The notes under the pieces are model-generated. The model was not told the origin of the DNA. It did not search any database and worked only from the letters and a program-made list of their open reading frames with translations. Made by a program: the position numbers and the translations under genes. From an uncultured Acidobacteriota bacterium (GTDB lineage Bacteria > Acidobacteriota > Thermoanaerobaculia > UBA5066 > Gp7-AA6), in NCBI GenBank assembly GCA_963764715.1, contig CAVXTP010000022.1, forward strand, positions 320,001 to 384,000: DNA of 64,000 nt. Direction: 5' to 3'. Each line of letters starts with the position of its first letter. Positions within the stretch are counted from its first letter, which is position 1. Shown here piece by piece: positions 1-64,000 of this stretch.

Positions 1-637
1 TGAGGCGGAAGTTCTCCTGCGTGGCGTAGGTCCCGCCGAAGCCCGAAGTCGTCGCGCCGTAGGGCACGTGGTCGAGGAGCGACTGCGCCGTCGAGCGGAT
101 GACGGCGATGCACTGCGCGCCGGCCCGCGCCGCGGCCTCGGCCTGGACCACGTCCTCGTGGATGTTGCCGGTCGCGACGATCGCGTAGAGGAGAGGGAGC
201 TCCTCCGGCGGATGGCTCGCCTGCCGGCGCTCCCGCTCGGCGCGGTTGGCGCGCACGCGGGCGAGCGTCGACTCGACGTGGCGGGCGACGGCGTCCCGCC
301 AACGGGGGTGCTCCGCCTGGGCCTCGGCCCGGCGGGGGTCCGAGAGCCGGGCCGCGGCTTCCGCGACCGTCGAAGCGTCCGAGGCGAGTGCGCTTCCCAT
401 CCACACGGCGGCGCCGCGTCCGAGCTTGCCGCACTCCTGGAGGGCCTCGACGACGCGGTTGGGAACCGGGACCTCCTCGGCGTCGACGCCGTCGACTCCG
501 AGCAGGCGCAGGACCGTCCGTTCGGTCGCGACGGTGGTGAAGGGCTCGGTCTCGAGGCGGACGCCGTCGGCGACCTGCCGGCCGAGACGCCGGCAGTCCT
601 CGATCGTTTCTCGAGAGAGGCCCAGTTTCGAGGCCAT
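1..637 (-). CDS. kamD: D-lysine/beta-lysine 5,6-aminomutase alpha subunit (partial; runs off the window)
   Basis: Hand translation from ATG 637: MASKLGLSRETIEDCRRLG...TTVATERTVLRLLGVDG...LYAIVATGNIHEDVVQAEAAARAGAQCIAVIRSTAQSLLDHVPYGATTSGFGGTYATQENFR, matching KamD motifs; kdd is nearby. Not in the ORF track because the stop is outside the window. Confidence 0.93.
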   Translation of the reverse strand, partial: MASKLGLSRETIEDCRRLGRQVADGVRLETEPFTTVATERTVLRLLGVDGVDAEEVPVPNRVVEALQECGKLGRGAAVWMGSALASDASTVAEAAARLSDPRRAEAQAEHPRWRDAVARHVESTLARVRANRAERERRQASHPPEELPLLYAIVATGNIHEDVVQAEAAARAGAQCIAVIRSTAQSLLDHVPYGATTSGFGGTYATQENFRL

Positions 638-665
638 CGGCGGCGAAAGTATAGCCGCCCCGATT

Positions 666-1571
666 CTATGACCGGAGGTCAGCGACGAGATCGAAGATCG
701 GCGGCCCGGGGATCTCGCGGGCGACGGCCTCGAGGAACTTCGCGGCCGGCAAGGGCGGACGCGCCGGCGCCGTGGGGTTGACGGTCACGGCCAGGAGACG
801 CGCGGGACGCCGCACCGCGAGCGCGACGCCGGTCTCCGCGAGCCGGCGGCGAAACCCGGGGGAGAGGAAGTACGCCGTGAAGTCCTCGCCGACGAGGGTG
901 TCGCCGGGCGCCGGGGGGTCTTCGCCGAGCGCGAGCTCGGTGATCGCGCCCGGCCGCTCCCGGACCCGGGCGCCGGGCGCCGGAGGCCCGAGGCCGATGA
1001 GCTCGGCGGCCGACCGCGCCGCCGCGAGGACCGACGGGAGCGAGTCGCCGGCCGACATGCCGACCGAAAGAACGATGCCGTCGCAGACCCGCCCGGCCGC
1101 GAAGGCCCGGCGGCCGACGGCGCCGTCGAGAAGAACGACGGCCGCGCCCGCGGCCTCGAGCTCCGCCGCGGTGCGCGCGAGCTCCGAGGCGGTGGACGGA
1201 CCGATGACCTCGAGCTCGCCTTCGCCCTCGGCCCGGCGAAGCTCCACCGGACCGAACCGCGTCGCGAAGGGGAGGGTCGCGATCGGCGCCAGGGGAAACG
1301 CGGCCGCCTCGAACGTCGTTCGGGCCGAGGCGACGAGCTGCCCGGGAAAGACGCGGAACCGGGGCTTGGGCTCTCCCGTGATCGCGTCGAACTCCTCGCC
1401 GTCCCGTCCCGCCGAGGTCGTGGCCGCGGGAACGCCCGCGCGATGAAGCTCGGCGAGAACGGCCGTGAGGGCGGTCGTCTTGCCGGCGTTCTTGGCGAGA
1501 CCGAGAAAGGCGATGCGCCGCGCGCCGGACTCGCGCAGGAGCGAGGCCAGGGCCTGCGCGGCGACGCTCAC
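666..1571 (-). CDS. P-loop protein, probable lysine 5,6-aminomutase reactivase subunit KamB-like
   Basis: GTG 1571 lies just after the kdd stop; N-terminal IAFLGLAKNAGKTT, later GRDGE and LLDGAVGRR; position between kdd and kamD matches kam clusters. Confidence 0.6.
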   Translation of the reverse strand: MSVAAQALASLLRESGARRIAFLGLAKNAGKTTALTAVLAELHRAGVPAATTSAGRDGEEFDAITGEPKPRFRVFPGQLVASARTTFEAAAFPLAPIATLPFATRFGPVELRRAEGEGELEVIGPSTASELARTAAELEAAGAAVVLLDGAVGRRAFAAGRVCDGIVLSVGMSAGDSLPSVLAAARSAAELIGLGPPAPGARVRERPGAITELALGEDPPAPGDTLVGEDFTAYFLSPGFRRRLAETGVALAVRRPARLLAVTVNPTAPARPPLPAAKFLEAVAREIPGPPIFDLVADLRS

Positions 1572-1575
1572 GCGC

Positions 1576-2622
1576 TCACGCGCCCGGCCGGCCCGCGAGG
1601 TCCGCGAAGGCCCGGGCGAGCGCGGGATGGCGGCGAAGGAGGTCGAGAGCGAGGCCGTCGTGGCCGGGAACGAAGCCGTTCCCGATCGCGAGCCGCGTGG
1701 GCTTCGCGAGGCCCTCGGCGCCGAGGGCGGCGGCCGAGAACGACGTCGCCATGCCGAAGAACACGACGGTGCCGTCGTCCCGGGCGCAGAGGACGCTCGC
1801 GGCCTCGGTCCCCGAGGCGTTGGCGACGTTGACGACGAGGTCCGCCAGCCCGCCGGAGGTCGCAGTCTCGATCGCCGAGAGCATGGCCACCGGATCGCGG
1901 GCGTCGACCGAGAAGACCTCGTCGGCGAAGCCGAGGCCCCGGGCGCGGTCGGCGGCCGCCCGGCCCGGCTCGACCGCGAGGACACGCCCGTTTCCGCCGA
2001 CGGCCTCGCGCGCCGCCGCCAGGCACAGGAGACCCGCCTTGCCCGTCCCGATGACGAGGATGGTCTGCCCGGCCTTCGCGTCGCGCCGGACCGCGGCGGG
2101 CGCGCCGGCGACGTCGAAGGCGGCGAGCGCGACCTCCTCCGGGAAATCGTCGGGAAGGCGGGCGAAGAGCGTGCGCGCGAAGAGGATCGCCGTGCCGCGG
2201 GCCTCCACGCGCTCGGTCTCGACGTGCACCGCGCCGATCGAGTCCAGGGACAGGGGCGTCAGGGTCAGGGAGACGAGGGTCGCGATCGGCGTGCCGGGGA
2301 GGAGGTTGCCGGCGGCGGGGTGGCGGGGACCGACCGTCGCGACCTCGCCGAGAAGCATGCCGCCCGAGCCCGTGACCGGGTTCTGCATCTTGCCGCGCTC
2401 GCGCACGATGCGGACGATCTGGTCGCGCACGGTCTCGCCCGTCGAGGCCTCCGCCTCGCGGAGCTGCCGGAACGAGGCGGAGTCGATCGAGAGCGCGCGC
2501 ACCGAAACGGCGATCTCGTTCTCGAGCGCGCGCGGCGTCGCGTCGAGGCGCCGCGCCAGCTGCGGAAGGACGCCCGGGGGATCGAGCGAGCGGTGGAGCC
2601 CGAAGGGATGGGGCGCCGTCAT
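1576..2622 (-). CDS. kdd: L-erythro-3,5-diaminohexanoate dehydrogenase
   Basis: FGLHR..DPPGVLPQ, IDSASFRQ, RGKMQNPVTGSGGMLLG, TLVSLTLTPL, FFGMATSFSAAALGAEG; Rossmann-type GTGKAG. Confidence 0.93.
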   Translation of the reverse strand: MTAPHPFGLHRSLDPPGVLPQLARRLDATPRALENEIAVSVRALSIDSASFRQLREAEASTGETVRDQIVRIVRERGKMQNPVTGSGGMLLGEVATVGPRHPAAGNLLPGTPIATLVSLTLTPLSLDSIGAVHVETERVEARGTAILFARTLFARLPDDFPEEVALAAFDVAGAPAAVRRDAKAGQTILVIGTGKAGLLCLAAAREAVGGNGRVLAVEPGRAAADRARGLGFADEVFSVDARDPVAMLSAIETATSGGLADLVVNVANASGTEAASVLCARDDGTVVFFGMATSFSAAALGAEGLAKPTRLAIGNGFVPGHDGLALDLLRRHPALARAFADLAGRPGA

Positions 2623-2632
2623 CGGGCCCGCG

Positions 2633-3436
2633 TCACGGCACGAGGCCGACGATCCGCAGGGGCCCGCCCGAGCCCCCGGCGATCTTCATCGGAAGGGCGA
2701 TGACCCAGGCGCCCCATTCCGGAAGGTCCTCGAGGTGGGCGACGTTCTCGAGGCCGAAGACGTCGGCCCCGTTCGCGATGACGTGGACGACGAAGTCCCT
2801 GGACGCGCCGTAGTCGATCGAGGCCGTGTCGACCCCGAGCGCTCCGACCTTGCGCTCCGACACGAGATAGCGGGCCGCCTCCTCGCCGTAGGACGGGAAG
2901 TGGAGCTTCGAGGCGTCGCCCGGCGTGTCGTCGCCGAGGTAGGCCTTGCGGTCGGGCCAGCGGGCGCTCCACCCGGTCCGCAGGAGGACGATGGCGCCGG
3001 CGGGCACCGGGCCGTGGGCCTTCTCCCAGGCCTTCACGTCCTCGAGTCGAAGGCGGTAGTCCGGATTCTTCGCGGCCGCGTCGCGGACGTCGATCACGGC
3101 GGCCGGCGCGATGAGGCGCCGGACGGGGATCTTGTCGGCCGTCTGGCCGGCCTCGGCGAAGTGGCTCGGCGCGTCGAGGTGCGTCCCGCCGTGCTCGGGC
3201 GTGCAGAAGGTGTTCGACCGGTAGAACCAGCCGCCCGGCGTTTTCCCGTCCGCGAGCGACTTGAGCTCGAAGGCCGAGGGCGAGGTCGGCCAGTAGAGCG
3301 TCTTGTCGTCGAAGGGATGCGTCAGGTCGACGACCTTCGCCGTCGCGAGGTCGGGCGGCTTCGGCGAGCCGGCGGCCGACGCGGAGGCGGCGGCGGCGAG
3401 AATCGCGGCGATCGCGAGGGCGCGGCGCATGATCAC
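2633..3436 (-). CDS. Cyclase family (kynurenine formamidase-like) metal hydrolase with signal peptide
   Basis: VVDLTHP, EHGGTHLDAPSHF, LRTGWS, GVDTASID, GLENV, GGSGGPLR; Ala-rich signal peptide. Confidence 0.88.
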   Translation of the reverse strand: MIMRRALAIAAILAAAASASAAGSPKPPDLATAKVVDLTHPFDDKTLYWPTSPSAFELKSLADGKTPGGWFYRSNTFCTPEHGGTHLDAPSHFAEAGQTADKIPVRRLIAPAAVIDVRDAAAKNPDYRLRLEDVKAWEKAHGPVPAGAIVLLRTGWSARWPDRKAYLGDDTPGDASKLHFPSYGEEAARYLVSERKVGALGVDTASIDYGASRDFVVHVIANGADVFGLENVAHLEDLPEWGAWVIALPMKIAGGSGGPLRIVGLVP

Positions 3437-4368
3437 TCCTCGGCGGCGCCGCCCGCCCGGGCGAGCTGCTCGGGCTTGACGGACTCCGCCTTGAACTTCC
3501 TGGCCGAGGCCAGCATCTTGTCGAGCGTCTCGTCGAAGTCGGCCTTCGCGCCCCGCTGGAACCGGAGCGGGTTGATGCGCGCGACGACGAAGGTCCGCAG
3601 GTACGGGCTGTCGAAGCCCTTCTCCTTGAGCGCCTTCATCGCGGCCGCGACGGCCTCCTCGAGCTCCATGAGCCTCGCCGCGCGTTCGGCCCGGACCTCG
3701 AGCGACTTCGCGAGCGGCTTGGCGAGAAACGCGTCGACGCGCTTCAGGAGCGGATGGTAGGCGCCGCCGGCGAAGCGGCCGTTCTTCTCGTAACAGACGC
3801 CGAGCGTCAGGAACGCGGCCTCCTCGAACTCGAGCGCGTAGTCCTTCTCGGCGAGATCGCCGGCGGCGAGGTCGCGCGCCATGCGGATGACCTCGAGCGA
3901 CTTCTCCCGGAGGTTGTGGGCCTTCTCGGTGTTCAAGGCCAGGATTTTGTAGGCGATCTCGGGCTCGGGGAGGACGAGCGCGGTGATGGAGCGGGCGCCG
4001 AGGTTGCGTAGCGCCGCGAGGCGGTGGTGCCCGTTGGGCGTCCGGTACACGCCGTCGCTTCCGCGCACCGCGATGATCGGGTCGAGGAAACGGCCGAGGG
4101 CGTCGATCACGCCCGTGAGGCGCTTGACGTGCGACTCCGAGAGGTCACGCTGGAAGGCCGTCGGCTCGACCTTCTCGATGGGGAGCGAGGCGAGGAGCTG
4201 CCAGTGCCCGCCGAGAGGATCGCGGTAGAGCGCCAGGGCCGCGCCGCCGTCCCCGCGGACCGCGTCGGCGAGCGCCGCCGCCGCCGGGGGTGGCGTTCCC
4301 GCCGCCGCTTCGGCGGCTTCGAGGCCGCGGGACTTCGAGTCGGCCTTCTTGCGTCGCTTGCCGGCCAT
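3433..4368 (-). CDS. ParB/sulfiredoxin N-terminal domain protein
   Basis: PIEKVEPTAFQRDLS, FLDPIIAV, TPNGHHRLAALR (ParB/Srx GxxR box); start chosen at MAGKRRKK. Confidence 0.8.
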   Translation of the reverse strand: MAGKRRKKADSKSRGLEAAEAAAGTPPPAAAALADAVRGDGGAALALYRDPLGGHWQLLASLPIEKVEPTAFQRDLSESHVKRLTGVIDALGRFLDPIIAVRGSDGVYRTPNGHHRLAALRNLGARSITALVLPEPEIAYKILALNTEKAHNLREKSLEVIRMARDLAAGDLAEKDYALEFEEAAFLTLGVCYEKNGRFAGGAYHPLLKRVDAFLAKPLAKSLEVRAERAARLMELEEAVAAAMKALKEKGFDSPYLRTFVVARINPLRFQRGAKADFDETLDKMLASARKFKAESVKPEQLARAGGAAEE

Positions 4369-4422
4369 GCGAGCGGATGCTTTCACGGGTCGGCGGCCCG
4401 CGTCGAGGCCTCGTCGGAGCTT

Positions 4423-6630
4423 CTACCAGGCGATCAGGCCGTCGGCCGCCTGCTCCTGCAGGTACCGTTCGACCATCGCCGGCGTCGTCTCCCCGTAGTA
4501 CCACCAGCCGGCAGCGAGCGCCTCGGCGCAGACGCGTCGGGCGATCTCCGCGGCGTTCGTCCTGCCGTCGATCCAGGCCATGGCGGCCGTGCCCATGAGG
4601 GCCGAGAGCTTCGGGGAATCGTCGCCGGTCGGGACGGGAGCGGTCTTCGCGCCGGCTTTCGGGTTCCGCCGCGCGGCCTCGGCGGCCTCCCGGCGCTCGC
4701 GCTCGGCGCGCTTGTCGGCGGCGCGTTTGTCGGCCACGCGCTTCTCGAGGGCCATCCACGCGTCGAGCGTCGTCACGGCGAAGCGGGGCGTCCGGGTCGC
4801 GAGGCGCGCGAGCACCGGGTCCTCCGCCGACGGGCGGGCCGGAAGGCGCGCGGCGAGGGCGGTTCCCGTCGCCCGGACGGCCTCGGCGCTCGCGGTGACC
4901 GCGGACCCGGAATCGGCCCCGATCGACCGGGCGGACTCGACGGCCGCCGCCTCGATCCCGGCCGCGACCGCGAGGAGGTCCGCGGCCGCCCGCCGGCGCT
5001 CGTCGTCGGTGCCTTTTCCGTCGCGCAGCCAGGTCTGGGCGGCGGCGAGGTTCGCCGCCAGGCGCCCGCTTGCCCGCGCGGAGACGAAGGCCGCGAGGAA
5101 CGGGACGTCCTTCGCGTCGGCGTTGGCGAGCCACCAGGCCGTCGCCGCGACCACGAAGGCGTTGCGCTTCAACTGCGTCGGGTCGATCTGCCACAGGTCG
5201 TCCCCGGAGGAGTGGATGTACTCGTCCGGCCAGTTGGTCAGCGTCGTGCCGGGCACCTTCACCCATGGATCGTTGAACACGAGGTGGTCGGTCGAGTCGA
5301 AGTAGGGGACCGCCTTCGCGCGGTAGGGCTCCCGCGTTCCGAGGCGCGAAAGGATCGGCTTCGAGAAGGGCGAACCGGCCGGCGGCGTCTGCGCCTGCCA
5401 GGCGGCCAGGTACGCGTTGTTCCCCTCGACGACGGCTTCGAGGATGCTCTGCTGGACGTCGGAGAGGAAGGACGGCCGAGACCACGGCGTGCGGGCCATG
5501 TACTCCGTGCGGTGCCCGTCGGACTGCTTCGCGCCGACCATGTCCTGGTTGAGGTTGGCGAGGAACGTCTTCTCCTCGCCGGGATGGTCGGCAAAGTACC
5601 GGTACTCGGAATAGATCTCGTCGGCCCACCAGAAGCGGATCCCGCGGCGGGGGCGGGGGAGCTTGCCGTCGGCGATCAGCCGCGTCAGCGCGCGGCCGAT
5701 CTCGAGCACGTTCGCGACGCCGGACTGGTCGTCGTTGGCCGAGAACTTCTCCTCCTGGAGGTGCGCCGTCAGGACGATCTCCGGGAGCGAGGGATCGGTG
5801 CCCGGGATGCGCGCCTCGACCATCGCGGTCTTGCGCTCGGGCAGGACGACCGAGTCGATCGCGACGCGGACGTTCATGGGCTGCGGGGGCTTCGCCTCGC
5901 CCGCGCCCCAGCGACGCGCTTCCTCGCCCCGCATCCGGTCGGACAGGGCCTTGCCCTGGCGGGCCGAAATCACGATCGCGAAGGTCGTCTTCTCGCCCTT
6001 CGGGCCGTCGTGGTCGGGGACCGAGGTCCATCCGACCTGGTCGGCCGAGTCGGCGAGGGCGTTGAGGCGCGAAGAGGACCACGAGAGGATCCCCGCCGCC
6101 CCGCGCTTCCAGACGGCCTGCTCCATGACGAGCCCGACGCTGCCGTAGGCCAGGACGATCCTGCCGCGCACGTCCTTGCCGGTGTAGTCGGCCGGGGTCT
6201 CGCCCGCGCCCACGTCGACGAGCTCGGCCGTGACGGACGCCGGTCGGGAGTTGTCGGCGATCGACGTCGCGACCTCGGCATAGGACGCGATCTTCGTTTC
6301 GACCTGGCTCCCGGAAGGGCCCTCGAGAAGCCAGGCCTCGGCGCTCCGGCAGGTCCAGTTGGGCTCCTGTGCGACCTGGTCGATCCAGCGGACGTTCTGG
6401 AGCCCCGCCGCCTTCGCCCGGGCTTCGACCTCGCGGGCGACCGCGAAGAACCCCTCCGAGCCGGAGGGCTTGTGCCACTGCGTCGTGATGCGGAGGGTCT
6501 CGAAGGCGAGGTCGCCCGAGAGCTCGTTGACGAGCGCCCGTTCGGTCTTCGCGTCGACGAAGGGCGAGCTCTGGGCGAGACCGACGACGGGCAGGAGGAT
6601 GGCGAGGATACCGAGGACCGTCTTACGCAT
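4423..6630 (-). CDS. Secreted M28 family peptidase with PA domain
   Basis: Signal peptide; ELVDVGAG...DYTGKDVRGRIVL (PA domain); LTAHL, SANDDQSG, WWADEI, NLNQDMVG, STDH, YIHSSGD. Confidence 0.85.
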   Translation of the reverse strand: MRKTVLGILAILLPVVGLAQSSPFVDAKTERALVNELSGDLAFETLRITTQWHKPSGSEGFFAVAREVEARAKAAGLQNVRWIDQVAQEPNWTCRSAEAWLLEGPSGSQVETKIASYAEVATSIADNSRPASVTAELVDVGAGETPADYTGKDVRGRIVLAYGSVGLVMEQAVWKRGAAGILSWSSSRLNALADSADQVGWTSVPDHDGPKGEKTTFAIVISARQGKALSDRMRGEEARRWGAGEAKPPQPMNVRVAIDSVVLPERKTAMVEARIPGTDPSLPEIVLTAHLQEEKFSANDDQSGVANVLEIGRALTRLIADGKLPRPRRGIRFWWADEIYSEYRYFADHPGEEKTFLANLNQDMVGAKQSDGHRTEYMARTPWSRPSFLSDVQQSILEAVVEGNNAYLAAWQAQTPPAGSPFSKPILSRLGTREPYRAKAVPYFDSTDHLVFNDPWVKVPGTTLTNWPDEYIHSSGDDLWQIDPTQLKRNAFVVAATAWWLANADAKDVPFLAAFVSARASGRLAANLAAAQTWLRDGKGTDDERRRAAADLLAVAAGIEAAAVESARSIGADSGSAVTASAEAVRATGTALAARLPARPSAEDPVLARLATRTPRFAVTTLDAWMALEKRVADKRAADKRAERERREAAEAARRNPKAGAKTAPVPTGDDSPKLSALMGTAAMAWIDGRTNAAEIARRVCAEALAAGWWYYGETTPAMVERYLQEQAADGLIAW

Positions 6631-6699
6631 GTTCGCTCCGCTTCAAGATTGTCTGGGCGCGAACTCTACCCCACGTCCCCGGCGGGCGGACGGTGTGCG

Positions 6700-7758
6700 T
6701 CAGCGCATCTTGATCTGCGCGTAGGCGCCCTTGACGACCCCGTCGAAGGTGCCGTCGAAGGCCTCGCCCTCCTCGACGCTCGTGCCGGCGAACCGCGTGC
6801 GCCAGGCCTCGACGTCGAAGCTCTTCGGGAAACCGTCCTGCACTTCCTCGAGCGTCCTGCCGGCGTCGACTTCCTTCTCCATGGCGGCGTCGACGGCCTC
6901 GAGAAACTCGGCGACCTGGAAGACGTACGCCTTGTCCCGCAGGATCTCGCCGTGGCCAGGCACGATCGTCTGCGCGTCGAGCTCGGCCATCGCCCGGAGC
7001 GTCTTCGGATGGTCGACCGGGAATCCGCCGAAGAGGTACGGAACCGGGTGCACCAGGAGGTCGCCCGTGATCAGGATCTTCTCCTTCGGAAGGTACGCGA
7101 TGGCGTCGCCCGCCGTGTTGCCGCGGCCGAGGAACCGGAGCTCGACCAGGCGGTTTCCGAGGTCGATCGCGAGCTCCTTGTCGAACGCGACGTTCGGCGG
7201 GACCTGGACCGCGTCGCGGAACTCGGCCACGACCGGAGCGAGGCCGGCGAGCGAGCGCTCGTAGTCCTTGCGGTCGCCCTCCGAGAGGGGCCGGCCGTCG
7301 GGCCCCTTTCCCGAATCGAGGATCTTGCGGAAGCGCTCGGCGCGCGACGGATAGCGCACCAGGACGCCCGGGTTATAGCCGGCGATCGTCCGCTGGGTCG
7401 GCCGCGTCGCGACGATCTGGACGGCCGGGAAGGCCGCCCGGTAGGTCGCGTTTCCGAGCGTGTGGTCGAAGTGCCAGTGGGTGTTGAGGAGCCAGGTCAC
7501 GGGCTTGTCGGTCCACTCGTGGATCTGCGCGACGTCCTCCCGCGCGGTCGAGGGCAGGAGGGCCGAGTCGACGACGAGGACGCCGCGGTCCCCGATCACG
7601 ACCGTCGTGTTGCTCTGGGGGAAGGTGTCGGGAGCGTCCGGGTGGCGGATCTCGTAGACGCCGTCGGCGAGCTTCGTGACGGTCCGGGTCTTCGTCGCGG
7701 TCGTGTCGGCCCGCAGAACGGCCGCGGCGGACAGGAGCAGCAGGAAAGCGCGTTTCAT
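6700..7758 (-). CDS. Secreted MBL-fold metallo-hydrolase
   Basis: Signal peptide MKRAFLLLL; NTHWHFDHTLGN, GNTAGD, TGDLL, VPGHG. Confidence 0.88.
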   Translation of the reverse strand: MKRAFLLLLSAAAVLRADTTATKTRTVTKLADGVYEIRHPDAPDTFPQSNTTVVIGDRGVLVVDSALLPSTAREDVAQIHEWTDKPVTWLLNTHWHFDHTLGNATYRAAFPAVQIVATRPTQRTIAGYNPGVLVRYPSRAERFRKILDSGKGPDGRPLSEGDRKDYERSLAGLAPVVAEFRDAVQVPPNVAFDKELAIDLGNRLVELRFLGRGNTAGDAIAYLPKEKILITGDLLVHPVPYLFGGFPVDHPKTLRAMAELDAQTIVPGHGEILRDKAYVFQVAEFLEAVDAAMEKEVDAGRTLEEVQDGFPKSFDVEAWRTRFAGTSVEEGEAFDGTFDGVVKGAYAQIKMR

Positions 7759-7858
7759 CTTTCGTCCCCTCTCGAACGGCATCGGCCGCCCGAATCCTGG
7801 ACGAGTCACCGCCCCTGCGCGCCGTCTTCGGGACGAACCCTCCGTTCGGAGCGTCGAG

Positions 7859-9733
7859 TCAGTCGAGCGTCAGGATGAGGAGGGTGCGGTCGTCGTCGGC
7901 CGGCCGGTCCCCGGTGTGGGCGCGGAGCGCCGCGAGCAGGGCGTCGCGCATCGCCGCGGCTCCGTCGGCGGCGTGCCGGGCGAGCAGCGCTTCGAGCCGT
8001 TCGAAGCCGAAGGCTTCGTCGTCTCCGTCCACGGCCTCGACGAAGCCGTCGGTGAGGAATACGACGAGGTCGCCGGCGCTGAACGGGTACTCCTGCGTCG
8101 GGAACGTTCGGTCGGGAAATAGGCCGAGGGGCAGCCCCGGGAGCGAAAGCGATGCGACGCGCCCGTTCGATATCCGGTAGGGAGCCAGCTGCCCGGCGTT
8201 CGTCAGTCGGCCGCGTCGGGTCGCAGGATCGTAGGCGAGCAGGGCCAGGGTCATGAAATGCCGGGGGTCCGTCGAGCGGTGGATGAGCTCGTTCATCCGG
8301 CCGAAGAGCTCGCCGTCCCGATGCCCGGCTTCGAGCAGCGTCGACAGGCCGGCTTTCGCCATGGCCACCAGGAGTCCGGTGGGGAGGCCGTGCCCCGAAA
8401 CGTCGCCGAGGGCGATCGCGGTGCGGCCGTCGCCCATCGGGAGATAGTCGTAATAGTCCCCGCCGATCTCGGCGACCGGCTCGAAATGCGCGAGGACCTG
8501 GAATCCCGGCAGCGCGGCCTCAGGGGGAGGCAGGAGATTGTGCTGGATCGTCCGCGCGATGGCGATCTCGCTCTGGAGTCGCTCCTTCTCGGCGGTCTCC
8601 ACGAGCAGCTTCTGGATCGATTCCGCCATCCCGTCGAACGAGCGGGCCAGGTCGCCGATCTGGTCCCGGGACTTCGACTGGATCCGAATGGAGAAGTCGC
8701 CGCGGGCGATCGCGCCGGCGGCGCGGGTGAGGCGGTTGACGTTCCGCACGAGCGAGCCGACGAGCACGAAGGCGATCGCCAGGGCGGCGAGGTAAACGAC
8801 GAGGAGGATCCCCGAGACCGACACGAACGCGATCCGGAAGGCGCGGTGGATTTCGGCGACGCCCTGCGAGAAGAGCTGCGAGAAGAGCAGGCGGGGCGAG
8901 GTCTTCGCCGTCAGGATCGCGACGTCGTAACGGGGTCCCTCCGGGGCGTCGAGCACCGTCTCGAGGTAGAAGGCGTGGATCCACTCGCGATTCCAGAGGC
9001 CCTCGCCGGGCGGAGGGGCTGCCTGGGGCCGGCGGTCCGCGATTTCCTGGACCCGGGACTCCTTCGGCGGCGGCGTCCTGGTCCGGACCTCGAATCCCTG
9101 GTTGTCCTCGGAGGCCTGCTCCGCCTCGGCGCCGACCTCGTACCCGGTCCGGTCGGCCAGCTCCTGGAGCCACGGAGCGGCCGGATCGGACAGCTCGAGG
9201 AGCCGCGCCTCTCCCCGGCGGTCCGACGGCACCGCGAGCCACAACCGGTCGCCGGACACGAGGAACCCGGGCCGGGCGAGGGCTTCGACCCACGGCGCCG
9301 GATCGCCCTTCTTGAGCCAGGGCACTCCCGAGGCGGTCACGTGGCCCGACGGGGCGCTCACCGCCGGAAGGTCGGCGCGCCGCGCCGCGGCGGCCTCGCC
9401 GACGGCGGTGATCTCGCGCCGCAGCCGGTTCGCCATGTACTGGTGGGCGACGATGTACGAGGCCAGCGAGAGGAGGACCGCGACGAGCGGGATCGGCACG
9501 ACGCCGATGAGAAAGTAGGAGAAGGCCAGCCGCAGCGCCGTCCGGCGCACGACCACGCGGAAGAGGGCGACCGCGCCCCGCCCGAGCAGCACGAGGCACG
9601 CCACGCCGGCGGCGACCGTGAGGAGGGCCGGCGCGCACCCGGCATCGGGGCTCACGCGATGCAGAATCGCCGCGCCGGCCGCGGAGACGGCGAAGACGCC
9701 GAGCCAGACGCGCGTCGATTTCTTGAGGGACAC
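7859..9733 (-). CDS. Membrane PP2C/SpoIIE (RsbU-like) phosphatase with HAMP domain
   Basis: TM helices; HAMP (RLTRAAGAIARGDFS..DQIGDLARSFDGMA); IGGDYYD, GDVSGHG, FLTDGFVEA, DDDRTLL. Confidence 0.9.
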   Translation of the reverse strand: MSLKKSTRVWLGVFAVSAAGAAILHRVSPDAGCAPALLTVAAGVACLVLLGRGAVALFRVVVRRTALRLAFSYFLIGVVPIPLVAVLLSLASYIVAHQYMANRLRREITAVGEAAAARRADLPAVSAPSGHVTASGVPWLKKGDPAPWVEALARPGFLVSGDRLWLAVPSDRRGEARLLELSDPAAPWLQELADRTGYEVGAEAEQASEDNQGFEVRTRTPPPKESRVQEIADRRPQAAPPPGEGLWNREWIHAFYLETVLDAPEGPRYDVAILTAKTSPRLLFSQLFSQGVAEIHRAFRIAFVSVSGILLVVYLAALAIAFVLVGSLVRNVNRLTRAAGAIARGDFSIRIQSKSRDQIGDLARSFDGMAESIQKLLVETAEKERLQSEIAIARTIQHNLLPPPEAALPGFQVLAHFEPVAEIGGDYYDYLPMGDGRTAIALGDVSGHGLPTGLLVAMAKAGLSTLLEAGHRDGELFGRMNELIHRSTDPRHFMTLALLAYDPATRRGRLTNAGQLAPYRISNGRVASLSLPGLPLGLFPDRTFPTQEYPFSAGDLVVFLTDGFVEAVDGDDEAFGFERLEALLARHAADGAAAMRDALLAALRAHTGDRPADDDRTLLILTLD

Positions 9734-9777
9734 CGCGGGCGCATTGTAGCGAGGAGCGGTTTCCGCCTTCGGCTACA

Positions 9778-10299
9778 ATGGGACGGGTAGTGAGGTTTCT
9801 TCGGCAAGCCGCCCTGCTCCTCCCCTCGGCTTTCCTCCTCGACGTGCTCGTTTTCCTGCTGACCCACGGCCGCAAGGACCCGGGCTTCGGCACGTATCCC
9901 TTCTTCCAGGAGTGGCTGGGAGACCGGGTCGCCGGCGCCGCCCCGGAGCTGCGCTTCCTCGAGCAGGCGGCCGTCTTCTTCGTGCCGGCGTACGTCCTGT
10001 CGCTCCTCTTCATCCTCGCGATCGCCGTGGCGGAGCGCGCGCTGTTCGGTCCCCGGAAGGTCCGCCCGAGCGGCGGCTTCGGACGGGCGTTCGCGACGAC
10101 CTACCCGGCCTTCTTTCTCGTGGGCAGCGCCGTCGTCATGTGGATGGCCGAGCGCGCGGCGCTCCGGCAGGCCCCGGGGGCGCTCGTCGCGCCCCTCATC
10201 GCGGCCGCAGCGCCCTTCGCCGGCGCGGCCCTCGCCATCGCGCCGGCCGCGGTCCTCGCCGGACCGGTCGCGCTTCTTTCGAAAGTGAGCCCGGCATGA
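9778..10299 (+). CDS. Hypothetical membrane protein (about 4 TM), stop overlaps the guaA start
   Basis: Hydrophobic segments; ATGA overlap with guaA; true start may be GTG 9790. Confidence 0.7.
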   Translation: MGRVVRFLRQAALLLPSAFLLDVLVFLLTHGRKDPGFGTYPFFQEWLGDRVAGAAPELRFLEQAAVFFVPAYVLSLLFILAIAVAERALFGPRKVRPSGGFGRAFATTYPAFFLVGSAVVMWMAERAALRQAPGALVAPLIAAAAPFAGAALAIAPAAVLAGPVALLSKVSPA

Positions 10300-11831
10300 G
10301 CTCCCCGCGGTCCATCGTCATCCTCGACTTCGGCGGCCAGTACACGCAGCTGATCGCCCGGCGTGTTCGCGACGCCCGCGTCTTCTCGGTCGTCCTGCCG
10401 CCGGGCGCCTCGGCCGAGGAGATCCGGCGCTGGAACCCCGCGGGCATCATCCTGTCGGGCGGGCCGCAGAGCGTGTACGAGCCCGACGCGCCGAGGCCCT
10501 CGGGCGACCCGACGAGCCTCGGCGTTCCGGTCCTGGGCCTCTGCTACGGCATGCAGTGGCTGGCGCAGGCGGCGGGGGGAGAGGTCGCCAACGAGGGCCG
10601 CGAGTACGGGCGCGCCGTGGCGCGGCTGGCGGTCGATTCGGATCTCTTCGCCGGCCTCGAGCCCGAGCAGACCGTGTGGATGAACCACGGGGACTCGGTC
10701 GTCGCTCCGCCGTCGGGATTCCGCGTCATCGCGTCGACGCCGACGACGCCGCTCGCGGGCTTCGAGAACCCGGCGCGGCGCGTCTGGGCCATCCAGTTCC
10801 ATCCCGAGGTCCGGCACACGGTCCACGGGACCGAGGTCCTCGAGAACTTCCTCTTCCGGATCTGCAAGGTCGAGCCGAGCTGGACCATGGAGGGCTTCCG
10901 CCACGAGAAGGTGGAGGCGATCCGCCGCCAGGCGCCGACGGGAGCGGTCATCTGCGCCCTCTCGGGGGGAGTCGATTCGTCGGTGACGGCGATCCTGCTC
11001 CGCGAGGCGCTCGGGGACCGCGTCCACCCGATCCTCGTCGACCACGGCCTGATGCGCGCCCACGAGCGCCGGCAGGTCGTCGAGGCGTTCGCGCGCCTCG
11101 GGATCCGCGTGCACGCGGTCGATGCCGGGGACCTCTTCCTGTCGCGCCTTTCCGGCGTGACCGATCCCGAGGAGAAGCGCAAGATCATCGGACGGACCTT
11201 CATCGACGTCTTCGAGAAGGAAGCGAAGTCGATCCCCGACGCCCGATACCTGGCGCAGGGCACGCTCTATCCCGACGTCATCGAGTCGGTGTCGATCAAG
11301 GGGCCGTCGGCCGTCATCAAGACCCATCACAACGTCGGCGGTCTTCCCGAGCGGCTCGGCTTCGAGCTGATCGAGCCCGTCCGCGAGCTCTTCAAGGACG
11401 AGGTCCGACTGCTCGGCGCGGAGCTCGGGCTGCCGCGGGAGTTCCTCGCGCGCCATCCTTTCCCGGGGCCGGGCCTGGCGGTGCGGATACCGGGCGAGGT
11501 CACGCGCGAGAAGGTCGCGATCCTTCAGAAGGCGGACGAGATCGTCCTCGACGAGATCCGGCGAGCCGGCCTCTACGACGCGATCTCGCAGGCCTTCGCC
11601 GTTCTCCTGCCGGTCAAGTCCGTGGGCGTGATGGGCGACGGCCGGACCCACGAGTTCGTTCTGGCGGTGCGCGCCGTCCAGACGAGCGACTTCATGACGG
11701 CCGACTGGTTCCGGATGCCCCACGAAGTGCTCGACGCGATCGCGAGCCGGGTCGTGTCGAGCGTGCGCGGCATCAACCGCGTCGTCTACGACATCACGTC
11801 GAAGCCCCCGGCCACGATCGAGTGGGAGTAG
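10296..11831 (+). CDS. guaA: GMP synthase (glutamine-hydrolysing)
   Basis: ILDFGGQYTQLIARR, GLCYGMQ, QFHPEV, SGGVDS, IKTHHNVGG, KPPATIEWE. Confidence 0.98.
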   Translation: MSSPRSIVILDFGGQYTQLIARRVRDARVFSVVLPPGASAEEIRRWNPAGIILSGGPQSVYEPDAPRPSGDPTSLGVPVLGLCYGMQWLAQAAGGEVANEGREYGRAVARLAVDSDLFAGLEPEQTVWMNHGDSVVAPPSGFRVIASTPTTPLAGFENPARRVWAIQFHPEVRHTVHGTEVLENFLFRICKVEPSWTMEGFRHEKVEAIRRQAPTGAVICALSGGVDSSVTAILLREALGDRVHPILVDHGLMRAHERRQVVEAFARLGIRVHAVDAGDLFLSRLSGVTDPEEKRKIIGRTFIDVFEKEAKSIPDARYLAQGTLYPDVIESVSIKGPSAVIKTHHNVGGLPERLGFELIEPVRELFKDEVRLLGAELGLPREFLARHPFPGPGLAVRIPGEVTREKVAILQKADEIVLDEIRRAGLYDAISQAFAVLLPVKSVGVMGDGRTHEFVLAVRAVQTSDFMTADWFRMPHEVLDAIASRVVSSVRGINRVVYDITSKPPATIEWE

Positions 11832-11837
11832 CAACAG

Positions 11838-11908
11838 TGGGGTCTGACGTGCATTTCGCGAACCCCCGGAGGACGTCTTCGAAGCCCCGAAATGCAGGTC
11901 TGACCCCA
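11838..11908. repeat. 71-bp element with 21-bp imperfect inverted arms (REP/REPIN- or MITE-like)
   Basis: TGGGGTCTGACGTGCATTTCG (11838-11858) and CGAAATGCAGGTCTGACCCCA (11888-11908) are 19/21 complementary. Confidence 0.75.
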
Positions 11909-11923
11909 GGCGCCCTTTGACTC

Positions 11924-11955
11924 AAAGAGAAAAGGGCCCGCGAAAGCGGGCCCTT
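11924..11955 (-). terminator. Intrinsic terminator for the minus-strand lipoprotein gene
   Basis: Perfect 10-bp stem AAGGGCCCGC-GAAA-GCGGGCCCTT with a T-rich tail on the minus strand. Confidence 0.85.
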
Positions 11956-11978
11956 CGAGCTTCCAAAGCGAAACCCCG

Positions 11979-12578
11979 CTACTTCGCCGCGGGGGCGGCG
12001 CCTCCCGAGGCGTTCATTCCGAGCTGACCCATGGCATCCGTCGCCTTGGCCTTGGCCGCGCTCGCCTTGGCGATCGCGTCGGTCCAGTTGCCCGCGGCCT
12101 GCGCCGTCTGCGCCTCGGCCCAGCCCGTCGTGGCCGCCGCGAGACCGTCCTTGGCGGCCGTCAGCTTCGCCGCGTCGAGGCCCTTCGGGAGCTTCTTCGA
12201 CTGGGAGAGGATGTCGACCCGGCTCTTGAGCGCCTCGATCATCTTCGGCACGTCGGCGAGGGCGTTCCACTGGGCCGCGAGCTCGTCCTTCTTCGCCTTG
12301 GCCTTGGCGAGCACGTCGTTGGCCTTCTGCTGGACCGAGGTTGCCCCGGCGAGCGCGCCCTTGTAGTCGCCCTTCGCGAAGGCGTCCTTGGCGGCGGCCA
12401 GGTCGTCCGAGAGCGACTTGAAGTCGTCGGGCACGAGGCGCTCGGCCTCGGCGCGGGCGCCGTTGACGGCCTCGTCGGCGAGCTTGAGCGCCGCCTCGGC
12501 GGGCGCCTTGCCGCTGTTGCAGGCGACCGCCAGGACGCAGGCGGCGACGGCGAGATACTTCCAGGACCGTTTGAGCAT
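11979..12578 (-). CDS. Ala/Lys-rich alpha-helical lipoprotein
   Basis: SD AAAGGAGA; lipobox LAVAC; two similar helical halves. Confidence 0.85.
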   Translation of the reverse strand: MLKRSWKYLAVAACVLAVACNSGKAPAEAALKLADEAVNGARAEAERLVPDDFKSLSDDLAAAKDAFAKGDYKGALAGATSVQQKANDVLAKAKAKKDELAAQWNALADVPKMIEALKSRVDILSQSKKLPKGLDAAKLTAAKDGLAAATTGWAEAQTAQAAGNWTDAIAKASAAKAKATDAMGQLGMNASGGAAPAAK

Positions 12579-12613
12579 GGTGTCTCCTTTTTCTTCTTGC
12601 ACGCTGAATGCGC

Positions 12614-12847
12614 TCAGACCTTCTTCGAAAGATCGGGTGGACGGACGTTTCCAACGCTTTCGCGGGGAGCCCGGCGATCCTTCCACAGCCCGAAGATCGC
12701 GGTCAGGGACGCGAGGACGATCTCGTCGACGAACGGGATCACGTCCGGGACGAGGAAGTCCGCCAGGGTCACCGTGAGCAGAATGAGAAAGAGCGCGGGA
12801 TATCGCAGGCCGAGCCGGCGAAATGCGCGGACGAGCGCGCCCGGCAT
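12614..12847 (-). CDS. Small membrane protein (DUF6116-like)
   Basis: LRYPALFLILLTVTLADFLVPDVIPFVDEI motif; follows the LysM gene. Confidence 0.7.
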   Translation of the reverse strand: MPGALVRAFRRLGLRYPALFLILLTVTLADFLVPDVIPFVDEIVLASLTAIFGLWKDRRAPRESVGNVRPPDLSKKV

Positions 12848-12855
12848 CCGTCGGC

Positions 12856-13059
12856 CTAGGGAATCCGGAGCTTCTGCCCGACGCGGATCAGGTTCGGGTC
12901 CTTCAGGACGTCCTTGTTGGCTTCGAAGATCTTCGGGTAGAGGCTCGCGTCGCCGTAGTAGTGCTGGGCGATCTTGGAGAGCGTTTCGCCGCTCTTGACC
13001 TCGTGCCACTGGGTGTAATCGGTCGAACCGCCCTGGGTGCCCTTGGGTTCGTTCGGCAT
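12856..13059 (-). CDS. Stand-alone LysM domain protein
   Basis: HEVKSGETLSKIAQHYYGDASLYPKIFEANKDVLKDPNLIRVGQKLRIP; SD ACAGGAGG. Confidence 0.92.
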   Translation of the reverse strand: MPNEPKGTQGGSTDYTQWHEVKSGETLSKIAQHYYGDASLYPKIFEANKDVLKDPNLIRVGQKLRIP

Positions 13060-13103
13060 GGGGACCTCCTGTGGGGCCGCGCTGCGGCTGGATTCGAGCC
13101 GCG

Positions 13104-13132
13104 AACGTAAGTCGCGGTGGCCCGGTTGTCAA
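13104..13132 (-). promoter_or_regulatory. sigma70-type promoter for the LysM gene
   Basis: TTGACA-17 nt-TACGTT on the minus strand. Confidence 0.7.
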
Positions 13133-14198
13133 GCGGGGCCGAGCGCGCGGCCGAGCGCCTGGAGGCCCTCGCGCACCGCCCCGGGCTCGCCGCCGAACGC
13201 GATCCGGAAGTGGGCGGGGGCGCCGAAAAAGCGTCCCGGCGCGACCGCGGTCCCGGTCTCCCGGAAGAGCCGATCGACGAATGGGCCGGCGTCGGCGACC
13301 CCGGCGAGGCGGGGGAAGGCGAGAGTCGAGCGCGGCGGCACGCACGCGAGCTCCGGCCGCGACCCGAGAAACGCGGACACGGCCGCGAGGTTCGTTTCGA
13401 CGATGGCGCGGGCCCGGGCTTCCAGCCGGTCGAGGTGCGAGAACGCGACGACCGAAAGCCGGTCGGCCGGCATCGGCGCCCAGACGTCCACGATATCCCG
13501 CGCGCGGCGGATCGTCTCGGCGACGGCGGGGGAGGCGAGGGCCCACCCGCAGCGCAGGGAGGCGAGCCCGAAGGACTTCGTGAGGGACGAGGTCGAGACG
13601 AAATGGTCGGACAGGAGCGCCGCGGGAGCGGGGCGGCCGTCGAGCACGGTGTCCCGGTAGACCTCGTCGAAGAGGACGTGGAGGCCGCGCTCCTCGGCGA
13701 GCCGGGCGAGGGCGCGGACGCTCGCCTCCGAGATCAACGCCCCCGAGGGGTTGTGCGGGTTCGTCAGGATGACGAGGCGGGTCCGGGGCGTCAGCGCCGC
13801 GGCGACGGTTTCGGGATCGACGTCGAATCCGTCCTCGAAGCGGCGGGGAAAGAATGCGACGTCGGCGCCGAGCATGCGGGCGGCCGCCGGGATCGGGTCG
13901 TAGTGCGGGGTCTCGACGAGGACGGCGTCCCCCGTCCCGAGGAGCGCGGCGCAGGCCAGGAAATTGGCGCCCGAGCAGCCGCCGGCCGTCGCGACGCGCT
14001 CGACGGGCACGGCGTGGCGCGCCGCGATCGCTTCGCGCAGCGGCACGTAGCCCTCGGGGCTCTCGCCGGCGATGTCGAGCGCCTCGCGCGCTCCGGGCAG
14101 GTCCTCGAGCCGGCACGGCAGGAGGTTCGAGCCCGCCAGGTCGATGCGCGGGCGCGGCCGCGACTTGGCCCACTCCATGTAAGGCGCGCGGGCGAGCG

Positions 14199-14202
<4 letters not shown>
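13129..14202 (-). CDS. PLP-dependent class I/II aminotransferase
   Basis: C-terminal part of the 2306-aa track ORF: LTNPHNPSG, FDEVY, SSLTKSFGLASLRCGW; ATG overlaps the permease stop. Confidence 0.9.
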
Positions 14203-15521
<1,319 letters not shown>

Positions 15522-15533
15522 CGGGCCGGCGTC

Positions 15534-16202
15534 CTAGCGGTAGCGCGGCTGGACGCGGACGATCGTGAGCGTCTCGAGCTTGCCGCGCGCGTCGAAGTCG
15601 AAGCCCACGTAGGCGTCGCCGAAGACCTTGCAGGCATGGCAGCCGTCCGTCAGCTCGTAGGGGACGACGAGGCTCTGGCCGCCGCCCTGCCGGGGCAGGA
15701 CGCGCGGGAACTGGTCCGAGCTCCGGTCGCCCGGGAAGATCGCCAGTTTCGACGTCCCCCGCTTCAGCGCGGCGTACACGCGGTTGCCCTCGAAGATCCC
15801 GGGTTTGATGAGGGCGGGATCGTCGACGTCGATCAGGGGCGGCTGGCCGTTGACGAGGAAGACGACGCGGTTCTCGTTCGCCCGGAACGGGTACTCGGCG
15901 TAGGCCACGCCGACGGGGCCGGCCTCGCGGAAACGGAGGAGATAGCCCTGCCCGCCGGTGCGCCGGGCGAAGTCGAGCGCGGCCGCCGGGGCGCCCGCCT
16001 TCTCCATCGTGCGGACGAAACACGCGCCCATGTCCTGTCCCGCCCCGTCGCACGCGGCGTGAAACGCGTCGCGAAAATCGGGGGGCGGCGTCCAGACCGC
16101 ACCGGGTCCGACCGGCGGCGGCGCGGCGGGCGTGGCCTTCGGCGCGGGCGGAGCCGCCGACGCCAGCCAGACCGCGGCCGCGAGGTACGTCAGGTTCTTC
16201 AT
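15534..16202 (-). CDS. Secreted hypothetical protein with Cys pairs
   Basis: Signal peptide MKNLTYLAAAVWLA; YPFRANEN and DGCHAC segments. Confidence 0.7.
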   Translation of the reverse strand: MKNLTYLAAAVWLASAAPPAPKATPAAPPPVGPGAVWTPPPDFRDAFHAACDGAGQDMGACFVRTMEKAGAPAAALDFARRTGGQGYLLRFREAGPVGVAYAEYPFRANENRVVFLVNGQPPLIDVDDPALIKPGIFEGNRVYAALKRGTSKLAIFPGDRSSDQFPRVLPRQGGGQSLVVPYELTDGCHACKVFGDAYVGFDFDARGKLETLTIVRVQPRYR

Positions 16203-16278
16203 CGCGCGATCGTCGCACAATCATACGCGGGACGAGATCGTCGCCGGCTTGGCCGCGATCGCTTATGATCGAGTCTCG

Positions 16279-19200
16279 ATGCCCGGCGACTTCGTCCACC
16301 TCCACCTCCACAGCCAGTACTCCCTCCTCGACGGCGCCAACAAGCTCCCGGAGCTCTGCAAGCGCGTGGCCGAGCTCGGGATGCCGGCCGTGGCGGTCAC
16401 CGATCACGGCAACATGTTCGGCGCGTTTCATTTCTTCCACGAGGCGCTCCAGAACGGCATCCGGCCGATCATCGGCGTCGAGGCGTACATCGCGCCGGGC
16501 GACCGCCGGGACCGCGAGGAGAAGGCGGCGAGCGAGTCGGGCGAGGGATACGCGTACCACCTGACCCTGCTCGCCGCGACGCAGAAGGGCTATCGCAACC
16601 TCGTCCGCCTCGTGTCCGAGGCGTACACCTCGGGCTTCTACCACCGGCCCCGCATGGACAAGGCCCTCCTGCGGGAGCACGCCGAGGGCCTCATCGGCCT
16701 CTCGGGCTGCCTCAAGGGCGAGGTCGCGGGGGCCCTGTCGCGAGGCAACTTCGGGGCGGCGAAGCGGGCGTTCCTCGAGTACGAGGAGATCTTCGGGAAG
16801 GGCAACTTCTACGTCGAGCTCATGGATCACGGCCTGCCCCAGCAGACGGCGATCGTGCCGGACCTCCTGCGGCTCGCGTCGGAGACCGGGGCGCCGGCCG
16901 TCGCGACCAACGACAGCCACTACCTGCGGCGCGACGACGCCTTCCCCCACGAGGTCCTGCTCTGCATCGGCATGGGCAAGACGCTCGAGGACGAGCGCCG
17001 GATGCGCTTCTACAACGACGAGTTCTACGTGAAGAGCCCGGACGAGATGCTCTCGCGCTTCAAGCCGTGGAGCGTCGAGGCCGTCACGAACACGGTCGCG
17101 ATCGCCGAGCGCTGCGCGGTCTCGTTCGACACCGACGGCCTCCACCTGCCGACCTTCACGGCCCCGGACGGCCGGCCGCCCGCCGACTACTTCCGGGACC
17201 TCGCCCGCGAGGGCCTGGAGCGCCGCCTGTCGGAGCTCGACGCCGAGGCGGGCGCCGGCGTCGCGCGGATCCCGACGGCAAAATACCGGGAGCGGCTCGA
17301 GTACGAGATCACCGTCATCGAAAAGATGGGGTTCCCGTCGTACTTCCTGATCGTTTCCGACTTCATCCGCCACGCCCGCGAGAAGGGGATCGCGGTCGGT
17401 CCCGGGCGCGGCAGCGCCGCCGGCTCGATCGTGTCGTGGGCGCTGCGCATCACCGAGATCGATCCGCTCCGCTACGACCTCCTCTTCGAGCGCTTCCTGA
17501 ACCCCGAGCGGATCTCGATGCCGGACATCGACATCGATTTCTGCCAGGCGCGGCGCGGCGAGGTCATCGAGTACGTGACCAAGAAGTACGGGCGGGAGAA
17601 CGTCGCGCAGATCGTGACCTTCTCCCAGTTGAAGCCCAAGCTCGCCGTGCGCGACGTCGCCCGGGTGCTCTCGCTGCCCGTGGCGCTCGGGGACCGGATC
17701 GCCAAGCTCGTTCCGGACGGGCCCGACGTCAACTTCGAGCGGGCCTTCCGGGACTCGCCGGGCCTCAAGGAGGCGATGGCGGCGGACGAGTCGATCGCCA
17801 AGGTCGTGCGGATCGCCGAGCGGCTCGAGGGCCTGTCGCGCCATGCCGGCATGCACGCGGCCGGCGTCGTCATCGCGCCGCGCCCCATCACCGAGTACCT
17901 GCCGCTCTACCGGACGAACAAGGACGAAATCACGACGCAGTTCGACATGAACGCGGTCGAGAAGATGGGCCTCCTCAAGATCGATTTCCTGGGCCTCATC
18001 ACCCTCGACGTGCTCGAGGCGACCGTCGCGGCCGTGAAGGAGCGCCTCGGGGTCACGCTCGACCTCGACCACCTGCCGCTCGACGACGAGCCGACCTACG
18101 AGCTCTTCCGGTCGGGCAAGACGGCCTGCGTCTTCCAGTTCGATTCGGGCGGGATGCGGGACCTGCTGCGCCGCGCCAAGCCCCGCGTCTTCCCGGACCT
18201 CGCGGCCCTCAACGCGCTCTACCGGCCGGGGGCCCTCGACGCCGGCACGGTCGAGGACTACGTCCGGCGGCGCGGCGGGACGCGCGTGACCTACCCGCTG
18301 CCGGAGCTCGAGCCGATCCTCTCGGAGACCCTCGGGATCCTGGTCTACCAGGAGCAGGTCATGCGCATCGCCCAGACCGTCGCGGGCTACTCGCTCGCCG
18401 AGGCCGACCTGCTGCGCAAGGCGATCGGGAAGAAGAAGCGCGAGATCATGGAGGCCGAGGCCGAGAAGTTCCTGCGGCGAGCCGTCGAGCACGGGACGCC
18501 GAAGAAGAAGGCGCAGGAGCTCTGGTCCCTGATCGAGCCGTTCGCGCGGTACGGCTTCAACAAGTCGCACGCCGTGGCCTACGCCCTGGTGGCCTACAAG
18601 ACGGCGTACCTCAAGGCCCACTACCCGGTCGACTTCTTCGCGGCCAACCTCTCGGCCGAGATCGGCTCGACCGACGGCATCGTCAAGGTCCTCGGCGACT
18701 GCCAGGAGTCCGGGATCCCGGTCCTGCCGCCCGACATCAACGAGTCGGCGGAGAGCTTCGCCGCGGTGGGCGGCTCGATCCGCTTCGGGCTCGCGGCGAT
18801 CAAGGGCGTCGGCGAGGCCGCGGCCCACGCCATCCTCGACGAGCGGAGCAAGAAGCCCTTCGTCTCGTTCACCGACTTCACCGAGCGGATGGATTCGCGC
18901 CTCGTCAACAAGCGCACCCTCGACGCCCTGATCTGCGCCGGCGCCTTCGATTCGCTCGGGAAAAACCGCGCGACCCTCGCCGCGGCGTCCGAGCGCGCGC
19001 TCGCCCGGGCCGCGCGCCGCCGCGAGGAGGCCGAGCTCGGCCAGTCGAACCTCTTCGGCGGCGGCGTCGTCGAGGAGGGCTCGGCCGGCGACGACTTCCC
19101 GGACCTCCCGGAGTGGCCGCTCGACCAGAAGCTCAAGGGCGAGAAGGACACGCTCGGCTTCTACGTGACGGGGCATCCGCTCACCCGCTTCGCCGACGAG

Positions 19201-19764
19201 ATCGGGCGCTTCGCCGAGGCCCGGATCGCGGACCTCGCGGGCCGCGTCGAGCAGACCGTCAAGATCGCGGGCGTGCTCGGGAGCCTCAAGAAGCAGAAGA
19301 TCAAGAAGGGCGTCAACGAGGGCAAGACGATGCTCAAGGCCTCGCTCGAGGACACGAGCGGGACGGTGCCGGTCGCCATCTTCGCGAGCCTCTACGAGAA
19401 GGTCCAGGGCTGGGTCCGGGACGACCTGCCGGTGCTCGCCACGGCCAACGTGCGGGAGTCGGGCGGGGCGCTCGAGCTGACGATCCAGGAGATCACGCCG
19501 CTCGAGGGAATCCGGGAGCGGCGGGCGCGGGAGCTCGCGATCCGCGTCAACCTCGCGTACGCCGACGAGAGCGTGCTCGCGCGGCTCCAGGAGCGGCTGC
19601 GCCGACACCCGGGCACGACCCCCGTCTCCATCCGCCTCATCCGGCCGGGGGAGTTCGAGGCCACCCTCAAGGCCGCCGACTCGATGCGCATCGCGCCCTC
19701 GCCGCGTCTGACGAGCGAGATCCAGGCCCTGGCGGGGGAGGGGTCGGTCGAGTACGTCTTCTAG
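16279..19764 (+). CDS. dnaE: DNA polymerase III alpha subunit
   Basis: FVHLHLHSQYSLLDG, GPGRGSAAGS, FERFLNPERISMPDIDIDF, YGFNKSHA. Confidence 0.98.
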   Translation: MPGDFVHLHLHSQYSLLDGANKLPELCKRVAELGMPAVAVTDHGNMFGAFHFFHEALQNGIRPIIGVEAYIAPGDRRDREEKAASESGEGYAYHLTLLAATQKGYRNLVRLVSEAYTSGFYHRPRMDKALLREHAEGLIGLSGCLKGEVAGALSRGNFGAAKRAFLEYEEIFGKGNFYVELMDHGLPQQTAIVPDLLRLASETGAPAVATNDSHYLRRDDAFPHEVLLCIGMGKTLEDERRMRFYNDEFYVKSPDEMLSRFKPWSVEAVTNTVAIAERCAVSFDTDGLHLPTFTAPDGRPPADYFRDLAREGLERRLSELDAEAGAGVARIPTAKYRERLEYEITVIEKMGFPSYFLIVSDFIRHAREKGIAVGPGRGSAAGSIVSWALRITEIDPLRYDLLFERFLNPERISMPDIDIDFCQARRGEVIEYVTKKYGRENVAQIVTFSQLKPKLAVRDVARVLSLPVALGDRIAKLVPDGPDVNFERAFRDSPGLKEAMAADESIAKVVRIAERLEGLSRHAGMHAAGVVIAPRPITEYLPLYRTNKDEITTQFDMNAVEKMGLLKIDFLGLITLDVLEATVAAVKERLGVTLDLDHLPLDDEPTYELFRSGKTACVFQFDSGGMRDLLRRAKPRVFPDLAALNALYRPGALDAGTVEDYVRRRGGTRVTYPLPELEPILSETLGILVYQEQVMRIAQTVAGYSLAEADLLRKAIGKKKREIMEAEAEKFLRRAVEHGTPKKKAQELWSLIEPFARYGFNKSHAVAYALVAYKTAYLKAHYPVDFFAANLSAEIGSTDGIVKVLGDCQESGIPVLPPDINESAESFAAVGGSIRFGLAAIKGVGEAAAHAILDERSKKPFVSFTDFTERMDSRLVNKRTLDALICAGAFDSLGKNRATLAAASERALARAARRREEAELGQSNLFGGGVVEEGSAGDDFPDLPEWPLDQKLKGEKDTLGFYVTGHPLTRFADEIGRFAEARIADLAGRVEQTVKIAGVLGSLKKQKIKKGVNEGKTMLKASLEDTSGTVPVAIFASLYEKVQGWVRDDLPVLATANVRESGGALELTIQEITPLEGIRERRARELAIRVNLAYADESVLARLQERLRRHPGTTPVSIRLIRPGEFEATLKAADSMRIAPSPRLTSEIQALAGEGSVEYVF

Positions 19765-21007
19765 CGCGCCGTCCCTGGCGGCCCTGCCGGCGGCGACGCG
19801 GCGCGCCGCGAGTTCGGCCGGCGCGCTGGCCCGGGAGCGGCGGCAGCGCGCCTGGCTCGTCGGCGGCGCCGTGCGGGACCTTCTCCTCCGGCGGCCGGTG
19901 CGGGACGCGGACCTCGCCGTCGAGGGCGACGCCGCGACGTTTGCGGGCGCGCTCGCCGCGAGGCTCGGCGCGGCCCCGACGATCCACGCCCGGTTCTCGA
20001 CGGCGACCCTCGAGCTGCCGGAGGGCGGCCGGCTCGACCTCGCCGGCACGCGGCGCGAGACCTACCCGCATCCGGGTGCGCTGCCCGTGGTCGAGAGCGG
20101 CGCCTCGATCGAGGCGGACCTCGCCCGCCGCGACTTCTCGATCCACGCCATGGCGGTCGAGCTCGCTCCGCGCGGACGTCTTCTCGATCCTTTCGGCGGC
20201 CGGGACGATCTCGCGCGCCGCCGCATCCGCTTCCTTCACCCGGCGTCGCCGGGGGACGATCCGACCCGGGCGCTTCGCGCGGTGCGCTACGCCGTGCGGC
20301 TGGGGTTCCGAATCGCTCCGGAGGCGCGGCGCCAGATCGCGGAGGCGATCGCGAGCGGGGCGTTCGACGCGGTGTCGGGCGACCGGCTGCGGCGGGAGCT
20401 CGCGCTGATCCTGTCGGAGCCGGAGCGCGCTCGGGCGCCGGCGCTCCTGCACCGCCTCGGCGTCGATCGCGCCGTCGCGCCGGGCCTCGCGCGCGCCGTC
20501 CGCGGCGCCGCGGGTCGCATCGCTCGCGCGTCGAGGCGGCTCGGTTCCCCCGAGGGCGCCGCGGCCGGGTGGGTCTGCTACCTTCTCGCCTGGATGGCGC
20601 ACTCCACGCCGCGCGACGTCCGCCAGGTCGCCGCCCGGCTCTCGGTCGCGGGCCGCGAAGGTCAGATCCTCCGCCGCTGGCCGCAATCGCGGCGACGGCT
20701 CACGCCGGGCCTCGCGGACCTCGCGCCGTCCAAGCGGCGGCGTCGCGTCGCCGGGCTCTCGGCCGAGGAGGTCTTCGCCGCGGCGTCGCTTCTCGGTGCG
20801 CGGGACGCACGGGCGCTCCTCGGCACCTTCGCGATGCGCGCCCCGGAGCTCGCCATTTCCGGCGCGGACCTCCTGTCGCGCGGCGTGCCGCCGGGGCCTT
20901 CCGTCGGTCGGGCGCTCGAGGCGACGCGCGCGGCCCGGGAGGACGGGAGGATCGACGCCGCCCGGGAGCTCGACTTCGCGCTCGCCGCGGCGAGGAGGCG
21001 CCGGTGA
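19754..21007 (+). CDS. Class II tRNA nucleotidyltransferase (CCA- or A-adding); start uncertain
   Basis: AWLVGGAVRD..DADLAV, RRETYPHPGALP, DLARRDFSIHAMA, DDPTRALRAVRY; coding frame extends upstream of GTG 19871. Confidence 0.85.
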   Translation, partial: TSSSAPSLAALPAATRRAASSAGALARERRQRAWLVGGAVRDLLLRRPVRDADLAVEGDAATFAGALAARLGAAPTIHARFSTATLELPEGGRLDLAGTRRETYPHPGALPVVESGASIEADLARRDFSIHAMAVELAPRGRLLDPFGGRDDLARRRIRFLHPASPGDDPTRALRAVRYAVRLGFRIAPEARRQIAEAIASGAFDAVSGDRLRRELALILSEPERARAPALLHRLGVDRAVAPGLARAVRGAAGRIARASRRLGSPEGAAAGWVCYLLAWMAHSTPRDVRQVAARLSVAGREGQILRRWPQSRRRLTPGLADLAPSKRRRRVAGLSAEEVFAAASLLGARDARALLGTFAMRAPELAISGADLLSRGVPPGPSVGRALEATRAAREDGRIDAARELDFALAAARRRR

Positions 21008-21651
21008 GCCCGGCTCTCGTGCTCGCCGCCGTCCTCGCGGCGACCCCCGTGCCGTCTCCCGGGCCCGGGCTTCCTGCCGGTCCGACGTTCTGCGCGGAGT
21101 GGATCCGGCAGTCGAACGAGGGCTACGACCGCCTGACCGTCTTTCGCGACGGCACGCTCGTCTGGAAGACGAGCCGCGGAGGTAAAGAGGAGGTCAAGCG
21201 GCAACGTCTCGCGGCGGCCGAGCTCGACTTCTACTGCGAGTTCTTCGCCCGGCCGGACCTCTGGACGATCCCGCCCGACCGGCGAACGGGGTTGTCGGGC
21301 GAGCTCGCCTCGTCCTCGGCCGTGACGCTGGTGCGGCCCAACGGAGACCGGCGGACGATCCGGTTCGACGACCTCTCGACGGACACCGCCGAGAGCTCGT
21401 CGCTTCGCTCGGCCCTCGAAGGCCTCAAGGGCCTCTTCCTGTCGCCGCTCGCGCCGGTGACGCGCTTCCACCCGGACCTGCTCCAGCCGGGGACCCTGCT
21501 CCGGCGATTCGACGGGGCGATCTTCCAGGTCCGCCGCCTCGAGAAGCAGTCGGGCTTCGTCGAGATCGTCGGCGTCACCGAGCCCTACTCGCAGTTTCTG
21601 AAGATCGAGGAGCTGCGGTTCCAATTCGCGCCCCCCGAAGCGAGGCCGTGA
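21004..21651 (+). CDS. Secreted hypothetical protein
   Basis: GTG overlaps the upstream stop; short hydrophobic N-terminus; stop overlaps the rsmD start. Confidence 0.7.
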   Translation: MSPALVLAAVLAATPVPSPGPGLPAGPTFCAEWIRQSNEGYDRLTVFRDGTLVWKTSRGGKEEVKRQRLAAAELDFYCEFFARPDLWTIPPDRRTGLSGELASSSAVTLVRPNGDRRTIRFDDLSTDTAESSSLRSALEGLKGLFLSPLAPVTRFHPDLLQPGTLLRRFDGAIFQVRRLEKQSGFVEIVGVTEPYSQFLKIEELRFQFAPPEARP

Positions 21652-22205
21652 GCCGCCGCCCGGCGCCGTCCCTGGTGCGAATCCTGGCCGGGGCCTGGAA
21701 GGGCCGCCGCCTCGACGTCCCCGAGGGGGCGCGCCCCACCTCGAGCCGCGCGCGGGCCGCGCTCTTCGATCTCCTCGGCCCGCATCGGGTCGCGGGCGCG
21801 CGCTTTCTCGACCTCTTCGCGGGAACGGGCGCGGTGGGCCTCGAGGCAGTCTCCCGCGGGGCCGGCGCCGCGGTCCTCGTCGAGGCCGACGCGGGGGCCA
21901 TCGGCCGGACGCTCGAGCGGCTCGGCGAGCCCGGAGAGCGGGTGCGCCTCGCCGCCGGGACGGCCGCCTCGGCGCTCGCCGCCCTCGAGCGGTCGGGGGA
22001 GCGGTTCGACGTGATTTTCGCGGATCCGCCGTACGAGCGGGGCGCCGACGGCGAGCTCGCCCGGGCGGCCGCCCTCCTGGCGCCCGGAGGCGTCCTCGTC
22101 GTCCAGACCGACGCCGGTCCGGCGCCGGCGCCGCCCCCCGGAATGAAGGCCCTGCGGGCCCGGGCCTACGGGCGTAACGTCTTCCATTTCTTCGAGATTC
22201 TTTGA
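21648..22205 (+). CDS. rsmD: 16S rRNA m2G966 methyltransferase RsmD family
   Basis: RILAGAWKGRRL, RPTSSRARAALF, DLFAGTGAVGLEAVSRGA, ADPPY. Confidence 0.92.
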   Translation: MSRRPAPSLVRILAGAWKGRRLDVPEGARPTSSRARAALFDLLGPHRVAGARFLDLFAGTGAVGLEAVSRGAGAAVLVEADAGAIGRTLERLGEPGERVRLAAGTAASALAALERSGERFDVIFADPPYERGADGELARAAALLAPGGVLVVQTDAGPAPAPPPGMKALRARAYGRNVFHFFEIL

Positions 22206-22231
22206 CGGAGCGGTCCCGAAAATGCTAGCCT
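22202..22231 (+). promoter_or_regulatory. Probable sigma70 promoter for metK-ahcY
   Basis: TTGACG-18 nt-TAGCCT, with TG at the extended -10 position. Confidence 0.55.
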
Positions 22232-22268
22232 TCGCGGTTTCGACGGGCGGCCGATCATCACAACCTGA

Positions 22269-24809
<2,541 letters not shown>

Positions 24810-24858
24810 CCCGCCGGCCTCCGCGTTCCCCCGCCGCCCGGGCGGGGGCGCCGCCGCC

Positions 24859-25704
24859 CTAGAACGTCAGGCGCGCGCCGATCCCGTCGTGGATCGGCAG
24901 GATCTCGATCTCCGTGCGGGTGCCCTCGTCCGCGCGGTGGCGACCGACGATGAAGCGCCCCACGGCGACGCCGATCGCGGCGCCGGCGAACACGTCCCCC
25001 ACGAAGTGCGCCTGGTCGTTGACCCGGTCGAAGGCGACGAGCGTCGCCAGCGTGTAGGCGACCGTCGGCACGATCCAGCCGTCGGTGCGCATGGCGATGA
25101 CGGAGGCGACCGCGAAGGCGACCGTCGCGTGCCCGGACGGGAAGGACTTGTACTCGTTCGTGAAGCCGTGAAAGATCGTCTGGCCGTCCGACTGCTCCGG
25201 CCGTTCCCGGCCGAAGGCCGGCTTCAGGACCGAGGTGAAGAGGCTCGCGAACGCGGCGGCCTCGAGGGCGTCGCGGCCCGTGTCGCGCATCTCCGGGTTG
25301 TGCGCGAGGAGTCCGCCCGCGACGAGCCCCCCGGAGATGGCCCAGGCGTAGCCGGCCCCGAAGCCGGTCGTGGCGTCCGAGATCGCGTCGGTCGTCGCGG
25401 AGCGACGGAGCTGGATGGCCTGGTAGGTCTGCTCGTCGGTCGCGATGAGGACGCCGAGCGCGGCGGCGAAGGCGGCGAAGCGCTCGAAGTCGGTGGTTCC
25501 CCAGTGCAGGGGGCTCGTGACCAGGGCCCCGCCGTCGGAGACGTACCGCTTCGCCTCGTCGAGGAGCGCCTTCCCGACGACCTCGGGGACGCCGGGGTCC
25601 GGCGAGCCTTCGGCCGCCGGGTCGTCGGCCGGGGCGGCGAGGGCCGCCGGCGACAGTCCGAGGAGGACCGCGAGGGCCGCGGCGAGAGCCCGGGAGCCCG
25701 TCAT
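24859..25704 (-). CDS. PAP2 family phosphatase with signal peptide
   Basis: KPAFGRERP, SFPSGHA, RVNDQAHFVGDV. Confidence 0.88.
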   Translation of the reverse strand: MTGSRALAAALAVLLGLSPAALAAPADDPAAEGSPDPGVPEVVGKALLDEAKRYVSDGGALVTSPLHWGTTDFERFAAFAAALGVLIATDEQTYQAIQLRRSATTDAISDATTGFGAGYAWAISGGLVAGGLLAHNPEMRDTGRDALEAAAFASLFTSVLKPAFGRERPEQSDGQTIFHGFTNEYKSFPSGHATVAFAVASVIAMRTDGWIVPTVAYTLATLVAFDRVNDQAHFVGDVFAGAAIGVAVGRFIVGRHRADEGTRTEIEILPIHDGIGARLTF

Positions 25705-27994
25705 GTCCGCACGCGCGCCAGGAAGTACGTCGCGGCGAGCCCGAAGATCACGTTGGGCGACCAGGCGGCGAGCGGCGGCGGCAGCGCGCCGACCTCGCCG
25801 AGCTTCGTGACGAAAGCGGACGCCACGAGCGTCAGGATCCCGAGGCCGAGCCCCAGCCCCACGCCCGCGAGCGCGCCCCGCCGGCCGACGCGGAAGGCGA
25901 ACGGCACCGCGAGGAGCACCATGACCGGAAGGAGCGCCGGCTGTGCGAGCTTCGCCTGGAGCGCGGTCTCGAGGCCCGAGGTCGGATAGCCGCCGGCCCG
26001 CAGGTGGCGGGTCAGCCGCTCGAGCTCGCGAAAGCGCATCTCCTCGGGCCGCCGGCGCGTGGCGACGATCGAAGCGGGGGGGTCGCCGGCGACGCGGTCC
26101 TCCGCGAAACGGCGGTACGGCGCGCCGCTGCCGCCTTCGAAGGAGCGGGTCCAGCCATCCTTCAGCGTCCACTGGCCGCCGCTCCAGATCGCCTCCCGGG
26201 CGTCGGTGCGGCTGGCCAGAGAGAAATCCGGGGCGAGTCGGAAGATCGCGACGCCGAGAAGGGCGTTGCGCGCGGAGACGCTCTCCTCGCGGAACCAGAT
26301 GCTCCCGTCCCGCGCGAGGTACCAGTTGCGCTCCGCCGCGGTCCGGATGCCGTAGTCCGGCGGGCGCCCGTAGATGACGTTTCGGAAGCGGGCCTGGCGC
26401 TGCTCGGCGAGCGGCAGGACGTACTCGCCGACGGCGAAGGCCAGCACGGCGAAGAGGCCGGCGGCGGCGAGGACCGGGAGGGCGAGCCGGAAGAGCGAAA
26501 CCCCCGAGGCGCGGAAGGCCGTGTCCTCGGCGTTCTTGGAGAGCACCCCGAGCCCGACGAGGGTCGCGAGCAGCACGGCGAACGGCGCGATCTGCACGGC
26601 GATCGAGAGGATGAAGTAGCGATAGTAACCGACGACGACCGCGGCCGGGGGATGGTGGCGCGCGACCTCGTCGAGCTTGTCGGCGTAGTCGACGACCACG
26701 GCGAGCAGGAGCGCCGAAGCGAACACGAGGCCGAGCGCCGAAAGGAAGCGGGCCAGCACGTAGCGATCGACGAGGGAGAGGAGCCCGAATCCGAACCGGG
26801 GGCCGGACGCCGCGGAGGCCCGGAACGCGCGCACGACGGTTCCCGCCCGGGGGGCTCGGCGATCGGCGGCCGCGGAGCGTGCGGCGCGCGGCCGGCCGGC
26901 TTCCAGAGCGCCGCGGCGACGCCGAGCGCGACGAGCAGGATGTTCGGCAGCCACATCGCGAGGGCCGGGGCGACCCGGCCTTCCTGCGCCCAGGTCTCGC
27001 CGCTCGAGAGCAGAAGGTAGTAGCCGAGCAGGATCGCGAGCGACAGGGCGAAGCTGCCGCCCCGGCCCCCGCGGCGCAGCGCCTGGGCCAGCGGAACGCC
27101 GACGAGGGCGAAGGCGAGGCACGCGACCGGGATGGCGAACTTCTTGTGGATCTCGACCCAGGCGAGGCGGCGGGTCTCGGGCGACGAAGGCATCTGGTGC
27201 GCGGCCTGCCAGAGCTCCGGGAGCGTCTGGGACCGGAGGCCCCGCTGGACGCGGACGGTCGCCCCGGGGGGCGGCGAGGATTCGCCGGCGAGGAGGAGCC
27301 GCTGCGTCTCGTTGCGGCTCGTCCGGTCGCGCGACGGGTCGGCTGAGTCGAGCTCGTGGACCGTGGACTGGAAGAGGTCGAGCCACAGCCGGTCGCCTTC
27401 GAGCGTCAGGCTGCCGCGCCGGGCGACGATGATCCGGTTGGGAGGCTCGGACTCGTCGCCGAGGCGGAGGAACACTCCCTCGAAGGACCGGCCGTCCGGG
27501 GCCGCGCGGTCGAAGAAGAAGGTGATGCCCGGCCGCGGCTCCCGGAACGTCCGGGGCGCGACGAGGTTGACGATGGAGGTCGTGGCGACGCGGACCATGG
27601 ACGCCTGGAGGGCCTCGTTGGCGGGAGGCAGCACCACGTTGTAGAGGACGAGCACCAGGACCGAGGCGGCCGCCGCGGCGCCGAGGACCGGGCGGTACAG
27701 GGCACCCGGTCCCACGCCACAGGAGCGCAGGGCGATGAGCTCCGAGTCCGTGTTGAGCCGGCCGAGGCCGACGAGGACCCCGAGGAGGAAGGCCATCGGT
27801 AGGGTCAGAACGACGATCCACGGCAGGGACAGGACGACGAGCCGCGCGACCTCGGTGAAGGGGGCGCTCCGGCGCACGGCGAAGTCCGCCAGCATGAAGA
27901 TCGTCCGGATGAGCAGGATGAACGTGTAGGCCGCGAACCCCAGGAGGAAGGGCGGCCAGATCTCGCGGAGGACCGACCGGGAGATGAGGCGCAT
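25701..27994 (-). CDS. lptF: Fused LptF-LptG LPS export permease, with a 1-nt frameshift at 26849-26854
   Basis: LptF half (RLISRSVLREIWPPF, GRLNTDSELIALRSCG, EIHKKFAIP) and LptG half (LVDRYV, EDTAFRASGVS, PPLAAWSPN) are in different frames; adding one C to the C6 run joins them. Confidence 0.85.
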
Positions 27995-28059
27995 TCGGGT
28001 CGATAGTGCAGAGCGCGGAGGGGGTTTGTAAAGGACCGATCAGATCAGGCGAATATCGT

Positions 28060-28087
28060 ATTTTACATAATATATCTTATCGGACGC
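28060..28087 (-). other. dif-like XerC/XerD recombination site
   Basis: Minus strand GCGTCCGATAA-GATATA-TTATGTAAAAT vs E. coli dif GGTGCGCATAA-TGTATA-TTATGTTAAAT; 11-6-11 layout, XerD arm 10/11; AT-rich island in GC-rich DNA. Confidence 0.88.
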
Positions 28088-28541
28088 TGTGGGTCACGCG
28101 CTGGCTCTGCCGGATGAGCGTCGCGAGCATCGTGGCCACGACCGTTCCCTCGCTCGATCCGGTCCCGGGCGCCGCCAGGACGTCGGCCGCCGCCACGGTC
28201 AGGGTCCGCCCCGCGCGCAACACCCGGCCGCGGGCGACGAACCGCTCCCCGTCGGCCGGCCGGAGAAGGTTCAGCTTGAACTCGACCGAGAGCACCTCGC
28301 TGTCGGCGGGCATGAGCGTGTACGCCGCGTATCCGCACGCGCTGTCGGCGATCGCCGTCAGGACTCCGGCGTGGAGGTAGCCGTGCTGCTGCGTCAGGTC
28401 GGGCCGATGCCGCAGCGCGATGTCGACCTCGCCCGGCTCGACGCGCTCGAGCGAGGCGCCGAGGAGGCGCATGAGGGCCTGGGCGTCGAAGCTCTTCCGC
28501 ACGCGTGCGGCGAACTCGGGGTCGGAGGCCGCGAAGGTCAC
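28077..28541 (-). CDS. PaaI family thioesterase
   Basis: QQHGYLHAGVLTAIADSACGYAA, VEFKLNLLRPA, VLRAGRTLTV. Confidence 0.92.
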   Translation of the reverse strand: MTFAASDPEFAARVRKSFDAQALMRLLGASLERVEPGEVDIALRHRPDLTQQHGYLHAGVLTAIADSACGYAAYTLMPADSEVLSVEFKLNLLRPADGERFVARGRVLRAGRTLTVAAADVLAAPGTGSSEGTVVATMLATLIRQSQRVTHSVR

Positions 28542-28572
28542 GATCGGCCGGCGCTCTCGTCGTCGCGAGCCG

Positions 28573-29418
28573 CTACTTCTTCGTCAGCTCCAGCTCCCCG
28601 GACTCGAGCTGCTTCAGGACCCCGCGGAGAGCGTCGATGAGCTCGGCCTTCGCGACCCGGGACTTGTGGAACGAGATGTTCAACCGGAAGGGTCCGTCCT
28701 TGGGCGAGTAGACGAAGTGGAAGGCGCGCCGCTTGTCGGCGTCCCCGTCCTTCCCCTTCTTCTGCTCGCGCAGGTCGTCGCGCGTCGAGCCGGCGATCAC
28801 GGCGGCAATCGCCGCTTCCATCTTCCGGCGGTCGCCGAGTCGCGCGATCTCGAGGAGCACCGAGCGCGCGTCGATGTCGGCGCGCCGACATTTCTCTCGG
28901 AGGTCCTCCGGGATGTCGAGCAGCGACATCGCCTCCGTGATCGAGACGCGCGAGCGGCCGACGGCCGTCGCGACCTGCTGCTGGGTGTGGCCGTGCGTCT
29001 CGGCGAGCGCCGCGAAGCCCGCGGCCTCCTCGAACGGATGGAGGTCGCGACGGTGGAGGTTCTCGATCAGCGCGATCTCGAGGACCTCGTTGTCGGGGAC
29101 GTCGAGCTCGATGCACGGGACCTCGGCGAGCCCGGCTTCGAGGGCCGCGCGGAAGCGCCGCTCCCCCGCGATGATCCGGAACCGTCCGTCCGGCAGCGGC
29201 CGGACGAGGATGGGCTCGAGGACGCCCTTCGACTGGATCGACTTCTTGAGCTCGTCGAGGTCGCCCACGCTCCGGCGCGGCTGCTCCGGGTTCGTCTCGA
29301 TCTCCTCGATGGGCACCAGGCGCCCGATCGACGGGCCGAAGCGCTCGGAGAGCGAGTCGACGAAGTGGGCGTCGTGCTTCATGTGCGATTCCGCTGGCAG
29401 GCCGCGGCGTTTAGACAC
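28573..29418 (-). CDS. parB: ParB/Spo0J family protein (atypical paralogue)
   Basis: NPEQPRR, SIQSKGVLEPILVR, IIAGERRFRAA, ALIENLHRRDL, HTH; GTG overlaps the parA 3' end. Confidence 0.9.
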   Translation of the reverse strand: MSKRRGLPAESHMKHDAHFVDSLSERFGPSIGRLVPIEEIETNPEQPRRSVGDLDELKKSIQSKGVLEPILVRPLPDGRFRIIAGERRFRAALEAGLAEVPCIELDVPDNEVLEIALIENLHRRDLHPFEEAAGFAALAETHGHTQQQVATAVGRSRVSITEAMSLLDIPEDLREKCRRADIDARSVLLEIARLGDRRKMEAAIAAVIAGSTRDDLREQKKGKDGDADKRRAFHFVYSPKDGPFRLNISFHKSRVAKAELIDALRGVLKQLESGELELTKK

Positions 29419-30166
29419 GGGAAAGGACCTCCTCGGAAAGGGAGTAATACTCCGCGGCGCCCGACGAGCGCGGCGCGAAGGTGAAGATCGACTCCTGGTG
29501 CGCGGGGCTCTCCTCCAGGCGCACGCTCTTGGAGATCGTCGTCTTGAAGATCTTCTTGCCGAAGACCCCGGCGATCTGCTTGTAGACGTCCTTGCCGAGC
29601 ACCGTCCGCTTGTCGTGGAGCGTGATGACGACACCCAGGATCTGGAGGTTGGGATTGGGCCGGGCCTTGATCTTGTCGATCGTCTCGAGCAGGTCGTCGG
29701 TGCCCTCGAGGGCGAAATAGGACGACTGGATCGGGATCAGGATGTGGCTCGAGGCGACCATCGCGTTGACCGTGATCATCCCGAGGGTCGGAGGCGTGTC
29801 GATCAGGATGGCATCGTAGGAGCGCCGGACCGCGTCGATCTTGTCCCGGAGCCGGAAGTGGCCGTCGATCTCCCCCAGCAGCTTCGACTCGAGCTTGGCG
29901 AGCGAGATCCGCGCCGGGGCGATGTCGAGGTTCTTCATTCCCGAGGGCCGGATGATGTCCTTGAGCTTGACTTCCGGGTCCGTCATGACGTCGAACATCG
30001 ACTTGTCGACCGTGCGCCGGTCGAGGTACGACATCGTGCTGTTGCCCTGCGGGTCGAGGTCGATCAGGAGGGTCTTCATGCCCTTCTGGGCCATGGCGGC
30101 CGCGAGATTGATCGCCGTGGTGGTCTTCCCGACTCCGCCCTTTTGATTGGTAATCGAGATGATCAC
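29411..30166 (-). CDS. parA: ParA/Soj family ATPase
   Basis: NQKGGVGKTTT, IDLDPQGN, IDTPPTLG, SVRLEESP. Confidence 0.95.
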   Translation of the reverse strand: MIISITNQKGGVGKTTTAINLAAAMAQKGMKTLLIDLDPQGNSTMSYLDRRTVDKSMFDVMTDPEVKLKDIIRPSGMKNLDIAPARISLAKLESKLLGEIDGHFRLRDKIDAVRRSYDAILIDTPPTLGMITVNAMVASSHILIPIQSSYFALEGTDDLLETIDKIKARPNPNLQILGVVITLHDKRTVLGKDVYKQIAGVFGKKIFKTTISKSVRLEESPAHQESIFTFAPRSSGAAEYYSLSEEVLSRV

Positions 30167-30251
30167 GCACCGGAGTATAGCTGTCGGAGATCCGCTGTCG
30201 ACTCTCCGCTTCCTCCGGCCGGGAGCGGACGGACGAGAGCCGGCGGCTCCC

Positions 30252-30731
30252 CTACATCCGGTACTTGCCGAGCTCGTCCGGGCTCGCTTCTTCGAGCCAC
30301 TTGCGGAGGCGGTCGGGGTCCTGGTCGGAGTCGGAGCGCAGGCTGCGGCTCTTCTCGAGGACGTCTTCCTCGACGAAGATCTCGGCCTGCGAGCGCAGGG
30401 CGAGCGCGATGGCGTCGCTCGGCCGGCTGTCGACCGAGAGCGAGGCGCCTCCGCGATTCAGGTGGATGCGGGCGAAGAAGGTGTTCTCGCGCAGGTCGTT
30501 GATCACGATCCGCTCGACCCGGGCGTCGAGCTCGGCGAGGAGGTTCTTGAGGAGGTCGTGGGTCATCGGGCGCGGGGTCGAGACCTTCTCCATCTCGAGG
30601 GCGATGGCGTTGGCCTCGAAGATCCCGACCCAGATCGGGAGGAAGTGGCCCTTTTCCAGGTCCCGCAGGATGACGACCGGCATGTTCGAGACCGGGTCCA
30701 TCAGGAGGCCCTTGATTTCCATCTTGATCAT
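30252..30731 (-). CDS. Bifunctional nuclease family protein (DUF151)
   Basis: [34 protein letters not shown]. Confidence 0.9.
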
Positions 30732-30741
30732 GATCGGCACC

Positions 30742-32104
30742 CTACGCCGCGAGGCGTCCCGCCAGTGAGTTGGGCAATCCCCGCGTGATCCGGACCCTGG
30801 ACGTAACGGCCCGGGGCGAGGGCGTCGGCCTCGGGTCCCGGCTCGAGGTGGACGATTCGGTTGCAGGGCGTGCGCCCCGTCGTCTGGCCGTGGCTGGTTG
30901 CGGCCCTCGACCAGGATCTCGAACTCCCGGCCGACGAGCCGCTCGTTTTCTTCCCGCTGGATCCCGGCCTGGAGGTCGAGGAGCGCCTGGAGGCGGCGGG
31001 CCGAGGTCTCCCCCGGCACCTCGATCTCGCTCCCCCACCGCGCCGAGGCCGTACCCGGCCGCGGCGAGTAGCGGAAGCCGAAGAGTCTCGAGAAGCGCAG
31101 GTCCCGAACGAGCGCGAGGGTGTCCTCGAAGTCGGCGTCGGTCTCGCCCGGGAAACCGACGATGAAGTCGGAGGTGACGGCGATGCCGGGCACCCGGCCG
31201 CCGGATGCGCCCGACGAGCTCGCGGTATTCGGACGAGGTGTACCGCCGCTTCATGCGCGAGAGCACGCGGTCCGACCCGGACTGGGCCGGCAGGTGCAGG
31301 TACGGAGCCAGCGTCTCCACCTCGTCGAGCGCCGCGAGGAGGTCCTCGTCGACCAGCCGCGGGTGCGAGGTGATGAAGCGAAGGCGCCGCAGGCCCTCGA
31401 CCCGCCCGGCGCGCCGCAGAAGCTCGCCCAGGCCGAAGCCCTCCCGCGGCTCGCGGTAGGCGTTGACGGTCTGGCCGAGCAGCGTGACCTCGGTGTAGCC
31501 GCGGACCGCGAGATGCCGGACCTCCTCGACGATCTCGGCGGCCGACCGGCTGCGCTCCCGCCCCCGGGTGAACGGGACGATGCAGAAGGTGCAGTACTGG
31601 TCGCAGCCCTCGATGACCGTGACGTACGCCTGGAAGGCCGAGCCGCGGCTGATCTGGCGGAACTGGTAGACGGGGTCCTCTTCGGGAAGGTCGAGCTCGA
31701 GGGCCTGGCGCCGCTCGGCCCGCGCGGCGGCCGACGAGCTCGCCGACTCTCTCGACCTGGCCGGTCCCGGCCACGAAGTCGACCCAGGGGGCGCGCTCCA
31801 GGATCTCGGGCCCGGAGACCTGGGCGACGCAACCCGTCACGCCGACGACGAGCTCCGGGTCCTCCTGCTTGCGGCGCGCGAGGACGCCGAGCGCGCTGAA
31901 GACCTTGTCCTGGGCCTTCTCCCGAACCGCGCAGGTGTTCAGGATGACGACCTTCGCCTCGGCCTCGGCGCCCGCCGCGCGGGCGATGCCGAGCGCCTCG
32001 AGCTGCCCTGCCATGCGCTCGCCGTCGAGCACGTTCATCTGGCAGCCCCAGGTCTCGACCCGGTAGGTTTCGCGCGGCGCCCGCACGGGCAGGGTCGGCG
32101 TCAT
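30742..32104 (-). CDS. miaB: tRNA methylthiotransferase MiaB, interrupted by four single-base frameshifts
   Basis: [51 protein letters not shown] and a TRAM domain, spread over successive frames. Confidence 0.9.
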
Positions 32105-32805
32105 TCGCGGATCCAACCCGGCAGCGCTCCGGCCTTGCGCGCCCGTTCCGGCAGATCGGCGAGGTTCTTCTCGGCCTCCGCGAGCTGCCGCTTCGCGTCC
32201 TCCAGGTCCGAGAGCGCGCGGTCCCAGGACGGCTTGATGACGCGGTCGCGGTACTGGCCGTCGTCCCAGGCGTAGAAGTCGTTCTCGAGCTTCCGGGCCG
32301 TCGCCGTGAGCTCCGAGACGCGGGCCTTCGCGTCCGCCACGGCCTTGCGGTCGTGGCGCGCGATCTCCTGCCACTCCGCCTCGCCTCCGCCCTGGGGCGT
32401 CGGGGCGGCGGCGGGGGCGACGCCCTCCGGCGCCTTGCCCGGCCCGGCCGCGGCGGCGGCGACGGGGGTCCGCGTCGGGAGAACGGCCGAGGTCGAGAGC
32501 CGCCCCTTGTCGGGGTTCTTGACGAGCGAGCGGTTGTCGATCGTGACGGCGCCCTTTTCCGCCGGAGCGGCGGCAATGTCGCGGCTCTCCTGGGCGGCGC
32601 GGACGACGTCGGCCATGCTCTGGCCGCCGTCCGTGACCGAGGGCGCGACCGGGGTCGCGCGGGGTCGGCCGAATCCGCCCGAGAGCCGGGGGCGGGGCGT
32701 GGGCGTCGGTGTCGTCGCAGCGATGGCGAGCGACGCGGCCGCGAAGAGCCAGAGCGCGGTGCCGCCTCGGCGCGGCGCCCGCGGCGCGCGGAAGAGCCTG
32801 TTCAC
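32101..32805 (-). CDS. Secreted Pro-rich/coiled-coil hypothetical protein
   Basis: GTG overlaps the cupin stop; signal-like segment, low-complexity linker, C-terminal coiled coil ending [15 protein letters not shown]. Confidence 0.7.
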   Translation of the reverse strand: MNRLFRAPRAPRRGGTALWLFAAASLAIAATTPTPTPRPRLSGGFGRPRATPVAPSVTDGGQSMADVVRAAQESRDIAAAPAEKGAVTIDNRSLVKNPDKGRLSTSAVLPTRTPVAAAAAGPGKAPEGVAPAAAPTPQGGGEAEWQEIARHDRKAVADAKARVSELTATARKLENDFYAWDDGQYRDRVIKPSWDRALSDLEDAKRQLAEAEKNLADLPERARKAGALPGWIRE

Positions 32806-33161
32806 GGCGCCGTCGTTCCGGCGCGCCCGTAGGCGTCCTCGAGGCGGACCACGTCGTCGAGCTCGGGCGATGAAACCTCCACCAGCACGCACGGCCGCTC
32901 GGCCCGCATGCGATGCCGCATGCCGGGTGTGATCCGGAAGGACTCGCCCCGCGAGAGCCTCATCTGTTCGAGCCCCCTGGCCTCGTCCGCGCCCACCAGA
33001 AGAACGACCTCCCCTTCCAGAACGTAGAGCGTCTCGTCCTTTCTTTCATGGTACTGCAGCGAAAGGCTCTGTCCGGCGTCGATGTAGAGGAGCTTTCCGG
33101 CGTAGCGCTCGTTCTCGGCGAAGATCTCCTCGCGACCCCAGGGCTTGGGAACGACTCTCAT
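32802..33161 (-). CDS. Cupin domain protein (mannose-6-phosphate isomerase-like)
   Basis: VPKPWGRE, LSLQYHERKDETLYVLEG, PGMRHR, DDVVRLEDAYGR. Confidence 0.88.
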   Translation of the reverse strand: MRVVPKPWGREEIFAENERYAGKLLYIDAGQSLSLQYHERKDETLYVLEGEVVLLVGADEARGLEQMRLSRGESFRITPGMRHRMRAERPCVLVEVSSPELDDVVRLEDAYGRAGTTAP

Positions 33162-34846
33162 GCGTCTCCTCCGAAGAGCCTCTCGACCTCCGACGCCTCC
33201 GACGCGTCGAGGGCCTTCTCGGCGAGGACCCGCGCCCGCGAGACCTCGATTCCGAGCAGATTTTCCTTCACGCCGGGGATGGCGACGGGGGTGACCGAAA
33301 GGTCGGTGATGCCGAGACCCACGAGAACGGCGGCCCCGATCGGATCGGCGGCGAGCTCCCCGCAGACGGCGACGGGCCGGCCCTGCGCCTGCCCCGCGTC
33401 GACGACCATCCGGATCATCCTCAGGATCGCGGGATGCAGCGGCCGATAGAGGTCCGAGACGTCCGGGTTCGCACGGTCGACCGCCAGGCCGTATTGCGCG
33501 AGGTCGTTGGTTCCGATCGAGAAGAAGTCGGCCTCGGAGGCGAGGCGGTCCGCGAGGAGGGCCGCCGACGGGACCTCGATCATCACGCCGAGCTCGGGCA
33601 CCGGGGAGAGTCCCACGCGGGCCGCCGCCTTTTCGAGCGCCCGGCGCGCGGCTTTCAGCTCGGAGAGCGAGGTCACCATGGGAAGCAGGATGCGGAGCTT
33701 CCCCCGCCGGGCCGCCAGGCACAGGGCCGTCAGCTGCTCCGAGAAGAGCTCGGGGTTGGCCAGGCAGTACCGCAGGCCGCGGAGGCCCAGCGCTGGGTTC
33801 TCGCCGGGGGCGGGGCCGATGCCCTTCTCGCCGCCGAGATCGTACGTGCGGACCACGACCGGGTGCGGCGCCGCCGCGGCGAGCAGGGTCTCGTAGGCCG
33901 CCCGCTGCTCCTCGACGCCGGGCGAGTGCGGCAGCGCCCGCAGGTACAGGAACTCGGACCGGAAGAGGCCGACGCCCTCGGCCCGGAAGCGCTCGAGGGC
34001 CGGGATCTCCTCGGGAAGCTCGAGGTTGGCGCGCACGGCGATCCGGACCCCGTCGCGCGTGACGGCGACGCGCGCCGCCCGGCCGCGCTGGCGCCGGCTC
34101 TTCTCCCGTCCCTCGCGGACCCGACCGAGGCTCCGGCGGATGACCGCCATGGAAGGGTCCGCCTCGACCGTGCCCCGGTCGCCGTCGACGACGATGGGGC
34201 GCTCGGGCGAGACGAGCTCGCACAGGTCCGGGATCCCGACGACCGCCGGGAGACCGAACGAGCGGGCGATGATCGAGGCGTGGGAAGTGGGCCCGCCGCG
34301 CTCGAGCGCGAGCCCGCGGACCCGGCGGGGATCGAGCCGTGCGGCGTCGACCGGGGAGAGCTCGTCGGCCACGAGAATCGAGCCCCGCGGTAGGTCCGCC
34401 GGCACCGGCCGCTCGCCGCCCGACAGGTGCGCGGCGATCTCGCGGGCGACGTCGGCGATGTCGGCCTCGCGCTCGCGCATCGCGGCCGAGTCGGCGGCGG
34501 CGAGCCGCCCCCCGAGCTCGCGGGTGACCTCGGCCAGGGCCCACTCGGCGTTGACGCGCTCGCGCCGGATCCGGGCGACGATCGCGCCGAGGAACGTCTC
34601 GTCCTCCGCGATCAGCCCGTGCGCCTCGAGGATCGCGGCGAGCTCCGTTCCCATGGCGCCCTTGGACTCCCGGGAGTGGCGGGCGAAATCCTCGGCGGCC
34701 TTCGAGGCCGCGCGGCGCAGGCGCCGCTCCTCCCGGTCGAATTCCTCGGGGGCGACGGCGCGGCGGAACGCCGGCAGCCCTCCGAAGCGGATGATGACCG
34801 CACGGCCCACGGCCACGCCCGGCGAAACGGAGAGACCCTGCAGCAT
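33158..34846 (-). CDS. ptsI: PEP-protein phosphotransferase (PTS enzyme I)
   Basis: GGPTSHASIIAR, GVGLFRSEFL, ENPALGLRGLR, SIGTNDLAQY, VCGELA. Confidence 0.96.
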   Translation of the reverse strand: MLQGLSVSPGVAVGRAVIIRFGGLPAFRRAVAPEEFDREERRLRRAASKAAEDFARHSRESKGAMGTELAAILEAHGLIAEDETFLGAIVARIRRERVNAEWALAEVTRELGGRLAAADSAAMREREADIADVAREIAAHLSGGERPVPADLPRGSILVADELSPVDAARLDPRRVRGLALERGGPTSHASIIARSFGLPAVVGIPDLCELVSPERPIVVDGDRGTVEADPSMAVIRRSLGRVREGREKSRRQRGRAARVAVTRDGVRIAVRANLELPEEIPALERFRAEGVGLFRSEFLYLRALPHSPGVEEQRAAYETLLAAAAPHPVVVRTYDLGGEKGIGPAPGENPALGLRGLRYCLANPELFSEQLTALCLAARRGKLRILLPMVTSLSELKAARRALEKAAARVGLSPVPELGVMIEVPSAALLADRLASEADFFSIGTNDLAQYGLAVDRANPDVSDLYRPLHPAILRMIRMVVDAGQAQGRPVAVCGELAADPIGAAVLVGLGITDLSVTPVAIPGVKENLLGIEVSRARVLAEKALDASEASEVERLFGGDA

Positions 34847-34864
34847 GGCGGGCGCCCGGCCCGG

Positions 34865-35134
34865 TTACTCTTCCTCGTCGAAGCTTCGGGCGATGAGGTC
34901 CTCGACGGCGGCGAACGCGTCCTTCTCGTCCGCCCCCGTCACCGCGAGGGTGATCCGGGTTCCCTGCGACGCCGCGAGCAGCAGGATGCCGAGGATGCTC
35001 TTGCCGTCGACCTCCTCGCCGTTCTTCCGGATCTTCACTTCCGACTTGAACCGGCTGGCGGTCTGGACGAACTTGGCGGCGGCCCGGGCGTGCAGGCCGA
35101 GACGGTTGCGGATGGCGAGCTCGCGTTCGATCAC
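34865..35134 (-). CDS. ptsH: Phosphocarrier protein HPr
   Basis: NRLGLHARAAAKFV, DGKSILGILLL. Confidence 0.95.
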   Translation of the reverse strand: MIERELAIRNRLGLHARAAAKFVQTASRFKSEVKIRKNGEEVDGKSILGILLLAASQGTRITLAVTGADEKDAFAAVEDLIARSFDEEE

Positions 35135-35583
35135 GGGTTCTCTTTCTGCGAGACGACGACGCCGGCCGGCGCCGGCGTCGCTTCCTCCGCCAGCAGGTCC
35201 GAGGCCACGTAGATCGAGCGCTGGCCCCGGTCCTTGGCGACGTGGGCGACCTCGGTGACCGGGCGGCCGCTCTTCTGGAGCGAGGCGCACTTCAGGACCA
35301 TCGGGAGGTTGACCCCGGTGACGATCTCGACCTGGTCCTTGGCGAGGAATGGCAGGGTCAGGTTCGTCGGGGTCCCGCCGAACATGTCGGTCAGGATGAC
35401 CGCCCCTTCCCCGGCGTCGGCCTCCGCGAGGCCCCGGCGGATCTTCTCGCGGGCGTCCTCGCCCGTCTCGCTCCACTCCAGGGAGACGGCCACGATCCGC
35501 TCCAGGCCCGGCTGGATCGTGAGCGCGGCGGCGCGAAGCTCTTCCGCGAGCTTGCCGTGGGTGACGAGCAGGATGCCGATCAT
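35131..35583 (-). CDS. PTS mannose/fructose-type EIIA component
   Basis: IGILLVTHG, LTDMFGGTPTN, TGVNLPM. Confidence 0.92.
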   Translation of the reverse strand: MIGILLVTHGKLAEELRAAALTIQPGLERIVAVSLEWSETGEDAREKIRRGLAEADAGEGAVILTDMFGGTPTNLTLPFLAKDQVEIVTGVNLPMVLKCASLQKSGRPVTEVAHVAKDRGQRSIYVASDLLAEEATPAPAGVVVSQKENP

Positions 35584-35601
35584 CGGGAGGAGCGCATTAT
35601 C

Positions 35602-36489
35602 TCATTCGCGGGTCGCGTCACGATGGGAGACCCGGACGGGGTAACCCTTCTCCTGGAGCCGGCCCGCGAGCTGCTCGGCGATGTAGACGGAGCGGTGCTT
35701 TCCGCCGGTGCAGCCGATGCCGATCGACAGATAGCTCTTCCCTTCCTTCTCGAACCGGGGCACGAGGTAGTCGAGAAACTGGACGAGGTGGTCGAGGAAG
35801 GAACCGGTCTCGGGGTCCTGCTCGATGTAGGCCGCGACCGCCGGGTCCATCCCGGTCTTTCCCTTGAGCTCCGGCACGAAGTGCGGGTTGACGAGGAACC
35901 GCACGTCGAAAAGCAGGTCGACGTCGTGCGGCGTCCCGAACTTGTACCCGAACGAGGTGGCCGAGATGACCATGCCGCGGCTCTCGGGGTCGCCGACGAA
36001 GGTCTTCTGCATGAAGGAGCGCAGCTCGTGCACCGTCATCACGGACGTGTCGACGACGACGTCGGCGACGGCGCGCACTTCCTTGAGCATCGCGCGCTCG
36101 CTGCGGAGCGCCTCGAGGAGGGACTTGCGCCCCGCCAGCGGGTGCGGCCGCCGGGTTTCCGAAAACCGGCGGATCAGGGATTCCTCGGAGGCGTCGAGGA
36201 AGAGCAGCCGCGCGCCCGGGACCCGCTGCCGCAGGCGAGCGAGGATCTCGGGGAACCGCGTCGCGAAGTCTGGGTTGCGGATGTCGAGGATGATCCCGAC
36301 GCGCTTCTTCCCGGTGACCTGGTCGAGGAGCGGCTCGAGCAGGTCGAGCGGCAGGTTATCGACGCAGAAGTACCCCATGTCCTCGAGGCACTTGTTGACC
36401 CAGCTCTTGCCGGAGCCCGAGAGCCCCGTGACGATGACGAGGCTCTCGGGGACGCTCGGCGGAGCGGCCCCGCCCGCGGACTCGGTCAC
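35602..36489 (-). CDS. rapZ: RNase adapter RapZ/YvcJ family
   Basis: VTGLSGSGKS, CVDNLP, RRFSETRRPHPL, GCTGGKHRSV. Confidence 0.95.
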   Translation of the reverse strand: MTESAGGAAPPSVPESLVIVTGLSGSGKSWVNKCLEDMGYFCVDNLPLDLLEPLLDQVTGKKRVGIILDIRNPDFATRFPEILARLRQRVPGARLLFLDASEESLIRRFSETRRPHPLAGRKSLLEALRSERAMLKEVRAVADVVVDTSVMTVHELRSFMQKTFVGDPESRGMVISATSFGYKFGTPHDVDLLFDVRFLVNPHFVPELKGKTGMDPAVAAYIEQDPETGSFLDHLVQFLDYLVPRFEKEGKSYLSIGIGCTGGKHRSVYIAEQLAGRLQEKGYPVRVSHRDATRE

Positions 36490-37463
36490 CGCAGCCCGCC
36501 CTCGGCCGCGGCGTTCTTGGCGATCTCCTCGTCGACGCGCCGCGCGAATTCCTTGGCCGCGTCGTAGCCCTGGCTCTTCAGCAGCTCGTTGCGGGCCGCG
36601 ATCTCGATCAGGAGAGCGAGGTTGCGGCCCGAGGCCACGGGCAGCCGCAGCAGCGGGAGGTCGCGGTCGAGGATCACGTAGGTTTCGCCGTCGAGCCCCA
36701 GCCGGTCGTACTTCTTGGCGGGGTCCCAGCGCTGGAGCTCGATGACCATCTCGATCGACTTCGAGCTGCGGACCGCCGAGACGCCGAAGAGGTGCTTGAT
36801 GTTGATGATGCCGATGCCCCGCAGCTCCATGTGGTACCGGATCATCTCGGCCGCGCGGCCGACGAGGGCCCCGCTCGGGTAGCGCCGGATCTCGACGGCG
36901 TCGTCGGCCACGAGGCGGTGGCCGCGGTGCACGAGGTCGAGGGCGCACTCGCTCTTTCCGATGCCCGACTCGCCCAGCAGCAGCACGCCCATGCCGTAGA
37001 CGTCGACGAGGACGCCGTGGAGGGTCGTCGAGGGGGCGAGCGAATCCTCGAGGACGCGGGTGATCGACTGGATGACGACCGAGGTCGTCTTGTCCGAGAC
37101 GAGCAGCGGGATCTCGCGCAGGCGGCACTCGCGCGCGATGTCGTCCGGCGGGAGCTGCCCCTTCGTGATGACGAATGCCGCGACCGGCAGCGCGCAGATC
37201 GATTGGATCCGCTCGCGCCGCACGGCCTCGGGCATCGTGTCGAGGTAGTTGAGCTCGCTCTCGCCGAGGATCTGGATCCGGCCCGGCTTGATGTACGGGA
37301 GGAAGCCCGCCAGGGCGAGGCCGGGACGCTGGATCCGCCCCCAGTGGATCGGGCGGTGGAAGCCGGCCTCCCCCGTCACGACGCGCATCTCGAGGTCTTC
37401 GAGCTCGCGGGAGCGCAGGATCTCGGCCGTCAGGGACACGGGCTTCGTGGTCTGGCCGCTCAC
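36486..37463 (-). CDS. hprK: HPr kinase/phosphorylase
   Basis: RPGLALAG, HGVLVDVYGMGVLLLGESGIGKSE, LVADDAV, ELRGIGII. Confidence 0.96.
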   Translation of the reverse strand: MSGQTTKPVSLTAEILRSRELEDLEMRVVTGEAGFHRPIHWGRIQRPGLALAGFLPYIKPGRIQILGESELNYLDTMPEAVRRERIQSICALPVAAFVITKGQLPPDDIARECRLREIPLLVSDKTTSVVIQSITRVLEDSLAPSTTLHGVLVDVYGMGVLLLGESGIGKSECALDLVHRGHRLVADDAVEIRRYPSGALVGRAAEMIRYHMELRGIGIINIKHLFGVSAVRSSKSIEMVIELQRWDPAKKYDRLGLDGETYVILDRDLPLLRLPVASGRNLALLIEIAARNELLKSQGYDAAKEFARRVDEEIAKNAAAEGGLR

Positions 37464-37972
37464 GCCGGGCCTCCCGCCGAGGCTTCGGCGGTGCGGAGGA
37501 TCGACGCCAGGGCGTCGGCCGAGCCCGCGCCGCGCAGGGCGTCGGCGATTCCCGGCACCCGCAGGAGGCGCGAGACCCGCGCGACGGCCTGGAGGTGGGC
37601 CGCGGCGGCCTGGGTCGGCGAGACCACGAGAAACACGAGGTCGACGGGAACGCCGTCGAGCGCCCCGAAATCCACGGGCTGCGCGGTCGTCGCGAAGGCC
37701 ACGACCTCGCGGTCGACCGAGTCGAGGCGGCAGTGCGGAATCGCGATGCCGCGACCCACGCCCGTGCAGCCGTCGCGCTCGCGCTTGACGAGCCGCTCGA
37801 CGAGCTCCCCGTCGTCGCGCACCGCGCCGGCGCCGGCCAGCCGGCCGGCGAGCTCCTCGAAGAGCGCGTCCCGGGTCGCGCCCGGGATGCGGAAGAAAAC
37901 GAGGCGGGGGTCGATCAGGCCGTCCCGCCGCGACGCCTGGCCCTCGACGCCTTCGGCCGCCCCGATCAGCAT
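37460..37972 (-). CDS. ptsN: PTS EIIA-Ntr-like protein
   Basis: RERDGCTGVGRGIAIPH, VDFGALDGVPVDLVFL. Confidence 0.88.
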   Translation of the reverse strand: MLIGAAEGVEGQASRRDGLIDPRLVFFRIPGATRDALFEELAGRLAGAGAVRDDGELVERLVKRERDGCTGVGRGIAIPHCRLDSVDREVVAFATTAQPVDFGALDGVPVDLVFLVVSPTQAAAAHLQAVARVSRLLRVPGIADALRGAGSADALASILRTAEASAGGPA

Positions 37973-38529
37973 TCCGGCACGATCAGTCCGAAGTCGCCGT
38001 CGCGCCTCCGGTAGATCACGGACACCCGGTTGTCGGAGGGGTCCCGGAACACGAGCACGTCCTGGCCCGAGGACTCGAGCGCCAGCGCGGCCTCGTCGAC
38101 GCCCATCGGCTTGACGGCCGGCGGCCGCATCCGCACGACGCGGCCCCGCCTCGGCTCGGAGGCCTCGGGCTCGGGCGCCGCGGCGAGCGCGAGCGGCTCG
38201 TTGCGCCAGCCCTTGGGAAGGAACCGCTGCCAGGTCCGGTGCTTGCGGTCGCGCCGCTTCTCCGTGTCGCGCATCGCCTGGGCGTCGATCTTCTCGAACG
38301 CCGCCGCGACGGCCGCGCGCGGGTCGGCCGTCTCCTCCTGCGCCTTCCAGCGCCGCCTCCGGTGGATGGCGAGGACCTCCGCTCCGAACCGGTGCTTCTC
38401 GTGGGACAGGACGACGCGCACCTCGGCGGGTCCGCCGAGGTGGCGCTCGAGCCTCTGGGTCCGCTCCTCCGCGAGCTCCTTCAGGGACGGGGTGACTTCG
38501 ACGTTGCGTCCGGTGCATTCGACGGCCAT
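37966..38529 (-). CDS. hpf: Ribosome hibernation promoting factor (long HPF)
   Basis: TGRNVEVTPSL; C-terminal KPMGVDEAAL..VIYRRRDGDFGLI; follows rpoN. Confidence 0.92.
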   Translation of the reverse strand: MAVECTGRNVEVTPSLKELAEERTQRLERHLGGPAEVRVVLSHEKHRFGAEVLAIHRRRRWKAQEETADPRAAVAAAFEKIDAQAMRDTEKRRDRKHRTWQRFLPKGWRNEPLALAAAPEPEASEPRRGRVVRMRPPAVKPMGVDEAALALESSGQDVLVFRDPSDNRVSVIYRRRDGDFGLIVPEC

Positions 38530-38540
38530 CGGAGGTCCTC

Positions 38541-39992
38541 CTAAAAATTCTGTTTGCGCTGGGAGGAGGAAGGGATGCGCAGTTCCTCGCGGTATTTCGC
38601 GACGGTCCGCCGCGCGATCTGGATTCCCTCGGCCCGGAGCTTCTGCATGATCCGGGCGTCCGAGTGCGGCCGGCGGCCGTCCTCGTCCTGCACGATGCGG
38701 GCGATCTTGTTCTTGATCGAGAGGGACGAGACGTCGTCGCCGGTGGAGGAGTCGATGCCGCTGTGGAAAAAGTACTTCATGGGGAAGAGTCCCCGCGGCG
38801 TGTGGATGTACTTGTTGGAGACGACGCGCGAGACCGTCGACTCGTGCATCCCGATGTCGTTGGCCACGTCCCGCAGGACGAGGGGCCGCAGGTGCTCGAT
38901 GCCGTGGTCGAGGAACGCCCGCTGGTGGCGGACGATCGAGTCGGCGACCTTGTAGATCGTCCGCTGCCGCTGGTCGAGGCTCTTGATGAGCCAGATCGCC
39001 GAGCGCATCTTGTCCTTGAGGTAGTTCGCGGCCTCCGAGCCGATGGCCCCGTTCCCGCTCCGCAGGAGCTTGCGGTACGCGGCCGAGATCCGCAGCTTCG
39101 GAAGACCGTCCTCGGAAAGCTGGATGACGTACTCGTCGCTGATCTTGCGCACGAAGACGTCGGGCTCGACGTAGATCGTGCGCTCGCTCGAATACTTGCG
39201 GCCGGGCTTGGGCTCGAGATTTTTGATGATCTCGAAGGCCGCCTGGATCTCGGCCATCCCGACGTTCAACGTCTTCGCGAGCGGAGCGAACTGCCGGTTG
39301 AGAAACGCCGGCCAGTGCTCCCGGATGATCGTCTCGATCAGGGGGTTCTCGATGCCGAGGGCCTTGAGCTGGAGCAGCAGGCAGTCCGGCAGGTCGAAGG
39401 CCCCGACGCCCTGCGGGTCGAGGGAACGGACGAGGGCGATCGCCGCCTCGACGTTGGCCTCGTCCTCGAAGTCCGCCTCCCGGATCTCCTCGCGCGTGAC
39501 CCGCAGGTAGCCGTCCTCGTCGATGTTGCCGACGAGGTAGGTCGCGATCTCGCGCACCTCGGGGCTCGCTTCCGACATCGAGAGCTGCCAGAGAAGGTGC
39601 TCGGGCAGCCCCTCGGGGCGGGTCAGGACGTTGTCGAGCGAGAACTCCTCGGGCTGCTCCTGGTACTGGCGGGGGTTGTAGGCGGAGTCGAGGTAGTCCT
39701 CGAAGTACGAGTTGAAGTCGATCTCTTCGAAGGAATCGCGCTCTTTTTCCTCGCCCGCCGCGGCCGCTTCGACGGGCGGGGCGTCCTCGTTCTGGCGGTC
39801 CGCCTCGGCGGCCGTCTCGTTCTCGACGACCTCGTCCTGCTCCTCGAGGACCGGGTTCTCGACGACCTCCTGGGTGAGGACCTCCTGCAGCTCGAGCCGG
39901 GACATCTGCAGGAGCTTGATGGCCTGCTGCAGCGACGGCGTCATCACCAGTCGCTGCGACAGCCTCAGGTTGAGCTTCTGTTCCAGGGCCAT
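38541..39992 (-). CDS. rpoN: RNA polymerase sigma-54 factor
   Basis: MTPSLQQAIKLLQ, HESTVSR, RpoN box ARRTVAKYRE. Confidence 0.98.
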   Translation of the reverse strand: MALEQKLNLRLSQRLVMTPSLQQAIKLLQMSRLELQEVLTQEVVENPVLEEQDEVVENETAAEADRQNEDAPPVEAAAAGEEKERDSFEEIDFNSYFEDYLDSAYNPRQYQEQPEEFSLDNVLTRPEGLPEHLLWQLSMSEASPEVREIATYLVGNIDEDGYLRVTREEIREADFEDEANVEAAIALVRSLDPQGVGAFDLPDCLLLQLKALGIENPLIETIIREHWPAFLNRQFAPLAKTLNVGMAEIQAAFEIIKNLEPKPGRKYSSERTIYVEPDVFVRKISDEYVIQLSEDGLPKLRISAAYRKLLRSGNGAIGSEAANYLKDKMRSAIWLIKSLDQRQRTIYKVADSIVRHQRAFLDHGIEHLRPLVLRDVANDIGMHESTVSRVVSNKYIHTPRGLFPMKYFFHSGIDSSTGDDVSSLSIKNKIARIVQDEDGRRPHSDARIMQKLRAEGIQIARRTVAKYREELRIPSSSQRKQNF

Positions 39993-40004
39993 AAAGACAC
40001 CGGC

Positions 40005-40760
40005 TCAGTGAAGCCGGAAACTTTCTCCCAGATAGATCTTTCGAACGGCGGCGTCGCTCGAGAGTGCAAGAGGCGTGCCCGAGCGAAGGATCTCTCCCCC
40101 GTGAATTATATAAGCCCGGTCGACGATGGACAAAGTCTCCCGCACGTTGTGGTCCGTCACGAGGACGCCGATGCCGGAAGAGGCCAGCCGGCGGACGATC
40201 TGCTGAATGTCGAGGACCGCGATGGGGTCGATTCCGGCAAAGGGCTCGTCCAGCAGGAGGAAGTAGGGGGACAGGACCAGGCTGCGGGCGATCTCGACCC
40301 GCCGGCGCTCGCCGCCCGAGAGCGTGTAGGCGCGGTGACCGCGGAGCTTTTCCAGGCCGAACTCCGCCAGGAGCGCGTCGCAGCGCTCGGCCCGCTCCGG
40401 CGGGGAGAGCTCCAGCGTCTCGAGGATCGCAAGGAGGTTCTCCTCCACGGTCATCTTCCGGAAGACCGACGGCTCCTGCGGCAGGTACGAGATGCCGGCA
40501 CGGGCGCGGCGGTACATCGGAAGGTCCGTCAGGTCGCGGTCGCCCAGGCGCACGACGCCCTGGTCCGGAGCGACGAGGCCGACGACGATCGAAAAGGTCG
40601 TCGTCTTCCCCGCACCGTTGGGGCCGAGCAGCCCGACGATCTCGCCCGAGCCGATCTCGAGCGAGACGCCGCGCACGACCGTCCGCCCGCCGTAGGCCTT
40701 GGCGAGGCCTTCGGCGGAGAGGACCGGCCGGTCTCCGGATCTCGGAACGCTCTGGCTCAA
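40005..40760 (-). CDS. lptB: LPS export ABC ATPase
   Basis: [50 protein letters not shown]. Confidence 0.96.
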
Positions 40761-42739
40761 TCTTTCTGTGTCCGGTGAATCGTTTCCGTCTTGCCGCCTT
40801 CGGGGGCGGTGATCTCGACGCTACGCCCCCGGTCGGTGATCGTCAAGATGGCCCCCGCTACGCGGTTGCCGCCGGCGTCGGTGACGCGCGCCGGATGGCC
40901 CCACAGGACCGTTTTTCCGGCCTTCGGCGAGTCGAGGGCCTTCTCGGCCTCGGCCGAGCGTCCGACCGTCCGGTCGGTCATCTTGACGTCGCCCGAGATC
41001 TCGACGCTCTCGACCTGCCCGTCCTTATCGAGCCAGGCCGTCGAGGCGCCGCCCGTCGAGCGCCAGCCGCCGCGCGTGACGCCGACGCCGCCCTCGAACC
41101 GCGCGCTCCGGTCGGAGTCCTGGTACAGCAGACGGCTCGCCGTGATCACCGAGGCCGGCCGCGGCGCGGCGCCGGCGGTCTTCGCCGGCGCGGGCGCCAT
41201 CACGGCCCGGACCTGCCCGTCGGCGCGCACGGTGCGGTCGGCGTCGGACAGGACGATCGTGTCGGCGAAGAGCGAGGAGTCGTCCTGCCAGAGCGTCGCC
41301 GAGCCCGTCAGGGTCGCGAGATGACGCGCGTCCTCGAGGAAGATGCGGTCGGCCTTCGCGAACGTCGATTTCTTCGGATCGCCGATGAAGGCCGTGCGGT
41401 TGACTTTCTTCTGGGCGTCGGGGCTGAACACCGCCCGGGCGCGCCCGTCGCCGCGGACGGTCTGCTTCCCGCGGTCGAGCTCGATCGTCTCGGCCGAGAG
41501 CTTCGAGCCGGCGCTGTCGACGTGCGCGGCCCGCGCCGGCTCCCCCGTCAGGACCCAGACGTCGCCGTCGGGTCGCTGCACGGCGCGCGCGGCCTGCCCG
41601 CCGCGTCCGTCCGCCTCGACGCGGACGTCGCCCGCGAGCGTGATGTTCCGCGCCGTGCCGTCCCGGCCGAGGGCGAGGCTTCCCTCGCGCGCGTCGGCGT
41701 GGCCGCCCGGAAAGTCGACGCGCACGTCTCCCGCGCCCGAGGCCGTGGATGCCTCGCCGTTCTCGAAGCCGATCTCGATCCGCTTCGCCGTGACCCGCCG
41801 GGCCCCCTCCGAGATCGTGGCCGGCGCTCCCGTCAGGACGACCGAGCGGGACTTCCCCGAGGCGTCGAACGCGAGCGTCGCCTCGTCGCCGGAGTAAGGG
41901 CGTTCGGGCCGGGGGCCCGCCGCGCCGGAGTCCGCCGGGGCCGGACCTCCCGCGAGCAGCCCCCGCACGTTGCCGCTCGCCCGCGCCGAGGAAGGCTTGC
42001 CCCCCTCCGCCGCCATCCGCAGCTCGAGCCGGTCGGCCGCGAGGCGATCCCCGCCGCCCGAGGCCGCGTCCACGAACTCGAGCTCGACGGCGCCGGTGTC
42101 GCGGCGATAGAGGCCCTGCCGCGCCGTGAGCTTCGAGAGCGCGCCATCGCGCTCGCCCGTCGCGGTCCCCTCGACCGGCCCCGCGAATCGCACGACCCGG
42201 TCGGCCAGGTCGTAGCTCGCCGACGGCGCGGTGAACCGGCCCGTCCCCTGGGTGAGCACGACCCGACCGGGGGCCTCGAGCCGGCGGATGTTCGGCTTGA
42301 AGACGATCTGGTCCGTCGTCGCGAGCTGGCCCTCGCGGTCGTTCCACCGGACGTTGCCGGAGAGGCGCGACTCGCGCGTCCGCTCGTCGTAGTCGGCGTG
42401 GTCGGAATGGACGGTCACCGGCGGACCGTCGTCCGGGTACACCGTCAGCTCGACTTTCTCGCCGGCGTAGAGGTTCGGCGCCAGCCCCGCCGCCGGCCCG
42501 TACCCGATGGTTCGGTCCGCCTTGATCCGCATCAGCGGCTTGCCGCCGACCGACTCGGTGAAGTCGAAGCCTTCGAGAAGGGTCGTGGCCTCTCCCGACG
42601 CCTCGGGCGCCGGCGGAATGGCGGCTCCCGGACGCCCGGCCTCCGGCCGGCGGCCCGGCCGGAAGGAGATCCCCAGAACGGCGAGGAAGATCGCCGCGAG
42701 CGCGACGACCGCGAGCTCGAGCTTTCGCCTCGATCTCAT
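40757..42739 (-). CDS. Large LptC/LptA (OstA-repeat) periplasmic bridge protein
   Basis: N-terminal TM then repeated beta-jellyroll units (LSGNVR, ASGNVR, LAGDVRV, ADGQVR, FEGGV, ISGDV); directly upstream of lptB. Confidence 0.8.
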
Positions 42740-44502
42740 TCGCCCGCGCCCTGCGGCCGCGCCGCCAGGATCTCGGCCCGGACCGGATACCCGGCGCGGT
42801 TCTCGATGCGGTAGAGGACGTCCATCGGCTCGCCCGCCGCCGTCATGGCTTCGAGCGGCGCGCCCGGCTTCCAGGCGATCGCCCCGATCGTGCGCGAGCC
42901 GTCGCCGAGCCGCCCGCGCAGCCCCGAGGCGCCGACCCGGGAAAACGGCCCCGCGGCGCGCACGCCCCGCGCGAGGAAGACCGGCGCGGGGTTGCCGGAG
43001 CCGTGCGGCTCGAGCCGGGCGAGCTCGGCGCAGAGCTCGTCGCCGATCTCCGCGAGCGCAAGCTCCGCGTCGGCCTCGTCCACGCGCTCGAGCGCCTCCG
43101 GCGGGACGCGCGCGGCAAAGAGCTCCCGGGCCTCCCCGCGGAACGCCTCGAAGTGGTCGGCGGGCAGGCTGCCGCCGACGGCCTGGCTGTGGCCGCCGAA
43201 GTCCGTGAAGCGATGCGCGATCTCCGACAGCACGGCATGCAGCGAGACGCCCGGGATGCTCCGCCCGGACCCGCTCGCCCGGTCCCCGTGAATCCCGAAG
43301 AGAAGGACGGGCCGGTGGTATTCCCGCGCCAGGCGCGAGGCCGCGATTCCGAGGACTCCCCGGTGCCACCCGGGATCGGCCTCGATGAGGACGGCGTGCG
43401 CGCCGGCGCCCGGGCCGTCCTCGATGCGGGCCCGGGCCTCGTCCACGACGCGGCGCTCGAGGGCCTGGCGCTCGGCGTTGCCGGCCGAGAGCTCCCGCGC
43501 GATTCCCGCGGCCCGCTCCCGGTCGGGCTCCTCGAAGAGCGAGAGCGCCAGCATCGCCGTGTCGATCCGGCCCGCCGCGTTGAGCCGCGGTCCGATCCGG
43601 AAGGCGACGTCCTCGGACGTCGGGGCCGCGCCCGGCGCGAGGCCGGCCTCGGCGAGCAGGGCCCGGAGGCCGGGCGCGCGCGCCGCCGCGAGCGCGGCGA
43701 GCCCCGCCGCGGCGATCGAGCGGTTCTCCCCCGTCAGCGGGACGAGGTCGGCGATCGTGCCGAGGCAGGCCGCCCGCAGGAGCGACTCGGGCGAGAGCCG
43801 CGCCCCGGCCCGGCGCGCGACGGCGAGCGCGATCTTCATGGCGATCCCGGTCGCGGCGAGCTCCTTCTCGGGGTACTCGCAGCCGGGCTGCCGCGGGTTG
43901 ACGACGATCGCACCGGCCGGAAGCTCCGACGGCACGAGGTGGTGGTCGGTGACGATGACCTCGACGCCGGCCTCCCGCGCGCACGCCACGCCCTCGACGG
44001 CGGTGATGCCGCAGTCGACGGTCACGATCGCCGCCGGGGAGAGCTCGGCGAGCACGCGGCGGACGGTCTCCGGCTTCAGGCCGTAGCCGTCGCGGAGGCG
44101 GTGCGGGATGAACGCCGCCGACTCGGCTCCCGCGAGCCGCAGGGCCGCCCGGAGCTGCGCGACGGACGTGACGCCGTCCACGTCGTAGTCGCCGAAGACG
44201 ACGACGCGGCCGCCGCGGCGGGCGGTCGAGACGAGGAGGTCGGCGGCGGCGCCGACGTTGAGCATCCGGTCGGGATCGTGGAAGGGCCCCTCGCGCGGCG
44301 AGAGGAACGCGCGGGCCTCCGCGGCGCCGTCGACCCCGCGCCGGCGGAGGAGCCGCGCGAGGAGGCTCGAGACGCCGGCTTCGCGGGCGAGCCTCGCGGT
44401 TTCGGCCGGATCTTCCCCGGCGAGCCTCCACTTCCCCACTCGCGGGATCATCGCCGCCCGGCCGGTCAATTCGTGTCCTCGCGCGGCCGGCGCGACGCTC
44501 AC
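42736..44502 (-). CDS. recJ: ssDNA exonuclease RecJ (alternative start ATG 44451)
   Basis: FGDYDVDG, TVDCG, TDHH, LGTIADLVPL.GENR, PRLNAAGR, GSGRS, FGGH. Confidence 0.95.
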   Translation of the reverse strand: MSVAPAARGHELTGRAAMIPRVGKWRLAGEDPAETARLAREAGVSSLLARLLRRRGVDGAAEARAFLSPREGPFHDPDRMLNVGAAADLLVSTARRGGRVVVFGDYDVDGVTSVAQLRAALRLAGAESAAFIPHRLRDGYGLKPETVRRVLAELSPAAIVTVDCGITAVEGVACAREAGVEVIVTDHHLVPSELPAGAIVVNPRQPGCEYPEKELAATGIAMKIALAVARRAGARLSPESLLRAACLGTIADLVPLTGENRSIAAAGLAALAAARAPGLRALLAEAGLAPGAAPTSEDVAFRIGPRLNAAGRIDTAMLALSLFEEPDRERAAGIARELSAGNAERQALERRVVDEARARIEDGPGAGAHAVLIEADPGWHRGVLGIAASRLAREYHRPVLLFGIHGDRASGSGRSIPGVSLHAVLSEIAHRFTDFGGHSQAVGGSLPADHFEAFRGEARELFAARVPPEALERVDEADAELALAEIGDELCAELARLEPHGSGNPAPVFLARGVRAAGPFSRVGASGLRGRLGDGSRTIGAIAWKPGAPLEAMTAAGEPMDVLYRIENRAGYPVRAEILAARPQGAGE

Positions 44503-45461
44503 GTGGCCGCGGCGGTCTCGAAACGGCCGAGCGCGCGCAGGCGCCGGTAGCGGCGTTCGCGGCGCTCTTCGGCCGTCAGGTCGGCGACCTCCCGCAGGTG
44601 CCGCTCGATCGCCTCGCCGACGGCGGCCGCGGCGCCCGGCGGGTCGGAGTGCGCGCCGCCCGGCGGCTCGGGCACGATCTCGTCGATGACGTCGAGCTCG
44701 ATCAGGTCCTTCGCCGTCAGCTTCAGGGCCTCGGCCGCGTCCTTCTTGCGGGCGGCGTCCTTCCAGAGAATGGCCGCGCAGCCTTCCGGGGAGATGACGG
44801 AGTAGATCGAGTGCTCGAGCATCAGGACGCGGTCGCCGATCCCGAGAGCGAGCGCCCCGCCGGATCCGCCCTCGCCGGTGACGGCGACGATGATCGGGAC
44901 GTGGAAGCGGGCCATCGCCTTCAGGTTGACGGCGATCGCCTCGGCCTGGCCCCGCTCCTCGGCGTCGATGCCCGGGTAGGCTCCGGCCGTGTCGATGAAG
45001 GACAGGATCGGGCGGCCGAACTTCTCGGCGAGCTCCATGACGCGGAGCGCCTTGCGGAACCCGTCCGGCCGCGGCATCCCGAAGTTGCGGCGGATCTTCT
45101 CCTTGGTGTCCCGGCCCTTCTGGTGGCCGACGATCGCGACCGGCCGGCCGCGGAACTCGCCGAAGCCGGAGACGACGGCCGGGTCCTCCGAGAACTTGCG
45201 GTCGCCGTGGAGCTCGACGAACTCGGTCACGAGGGCCTGGATGTAGTCGAGGGTGTACGGCCGGGCCGGGTGGCGGGCGACGAGCGTCTTCTGCCACGGG
45301 GTCAGGCTCGAGTACACCTCGCGGGAGACGCGGTCGAGCTTCTCGCGGAGCTTCTCGATCTCCTTCCGGCGGCCGGCGTCGTCGGGGAGCGCGGACAGCT
45401 CCTCGATTCGGCGGCGCAGGCGGATGATGGGCTCCTCGAAGTGGCCGTTCTCCTGGTTCAC
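44499..45461 (-). CDS. accA: Acetyl-CoA carboxylase carboxyltransferase alpha
   Basis: ARHPARPYTLDYI, GHQKGRDTKE, AEERGQAEAIA, GEGGSGGAL. Confidence 0.97.
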   Translation of the reverse strand: MNQENGHFEEPIIRLRRRIEELSALPDDAGRRKEIEKLREKLDRVSREVYSSLTPWQKTLVARHPARPYTLDYIQALVTEFVELHGDRKFSEDPAVVSGFGEFRGRPVAIVGHQKGRDTKEKIRRNFGMPRPDGFRKALRVMELAEKFGRPILSFIDTAGAYPGIDAEERGQAEAIAVNLKAMARFHVPIIVAVTGEGGSGGALALGIGDRVLMLEHSIYSVISPEGCAAILWKDAARKKDAAEALKLTAKDLIELDVIDEIVPEPPGGAHSDPPGAAAAVGEAIERHLREVADLTAEERRERRYRRLRALGRFETAAAT

Positions 45462-45490
45462 GGATTGATTGTACCGGCTGGTGAGGGGGC

Positions 45491-47905
45491 CTACATCAGG
45501 TCCTGCGGGTCGACGTCCACCGCGATCTGCGTTCCCGCGGGCGCCCGCTCGGGGACGGCGGCTTCGAGGGCCGCGAGAACGGCCCGCCGGTCGGCCGCGC
45601 GCACGAGGATCTGGAACCGCCAGCGCCCCTGGAGCCGTTCGAGCGGCGCGGGCGCCGGGCCCGAGATCCGCAGGTCTCCCCCGGCCGTCCGGAGCGCGTC
45701 GCCGATGCCGCGCGCCGCGGCCTCAGCCCGCTCGCGGTGGACGGACGAGGCGAGGACCGCGGCGAGCTCGCAGTACGGCGGGTAGAAGAAGGCGCGCCGG
45801 AACTCGAGCTCCTGCCGGGCGAAGGTCTCCGCGTCGTGCCGGGCCGCGAGCACGACCGCGGGATGGGACGGGTGAAACGTCTGGACGTGGACGGTGCCCG
45901 GCGAGTCGCCGCGCCCCGCGCGCCCCGCGACCTGCGCGAGGAGCTGAAAGGTCTTCTCCGCCGAGCGGAAGTCCGGAAAGTGGAGCAGCGTGTCGGCCGA
46001 GAGCACCCCGACGGCGGTGACTCCCGGAAAGTCGTGGCCCTTGGCGACCATCTGGGTCCCGATCAGGCACGCGGCGCGGCCCGACTGGAACTCCTCGATG
46101 ACGGCCGCCGCGCCCCGCCGTCGCGCCGTGTCCCGGTCGAGCACGACGCTCTCGACACCCGGGAAGAGGCCGGCGAACCGCTCGGCCACGCGCTCGGTCC
46201 CGGCGCCGATCGCCTCGAGCAGCCCGCCGCCGCACTCGGGGCACCGCGCGGGCCGCGGCACCCTTTCCCCGCAGTAGTGGCAGACGAGGCGCTGGCCGCG
46301 CTCGTGCACCGTCCGGGCGACGCTGCAGCGCGAGCACCGGAAGTCGTGGCCGCAGTCCCGGCACAGGAGAAACGGCGCGAAGCCGCGGCGGGGCTGGAGC
46401 AGGATCGCCTGCTCGCCGCGGGAGAAGGTCTCGCGCAGGCGCTCGACGAGCGGCCGCGAGAAGAGCGGGACGCCCTTCTCCTCGGGCCGCGCGGTCTCCC
46501 GCCGAAGGTCCACGATCGCGACCGACGGGAGCGGCCGCGACGCGATCCGCTCGGGCAGCGTCAGCTTCGTCACGCGGCCGCGCTCGGCCGCGTGGAACGC
46601 CTCGACGGACGGCGTCGCCGAGCCGAAGACGAGGGCCGCGCCGTTCTCCCGCGCGCGGAGGGCGACGACCTCCCGCGCGTCGTACCGCGGGGATTCGCGC
46701 TGCTTGTACGACGCGTCGTGCTCCTCGTCGACGATGAAGAGGCCGGGGTCCTCGACGGGAGCGAACGCGGCCGAGCGCGGCCCGATGACGGCGAGCGCGT
46801 CGCCCGCGCGCACGCGGTCCCAGGCTTCGGCGCGCTCGCGCTCCGAGAGCGCCGAGTGCAGCACCGCCGCCCGCTCCGGGAACTGCCGGCGGAGCTCGCG
46901 GGCGAAGACCGGCGTCAGCGAGATCTCGGGCACGAGCCAGATCGCGCCGCGCCCGGCCTCGAGCGCCGTCCGGATCGCGCGGAGATAGACCTCGGTCTTT
47001 CCGCTGCCCGTGACCCCCTGGAGGAGCGCCGGGAAGTACCGGCGCTCGCGGATCGCGCCGGCGATCGCGTCGATGGCGAAGGTCTGCGGGGCCGTCAGCG
47101 CGAAGGCGGTCGGCCCCGGCCCGGCGCCCGGGGTCGGCCGGTCGTCTTTTCGCTCCTGCTCGAAGGAACGGACGAGCCCCCGGGCGGCGAGGCCGCGCAG
47201 CAGCGCGGGCCCGGCTCCCGTCGCGAGGCGGATCTCGGCGGCCGTGGCGGCCCGTCCGATCGAGTCGAGGAACTCCACGACGACGCGGCCCCGGCGGCTT
47301 CGCGCCAGCGCCTTCGCGCGCTCGCCGGGGTCGGCCGCGACGGAGGCCCACGCCGTCTCGGTCCGCGCGACGGGGCGGCGCGCGGCGGCGACCGGCCGGA
47401 CGAGCCCGGCCTCCTCGAGCCGCCGGAGAGCCTCGCGGCGGGCGCGCCCCTCGCCCGGAAGCTCCACGACGCGCACCGCGTCGCCGGAGGCGAGCCGCTC
47501 GAGGATCGCGCGCTCCTCGCCGGTCCCGCGCGGCGGCCCCAGGATGCCGGCGTCGGTGATGCGGTAGCGCACGGCGCCGGAAGCCGGGAGACGCGCGGGG
47601 AGGGCGCTCTTGAGGACCTCGCCGATCGACGCGAAGAATCGATCGGCGACGCGGGCGGCCGTGGCGAGGAGCTCGGGCGGACAGACCGGCTCGGCGTCGA
47701 GCACCTCGAGGATCGCCCGTTCGCCGGCCGCGGGCTCCGCCGCTTCCGCCGCCAGGGTGACCCCGGTCAGGACCCGCTCGCCGAATGGCACCCGCACGCG
47801 GACTCCCGGGGCGGGGACGGGCTGACCCTCGGGGACGAGGTACGTGAAGCTCTGTCGCAGCGGGAGCGGGAGGGCGACCGAGATCCGGCGGACCGTCGCG
47901 GTCAA
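45491..47905 (-). CDS. priA: Primosomal protein N'
   Basis: GVTGSGKTEVY, LVPEISLTP, DEEHD, four CxxC pairs, GTQMVAKGHDFP, QVAGRAGR. Confidence 0.97.
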   Translation of the reverse strand: MTATVRRISVALPLPLRQSFTYLVPEGQPVPAPGVRVRVPFGERVLTGVTLAAEAAEPAAGERAILEVLDAEPVCPPELLATAARVADRFFASIGEVLKSALPARLPASGAVRYRITDAGILGPPRGTGEERAILERLASGDAVRVVELPGEGRARREALRRLEEAGLVRPVAAARRPVARTETAWASVAADPGERAKALARSRRGRVVVEFLDSIGRAATAAEIRLATGAGPALLRGLAARGLVRSFEQERKDDRPTPGAGPGPTAFALTAPQTFAIDAIAGAIRERRYFPALLQGVTGSGKTEVYLRAIRTALEAGRGAIWLVPEISLTPVFARELRRQFPERAAVLHSALSERERAEAWDRVRAGDALAVIGPRSAAFAPVEDPGLFIVDEEHDASYKQRESPRYDAREVVALRARENGAALVFGSATPSVEAFHAAERGRVTKLTLPERIASRPLPSVAIVDLRRETARPEEKGVPLFSRPLVERLRETFSRGEQAILLQPRRGFAPFLLCRDCGHDFRCSRCSVARTVHERGQRLVCHYCGERVPRPARCPECGGGLLEAIGAGTERVAERFAGLFPGVESVVLDRDTARRRGAAAVIEEFQSGRAACLIGTQMVAKGHDFPGVTAVGVLSADTLLHFPDFRSAEKTFQLLAQVAGRAGRGDSPGTVHVQTFHPSHPAVVLAARHDAETFARQELEFRRAFFYPPYCELAAVLASSVHRERAEAAARGIGDALRTAGGDLRISGPAPAPLERLQGRWRFQILVRAADRRAVLAALEAAVPERAPAGTQIAVDVDPQDLM

Positions 47906-48522
47906 GTCTGCGCCGCCGGGGGCGAGGACGGCTCGTCGGGGGTGTCGCGCACGAAGACGTGGAGCCGCCGCTCGGGGTCCCAGCGATAGCGCCGCGTGGC
48001 GTCGTCGTCCATGTCGGGCGTCACGACGATGGCGTCGCGATCGAGCGAAACGTCGCCGTCGGCGAGCGAGATGTCGCGCTCGAGGAAGACGCCGGGAGCG
48101 AACGTGCCGCCGGCCTGGCCGTCGAAGACGACGACCGAGAACCAGGGCGAATCCTTGTCGGAATCCCGCCGGACGAAGGCGAGCACGAAGTCGAGGAGCC
48201 CGTCGTCGTTGACGTCCCCGCGCACGAAGTAGGGATGGTAGACGCCGTACATGTCGGCCACGTCGTCGGAGGCTTCGGTGTGCCGCCGGTCGTCGTCGTC
48301 GGCCGCCCGGAGGTCGGGATTGGCCCGCAGGAACGCGGCGACCGCGGACCTCTCCGCGGGGCGGAAGTCGTAGCCCGCCGCCTCGACGCTGGCGGGGGCG
48401 TGGGGCGGCTCCGGACGCGTCGCCGGCGGCGATGCCGCGGCCTCGATCGATTCCCGGCGGCGGCAGGCCGCCGCGGCGAGGAGGAGGCCGAGGGCCACGG
48501 AGCGGGCGACGCGCGCGTTCAT
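47902..48522 (-). CDS. Lipoprotein with a DxNxDG Ca-binding-like loop
   Basis: Lipobox AAAAC; GDVNDDGLLDF. Confidence 0.75.
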   Translation of the reverse strand: MNARVARSVALGLLLAAAACRRRESIEAAASPPATRPEPPHAPASVEAAGYDFRPAERSAVAAFLRANPDLRAADDDDRRHTEASDDVADMYGVYHPYFVRGDVNDDGLLDFVLAFVRRDSDKDSPWFSVVVFDGQAGGTFAPGVFLERDISLADGDVSLDRDAIVVTPDMDDDATRRYRWDPERRLHVFVRDTPDEPSSPPAAQT

Positions 48523-48601
48523 CGTGCGGAGGCCGATTCTACGGCAGAGGCCGGGCCCTGTGAGAAGATCTCGGCCGATTCCATTCGAGAGGAGGACTTC
48601 C

Positions 48602-49336
48602 ATGTTCAGCTGGCCGCAGGATTTTGCGACCAATTTCCAGTTTCTGCTCCGCTGGATCCACTTCCTGTCGGGCATCACCTGGATCGGGATGCTCTATTTC
48701 TTCAACCTCGTCAACGTCCAGTTTCAGAAGGAAATCGACGCCGCGGTCAAGGGGAAGATCAATCCGATCCTCCTGCCGAAGACCCTCTGGTGGTTCCGCT
48801 GGGGAGCCGTGTTCACGTGGTTCTCGGGATTCATCTACTACTTCCTGCTCGTCGGCTCCGAGCCCACCGGGCACAAGCCCCTGGCGTACTTTCTCGTGGG
48901 CTGGTCGATCGCCTTCGTCGTGATCTCCGCCCTCTACCGCATGGCCATCGCCGGCGGACCGCTCAAGGACGGGCGGGTGCTGGCGATCCTGATCGCGATC
49001 ATCGTCCTCTTCATCGGGTACGCGACGGCCCTCATGGCGCAGCAGGCCGGCTCCTCCAGCAAGACGATCTCGATCATGGTCGGCGGCGGCCTCGGCACCA
49101 TCATGTTCTTCAACGTCTGGATGATCATCTGGCCGCTCCAGAAGAAGATCATCGCGGCGACGAAGGCCACCGCCGAGAGCGGAGCGCCCGCTCCCGCCGA
49201 CATGCCGAAGTGGGCACGGCGCGCGTTCCTCGCCTCCCGCACCAATGCGTGGCTCTCGATCCCGATGCTCTTCTTCATGGGCGCGGCGAGCCACTTCCCC
49301 ATCTTCTCGACGCTCGAGAAGGTCGTCGCGCCGTAG
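48602..49336 (+). CDS. PuuD/urate-oxidase N-terminal-like membrane protein with no cytochrome c domain
   Basis: RWIHFLSGITWIGMLYFFN, LWWFRWGA, GTIMFFNVWMIIWPLQKKI, SRTNAWLSIPMLFFM; SD GAGGAGG. Confidence 0.8.
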   Translation: MFSWPQDFATNFQFLLRWIHFLSGITWIGMLYFFNLVNVQFQKEIDAAVKGKINPILLPKTLWWFRWGAVFTWFSGFIYYFLLVGSEPTGHKPLAYFLVGWSIAFVVISALYRMAIAGGPLKDGRVLAILIAIIVLFIGYATALMAQQAGSSSKTISIMVGGGLGTIMFFNVWMIIWPLQKKIIAATKATAESGAPAPADMPKWARRAFLASRTNAWLSIPMLFFMGAASHFPIFSTLEKVVAP

Positions 49337-49360
49337 ACGACCGGCCACCGTGTTCGGACG

Positions 49361-49386
49361 AGGGCGGCCTTCGGGCCGCCCTTTTC
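49361..49386 (+). terminator. Intrinsic terminator
   Basis: AGGGCGGCC-TTCG-GGCCGCCCT followed by TTT, between convergent genes. Confidence 0.75.
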
Positions 49387-51040
49387 ATCTCCCGGGTTTC
49401 GCGAAGATCCGCTCGAAGGCGCCGCCGGCGTTCCAGACGGGACGCGCCGCGTCGAGCGCGACCGACAGCCCGATCAGGAAGTAGTAGCGGACCTCGACCG
49501 CCATGCCGGCGTAGTCGAGCCCGGGCTTCCACTCGTCCGACGGCTGGTGATAGTGCTCCTTGATCCAGGCCGTCATCGTCGCGTGGTTGGTCTTCGTGTC
49601 CCCCGAGGCGTCGCGCTGGCCGACGCTCGGAAAAACGGACGGGATGCCCTGCTTGACGAAGCTGTACTGGTCGGAGCGGACGAAGAAGACCTCCTCGGGG
49701 TTGGGGTCCGGGCTGACGGAGAGGCCGAGGGCCGCCGCCGCCGCGCGAACGTCGCGGTCGAGCGAGCTGTGCTCGGCCCCGAGGGCGACGACGTCCCGCG
49801 GCGTCCACCAGCCGAGCGGGGCGTCGCTGTTGACGTCGGCGACGATCGAGGCGAGGGGGACGGTCGGATGGTGTACGAAGTAGTCCGACCCGAGCAGGCC
49901 CTTCTCCTCGGCGGTGACGCCGAGGAAGAGCACCGAGCGGGGCGGGCGCTTCGGCAGGGCCGCGAACGCCCGGGCGATCTCGGCGACGGCCGCCACGCCC
50001 GCGGCGTCGTCGACGGCGCCGTTGTAGATGTCGTCGCCGGCGACCGCGGGGCCGCGGCCGAGATGATCGAGATGGGCGGAAAAGACGACGTGCTCCCGTG
50101 AGCGCCCGGGATCCGAGCCCGGCAGGACGCCGACGACGTTCTCCGACGTCAGGCGGCGGACCGACGCGCCCGTCTCGAGCGTGGCCGTCAGTCCGAGCGG
50201 GAACGGACGCAGCTTTCCCTCCTGGCCCAGCGCCCGGAGGGAGGCGAGCGTGTCCGTGCGTCCGGCCGCCTTCAGGATCCGGGCGAAGGCGTCGGGGCTG
50301 ATCGCCGCGGCGGGGATGGGGCTCCCGCTCCCCGGGGCGTCGCCCTCGAGCCAGTACATCTTCTCGAAGGCGAGGTTGTGGCGCGCGGCCTTCTCCCACG
50401 GGTACGACTTGAGCGACTCCGGATTCGTCACCGTGATGAAGCCGACGGCCCCGCGCTCGGCGAGAAGGCGCGCCTTGCGCTGTGTGTCCCCGTAGACCGC
50501 GCTCGCCGCCGTCGGGAAGAAGTCCTCGCGCTCCGAGATCGGCGCCTTGGAGAGCACGACCGCGATCTTTCCGCGCAGGTCCCCGGGGACGTCGTCGTAA
50601 CCGTAGACCGGCGCCTGCACCCCGTAGCCCGCGAAGACGAGCTCGCCCGAGACCGTCGCAACGGGCCGGGACGGGGCCGGCGCCACGATGACTTCCGTCT
50701 CCGGGGAGAGCGTCCAGGCCGGCGCCGGCGAGTCGATGCGGAGCGCGCAGCGCGCCGGATCGACCTTGAGCGCGAGGAGAGGCACGGACTGGAACCAGGT
50801 CCCCTTCTCCCCCGCCGGCTGGACGCCGGCCGCCTGGAGCTGTGCGGCGAGATAGCGCGCCGCGATCGCGTGGCCCGGGGTGCCCGTTCCCCGGCCCTCG
50901 AGCAGGTCGTCCGCGAGGAAGCGGATGTGGGCGGAGAGGGCGGCGGGCTCGATCGCCGCGAGGCCCGGCGCCCCGACGCGGGCGAGCTCGGCCGGGGCGA
51001 TGGCGGCGAGGAACAGTCCGAGGGCGGCGAATCCCGGCAT
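49385..51040 (-). CDS. M28 family peptidase with PA domain
   Basis: FLADDLLEGRGTG, LVFAGYG, SAHLDHLG, YNGAVDDAAG, AEEKGLLGS, RSDQYSF, YHQPSD. Confidence 0.92.
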   Translation of the reverse strand: MPGFAALGLFLAAIAPAELARVGAPGLAAIEPAALSAHIRFLADDLLEGRGTGTPGHAIAARYLAAQLQAAGVQPAGEKGTWFQSVPLLALKVDPARCALRIDSPAPAWTLSPETEVIVAPAPSRPVATVSGELVFAGYGVQAPVYGYDDVPGDLRGKIAVVLSKAPISEREDFFPTAASAVYGDTQRKARLLAERGAVGFITVTNPESLKSYPWEKAARHNLAFEKMYWLEGDAPGSGSPIPAAAISPDAFARILKAAGRTDTLASLRALGQEGKLRPFPLGLTATLETGASVRRLTSENVVGVLPGSDPGRSREHVVFSAHLDHLGRGPAVAGDDIYNGAVDDAAGVAAVAEIARAFAALPKRPPRSVLFLGVTAEEKGLLGSDYFVHHPTVPLASIVADVNSDAPLGWWTPRDVVALGAEHSSLDRDVRAAAAALGLSVSPDPNPEEVFFVRSDQYSFVKQGIPSVFPSVGQRDASGDTKTNHATMTAWIKEHYHQPSDEWKPGLDYAGMAVEVRYYFLIGLSVALDAARPVWNAGGAFERIFAKPGR

Positions 51041-51057
51041 GGGTCCTCCCGGAAGGG

Positions 51058-51726
51058 CTATGGTCCCGCGAGGTAGTCGCGGACGAGCTTCATGTCTTCC
51101 CAGACGTCCTTCTTGCGCTCGGGCGAGCGCAGCAGGAAGGCCGGGTGAAAGGTCGGCATGACGCGCGTGCCGCGCGCCGCGCGCCAGCGGCCGCGCAGGC
51201 GCCCGATCGGCTCGTCGGTCTCGAGCACGGCCTGGGCCGCGAAGGTTCCGAGGGTGACGATCGCCCTCGGCGCGACGAGGCGGATCTGCTCCTCGAGGAA
51301 CGGGATGCAGGAGGCGACCTCGTCGGCCTCGGGATTGCGGTTGTTGGGCGGCCGGCACTTGAGGACGTTCGCGATGAAGACGTCCTCGCGCTTGCGGCCC
51401 ATGGCCTCGATGATCTTCGTCAGGAGCTGGCCCGCTCGGCCGACGAAGGCGAGGCCCTGCTCGTCCTCGTCGCGTCCCGGCGCCTCGCCCACGAACATGA
51501 GGTCGGCCTTCGGATTTCCCTGGCCGAAGACGATGTGGGTCCGGCCGCCCGCGAGCTTGCAGCGCTGGCAGTTCTCGAGGAACGTGGAGAGCGACGGCAG
51601 GTCGGGCATAGAGCCCGGGGAGAGGGGCGCGTTGGCGGGTGTCGCGGGCGTCGCGGGCCGGTCGACGAAGAGGTCGGTGACGCCGAGATCGCGGAAGAAC
51701 TCGAGCTCCGGCCGCGAATCGTTCAC
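51058..51726 (-). CDS. Family 4 uracil-DNA glycosylase
   Basis: [32 protein letters not shown]. Confidence 0.94.
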
Positions 51727-51751
51727 GGCCCGAGTCTATAGAATCGCCGGC
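51727..51751. promoter_or_regulatory. Candidate bidirectional leaderless promoter
   Basis: AGTCTATAGAAT: TAGACT on minus is 6 nt before the UDG GTG; TAGAAT on plus is 7 nt before the methyltransferase GTG. Confidence 0.6.
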
Positions 51752-52435
51752 GTGAGCGCCTCGCCGTCCACATTCGAACGCGCGAAGGCGCGCTACCGCG
51801 ACGCCGATGTGGCGGAAGGTTACGATTCGTGGCGGTACGACTCACCGCGCGGCCGCCGGCGCAACGCGCGCGACCTCGCCGCCATCGGGCGGGCACTCGA
51901 CGAGGCGGCCCGCCGGGGGGCGCCGGTGGGCGAGGCGCTCGACCTGCCGTGCGGCACCGGGCGGCTCGCCCCCCTCCTCGCCGAGCGGCGGATCGCGGCG
52001 TCCGGCGCCGACGTCGCGATCGAGATGCTCCGCGTCGCGCGGCGCAAGCTCGGCGCGGATTTTCCGGTCTTCCAGTGCAGCGCGGACGCCATTCCCCTCG
52101 CGGACCGCTCGCTCGACGCGGTCTTCGCGATCCGGTTCCTCTTTCACCTCGACGCCGAGGGCCGGCGGCGCGTTCTGACCGAGATGGCGCGGGTCTCGCG
52201 GCGGTGGGTCGTCGTGGACATCCGGCACCGGTACAACCTCCGGTGGCTCGGCTGGAACGTCCGGCGGGCCCTGGGCCTGCTTCCGGGGATGCAGCACCGG
52301 TTCTCGCGGCGCGGGCTCGCCGAGGAGATGTCGGCGGCGGGCCTCTCGGTCCGCGGGATCTATCCCTCCCGGCGTTACCTGGGCGGCTGGCTGTCGGACA
52401 AGTGGACCGTGCTCGCGGAGCGCGCGACCCCCTGA
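51752..52435 (+). CDS. Class I SAM-dependent methyltransferase
   Basis: LDLPCGTGR, GADVAIEML, IPLADRSLDAV, RFLFHL, EMARVSRR. Confidence 0.88.
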   Translation: MSASPSTFERAKARYRDADVAEGYDSWRYDSPRGRRRNARDLAAIGRALDEAARRGAPVGEALDLPCGTGRLAPLLAERRIAASGADVAIEMLRVARRKLGADFPVFQCSADAIPLADRSLDAVFAIRFLFHLDAEGRRRVLTEMARVSRRWVVVDIRHRYNLRWLGWNVRRALGLLPGMQHRFSRRGLAEEMSAAGLSVRGIYPSRRYLGGWLSDKWTVLAERATP

Positions 52436-53628
52436 GACCGGCGCGCGGCGACGAGGGCGTCGAGGATTTTCTCGGCGACCTCGCGCTTGCTCCGGCGTGA
52501 GACGGCCTCGCGCCCGCCCGGGGCCGTGAGGATCAGGACCTCGTTGTCGGCCGCGTCGAAGCCGATGCCCTCGCCGCCGACGTCGTTGACCACGACGAGA
52601 TCGGCGCCCTTCTCCTCCATCTTCCGCCGGCCCCGCGCCTCGAGGTCTTCGGTCTCGGCGGCGAAGGCCACGACCGTCTGCCCGCGCTTCAGGGGCCGGA
52701 GCGAGGCGAGCAGGTCGCGCCCCGGCGCGAGCGGGAGGCTCCGCGCGCCGTCCGCCCGATGGAGGCGCGCGGCGCTCGCCTCCGGGATGAAGTCGGCGAC
52801 GGCGGCGGCCATGACGAGCCCGTCGGACTCCGGGAACTCGCGGAGCAGGATCCCGGCGAGGTCGTCGGCGGTCTCGAAGCGCAGGAGCCGCACGCCCTCG
52901 GGGGGCGTCAGGTCCGTCGGCCCCGTGGCGAGGGTGACGCTCGCGCCGCGGTCGCGCGCGGCGGCCGCGATCGCGTGGCCCATCTTTCCGCTCGAGCGGT
53001 TGGAGACGAAGCGGATCGGGTCGATCGGCTCCCGTGTCGGGCCGGCCGTGACGAGCAGGCGCAGCCCCGCGAGGTCCCGGTGCGCTCCGGTCGCGAGCGT
53101 CCAGGCCGCCTCGACGATGGCGTCGGGCTCGCTCATGCGGCCCGGGCCGGACTTTCCGGAGGCGAGCGGCCCGGCTTCCGGCCCGACCGTGCGCACGCCG
53201 CGGGCGGCGAGCGTCTGCACGTTCGCCCGGACGGACGGGTGGGCCCACATCGCCGACTCCATGGCCGGGGCGACGAGGACCGGGCCCCGATAGGCCAGGA
53301 AGAAGGTCGACAGGAAGTCGTCGGCGAGGCCCTGCGCGAATTTCGCCAGCGTGTGCGCGGTGGCGGGCGCGACGACCAGGAGCTCGCAAGCTCCTGCGAG
53401 CTCGACGTGATCGACCGCCGGCGTGTTTCCGCTCCCCCAGACCTCCGTCAGGACCTCGTGCCGGGAGAGGGTCGAGAATGTCAGCGGCGCCACGAACTCG
53501 CGGGCGCCCCGCGTCATCGCGACGCGAACGTCGGCGCCGCGGGCGGTCAGTCCCCGGAGGACCTCGACGGCCTTGTAGGCGGCGATTCCCCCGCTGACAC
53601 CGAGAAGGACGCGCGGGGGCGTGCTCAT
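52375..53628 (-). CDS. coaBC: Phosphopantothenoylcysteine decarboxylase/synthetase
   Basis: GVSGGIAAYKA, APATA, APAM, TAGPTREPIDPIRFVSNRSSGKMG, AAVADF, FAAET. Confidence 0.96.
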   Translation of the reverse strand: MSTPPRVLLGVSGGIAAYKAVEVLRGLTARGADVRVAMTRGAREFVAPLTFSTLSRHEVLTEVWGSGNTPAVDHVELAGACELLVVAPATAHTLAKFAQGLADDFLSTFFLAYRGPVLVAPAMESAMWAHPSVRANVQTLAARGVRTVGPEAGPLASGKSGPGRMSEPDAIVEAAWTLATGAHRDLAGLRLLVTAGPTREPIDPIRFVSNRSSGKMGHAIAAAARDRGASVTLATGPTDLTPPEGVRLLRFETADDLAGILLREFPESDGLVMAAAVADFIPEASAARLHRADGARSLPLAPGRDLLASLRPLKRGQTVVAFAAETEDLEARGRRKMEEKGADLVVVNDVGGEGIGFDAADNEVLILTAPGGREAVSRRSKREVAEKILDALVAARRSQGVARSASTVHLSDSQPPR

Positions 53629-53650
53629 GGAAACCCGGAACGGGAGGAGG

Positions 53651-53908
53651 CTAGCGGGCCGCCTCTTCCTCGACGAGATCGCTCTCGGCCGACTCCTCGC
53701 CCGGCTCCTCGAGAACGCCGCCCTCCTGCCCGAGCCCCCAGCGGATCTCGTTCGCCTCGAACTCAACGGCCGCGAGCCGCGTCGGCTTGAGCGGCCGGTC
53801 GGTCTCGAGCTTCGGGCGCGCGCCCCGCATGAGCTGCTCGGCGCGGCGCGCGATCAGGAGGACGAGGCGAAACTTGCTGTCCACACCGGAGGGCATGTTC
53901 TGGATCAT
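53651..53908 (-). CDS. rpoZ: RNA polymerase omega subunit
   Basis: DSKFRLVLLIARRAEQL, KPTRLAAVE; located between gmk and coaBC. Confidence 0.92.
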   Translation of the reverse strand: MIQNMPSGVDSKFRLVLLIARRAEQLMRGARPKLETDRPLKPTRLAAVEFEANEIRWGLGQEGGVLEEPGEESAESDLVEEEAAR

Positions 53909-53925
53909 GGTCTTCTGAACCCCTT

Positions 53926-54549
53926 TTATCGGAAGTCTTTGCGGAGTCGCTCGAGGACCCGCGCCTGCCGCGCCGGCGTCAACCTCGCGGCGCGGACCAC
54001 GGATTCTAGCTCAAGACCGGCCCGATCGAGGTCATCATTCACGATAACGTATTGAAAATCCTCGGCTTGCGCGATCTCCTTGGCGGCGTTGATGAGCCGT
54101 TTTCGGATCGCGTCCTCCCCGTCCAGGCCGCGTTTGCGGAGCCGGCGCTCGAGCTCCTCGCCCGAGCTCGGGACGATGAAAATCGAGACGGCCTCGGGAT
54201 ACGCCTTCCGGATGTCCCGCGCACCCTGGACGTCGATGTCGAGGATGACGTCCTCCCCGGCCGCCAGCCGCGGCAGCACTTCCGACTTCGCGGTCCCGTA
54301 GAAGTTCCCGTGCACCTCGTTGTGCTCGAGAAACTCCCCGGCGCGGGCCATCTTTTCGAACTCCGCGGCCGACACGAAGTGGTACTCGCGGCCGTCGCCC
54401 TCCCCGTCCCGCCGGGGCCGGGTCGTGTGGGAGATGGAGAACCGCAGGGGCTCGCCGGGAGGCTTCGCCAGGAGACGCCGGATGAGCGTCGTCTTGCCTC
54501 CCCCGGACGGAGACGAAACGATGAAGAGATAGCCGCGCGGCGCCGTCAT
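53926..54549 (-). CDS. gmk: Guanylate kinase
   Basis: SSPSGGGKTT, SHTTRPRR, GREYHFV, NFYGT, LDIDVQGA. Confidence 0.96.
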   Translation of the reverse strand: MTAPRGYLFIVSSPSGGGKTTLIRRLLAKPPGEPLRFSISHTTRPRRDGEGDGREYHFVSAAEFEKMARAGEFLEHNEVHGNFYGTAKSEVLPRLAAGEDVILDIDVQGARDIRKAYPEAVSIFIVPSSGEELERRLRKRGLDGEDAIRKRLINAAKEIAQAEDFQYVIVNDDLDRAGLELESVVRAARLTPARQARVLERLRKDFR

Positions 54550-55436
54550 TCGACGTTCTGGATCTGCTCGCGGATCTTCTCGACCTCGGCCTTCATGTCG
54601 AGGATCTCGCGGGTCGACGCCAGGTCCCGGCTCTTGGAGCCGAGCGTGTTGAGCTCGCGCAGGATCTCCTGCGTCAGGAAGTCGAGCGTCTTGCCGACGG
54701 CGTCGGAGGACTTCGCGAGGAGGCCGTCGAACTGGTCGAGGTGGCCGTTCAGCCGCTGCAGCTCCTCGGCGACGTCCGCGCGGTCCGCGGCGAGGGCGGC
54801 CTCCTGCTCGAGGCGCCCCGGGTCGATGGGCGTGTCGGGAAAGAGCGTCTTCACCCGCTCCCGGATGTTCGCCGCCAGGTTCCGGGCGATCTCCTCGCGC
54901 CGGCCTCCGAGCACGGCCGCGCGGGCCCGCAGCAGGGCCACCCGGGGCGAGAGGTCGGCGGCGATCGCGGCACCCTCCGCCTCGCGCATCTCGACGAGGG
55001 CCCGCGCCGCGCTCCGGGCGAGGCCTTCGACCGCGGCGATCTCCTCGGGGGCGAAGGTGTCCTCGCCCGCCTCGACCGCCACGATGCCCGGCACCGCGAG
55101 CAGGTCCCGGGCCGCCAGGCGTCCCTCGATCGGGTACTTCCGCGCCAGCTCGGAGACGCGCGACAGGAGCCCCTCGAGGAGCTTCTCGTCGACCCGGATC
55201 TCGGAGCCCGACGGGGAGCTGCGCCGCAGCCGCACGGCCACGTCGACTTTTCCCCGGTGGAGCTCGCGCCCGAAGACCTTCCGCACCGCCGGCTCCAGGG
55301 CGGCTTCGGCCTCGCGGGTCTTGACCGTGAGGTCGAGGAACCGGCCGTTGACGCTGCGGGCCACGACCTCGGCGGTCCAGTCCTGGCCGACCGGCCCGCG
55401 GGCCCGGCCGAAGCCCGTCATGCTTCGGAGAGTCAT
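54546..55436 (-). CDS. YicC/YloC family endoribonuclease
   Basis: SMTGFGR, RSVNGRFLD, DVAEELQRL, GKTLDFLTQE, EKIREQIQNVE. Confidence 0.94.
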   Translation of the reverse strand: MTLRSMTGFGRARGPVGQDWTAEVVARSVNGRFLDLTVKTREAEAALEPAVRKVFGRELHRGKVDVAVRLRRSSPSGSEIRVDEKLLEGLLSRVSELARKYPIEGRLAARDLLAVPGIVAVEAGEDTFAPEEIAAVEGLARSAARALVEMREAEGAAIAADLSPRVALLRARAAVLGGRREEIARNLAANIRERVKTLFPDTPIDPGRLEQEAALAADRADVAEELQRLNGHLDQFDGLLAKSSDAVGKTLDFLTQEILRELNTLGSKSRDLASTREILDMKAEVEKIREQIQNVE

Positions 55437-57307
55437 GGGCCGGCCGGCGCGGGCACGGCCGGCTCGCTCTCTCCGAAGTACTGCATGTCGTGGAGCCTGC
55501 GATAGAGGCCGCGCCGAGTCAAGAGCGCCGCGTGGCTGCCCTCCTCGACGATGCGGCCTCCGTCGAGCACGAGGATCCGGTCGGCCCGCCGGACGGTCGA
55601 GAGCCGGTGGGCGATGACGAGCGTCGTGCGCCCCTGCATCAGGTTGGCGAGGGCCCGCGCGACGAGGGCTTCGGACTCGGTGTCGAGCTGCGAGGTGGCC
55701 TCGTCGAGGATCAGGATCGGCGCGTCCTTGTAGATCGCGCGGGCGATCGCGAGGCGCTGGCGCTGGCCCCCGGAGAGGCGCTCGGCGCCCTCGCCGACCG
55801 CGGTGTCGTAGCCCTGGGGAAGCCGCTCGATGAACTCGTCGGCGCAGGCGGCGCGCGCGGCGGCCCGCACCTTCTCCTCCGGCGGATCCGTCGCGCCGTA
55901 AGCGATGTTCGCCCGGACCGACGTGTCGAAGAGGATCGTGTCCTGCGTGACGAGGCCGACCTGCCGCCGCAGCGAGGCGAGGGTCGCGTCGCGCAGGTCG
56001 ATTCCGTCGAACGTCACGCGGCCGCCGAGCGGATCGTAGAGCCGCGGCAGCAGGTTGACGAGGGTCGTCTTCCCCGCCCCGGACGGGCCGACGAGCGCGA
56101 CGGTCTCGCCGCGGCGGATGACGAGGTCGACGCCCTCGAGCACCGGCTCGGCCCCGTAGGCGAAGGTCAACTTCTCGTAGGCGATCGCCTTCGCGAACGG
56201 CGCGAGCTCGCGGGCGCCGGGCCGCTCGAGGATCTCGTTCTCGGCGTCGACGACCTCGAAGATCCGGTCGGCCGAGGCGAGCGCGACCTGGAGCACGATG
56301 TTCGTGCGGGTGACGTCCTTGAGCGGCTTGTACATCATCAGGATCGCCGCCAGGAACGAGAGGAGCCCGCCGACGGTCATGACGCCCGAGCGGATCTGCC
56401 CGGCCGCGTAGATGAAGATGACCGAAAGGCCGATGCCGGCGAGGATCTCCATCAGGGGCGAGTTGAGGGCCTGGAGCCGGATCGACTGGCGGCTCGCGGC
56501 GAAGTAGCGGCGGTTGGCCTCGCCGAAGCGCTCGGCCTCGAAGTCTTCCATCGCATACGTCTTGATGAGGCGGTGGCCCCGGAGCGTCTCCCCGAGCAGC
56601 GACCCCATCTCCCCGATCCGCTCGCGCGCCGAGAACCCGGTCCGCCGGAGCCGGCGGAAGTTGGCGACGATCGGGACGACGAGCAGCGGCGCGACGACGA
56701 GGACCGCCACCGCCAGCCGGAAATTGAGCGAGAACACGTACAGCAGGACGAGCAGCATCGTGAGGATGCCCTGGACGAAGTCGGCCATGCGGGCGCCGAA
56801 GGCGGTCTGGATCTGCTCGGCGTCCGAGAGGAGCCGCGTCATCAGGTCGCCCGAGGAGCGCTCCGAGGAAAAGCGGGTCGACTGCCCGAGGAGCGAGCGG
56901 TAGGCGTCCCCGCGCAGGTCGCGCACCATCGCGAGGCCGATCGAGTTGAGGGCGAACTCCGAGAAGTAGGCGAACACGTTCTTCACGAGGAGGGCCGCGA
57001 GGAGGAGGAGCGGGACGGCGAAGCGCGGATCGAGGCCGGCCGAGCGCGCCACGGCGACGCCGGCCGCGTACGCTCCCTCGAGCCAGCGCAGGAGCGGCGC
57101 GGTGCGGGCCGAGGACCCGGCCGCGGCGACCCCGGGCAGGGCGTCGGAGGCTCCCGCGCCGAGCACGTCGTCGATCACCTTCTTCAGCAGGAAGAGCAGC
57201 GCGACGGTCGCCGCCGACACGACGACCATGGCGAGGAGCGCGAGGCCCGCCCGGGCCCGGTAGCGGCCGAAGTACGCGAGCAGGCGCGGCAGCGTCTTCA
57301 TCTTCAT
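55433..57307 (-). CDS. msbA: MsbA-like ABC exporter (lipid A flippase)
   Basis: TMD plus GPSGAGKTT, LSGGQRQR, LDEATSQLD, IAHRLST; directly after lpxB. Confidence 0.82.
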   Translation of the reverse strand: MKMKTLPRLLAYFGRYRARAGLALLAMVVVSAATVALLFLLKKVIDDVLGAGASDALPGVAAAGSSARTAPLLRWLEGAYAAGVAVARSAGLDPRFAVPLLLLAALLVKNVFAYFSEFALNSIGLAMVRDLRGDAYRSLLGQSTRFSSERSSGDLMTRLLSDAEQIQTAFGARMADFVQGILTMLLVLLYVFSLNFRLAVAVLVVAPLLVVPIVANFRRLRRTGFSARERIGEMGSLLGETLRGHRLIKTYAMEDFEAERFGEANRRYFAASRQSIRLQALNSPLMEILAGIGLSVIFIYAAGQIRSGVMTVGGLLSFLAAILMMYKPLKDVTRTNIVLQVALASADRIFEVVDAENEILERPGARELAPFAKAIAYEKLTFAYGAEPVLEGVDLVIRRGETVALVGPSGAGKTTLVNLLPRLYDPLGGRVTFDGIDLRDATLASLRRQVGLVTQDTILFDTSVRANIAYGATDPPEEKVRAAARAACADEFIERLPQGYDTAVGEGAERLSGGQRQRLAIARAIYKDAPILILDEATSQLDTESEALVARALANLMQGRTTLVIAHRLSTVRRADRILVLDGGRIVEEGSHAALLTRRGLYRRLHDMQYFGESEPAVPAPAGP

Positions 57308-58449
57308 CGGGCGAGCGGGAACGCGTCGGTCGTCATTCCGGCGGAGCGCCCGACCGCCGAAAGCACGAGGTCGGCCGCGCGGGAGCTCGCGCCGGGCGGC
57401 CCGAGGGCCTCCGCGACCCGGGCCAGGCCGGCCTTCATCTTTTCGCGGCGGACCGGCGAGGAGAGGATCGCCTCCCCTTCCCGCTCGAGGGCCTCGGGCG
57501 TCAGCCGGTCCTGGAGCAGCTCGGGAACGATCTCCTCGCCCGCCACGATGTTGACGAGCGAGATCCAGCGCAGGCGGACGAGGGCGCGTGCGATCGCGTG
57601 GGAGAACCCGGAGGTGCGATAGACGACGATCATCGGCGCGCCGCAGAGGGCCGCCTCGAGGGTCGCCGTCCCGGAGGCGACGAACGCCAGGTCCGCCGAG
57701 GCGAGGAGCGGATGGAGACCTCCCGCGACGACGCGGATGCCCCGCTCGGCGGCGCCCTCGAACAGCGCGTCGGGAAGGCCCGGCGCCCGCACGGCGACGA
57801 GCTCGAGGTCCAGCCGCCGCGCCAGCCGCGCCGCGGCCTCGGCCATGTCCTTCCAGTGGCGCTCGAGCTCCGCGTGGCGGCTGCCCGGCAGGAGCACCAG
57901 GCGGCGGCGCGTCTTTGGCGGGAGCCGCGGGCCGGCGGCGAGGCCCTCCCGGACGTCTTCGACGAGCGGATGCCCGGCCCAGACCGCGTCGGCGCCGAGG
58001 CGCCGGTAGATCTCGGTCTCGAACGGGAAGAGCGTCACGATGCGGCGGGCGCGCCGGGCGATCGCTCGCGCCCGCCAGGGCCGCCAGGCCCAGACCTGGG
58101 GCGGGACGTAGTAGACGATCGGCACCCGGTCGCGGACGAGGCGCCGCGCGAGGAGGCCGTGGAAGTCGGGAAAGTCGATCAGCACGGCCGCGTCCGGGCG
58201 GCGCCGGCGCGCCTCGGCGTCGAGGTGACGCAGCGCGCCGCGCAGGGCCGGGAGCTTCTCGACGACCTCGGAGATGCCGACGACCGACAGGGCGTCGGAG
58301 GCGACGACCCGCTCGAGCCCGGCGGCGGCGAGGCGCTCTCCCCCCATTCCGAAGGCGGTCAGGTCCGGGCGCGCCGTCCGCAGCGCCGCGAGCAGCCGCG
58401 CGCCGTGGAGGTCGCCGGACGCCTCGCCGGCGGAGATGAGGAGGTTCAC
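57304..58449 (-). CDS. lpxB: Lipid-A-disaccharide synthase
   Basis: AGEASGDLHG, IDFPDF, PQVWAWR, GHPL, LPGSR, SGTATLE. Confidence 0.96.
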   Translation of the reverse strand: MNLLISAGEASGDLHGARLLAALRTARPDLTAFGMGGERLAAAGLERVVASDALSVVGISEVVEKLPALRGALRHLDAEARRRRPDAAVLIDFPDFHGLLARRLVRDRVPIVYYVPPQVWAWRPWRARAIARRARRIVTLFPFETEIYRRLGADAVWAGHPLVEDVREGLAAGPRLPPKTRRRLVLLPGSRHAELERHWKDMAEAAARLARRLDLELVAVRAPGLPDALFEGAAERGIRVVAGGLHPLLASADLAFVASGTATLEAALCGAPMIVVYRTSGFSHAIARALVRLRWISLVNIVAGEEIVPELLQDRLTPEALEREGEAILSSPVRREKMKAGLARVAEALGPPGASSRAADLVLSAVGRSAGMTTDAFPLAR

Positions 58450-58533
58450 GGCTTCAATACTCGGCAGTCGGCCGTCCCCAGTCAACAGAGGATGCCGGTC
58501 TTTCGCGGGACGGCCCGGAGCTTTCGGCGCCCT

Positions 58534-58725
58534 CTACCTCGGAAACGGATACATCAGCCACGCCACGGCGAGCCCGCCGAGGACGAGGGAGCCGAGGAGC
58601 GTGCCGAAGAGCTTCCAGCGCTCGCGCCGGTCTTCGCGCCAGAGGAGGGCGAAGAACGCCGAGACGAGCAGCGCGTAGAAGCACATGATGAGGAAGTGGT
58701 CGACCGGAAGCAGGGCGGCCATCAT
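58534..58725 (-). CDS. Small two-TM hypothetical protein
   Basis: DHFLIMCFYALLVSAFFALLW...WLMYPFPR; start overlaps the upstream stop. Confidence 0.7.
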   Translation of the reverse strand: MMAALLPVDHFLIMCFYALLVSAFFALLWREDRRERWKLFGTLLGSLVLGGLAVAWLMYPFPR

Positions 58726-59117
58726 CGCTTCCTCCCCGACGCGATGTCCCACGCGTCCAGGACGAGGAGCAGGTTCATCAGCCCGCTCGTCAGCAGGTAG
58801 GCGCAGCCGTACTCGTAGGTCGTCGCGAGGATCGCCCCGCCGGGGTTGTCGGAGAAGAGCCGGGCGGCGATGTTCAGCAGGCCCGCGCCGTAGACCGCGA
58901 AGGTCGCGAGGATCGTCAGGGGCTGTCCCGCCTCGACCGAGTACAGCCTTCCCTGGAACGAGAGGCCGGCCACGAACGCGAGCGTGACGATCAGGGCGAA
59001 GGCCGCCGCGGTCCGGCGCCGCCCGAGGTAGAAATGGCCGAGGCCCGGAACGAGCCACGCGAGGGCCATCGCGAGGTACGGCGAGCGCTCGCGCGCGGGG
59101 GCGGCGGACTCGGTCAT
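58722..59117 (-). CDS. Membrane protein (DUF6677-like)
   Basis: LAWLVPGLGHFYLGR, YEYG, SGLMNLLLVLDAWDIA. Confidence 0.75.
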   Translation of the reverse strand: MTESAAPARERSPYLAMALAWLVPGLGHFYLGRRRTAAAFALIVTLAFVAGLSFQGRLYSVEAGQPLTILATFAVYGAGLLNIAARLFSDNPGGAILATTYEYGCAYLLTSGLMNLLLVLDAWDIASGRKR

Positions 59118-59605
59118 CGCGCGGCCTCCGCGAAGAGGGGCGCCAGCCGCGCGCGCGTCGCGCCGAGCTCCTCCGGGACGACCCGCACTCCGGCCGCGAC
59201 CGTCATGAAGTTCGTGTCGCCGGACCAGCGCGGCACGATGTGCACGTGGTAGTGGCCCGCCACGCCCGCGCCGGCCGCGGACCCGAAGTTGACGCCGACG
59301 TTGAGGCCGTCGGTCCGGTAGTGCTCCACCAGGATCTTCTGCGCCCGGGCCACCGTCGCGATCAGGTCCGAGAGGGTCTCGGCGCTCGAGTCCGAGAACC
59401 ACGCCTCGTGGGCGTAGGGAGCCACCATGACGTGGCCGTTGGTGTAGGGGTAGCGGTTGAGCATCACGAACACTCGGCTCCCGCGGGCGACCACCAGCGA
59501 CGACGCGTCGTCGGGGGCGGCCGCCGCCTGGCAGAAAATGCACTTCGGGTCTTTGTCCGACACGAGGTACTCGTAACGCCAGGGGGCGAACAGAACTTCC
59601 GGCAT
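59114..59605 (-). CDS. HIT family hydrolase/phosphorylase
   Basis: LFAPWR, CIFC, LNRYPYTNGH, HYHVHIVPRWSGDTNFM. Confidence 0.93.
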   Translation of the reverse strand: MPEVLFAPWRYEYLVSDKDPKCIFCQAAAAPDDASSLVVARGSRVFVMLNRYPYTNGHVMVAPYAHEAWFSDSSAETLSDLIATVARAQKILVEHYRTDGLNVGVNFGSAAGAGVAGHYHVHIVPRWSGDTNFMTVAAGVRVVPEELGATRARLAPLFAEAAR

Positions 59606-59880
59606 TACCGGTTGATCAGTTCCTTCAGCTCCTTGCCCGGCTTGAAGTACGGGATCTTCTTCGCGGGGACCGAGACCTTCACGCCGGTCTTCGGGTTGCG
59701 CCCCATCCGGGCGCCGCGCTCCCGCAGGCGAAACGAGCCGAAGCCGCGCAATTCGATCTTCTGGCCTTCCTTGAGGGAGCGGACGATCGCCTCGAACACG
59801 GTGTCGACGATCGCCTCGGCCTGCTTCTTCGTGACGTCCGTCGCCACCGCCACGCGCTCGATCAGTTCGGCCTTCGTCAT
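59605..59880 (-). CDS. HU/IHF family nucleoid protein (IHF beta-like)
   Basis: MTKAELI, IELRGFGSF, GRNPKTG, PYFKPGKELKE. Confidence 0.94.
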   Translation of the reverse strand: MTKAELIERVAVATDVTKKQAEAIVDTVFEAIVRSLKEGQKIELRGFGSFRLRERGARMGRNPKTGVKVSVPAKKIPYFKPGKELKELINR

Positions 59881-59923
59881 CGATCTCCTCGCGGCCCGGC
59901 GGGCACCGTCGCCCGCCGTCCGG

Positions 59924-61667
59924 TTACTCCTGCGCGGCCTCGTCCGCCTTCTTGCGGGTCCGCTTCTTCTTCGGCGCCGGCTCGGCCGCCGCTTCGGGGG
60001 CCGGCTCGGCCGCCGGGGCGGCGGGCTCCGGAACCGCGGCGCTCTCCGCTTCGGCGGGCGCGGCCGTCGCCGCCGAACCGACGCCGACGCCCGAGAGGCC
60101 GACCTTCATGTCGGCGTCCTCGATCCGCAGGATGCGTGCGCGGACCGTGTCGCCTTCCTTGTAGTGGTCCTGGAGCTTGTCGCCGCGCGGCGATCGGCGT
60201 CTCGGAGACGTGCATCAGGCCCTCGACGAGCCCCTCGATCTGCACGAAGACGCCGAAGTCGGCGACCCGGGTCACGACTCCCTCGACCTCGTCGCCGGGC
60301 TGGTGCTTCTCCTTGAAGGTCTGCCAGTCGTTGGGCTGGAATTCCTTGATCGAGAGCGAGATCCGCCGGTTGTCCTGGTCGATCGACGTGATGATCGCCT
60401 CGACGTCGTCGCCCTTCTTGAGGACCTCGGACGGGTGCTTGACGCGGCGCGTCCAGGACATGTCGGAGACGTGGACGAGCCCGTCGATGCCCTCCTCGAG
60501 CTCGACGAACGCGCCGAAGTCGGTGAGGTTGCGGACCTTGCCCGCGACACGGCTGCCGACGGCGTACTTCGACGCCACGCTCTCCCACGGATCCGGGAGC
60601 GTGTCCTTGAGCGAGAGCGAGATGCGGCGCGCCTCGGGATTGACGTCGGACACGACGGCCTCGACGGTGTCCCCGGGCGAGACGACCTTGGACGGGTTCT
60701 TGATCTTCTTCGACCAGGACATCTCCGAGACGTGCACGAGCCCCTCGACGCCGTCCTCGAGCTCGACGAACGCGCCGTAGTCGGTGACGTTGGTGACGCG
60801 GCCGGTGACGCGGGAGCCCGCCGGGTACTTCTCCGGCACGTGGGCCCACGGGTCCTCGGTCAGCTGCTTGGTGCCGAGCGAGACGCGCTCGGTCTCGCGG
60901 TCGAACTTGAGGACGACGACGTCGATCTCGTCGGCGACCTTGACCAGGTCGGACGGATGATTGACGCGGCCCCAGGACATGTCGGTCACGTGGAGCAGGC
61001 CGTCGAGGCCGCCGAGGTCGACGAACGCGCCGTAGTCGGTGAGGTTCTTGACCGTGCCCCGCAGGACGCGGCCCTCCTCGAGGAGCTGGAGGGTCTCCTT
61101 CTTGCGGGCCTCCTGCTCGACCTCGACGACGGCCTTGCGCGAGAGCACGATGTTGCCCCGCTTCTTGTCGACCGAGATGACCTTGAAGTCGAGGTCCTTG
61201 CCGCGCAGGGCCTCGAGGTTCTTGACCGGCTTGACGTCGACCAGGGAGCCCGGGAGGAACGCCTTGACGCCGATGTCGACGGCGAGGCCGCCCTTGATCC
61301 GGTCGATGACGCGGCCGCGGACCGTCGTGCCGGAGCGGTACGACTTCTCGACCTCGTCCCAGACCTTCATCTTCTCGGCCTTGTCCTTCGAAAGGACGAC
61401 GTAGCCGTTCTGGTCTTCGGTGCGCTCGAGGAGGACGTCGACGGGGTCGCCCTGCTTGATCGTGACCTGTCCCGAGAAGTCGGTGAACTCGGACAGCGGA
61501 ATGATGCCCTCCGACTTGTAGCCGATGTCGACGATCACTTCCGAGGGCGTGATCGAGAGAACGCGGCCGCGGATGATCTGTCCCTCCTGCAAGTTCTTGA
61601 AGGAGTTCTCGTATTGGGCCAGAAGGTGTTCGTACTCCTGGGCCGTCAGTTCCTGCTCTGTTTCCAT
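59924..61667 (-). CDS. rpsA: 30S ribosomal protein S1, with a 1-nt frameshift near 60192
   Basis: Six S1 repeats; the sixth continues (PRGDKLQDHYKEGDTVRARILRIED) in the frame of ORF 59924..60109. Confidence 0.95.
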
Positions 61668-61760
61668 CGGCTCGGCTTCCCGACCTCCTGTCGCTTTACG
61701 CTTTTCTCCCGGCATTGGAAAAGGGATCCCCTCTCTTAAGTCGCTGATTTGCAAAGCAAT

Positions 61761-61790
61761 ATCCTATGGGTTCAGCGGCAGCCCAGTCAA
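61761..61790 (-). promoter_or_regulatory. Probable sigma70 promoter for rpsA
   Basis: TTGACT-18 nt-TAGGAT in an AT-richer intergenic region. Confidence 0.65.
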
Positions 61791-62464
61791 ATCGCCCCGC
61801 GAACCCGCCTTTCGATCTCGTCCACGACGTCGCCGGCGGGCCGGCCCGTCGAGTCGATCAGGGTATACCGCGAATCCAGGGTCAGCGGGGAGTCGGCCCT
61901 CGAACCGTCGTCCCGGTCGCGTTTTTCCATCTCCCGGAGCACGTCTTCGTACGGCCGGGGGGTCCCCCGCTCGGCAAGCTCCCGGGTGCGGCGCGCCGCC
62001 CGTTCGGCCGGGTCGGCCGTCAGGAAGAATTTGTGGGGTGTGTCCGGGAACACCTTCGTCCCGATGTCCCGGCCCTCGAGGACCCCTCCCCGCTCCCTTC
62101 CGACGCGCTGCTGCTGGGCGACCAGGGTCCGCCGGACGGCCGGGATGGCCGAGACCGCCGAGGCATAGAGGGAGATCTCGGGCCGCCGGATCTCGGCCGA
62201 GACGTCCTCGCCGCCGAGAAGGACGCGGCTGCCCTCGGCGGCCGGGAAGAGCTCGACGCGGGACCCCGCGGCGATCGCGGCGACCCGCTCCGGGTCCTCG
62301 ATCGGAAGCGTCACCCCGGCCCGCTCCGCCGCGAGGCCGACCGCGCGGTACATGGCGCCCGTGTCGATGTAGGGGACCCGGAGGCGCGAGGCGAGCGCCC
62401 GGGCGACCGTCGACTTTCCGGCTCCGGAGGGACCGTCGATGGCGACGATGAGGGGCGGGTTCAA
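61787..62464 (-). CDS. cmk: Cytidylate kinase
   Basis: IDGPSGAGKST, DTGAMYRA, EGRDIGTKVFP; TTG overlaps the rluB stop. Confidence 0.96.
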   Translation of the reverse strand: MNPPLIVAIDGPSGAGKSTVARALASRLRVPYIDTGAMYRAVGLAAERAGVTLPIEDPERVAAIAAGSRVELFPAAEGSRVLLGGEDVSAEIRRPEISLYASAVSAIPAVRRTLVAQQQRVGRERGGVLEGRDIGTKVFPDTPHKFFLTADPAERAARRTRELAERGTPRPYEDVLREMEKRDRDDGSRADSPLTLDSRYTLIDSTGRPAGDVVDEIERRVRGAI

Positions 62465-63215
62465 GCCTTCTTTTCCAGGCGATAGAGGGCCGCGACCTCG
62501 GCTTCGGCGAGGCGGCGGAAGGCGCCCGGAGTCAGGCGGGCGTCGCGGATCGGCCCGATCGCCACGCGCTTCAGCTTCGAGACGGGATGGCCGACCATCT
62601 CGAACATCCTCCGGATCTGCCGGGAGCGGCCCTCCGTCAGGGTCACCCGGAGCCAGGAATTGCCTTCCTCTTCGCCCTTGCGCGGCGTCCCGGAGACGCG
62701 CTCGATGCCGCACGGCTTCGTCGGGCGGCCGTCGAGCCGGAGGCCTCCCCGCCGGAGCTTCTCGAGCTTCGCCTCGGACGGCTCCCCGGCGACCTTGACC
62801 ATGTACTCCTTGGTGCACCCGGTCGAGGGGTGCGTGACGAGCCGCGCGAGGTCGCCGTCGTCCGTCATGAGCAGGAGGCCCTCGGTCTGGACGTCGAGGC
62901 GCCCGACGGGCTTGATCCCGCGGCGCAGCTTGCCGGGCAGGAGGTCGAGGACGGTGTCCCGGCTCTGCGGATCCGAGACGGTGGTGACGAAGCCCTTCGG
63001 CTTGTTGAGCAGGATGTAGGTCTTCGGCCCCGAGGACGGACGGATCCGCTTCTCGTCGACCTTGATCGAGTCCTTCTCGGGATCGGCGCGCTCGCCGAGG
63101 ACGGCGACCCGGCCGTTGACGCGGACGCGGCCCTCGCGGATCCACTCCTCGGCCAGGCGCCTCGACGCGGCGCCCGTCGATGCGATGATCTTCTGGATGC
63201 GGACTTGAGGCAGCG

Positions 63216-63219
<4 letters not shown>
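62461..63219 (-). CDS. rluB: RluB/RsuA family pseudouridine synthase
   Basis: S4 domain (RIQKIIA..SRRLAEEWI), LNKPKG, VGRLD, EGRSRQIRRM. Confidence 0.9.
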
Positions 63220-63916
<697 letters not shown>

Positions 63917-63920
<4 letters not shown>

Positions 63921-64000
63921 TCGCTGTAAGTATCGCGTATCTGGTCGGGCGTGAAAACGACATCCGTGCGCGTGGCGTGGATCTCGGCGAAAGCCCGCGT
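63917..64000 (-). CDS. 3' end of the upstream gene, probably ScpA
   Basis: Open frame TRAFAEIHATRTDVVFTPDQIRDTYSE-stop overlapping the scpB ATG; identity inferred from the usual scpA-scpB order. Confidence 0.55.

Follow-up and report, generated by a model that had tools for sequence, protein, structure and literature searches.

Why should a parA-parB pair lie beside dif, the mark of the replication terminus, when ParABS systems are textbook origin-segregation machines? The window analyzed here, a stretch of 64,000 nucleotides from the genome of an uncultured soil bacterium of the Acidobacteriota, encodes such a pair. The original prediction held that this is a second, paralogous Par system that may position the terminus or couple it to division, in the manner of Noc or MatP, and noted neither a canonical parS nor any neighbors of the origin. 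We refer to the proteins as ParA-ter and ParB-ter.

The locus and its dif site

The features of the region are collected in table 1. As predicted, an intact parA-parB pair is followed by a PaaI-like gene that ends on a 28-bp dif; domain matches and coordinates agree on this, and the distance from the parB stop codon to dif, estimated at about 0.5 kb, is 486 bp. The GTG start codon of parB and the stop codon of parA overlap by 8 nt, and the thioesterase gene runs into dif with its final three codons and its stop codon. The thioesterase gene, whose product scores 58 bits against the TIGR00369 cut-off of 36.6 in a profile search, is a lineage-specific insert that separates parB from dif, and no thioesterase homolog adjoins parB in 60 loci of other families and classes. 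The promoter-like site upstream of parA, which is a consensus match only, agrees at 10 of 12 positions; the region has three such sites, where shuffled sequence would give 0.1. A tblastn search with the intact MiaB of a relative recovers miaB here as pieces in frames -1, -2, -3, and -1.

Table 1. Positions of the features around dif, numbered from the first nucleotide of the window
Feature	Position	Strand	Description
lptF-like permease gene	26900-27994 (end approximate)	minus	ORF; starts 66 bp past dif, on its far side
dif	28060-28087	none	28 bp, two 11-bp arms and a 6-bp spacer; plus strand ATTTTACATAATATATCTTATCGGACGC
PaaI-like hotdog thioesterase gene	28077-28541	minus	TIGR00369, PF03061
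parB (ParB-ter)	28573-29418	minus	281 aa, GTG start; ParB_N 3.5e-28, HTH_ParB, TIGR00180
Candidate centromere parS-ter	28875-28890	none	Perfect 16-bp palindrome TGTCGGCGCGCCGACA within parB
parA (ParA-ter)	29411-30166	minus	251 aa; Pfam AAA_31 3.7e-59; Soj-like small deviant Walker A ATPase
Promoter-like site	30174-30201	minus	TCGACA, 16 nt, TATACT; directly upstream of parA
BFN protein gene (bifunctional-nuclease domain, PF02577)	30252-30740	minus	PF02577 5.7e-42; neighbor upstream of parA
miaB	30845-32071	minus	Member of the conserved block; spans three frames in the present assembly

Several lines of evidence bear on the nature of the dif site. First, it has the 11-6-11 layout of dif and occurs once in the 4.36-Mb genome, where the next best match has 10 mismatches over 28 positions; its weight-matrix score is 55.2, compared with 11.2 for the next best site, so that the match lies well outside what chance would give. 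In 255 of 301 genomes of the class, a site of this type is present roughly once. Second, the polar word GGGGGAG, whose orientation was derived from the other contigs (466 of 586 occurrences on the leading strand) and then applied to the contig that carries the window (C22), agrees there in 182 of 190 occurrences with a single polarity switch between contig positions 343954 and 349161. In window coordinates the switch lies between 23954 and 29161, and it brackets dif, which is at 348060 of the contig. The cumulative GC skew also reaches its maximum on this contig, but about 85 kb away from dif. Third, the genome encodes XerD, an XerC-like protein, and an FtsK with a gamma domain. Because the site is unique, the polar word converges and flips across it, and the FtsK and Xer genes are present, we conclude that it is a genuine chromosomal dif and marks the terminus.

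A paralogous pair, its palindrome and their conservation

The pair beside dif is not the only one in the genome. A canonical Soj/Spo0J-type parA-parB pair, with the GLGRGL N-terminus and an origin-type parS between both genes, lies at the start of contig C7, and dnaA is found at the end of contig C17, that is, not on C22; the signs of the GC skew are opposite on C7 and C17. In all five complete genomes of relatives, which represent five families, the distance from ter-parB to dnaA is 0.48-0.53 of the genome. By its polarity switch, its dif, and its distance from dnaA, the ter locus departs from the origin-proximal genes and parS that define a chromosomal ParABS. In the trees, ParB-ter forms a separate clade (SH-aLRT 95) and ParA-ter is monophyletic (SH-aLRT 99), both apart from the origin-type proteins, and ParA-ter is 40% identical to the origin-type ParA of the same genome. 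Thus the main claim of the original prediction stands: ParA-ter and ParB-ter form an ancient paralogous pair that differs from the origin-proximal Soj/Spo0J pair, and their genes lie just upstream of the genuine chromosomal dif, on roughly the other side of the chromosome from dnaA. The absence of origin neighbors is likewise confirmed for dnaA, and the alternative that would have undone the claim, a sole parAB near oriC, does not describe this genome.

ParB-ter belongs to the ParB/Spo0J family, with an N-terminal domain that holds the nucleotide-binding boxes and a central helix-turn-helix (HTH) domain (TIGR00180, 147.1 bits against a cut-off of 58.45; PF02195, 97.9 bits; PF17762, 49.6 bits). 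All 20 aligned orthologs keep the QPR, GERR, and ENxxR boxes unchanged (Q46, R48, G85-E86-R87-R88, E119, N120, and R123). Its AF2 model (pLDDT 87.5) aligns with solved ParB and Noc structures, and its best solved relatives are Spo0J (1vz0, 2e-37) and the ParBs of Caulobacter and Myxococcus. The recognition helix carries a Glu in 24 of 24 ter-ParBs at the position held by Asn in 60 of 60 canonical ParBs, and S/L/L where canonical ParBs carry G/A/R. The predicted likeness to Noc fails as a matter of membership, since the score for TIGR04285 is 140.8 bits (4.7e-41) against a cut-off of 315 and the system has one candidate site per genome and a dedicated parA. Scores for the plasmid partition families, PrgP among them, also all fall below their cut-offs (RepB, 64 vs. 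201; RepA, 103 vs. 348; SopA, 66 vs. 725).

ParA-ter (PF13614, AAA_31, 200 bits) has the attributes of the ParA/Soj family: a deviant Walker A motif that includes the signature lysine, motifs A' and B, and the VRLxExP stretch, whose Arg we take, from Soj, to serve non-specific DNA binding. KGGVGKT and DxDPQ are each retained in 78 of 79 orthologs, and a VRLEESP-like stretch in 75 of 79. With the CTP boxes of one protein and the catalytic and DNA-binding motifs of the other preserved, both look active as judged from their motifs.

What, then, might ParB-ter bind? The original prediction had spotted no canonical parS, and none was found on C22 with up to three mismatches; genome-wide, the sequence is matched best by the origin-type site on C7. 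Among perfect 16-bp palindromes, only GC-rich low-complexity ones recur in the genome and they gave no lead. The k-mers common to diverged loci yielded a candidate, TGTCGGCGCGCCGACA, which has one perfect copy in the genome, 788 bp from dif. The candidate had escaped notice at first reading since its palindrome is unlike the canonical one and is concealed in the reading frame of parB, where it codes for C-R-R-A-D-I. Instead of an origin-type parS for this ParB, the analysis points to a private palindrome beside its own gene.

The pattern TGTCGGC-NN-GCCGACA occurs in 272 of the 301 genomes of the class, mostly once in each, compared with 6 of 301 for a reversed control. In a phylum sample of 301 genomes, ParB-ter and the site occur together in 130, ParB-ter alone in 45, the site alone in 1, and neither in 125, an association that the Fisher test overstates because relatives are not independent. 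Some of the 45 genomes (of 175 with ParB-ter) that have no exact pattern contain one-mismatch variants at the expected places. The position of the palindrome relative to parAB varies with lineage; of 89 loci, 51 have it within parB, 20 upstream of parA, and 6 downstream of parB, and in the family f5 and one f13 genome the single copy is 23-68 kb from parB and dif. Within the order no other 16-nt window of parB is as conserved (25 genes), and the Cys codon of the palindrome is TGT in 25 of 25 cases, whereas the other Cys codons of parB are TGC in 24 of 24. TGTCGGC-NN-GCCGACA is a private, normally single-copy site that accompanies ParA-ter and ParB-ter. Given its single copy, its co-occurrence with ParB-ter, and its mobility within the locus, it behaves as a candidate centromere to which ParB-ter would bind.

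The pair is present in 175 of 301 genomes and 133 of 191 genera of Acidobacteriota, and its linkage to dif, on which the original prediction depended, extends across the phylum. Examined computationally, none of the three conditions that the original prediction had named against itself refuted it. It was found in 30 of 30 loci of the order, 19 of 20 dif-centered regions from other families of the class, and 27 of 40 loci from other classes, the remaining 13 having no strong dif near parB. Cross-referencing by hand gave linkage in 47 of 54 genomes of the class, with the features on separate contigs in the remaining 7. Among named public loci the count is 16 of 28, and four Acidiferrales loci have no strong dif near parB.

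The linkage belongs to a wider conserved block, miaB-BFN-parA-parB-dif-lptF. In the 60 loci of other families and classes, a BFN homolog lies directly upstream of parA (or of parB if parA is missing) in 51, a miaB homolog is present in 49, and an lptF-like homolog follows dif in 40. In one genome that has no ParB-ter (G346), dif directly follows miaB-BFN. Based on this block and the G346 arrangement, the position of parB beside dif may be inherited rather than selected; the tight adjacency probably also records history, with parAB sitting at the dif edge within an old terminus block, miaB-BFN-parAB-dif-lptF.

A proposed terminus ParABS and its alternatives

We favor the hypothesis, to which we assign a probability of roughly 55%, that the locus encodes a second ParABS system, complete in its parts and devoted to the terminus of replication. 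ParB-ter would load on the palindrome as a CTP-dependent clamp and, from the position of the site in the present genome, spread over the dif region, building a centromere-like complex on the terminus. ParA-ter, as a nucleoid-bound Walker ATPase stimulated by the N-terminal peptide of ParB-ter, would then position this complex in the way that cargo is positioned by the ParABS systems of plasmids and origins. The system would keep a single terminus at mid-nucleoid, close to the plane of division at which FtsK and XerCD work on dif, and would drive sister termini apart after replication and resolution. The distances in f5 and the f13 genome mean that coating of dif by ParB cannot be universal. 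More tentatively, and at something short of even odds, we envisage Acidobacteriota chromosomes with two centromeres, the usual one of the origin and parS-ter with its own ParA and CTP-type ParB, the second system actively carrying dif to the division plane and pulling sister termini apart.

It is possible, if on balance unlikely, that ParB-ter and the palindrome act chiefly as an organizer or landmark of the terminus, with segregation by ParA secondary or dispensable. Such a complex could tether the terminus to the divisome, serve in loading or unloading an SMC-type condensin, or tune the activity of FtsK and XerCD on dif, working like MatP, ZapT, or XerD at its terminus sites. Three lineages without parA keep parB at dif (4 of 4 loci of the genus g34, L073, and L084), which suggests that the core role may lie in ParB alone; g34 still carries the palindrome in 22 of 33 genomes, with one-mismatch copies about 5.5 kb from parB, across dif, and the CTP-clamp motifs of ParB-ter are invariant. 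ParA-ter is nevertheless present in 53 of 60 loci and is the more conserved partner phylum-wide (54-70% identity vs. 41-49% for ParB-ter), with its catalytic motifs intact. Moreover, the HxHFV motif at the N-terminus of ParB-ter is retained wherever parA is kept and is absent from all 6 loci without it.

We consider it improbable that parAB is what remains, after domestication, of a plasmid or an Xer-integrated element acquired at dif by an early acidobacterium, so that its adjacency to dif would be accidental, kept since rearrangements of the terminus are disfavored, and any function it has today might be unrelated to the terminus. The 3' end of parB lies 14 bp to a few hundred bp from dif in most loci, where Xer-integrating elements sit, and the miaB-BFN-dif order without parAB in G346 is consistent with such an entry. 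Both proteins fall in deep clades away from the resident origin-type pair, with a MAG labelled Deltaproteobacteria as the sister of each, and the GC content at 28-30 kb is 0.674, compared with about 0.70-0.73 in the flanks. Against this, the genome has no second copy of dif and the block no other mobile-element gene, two host-type polar words in parB and parA point to dif as expected for the replichore, and the pair is found in most of the sampled genera of the phylum. The single-copy palindrome is also retained even if moved by tens of kb, still near dif. An IMEX was considered separately and rejected, as there is only one dif-like site and the neighbors are miaB, the BFN gene, and lptF.

Finally, it is highly improbable that ParB-ter is a KorB-like transcriptional regulator whose operator controls parAB and neighbors such as lptFG: the palindrome does lie upstream of parA in 20 of 89 loci, with up to seven copies there in L042 (at up to two mismatches), and there are weak matches to PF08535 and 8qa8 (2e-12), but a site inside the parB frame in most loci, or 23-68 kb off in f5, is not in an operator position, the PF08535 match (19.4 bits) is under the cut-off of 22.3 bits, and the closest solved relatives are chromosomal ParBs.

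We know of no natural chromosomal ParABS described as devoted to the terminus. Full-text literature searches, whose results were judged on abstracts, returned no description of a terminus-located parAB. Sites of the dif type had been predicted in three Acidobacteria (Kono et al. 2011, PMC3025954), and the word parB does not occur in that article. A terminus ParA/ParB pair with a private site beside dif suggests, on the sequence data, an undescribed way of handling the chromosome terminus.

In a whole phylum that is abundant in soil, a defined system of three parts, its 16-bp site predicted, makes the question of how bacteria outside a few model groups position and separate their termini directly testable by ChIP-seq, imaging, deletion, and clamp loading in vitro. 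If a second centromere does carry dif to the division plane and pull sister termini apart, this would be a new mechanism that ties dimer resolution and division to the completion of replication and takes the role of systems like MatP or ZapT. The ter system would also provide a new ParB/parS pair orthogonal to the canonical one, usable for tagging DNA loci. The conserved dif block and GGGGGAG could serve as markers for finding termini in acidobacterial metagenome assemblies.

Relation to known systems

Among the closest known systems are the origin-proximal chromosomal ParABS (Soj/Spo0J-parS), with solved ParBs from Thermus thermophilus (1vz0), Caulobacter crescentus (6t1f), and Myxococcus xanthus (7bnk). 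Shared with these are the ParB N domain with its QPR, GERR, and ENxxR boxes followed by an HTH, a small KGGVGKT ParA, the parA-parB order with translational overlap, and a 16-bp palindrome that starts with TGT, ends with ACA, and is often inside or beside parB. Unlike them, the ter system lies at the terminus by dif, about half a genome from dnaA, and usually has one candidate site per genome. The core of its palindrome differs, and its recognition helix has a Glu where origin ParBs invariably carry Asn. ParB-ter also has the N-terminus KRRGLP...HxHFV where origin ParBs have GLGRGL, as well as a C-terminal domain of its own, and both proteins form separate clades.

ParB-ter resembles Noc of the Firmicutes in being a chromosomal ParB paralog that keeps the CTP-binding fold and, for ParB-ter presumably, in its changed DNA specificity. 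Noc is not known to have a ParA of its own; its gene adjoins the parAB of the origin, and its numerous binding sites avoid the terminus. ParB-ter, in contrast, has a dedicated ParA and one candidate site per genome. In its possible working, as a sequence-specific marker that may tie the terminus to division, the ter system is like MatP-matS of enterobacteria and ZapT of Caulobacter. No relation in sequence or fold to either was found, and those systems have many sites and no known ATPase, whereas the ter system usually has one site and a ParA.

A par locus that directly adjoins an Xer site recalls Xer-integrated mobile elements (IMEX) and the Xer resolution sites of plasmids. Unlike an IMEX, the ter locus has only one dif, is not flanked by a repeat, and carries no further genes of an element, and it has been inherited vertically across the phylum. 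As a proposed second ParABS with a private site in the same cell as the main one, it is also comparable to RepAB, SopAB, and the chromosome-specific pairs of Vibrio and Burkholderia. The ParABS systems of secondary chromosomes and plasmids each serve a separate replicon and lie near the origin of that replicon, whereas the ter system is on the main chromosome, at its terminus.

The ParA/ParB pair at the terminus

The minus strand of the window carries in a row a parA gene, a parB gene with a GTG start that overlaps the stop of parA, a PaaI-like thioesterase gene and a 28-mer of the dif type, the site of XerCD action, with 486 bp between the parB stop and the 28-mer. The gene calls, the domain matches and the 11-6-11 layout of the 28-mer thus confirm the original prediction of a ParA/ParB pair at a dif-like site. 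Immediately 5' of parA lies a promoter-like site (10/12 matches), whose -35 element and spacer are overlapped by two short direct repeats that could be an operator. parA, parB and the neighboring gene for a bifunctional-nuclease-domain (BFN) protein are intact in this assembly; the broken frame of miaB reflects either a pseudogene or assembly indel errors.

Features of the terminus-type Par locus and its neighbors (window positions)
Feature	Position	Strand	Description
dif-type site	28060-28087		AT-rich 28-mer, 11-6-11 layout; overlaps thioesterase stop
PaaI-like hotdog thioesterase gene	28077-28541	-	
parB	28573-29418	-	281 aa; ParB_N and HTH_ParB; TIGR00180 above cut-off
Candidate parS-ter palindrome	28875-28890		within parB
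parA	29411-30166	-	251 aa; AAA_31 at 3.7e-59
CGACAGC repeats	30174-30215	-	two direct repeats, 14 nt apart
BFN gene	30252-30740	-	PF02577
miaB	30845-32071	-	spread over three frames in this assembly; intact in relatives

That the 28-mer is the dif site marking the terminus, as also predicted, is upheld by several observations. It is unique in the host genome (4.36 Mb in 26 contigs, ~70% G+C), where the runner-up in a mismatch scan differs at 10 positions, and its weight-matrix score is 55.2 versus 11.2 for the second-best site. Genes are present for a gamma-domain FtsK, for XerD (above cut-off) and for an XerC-like recombinase. Strand-polar words were learned on contigs other than C22, the contig that holds the window (at C22 320001-384000), and were oriented by the GC skew of those contigs; the top word, GGGGGAG, occurs there 466 times on the leading strand versus 120 times on the lagging strand. 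On C22, outside the learning set, a single polarity switch accounts for 182 of the 190 GGGGGAG occurrences, and it falls between C22 343954 and 349161, bracketing dif at 348060. In converging at dif, GGGGGAG behaves as FtsK-orienting words would be expected to, and it could serve to locate termini in acidobacterial assemblies. Both GGGGGAG (80% leading strand genome-wide) and AGGGGAG are strongly strand-polar. The xerD gene is at C22:311485-312345, just left of the window and 36 kb from dif, and the XerC-like gene is on contig C17.

Among the contigs of the genome, C22 alone shows a positive-to-negative turn in GC skew. The skew is positive throughout the window, and its cumulative maximum falls beyond the right end of the window (C22 ~400-440 kb), at ~430-440 kb and thus ~85 kb rightward of dif, an offset which may mean either that replication usually ends away from dif or that recent rearrangement blurs the skew. 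dnaA is at the end of C17, and in five complete genomes from five families the distance from the terminus-type parB to dnaA is 0.48-0.53 of the genome.

Conservation of the pair and of its linkage to dif

Full-length orthologs of the terminus-type ParB (ParB-ter) are present in all 41 relatives first searched, in 291 of the 301 genomes in the class sample (a count read off a table) and, at a threshold of E <= 1e-38, in 175 of the 301 genomes in the phylum sample, which represent 133 of its 191 genera. Of the best 80 matches in species-representative genomes, the full-length ones belong to Acidobacteriota (Thermoanaerobaculia, Vicinamibacterales, Blastocatellia, Acidiferrales and Aminicenantes among them), to one unclassified "bacterium" MAG and to one MAG labelled Deltaproteobacteria (locus L134, residues 35-271).

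The proposed linkage to dif is borne out in relatives. dif lies within 1.5 kb of parB in 30/30 loci of the order, parB lies within 3.4 kb in 19 of 20 dif-centered regions taken from the remaining families of the class, and in other classes a strong dif is found 24 bp to 6.3 kb 3' of parB in 27 of 40 loci, which form an independent set because the weight matrix was trained on class loci only. Manual cross-reference of 54 class genomes found parB and dif on one contig in 47, with dif 29 bp to 6.7 kb 3' of parB, and on separate contigs in the remaining 7, and named public records show the linkage in 16 of 28. A degenerate dif pattern matched 255/301 class genomes, nearly always once, against 4 matches in total for the reversed control. 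dif is invariably 3' of parB, and its orientation relative to parB varies by lineage. These counts take in the unpublished genomes G030 (among the 30 order loci), G158, G198 and G202 (among the 47) and G044 and G450 (in tallies only); no conclusion rests on any of them.

The pair forms part of a phylum-conserved block with one direction of transcription, comprising miaB, the BFN gene, parA, parB, dif and lptF (BFN in 51, miaB in 49, parA in 53 and an lptF-like gene in 40 of 60 loci). The BFN gene adjoins the terminus-type parA, or parB where parA has been lost, on the upstream side in 51/60 loci. The BFN protein may belong to the terminus-type Par system. Three genomes without ParB-ter were examined: in G346 (locus L187 on its contig C3, ~8474-8780 of the locus) dif follows miaB-BFN by ~280 bp with no parAB, and the other two have no recognizable dif near BFN. 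The arrangement in G346 implies that the place of dif in the block is old and that parAB was either inserted at dif or lost from it. The argument from adjacency is therefore tempered, as the linkage of parB to dif may in part be synteny that was inherited, possibly since a Xer-mediated integration. Against a recent element stand the single dif, the absence of element genes, vertical, phylum-wide inheritance, and a pair of host-type polar words, in parB and parA, that point towards dif.

A candidate centromere

Comparison of the k-mers common to 63 diverged loci yielded, coding motifs and dif aside, the perfect palindrome TGTCGGCGCGCCGACA, the candidate centromere parS-ter. Its one perfect copy in the host genome lies 788 bp from dif and spans the parB codons C-R-R-A-D-I. 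Among 25 of the 30 order parB genes (5 truncated or frameshifted ones were dropped beforehand) the palindrome is the most conserved 16-nt window, with a mean identity of 0.995, the average over all third codon positions being 0.71. Within it, Cys is encoded by TGT in 25/25 genes, whereas the Cys codons elsewhere in these genes are TGC in 24/24. Thus, constraint acts on the DNA itself.

The pattern TGTCGGC-NN-GCCGACA occurs in 272/301 class genomes, mostly once per genome, and a reversed palindrome of equal composition in 6/301. In the phylum sample 130 genomes have both ParB-ter and the site, 45 ParB-ter only, 1 the site only and 125 neither, a co-occurrence for which the Fisher p overstates the case because relatives are not independent. 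The position of the palindrome varies by lineage: of 89 loci, 51 have it within parB, 20 upstream of parA and 6 a short way downstream of parB. Multiple copies occur in some loci, and some without the exact pattern have one-mismatch palindromes at the expected places. The median palindrome-dif distance is 813 bp in the 65 loci having both, a value biased by the choice of loci around parB or dif. As exceptions, family f5 and one f13 genome have a single palindrome that shares a contig with parB and dif at a distance of 23-68 kb from them (in f5, where it is outside the operon, for example G117:C1:611057-637576), and family f65 has 2-4 palindromes over tens of kb around parAB. Upstream of the terminus-type parA in locus L042 (G299:C15, ~10313-10663 of the locus) there are 7 palindromes with <=2 mismatches, six being clustered in a 350-bp array; they come from genomes of ~10 Mb, whose lineage has up to 8 palindromes per genome.

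A second Par system and its proposed role

The pair at dif had been proposed to be a second, paralogous Par system, and a separate Soj-type parA and Spo0J-type parB are indeed present at the start of contig C7, where a bactofilin gene and the atp operon come after the origin-type pair (C7 1-2200). This parB has the usual GLGRGL N-terminus, and between it and its parA lies an origin-type variant parS, a perfect 14-bp palindrome within TGTTCCACGTGGAACG, found as one perfect copy in the whole assembly. The terminus-type and origin-type proteins share 40% identity for ParA and, over the core, 44% for ParB. The trees comprised 24 terminus loci, picked from the 89 so as to be well spread, together with 9 origin loci and with loci from other phyla (52 for ParB, 48 for ParA). 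The terminus-type proteins form clades with SH-aLRT values of 95 (ParB) and 99 (ParA), their sister being one MAG labelled Deltaproteobacteria, and the acidobacterial origin-type proteins group among canonical proteins of other phyla.

The nearest solved relatives of ParB-ter (AF2 model, mean pLDDT 87.5) are Thermus Spo0J, the Caulobacter and Myxococcus ParBs, and Noc, and its three nucleotide-binding boxes are invariant in 20/20 orthologs. In the recognition helix, 24/24 terminus ParBs have Glu where canonical ParBs have Asn (60/60), and S-x-L-L stands at the canonical G-x-A-R stretch; the helix changes fit a changed DNA specificity. ParA-ter orthologs have KGGVGKT in 78/79 and a VRLEESP-like stretch in 75/79. 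At its N-terminus ParB-ter carries a KRRGLP peptide and, after it, the conserved motif HxHFV. Six loci from three lineages (L033-L036 of genus g34, L073 and L084) lack parA with flanks intact, and in all six parB remains beside dif and has lost this region. Because HxHFV is lost with parA, and its H-[FYL]-V core is kept in every locus with parA, the N-terminus is the probable ParA contact. Genus g34 has one-mismatch palindromes ~5.5 kb away, across dif.

The most economical reading of these analyses is that the locus represents a ParABS system, complete and orthogonal, that serves the terminus. At the palindrome ParB-ter would load and, in the region of dif, build a complex based on clamps, which ParA-ter would position and separate on the nucleoid; we infer both the binding at the site and the positioning of the complex from established ParABS family behavior. 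As some lineages kept ParB without ParA and in others tens of kb separate the site from dif, the core of the system may be ParB acting as a landmark of the terminus region, and not the coating of dif itself. No description of a terminus-encoded ParABS was found by full-text literature search, with matches judged from abstracts, and the text of a genome-wide dif survey that covers three Acidobacteria never mentions parB (Kono et al. 2011; PMC3025954). The terminus system does not share the origin proximity of usual chromosomal ParABS, its proteins fail the Noc model and all plasmid-type models, and they belong to the ParB and ParA families.
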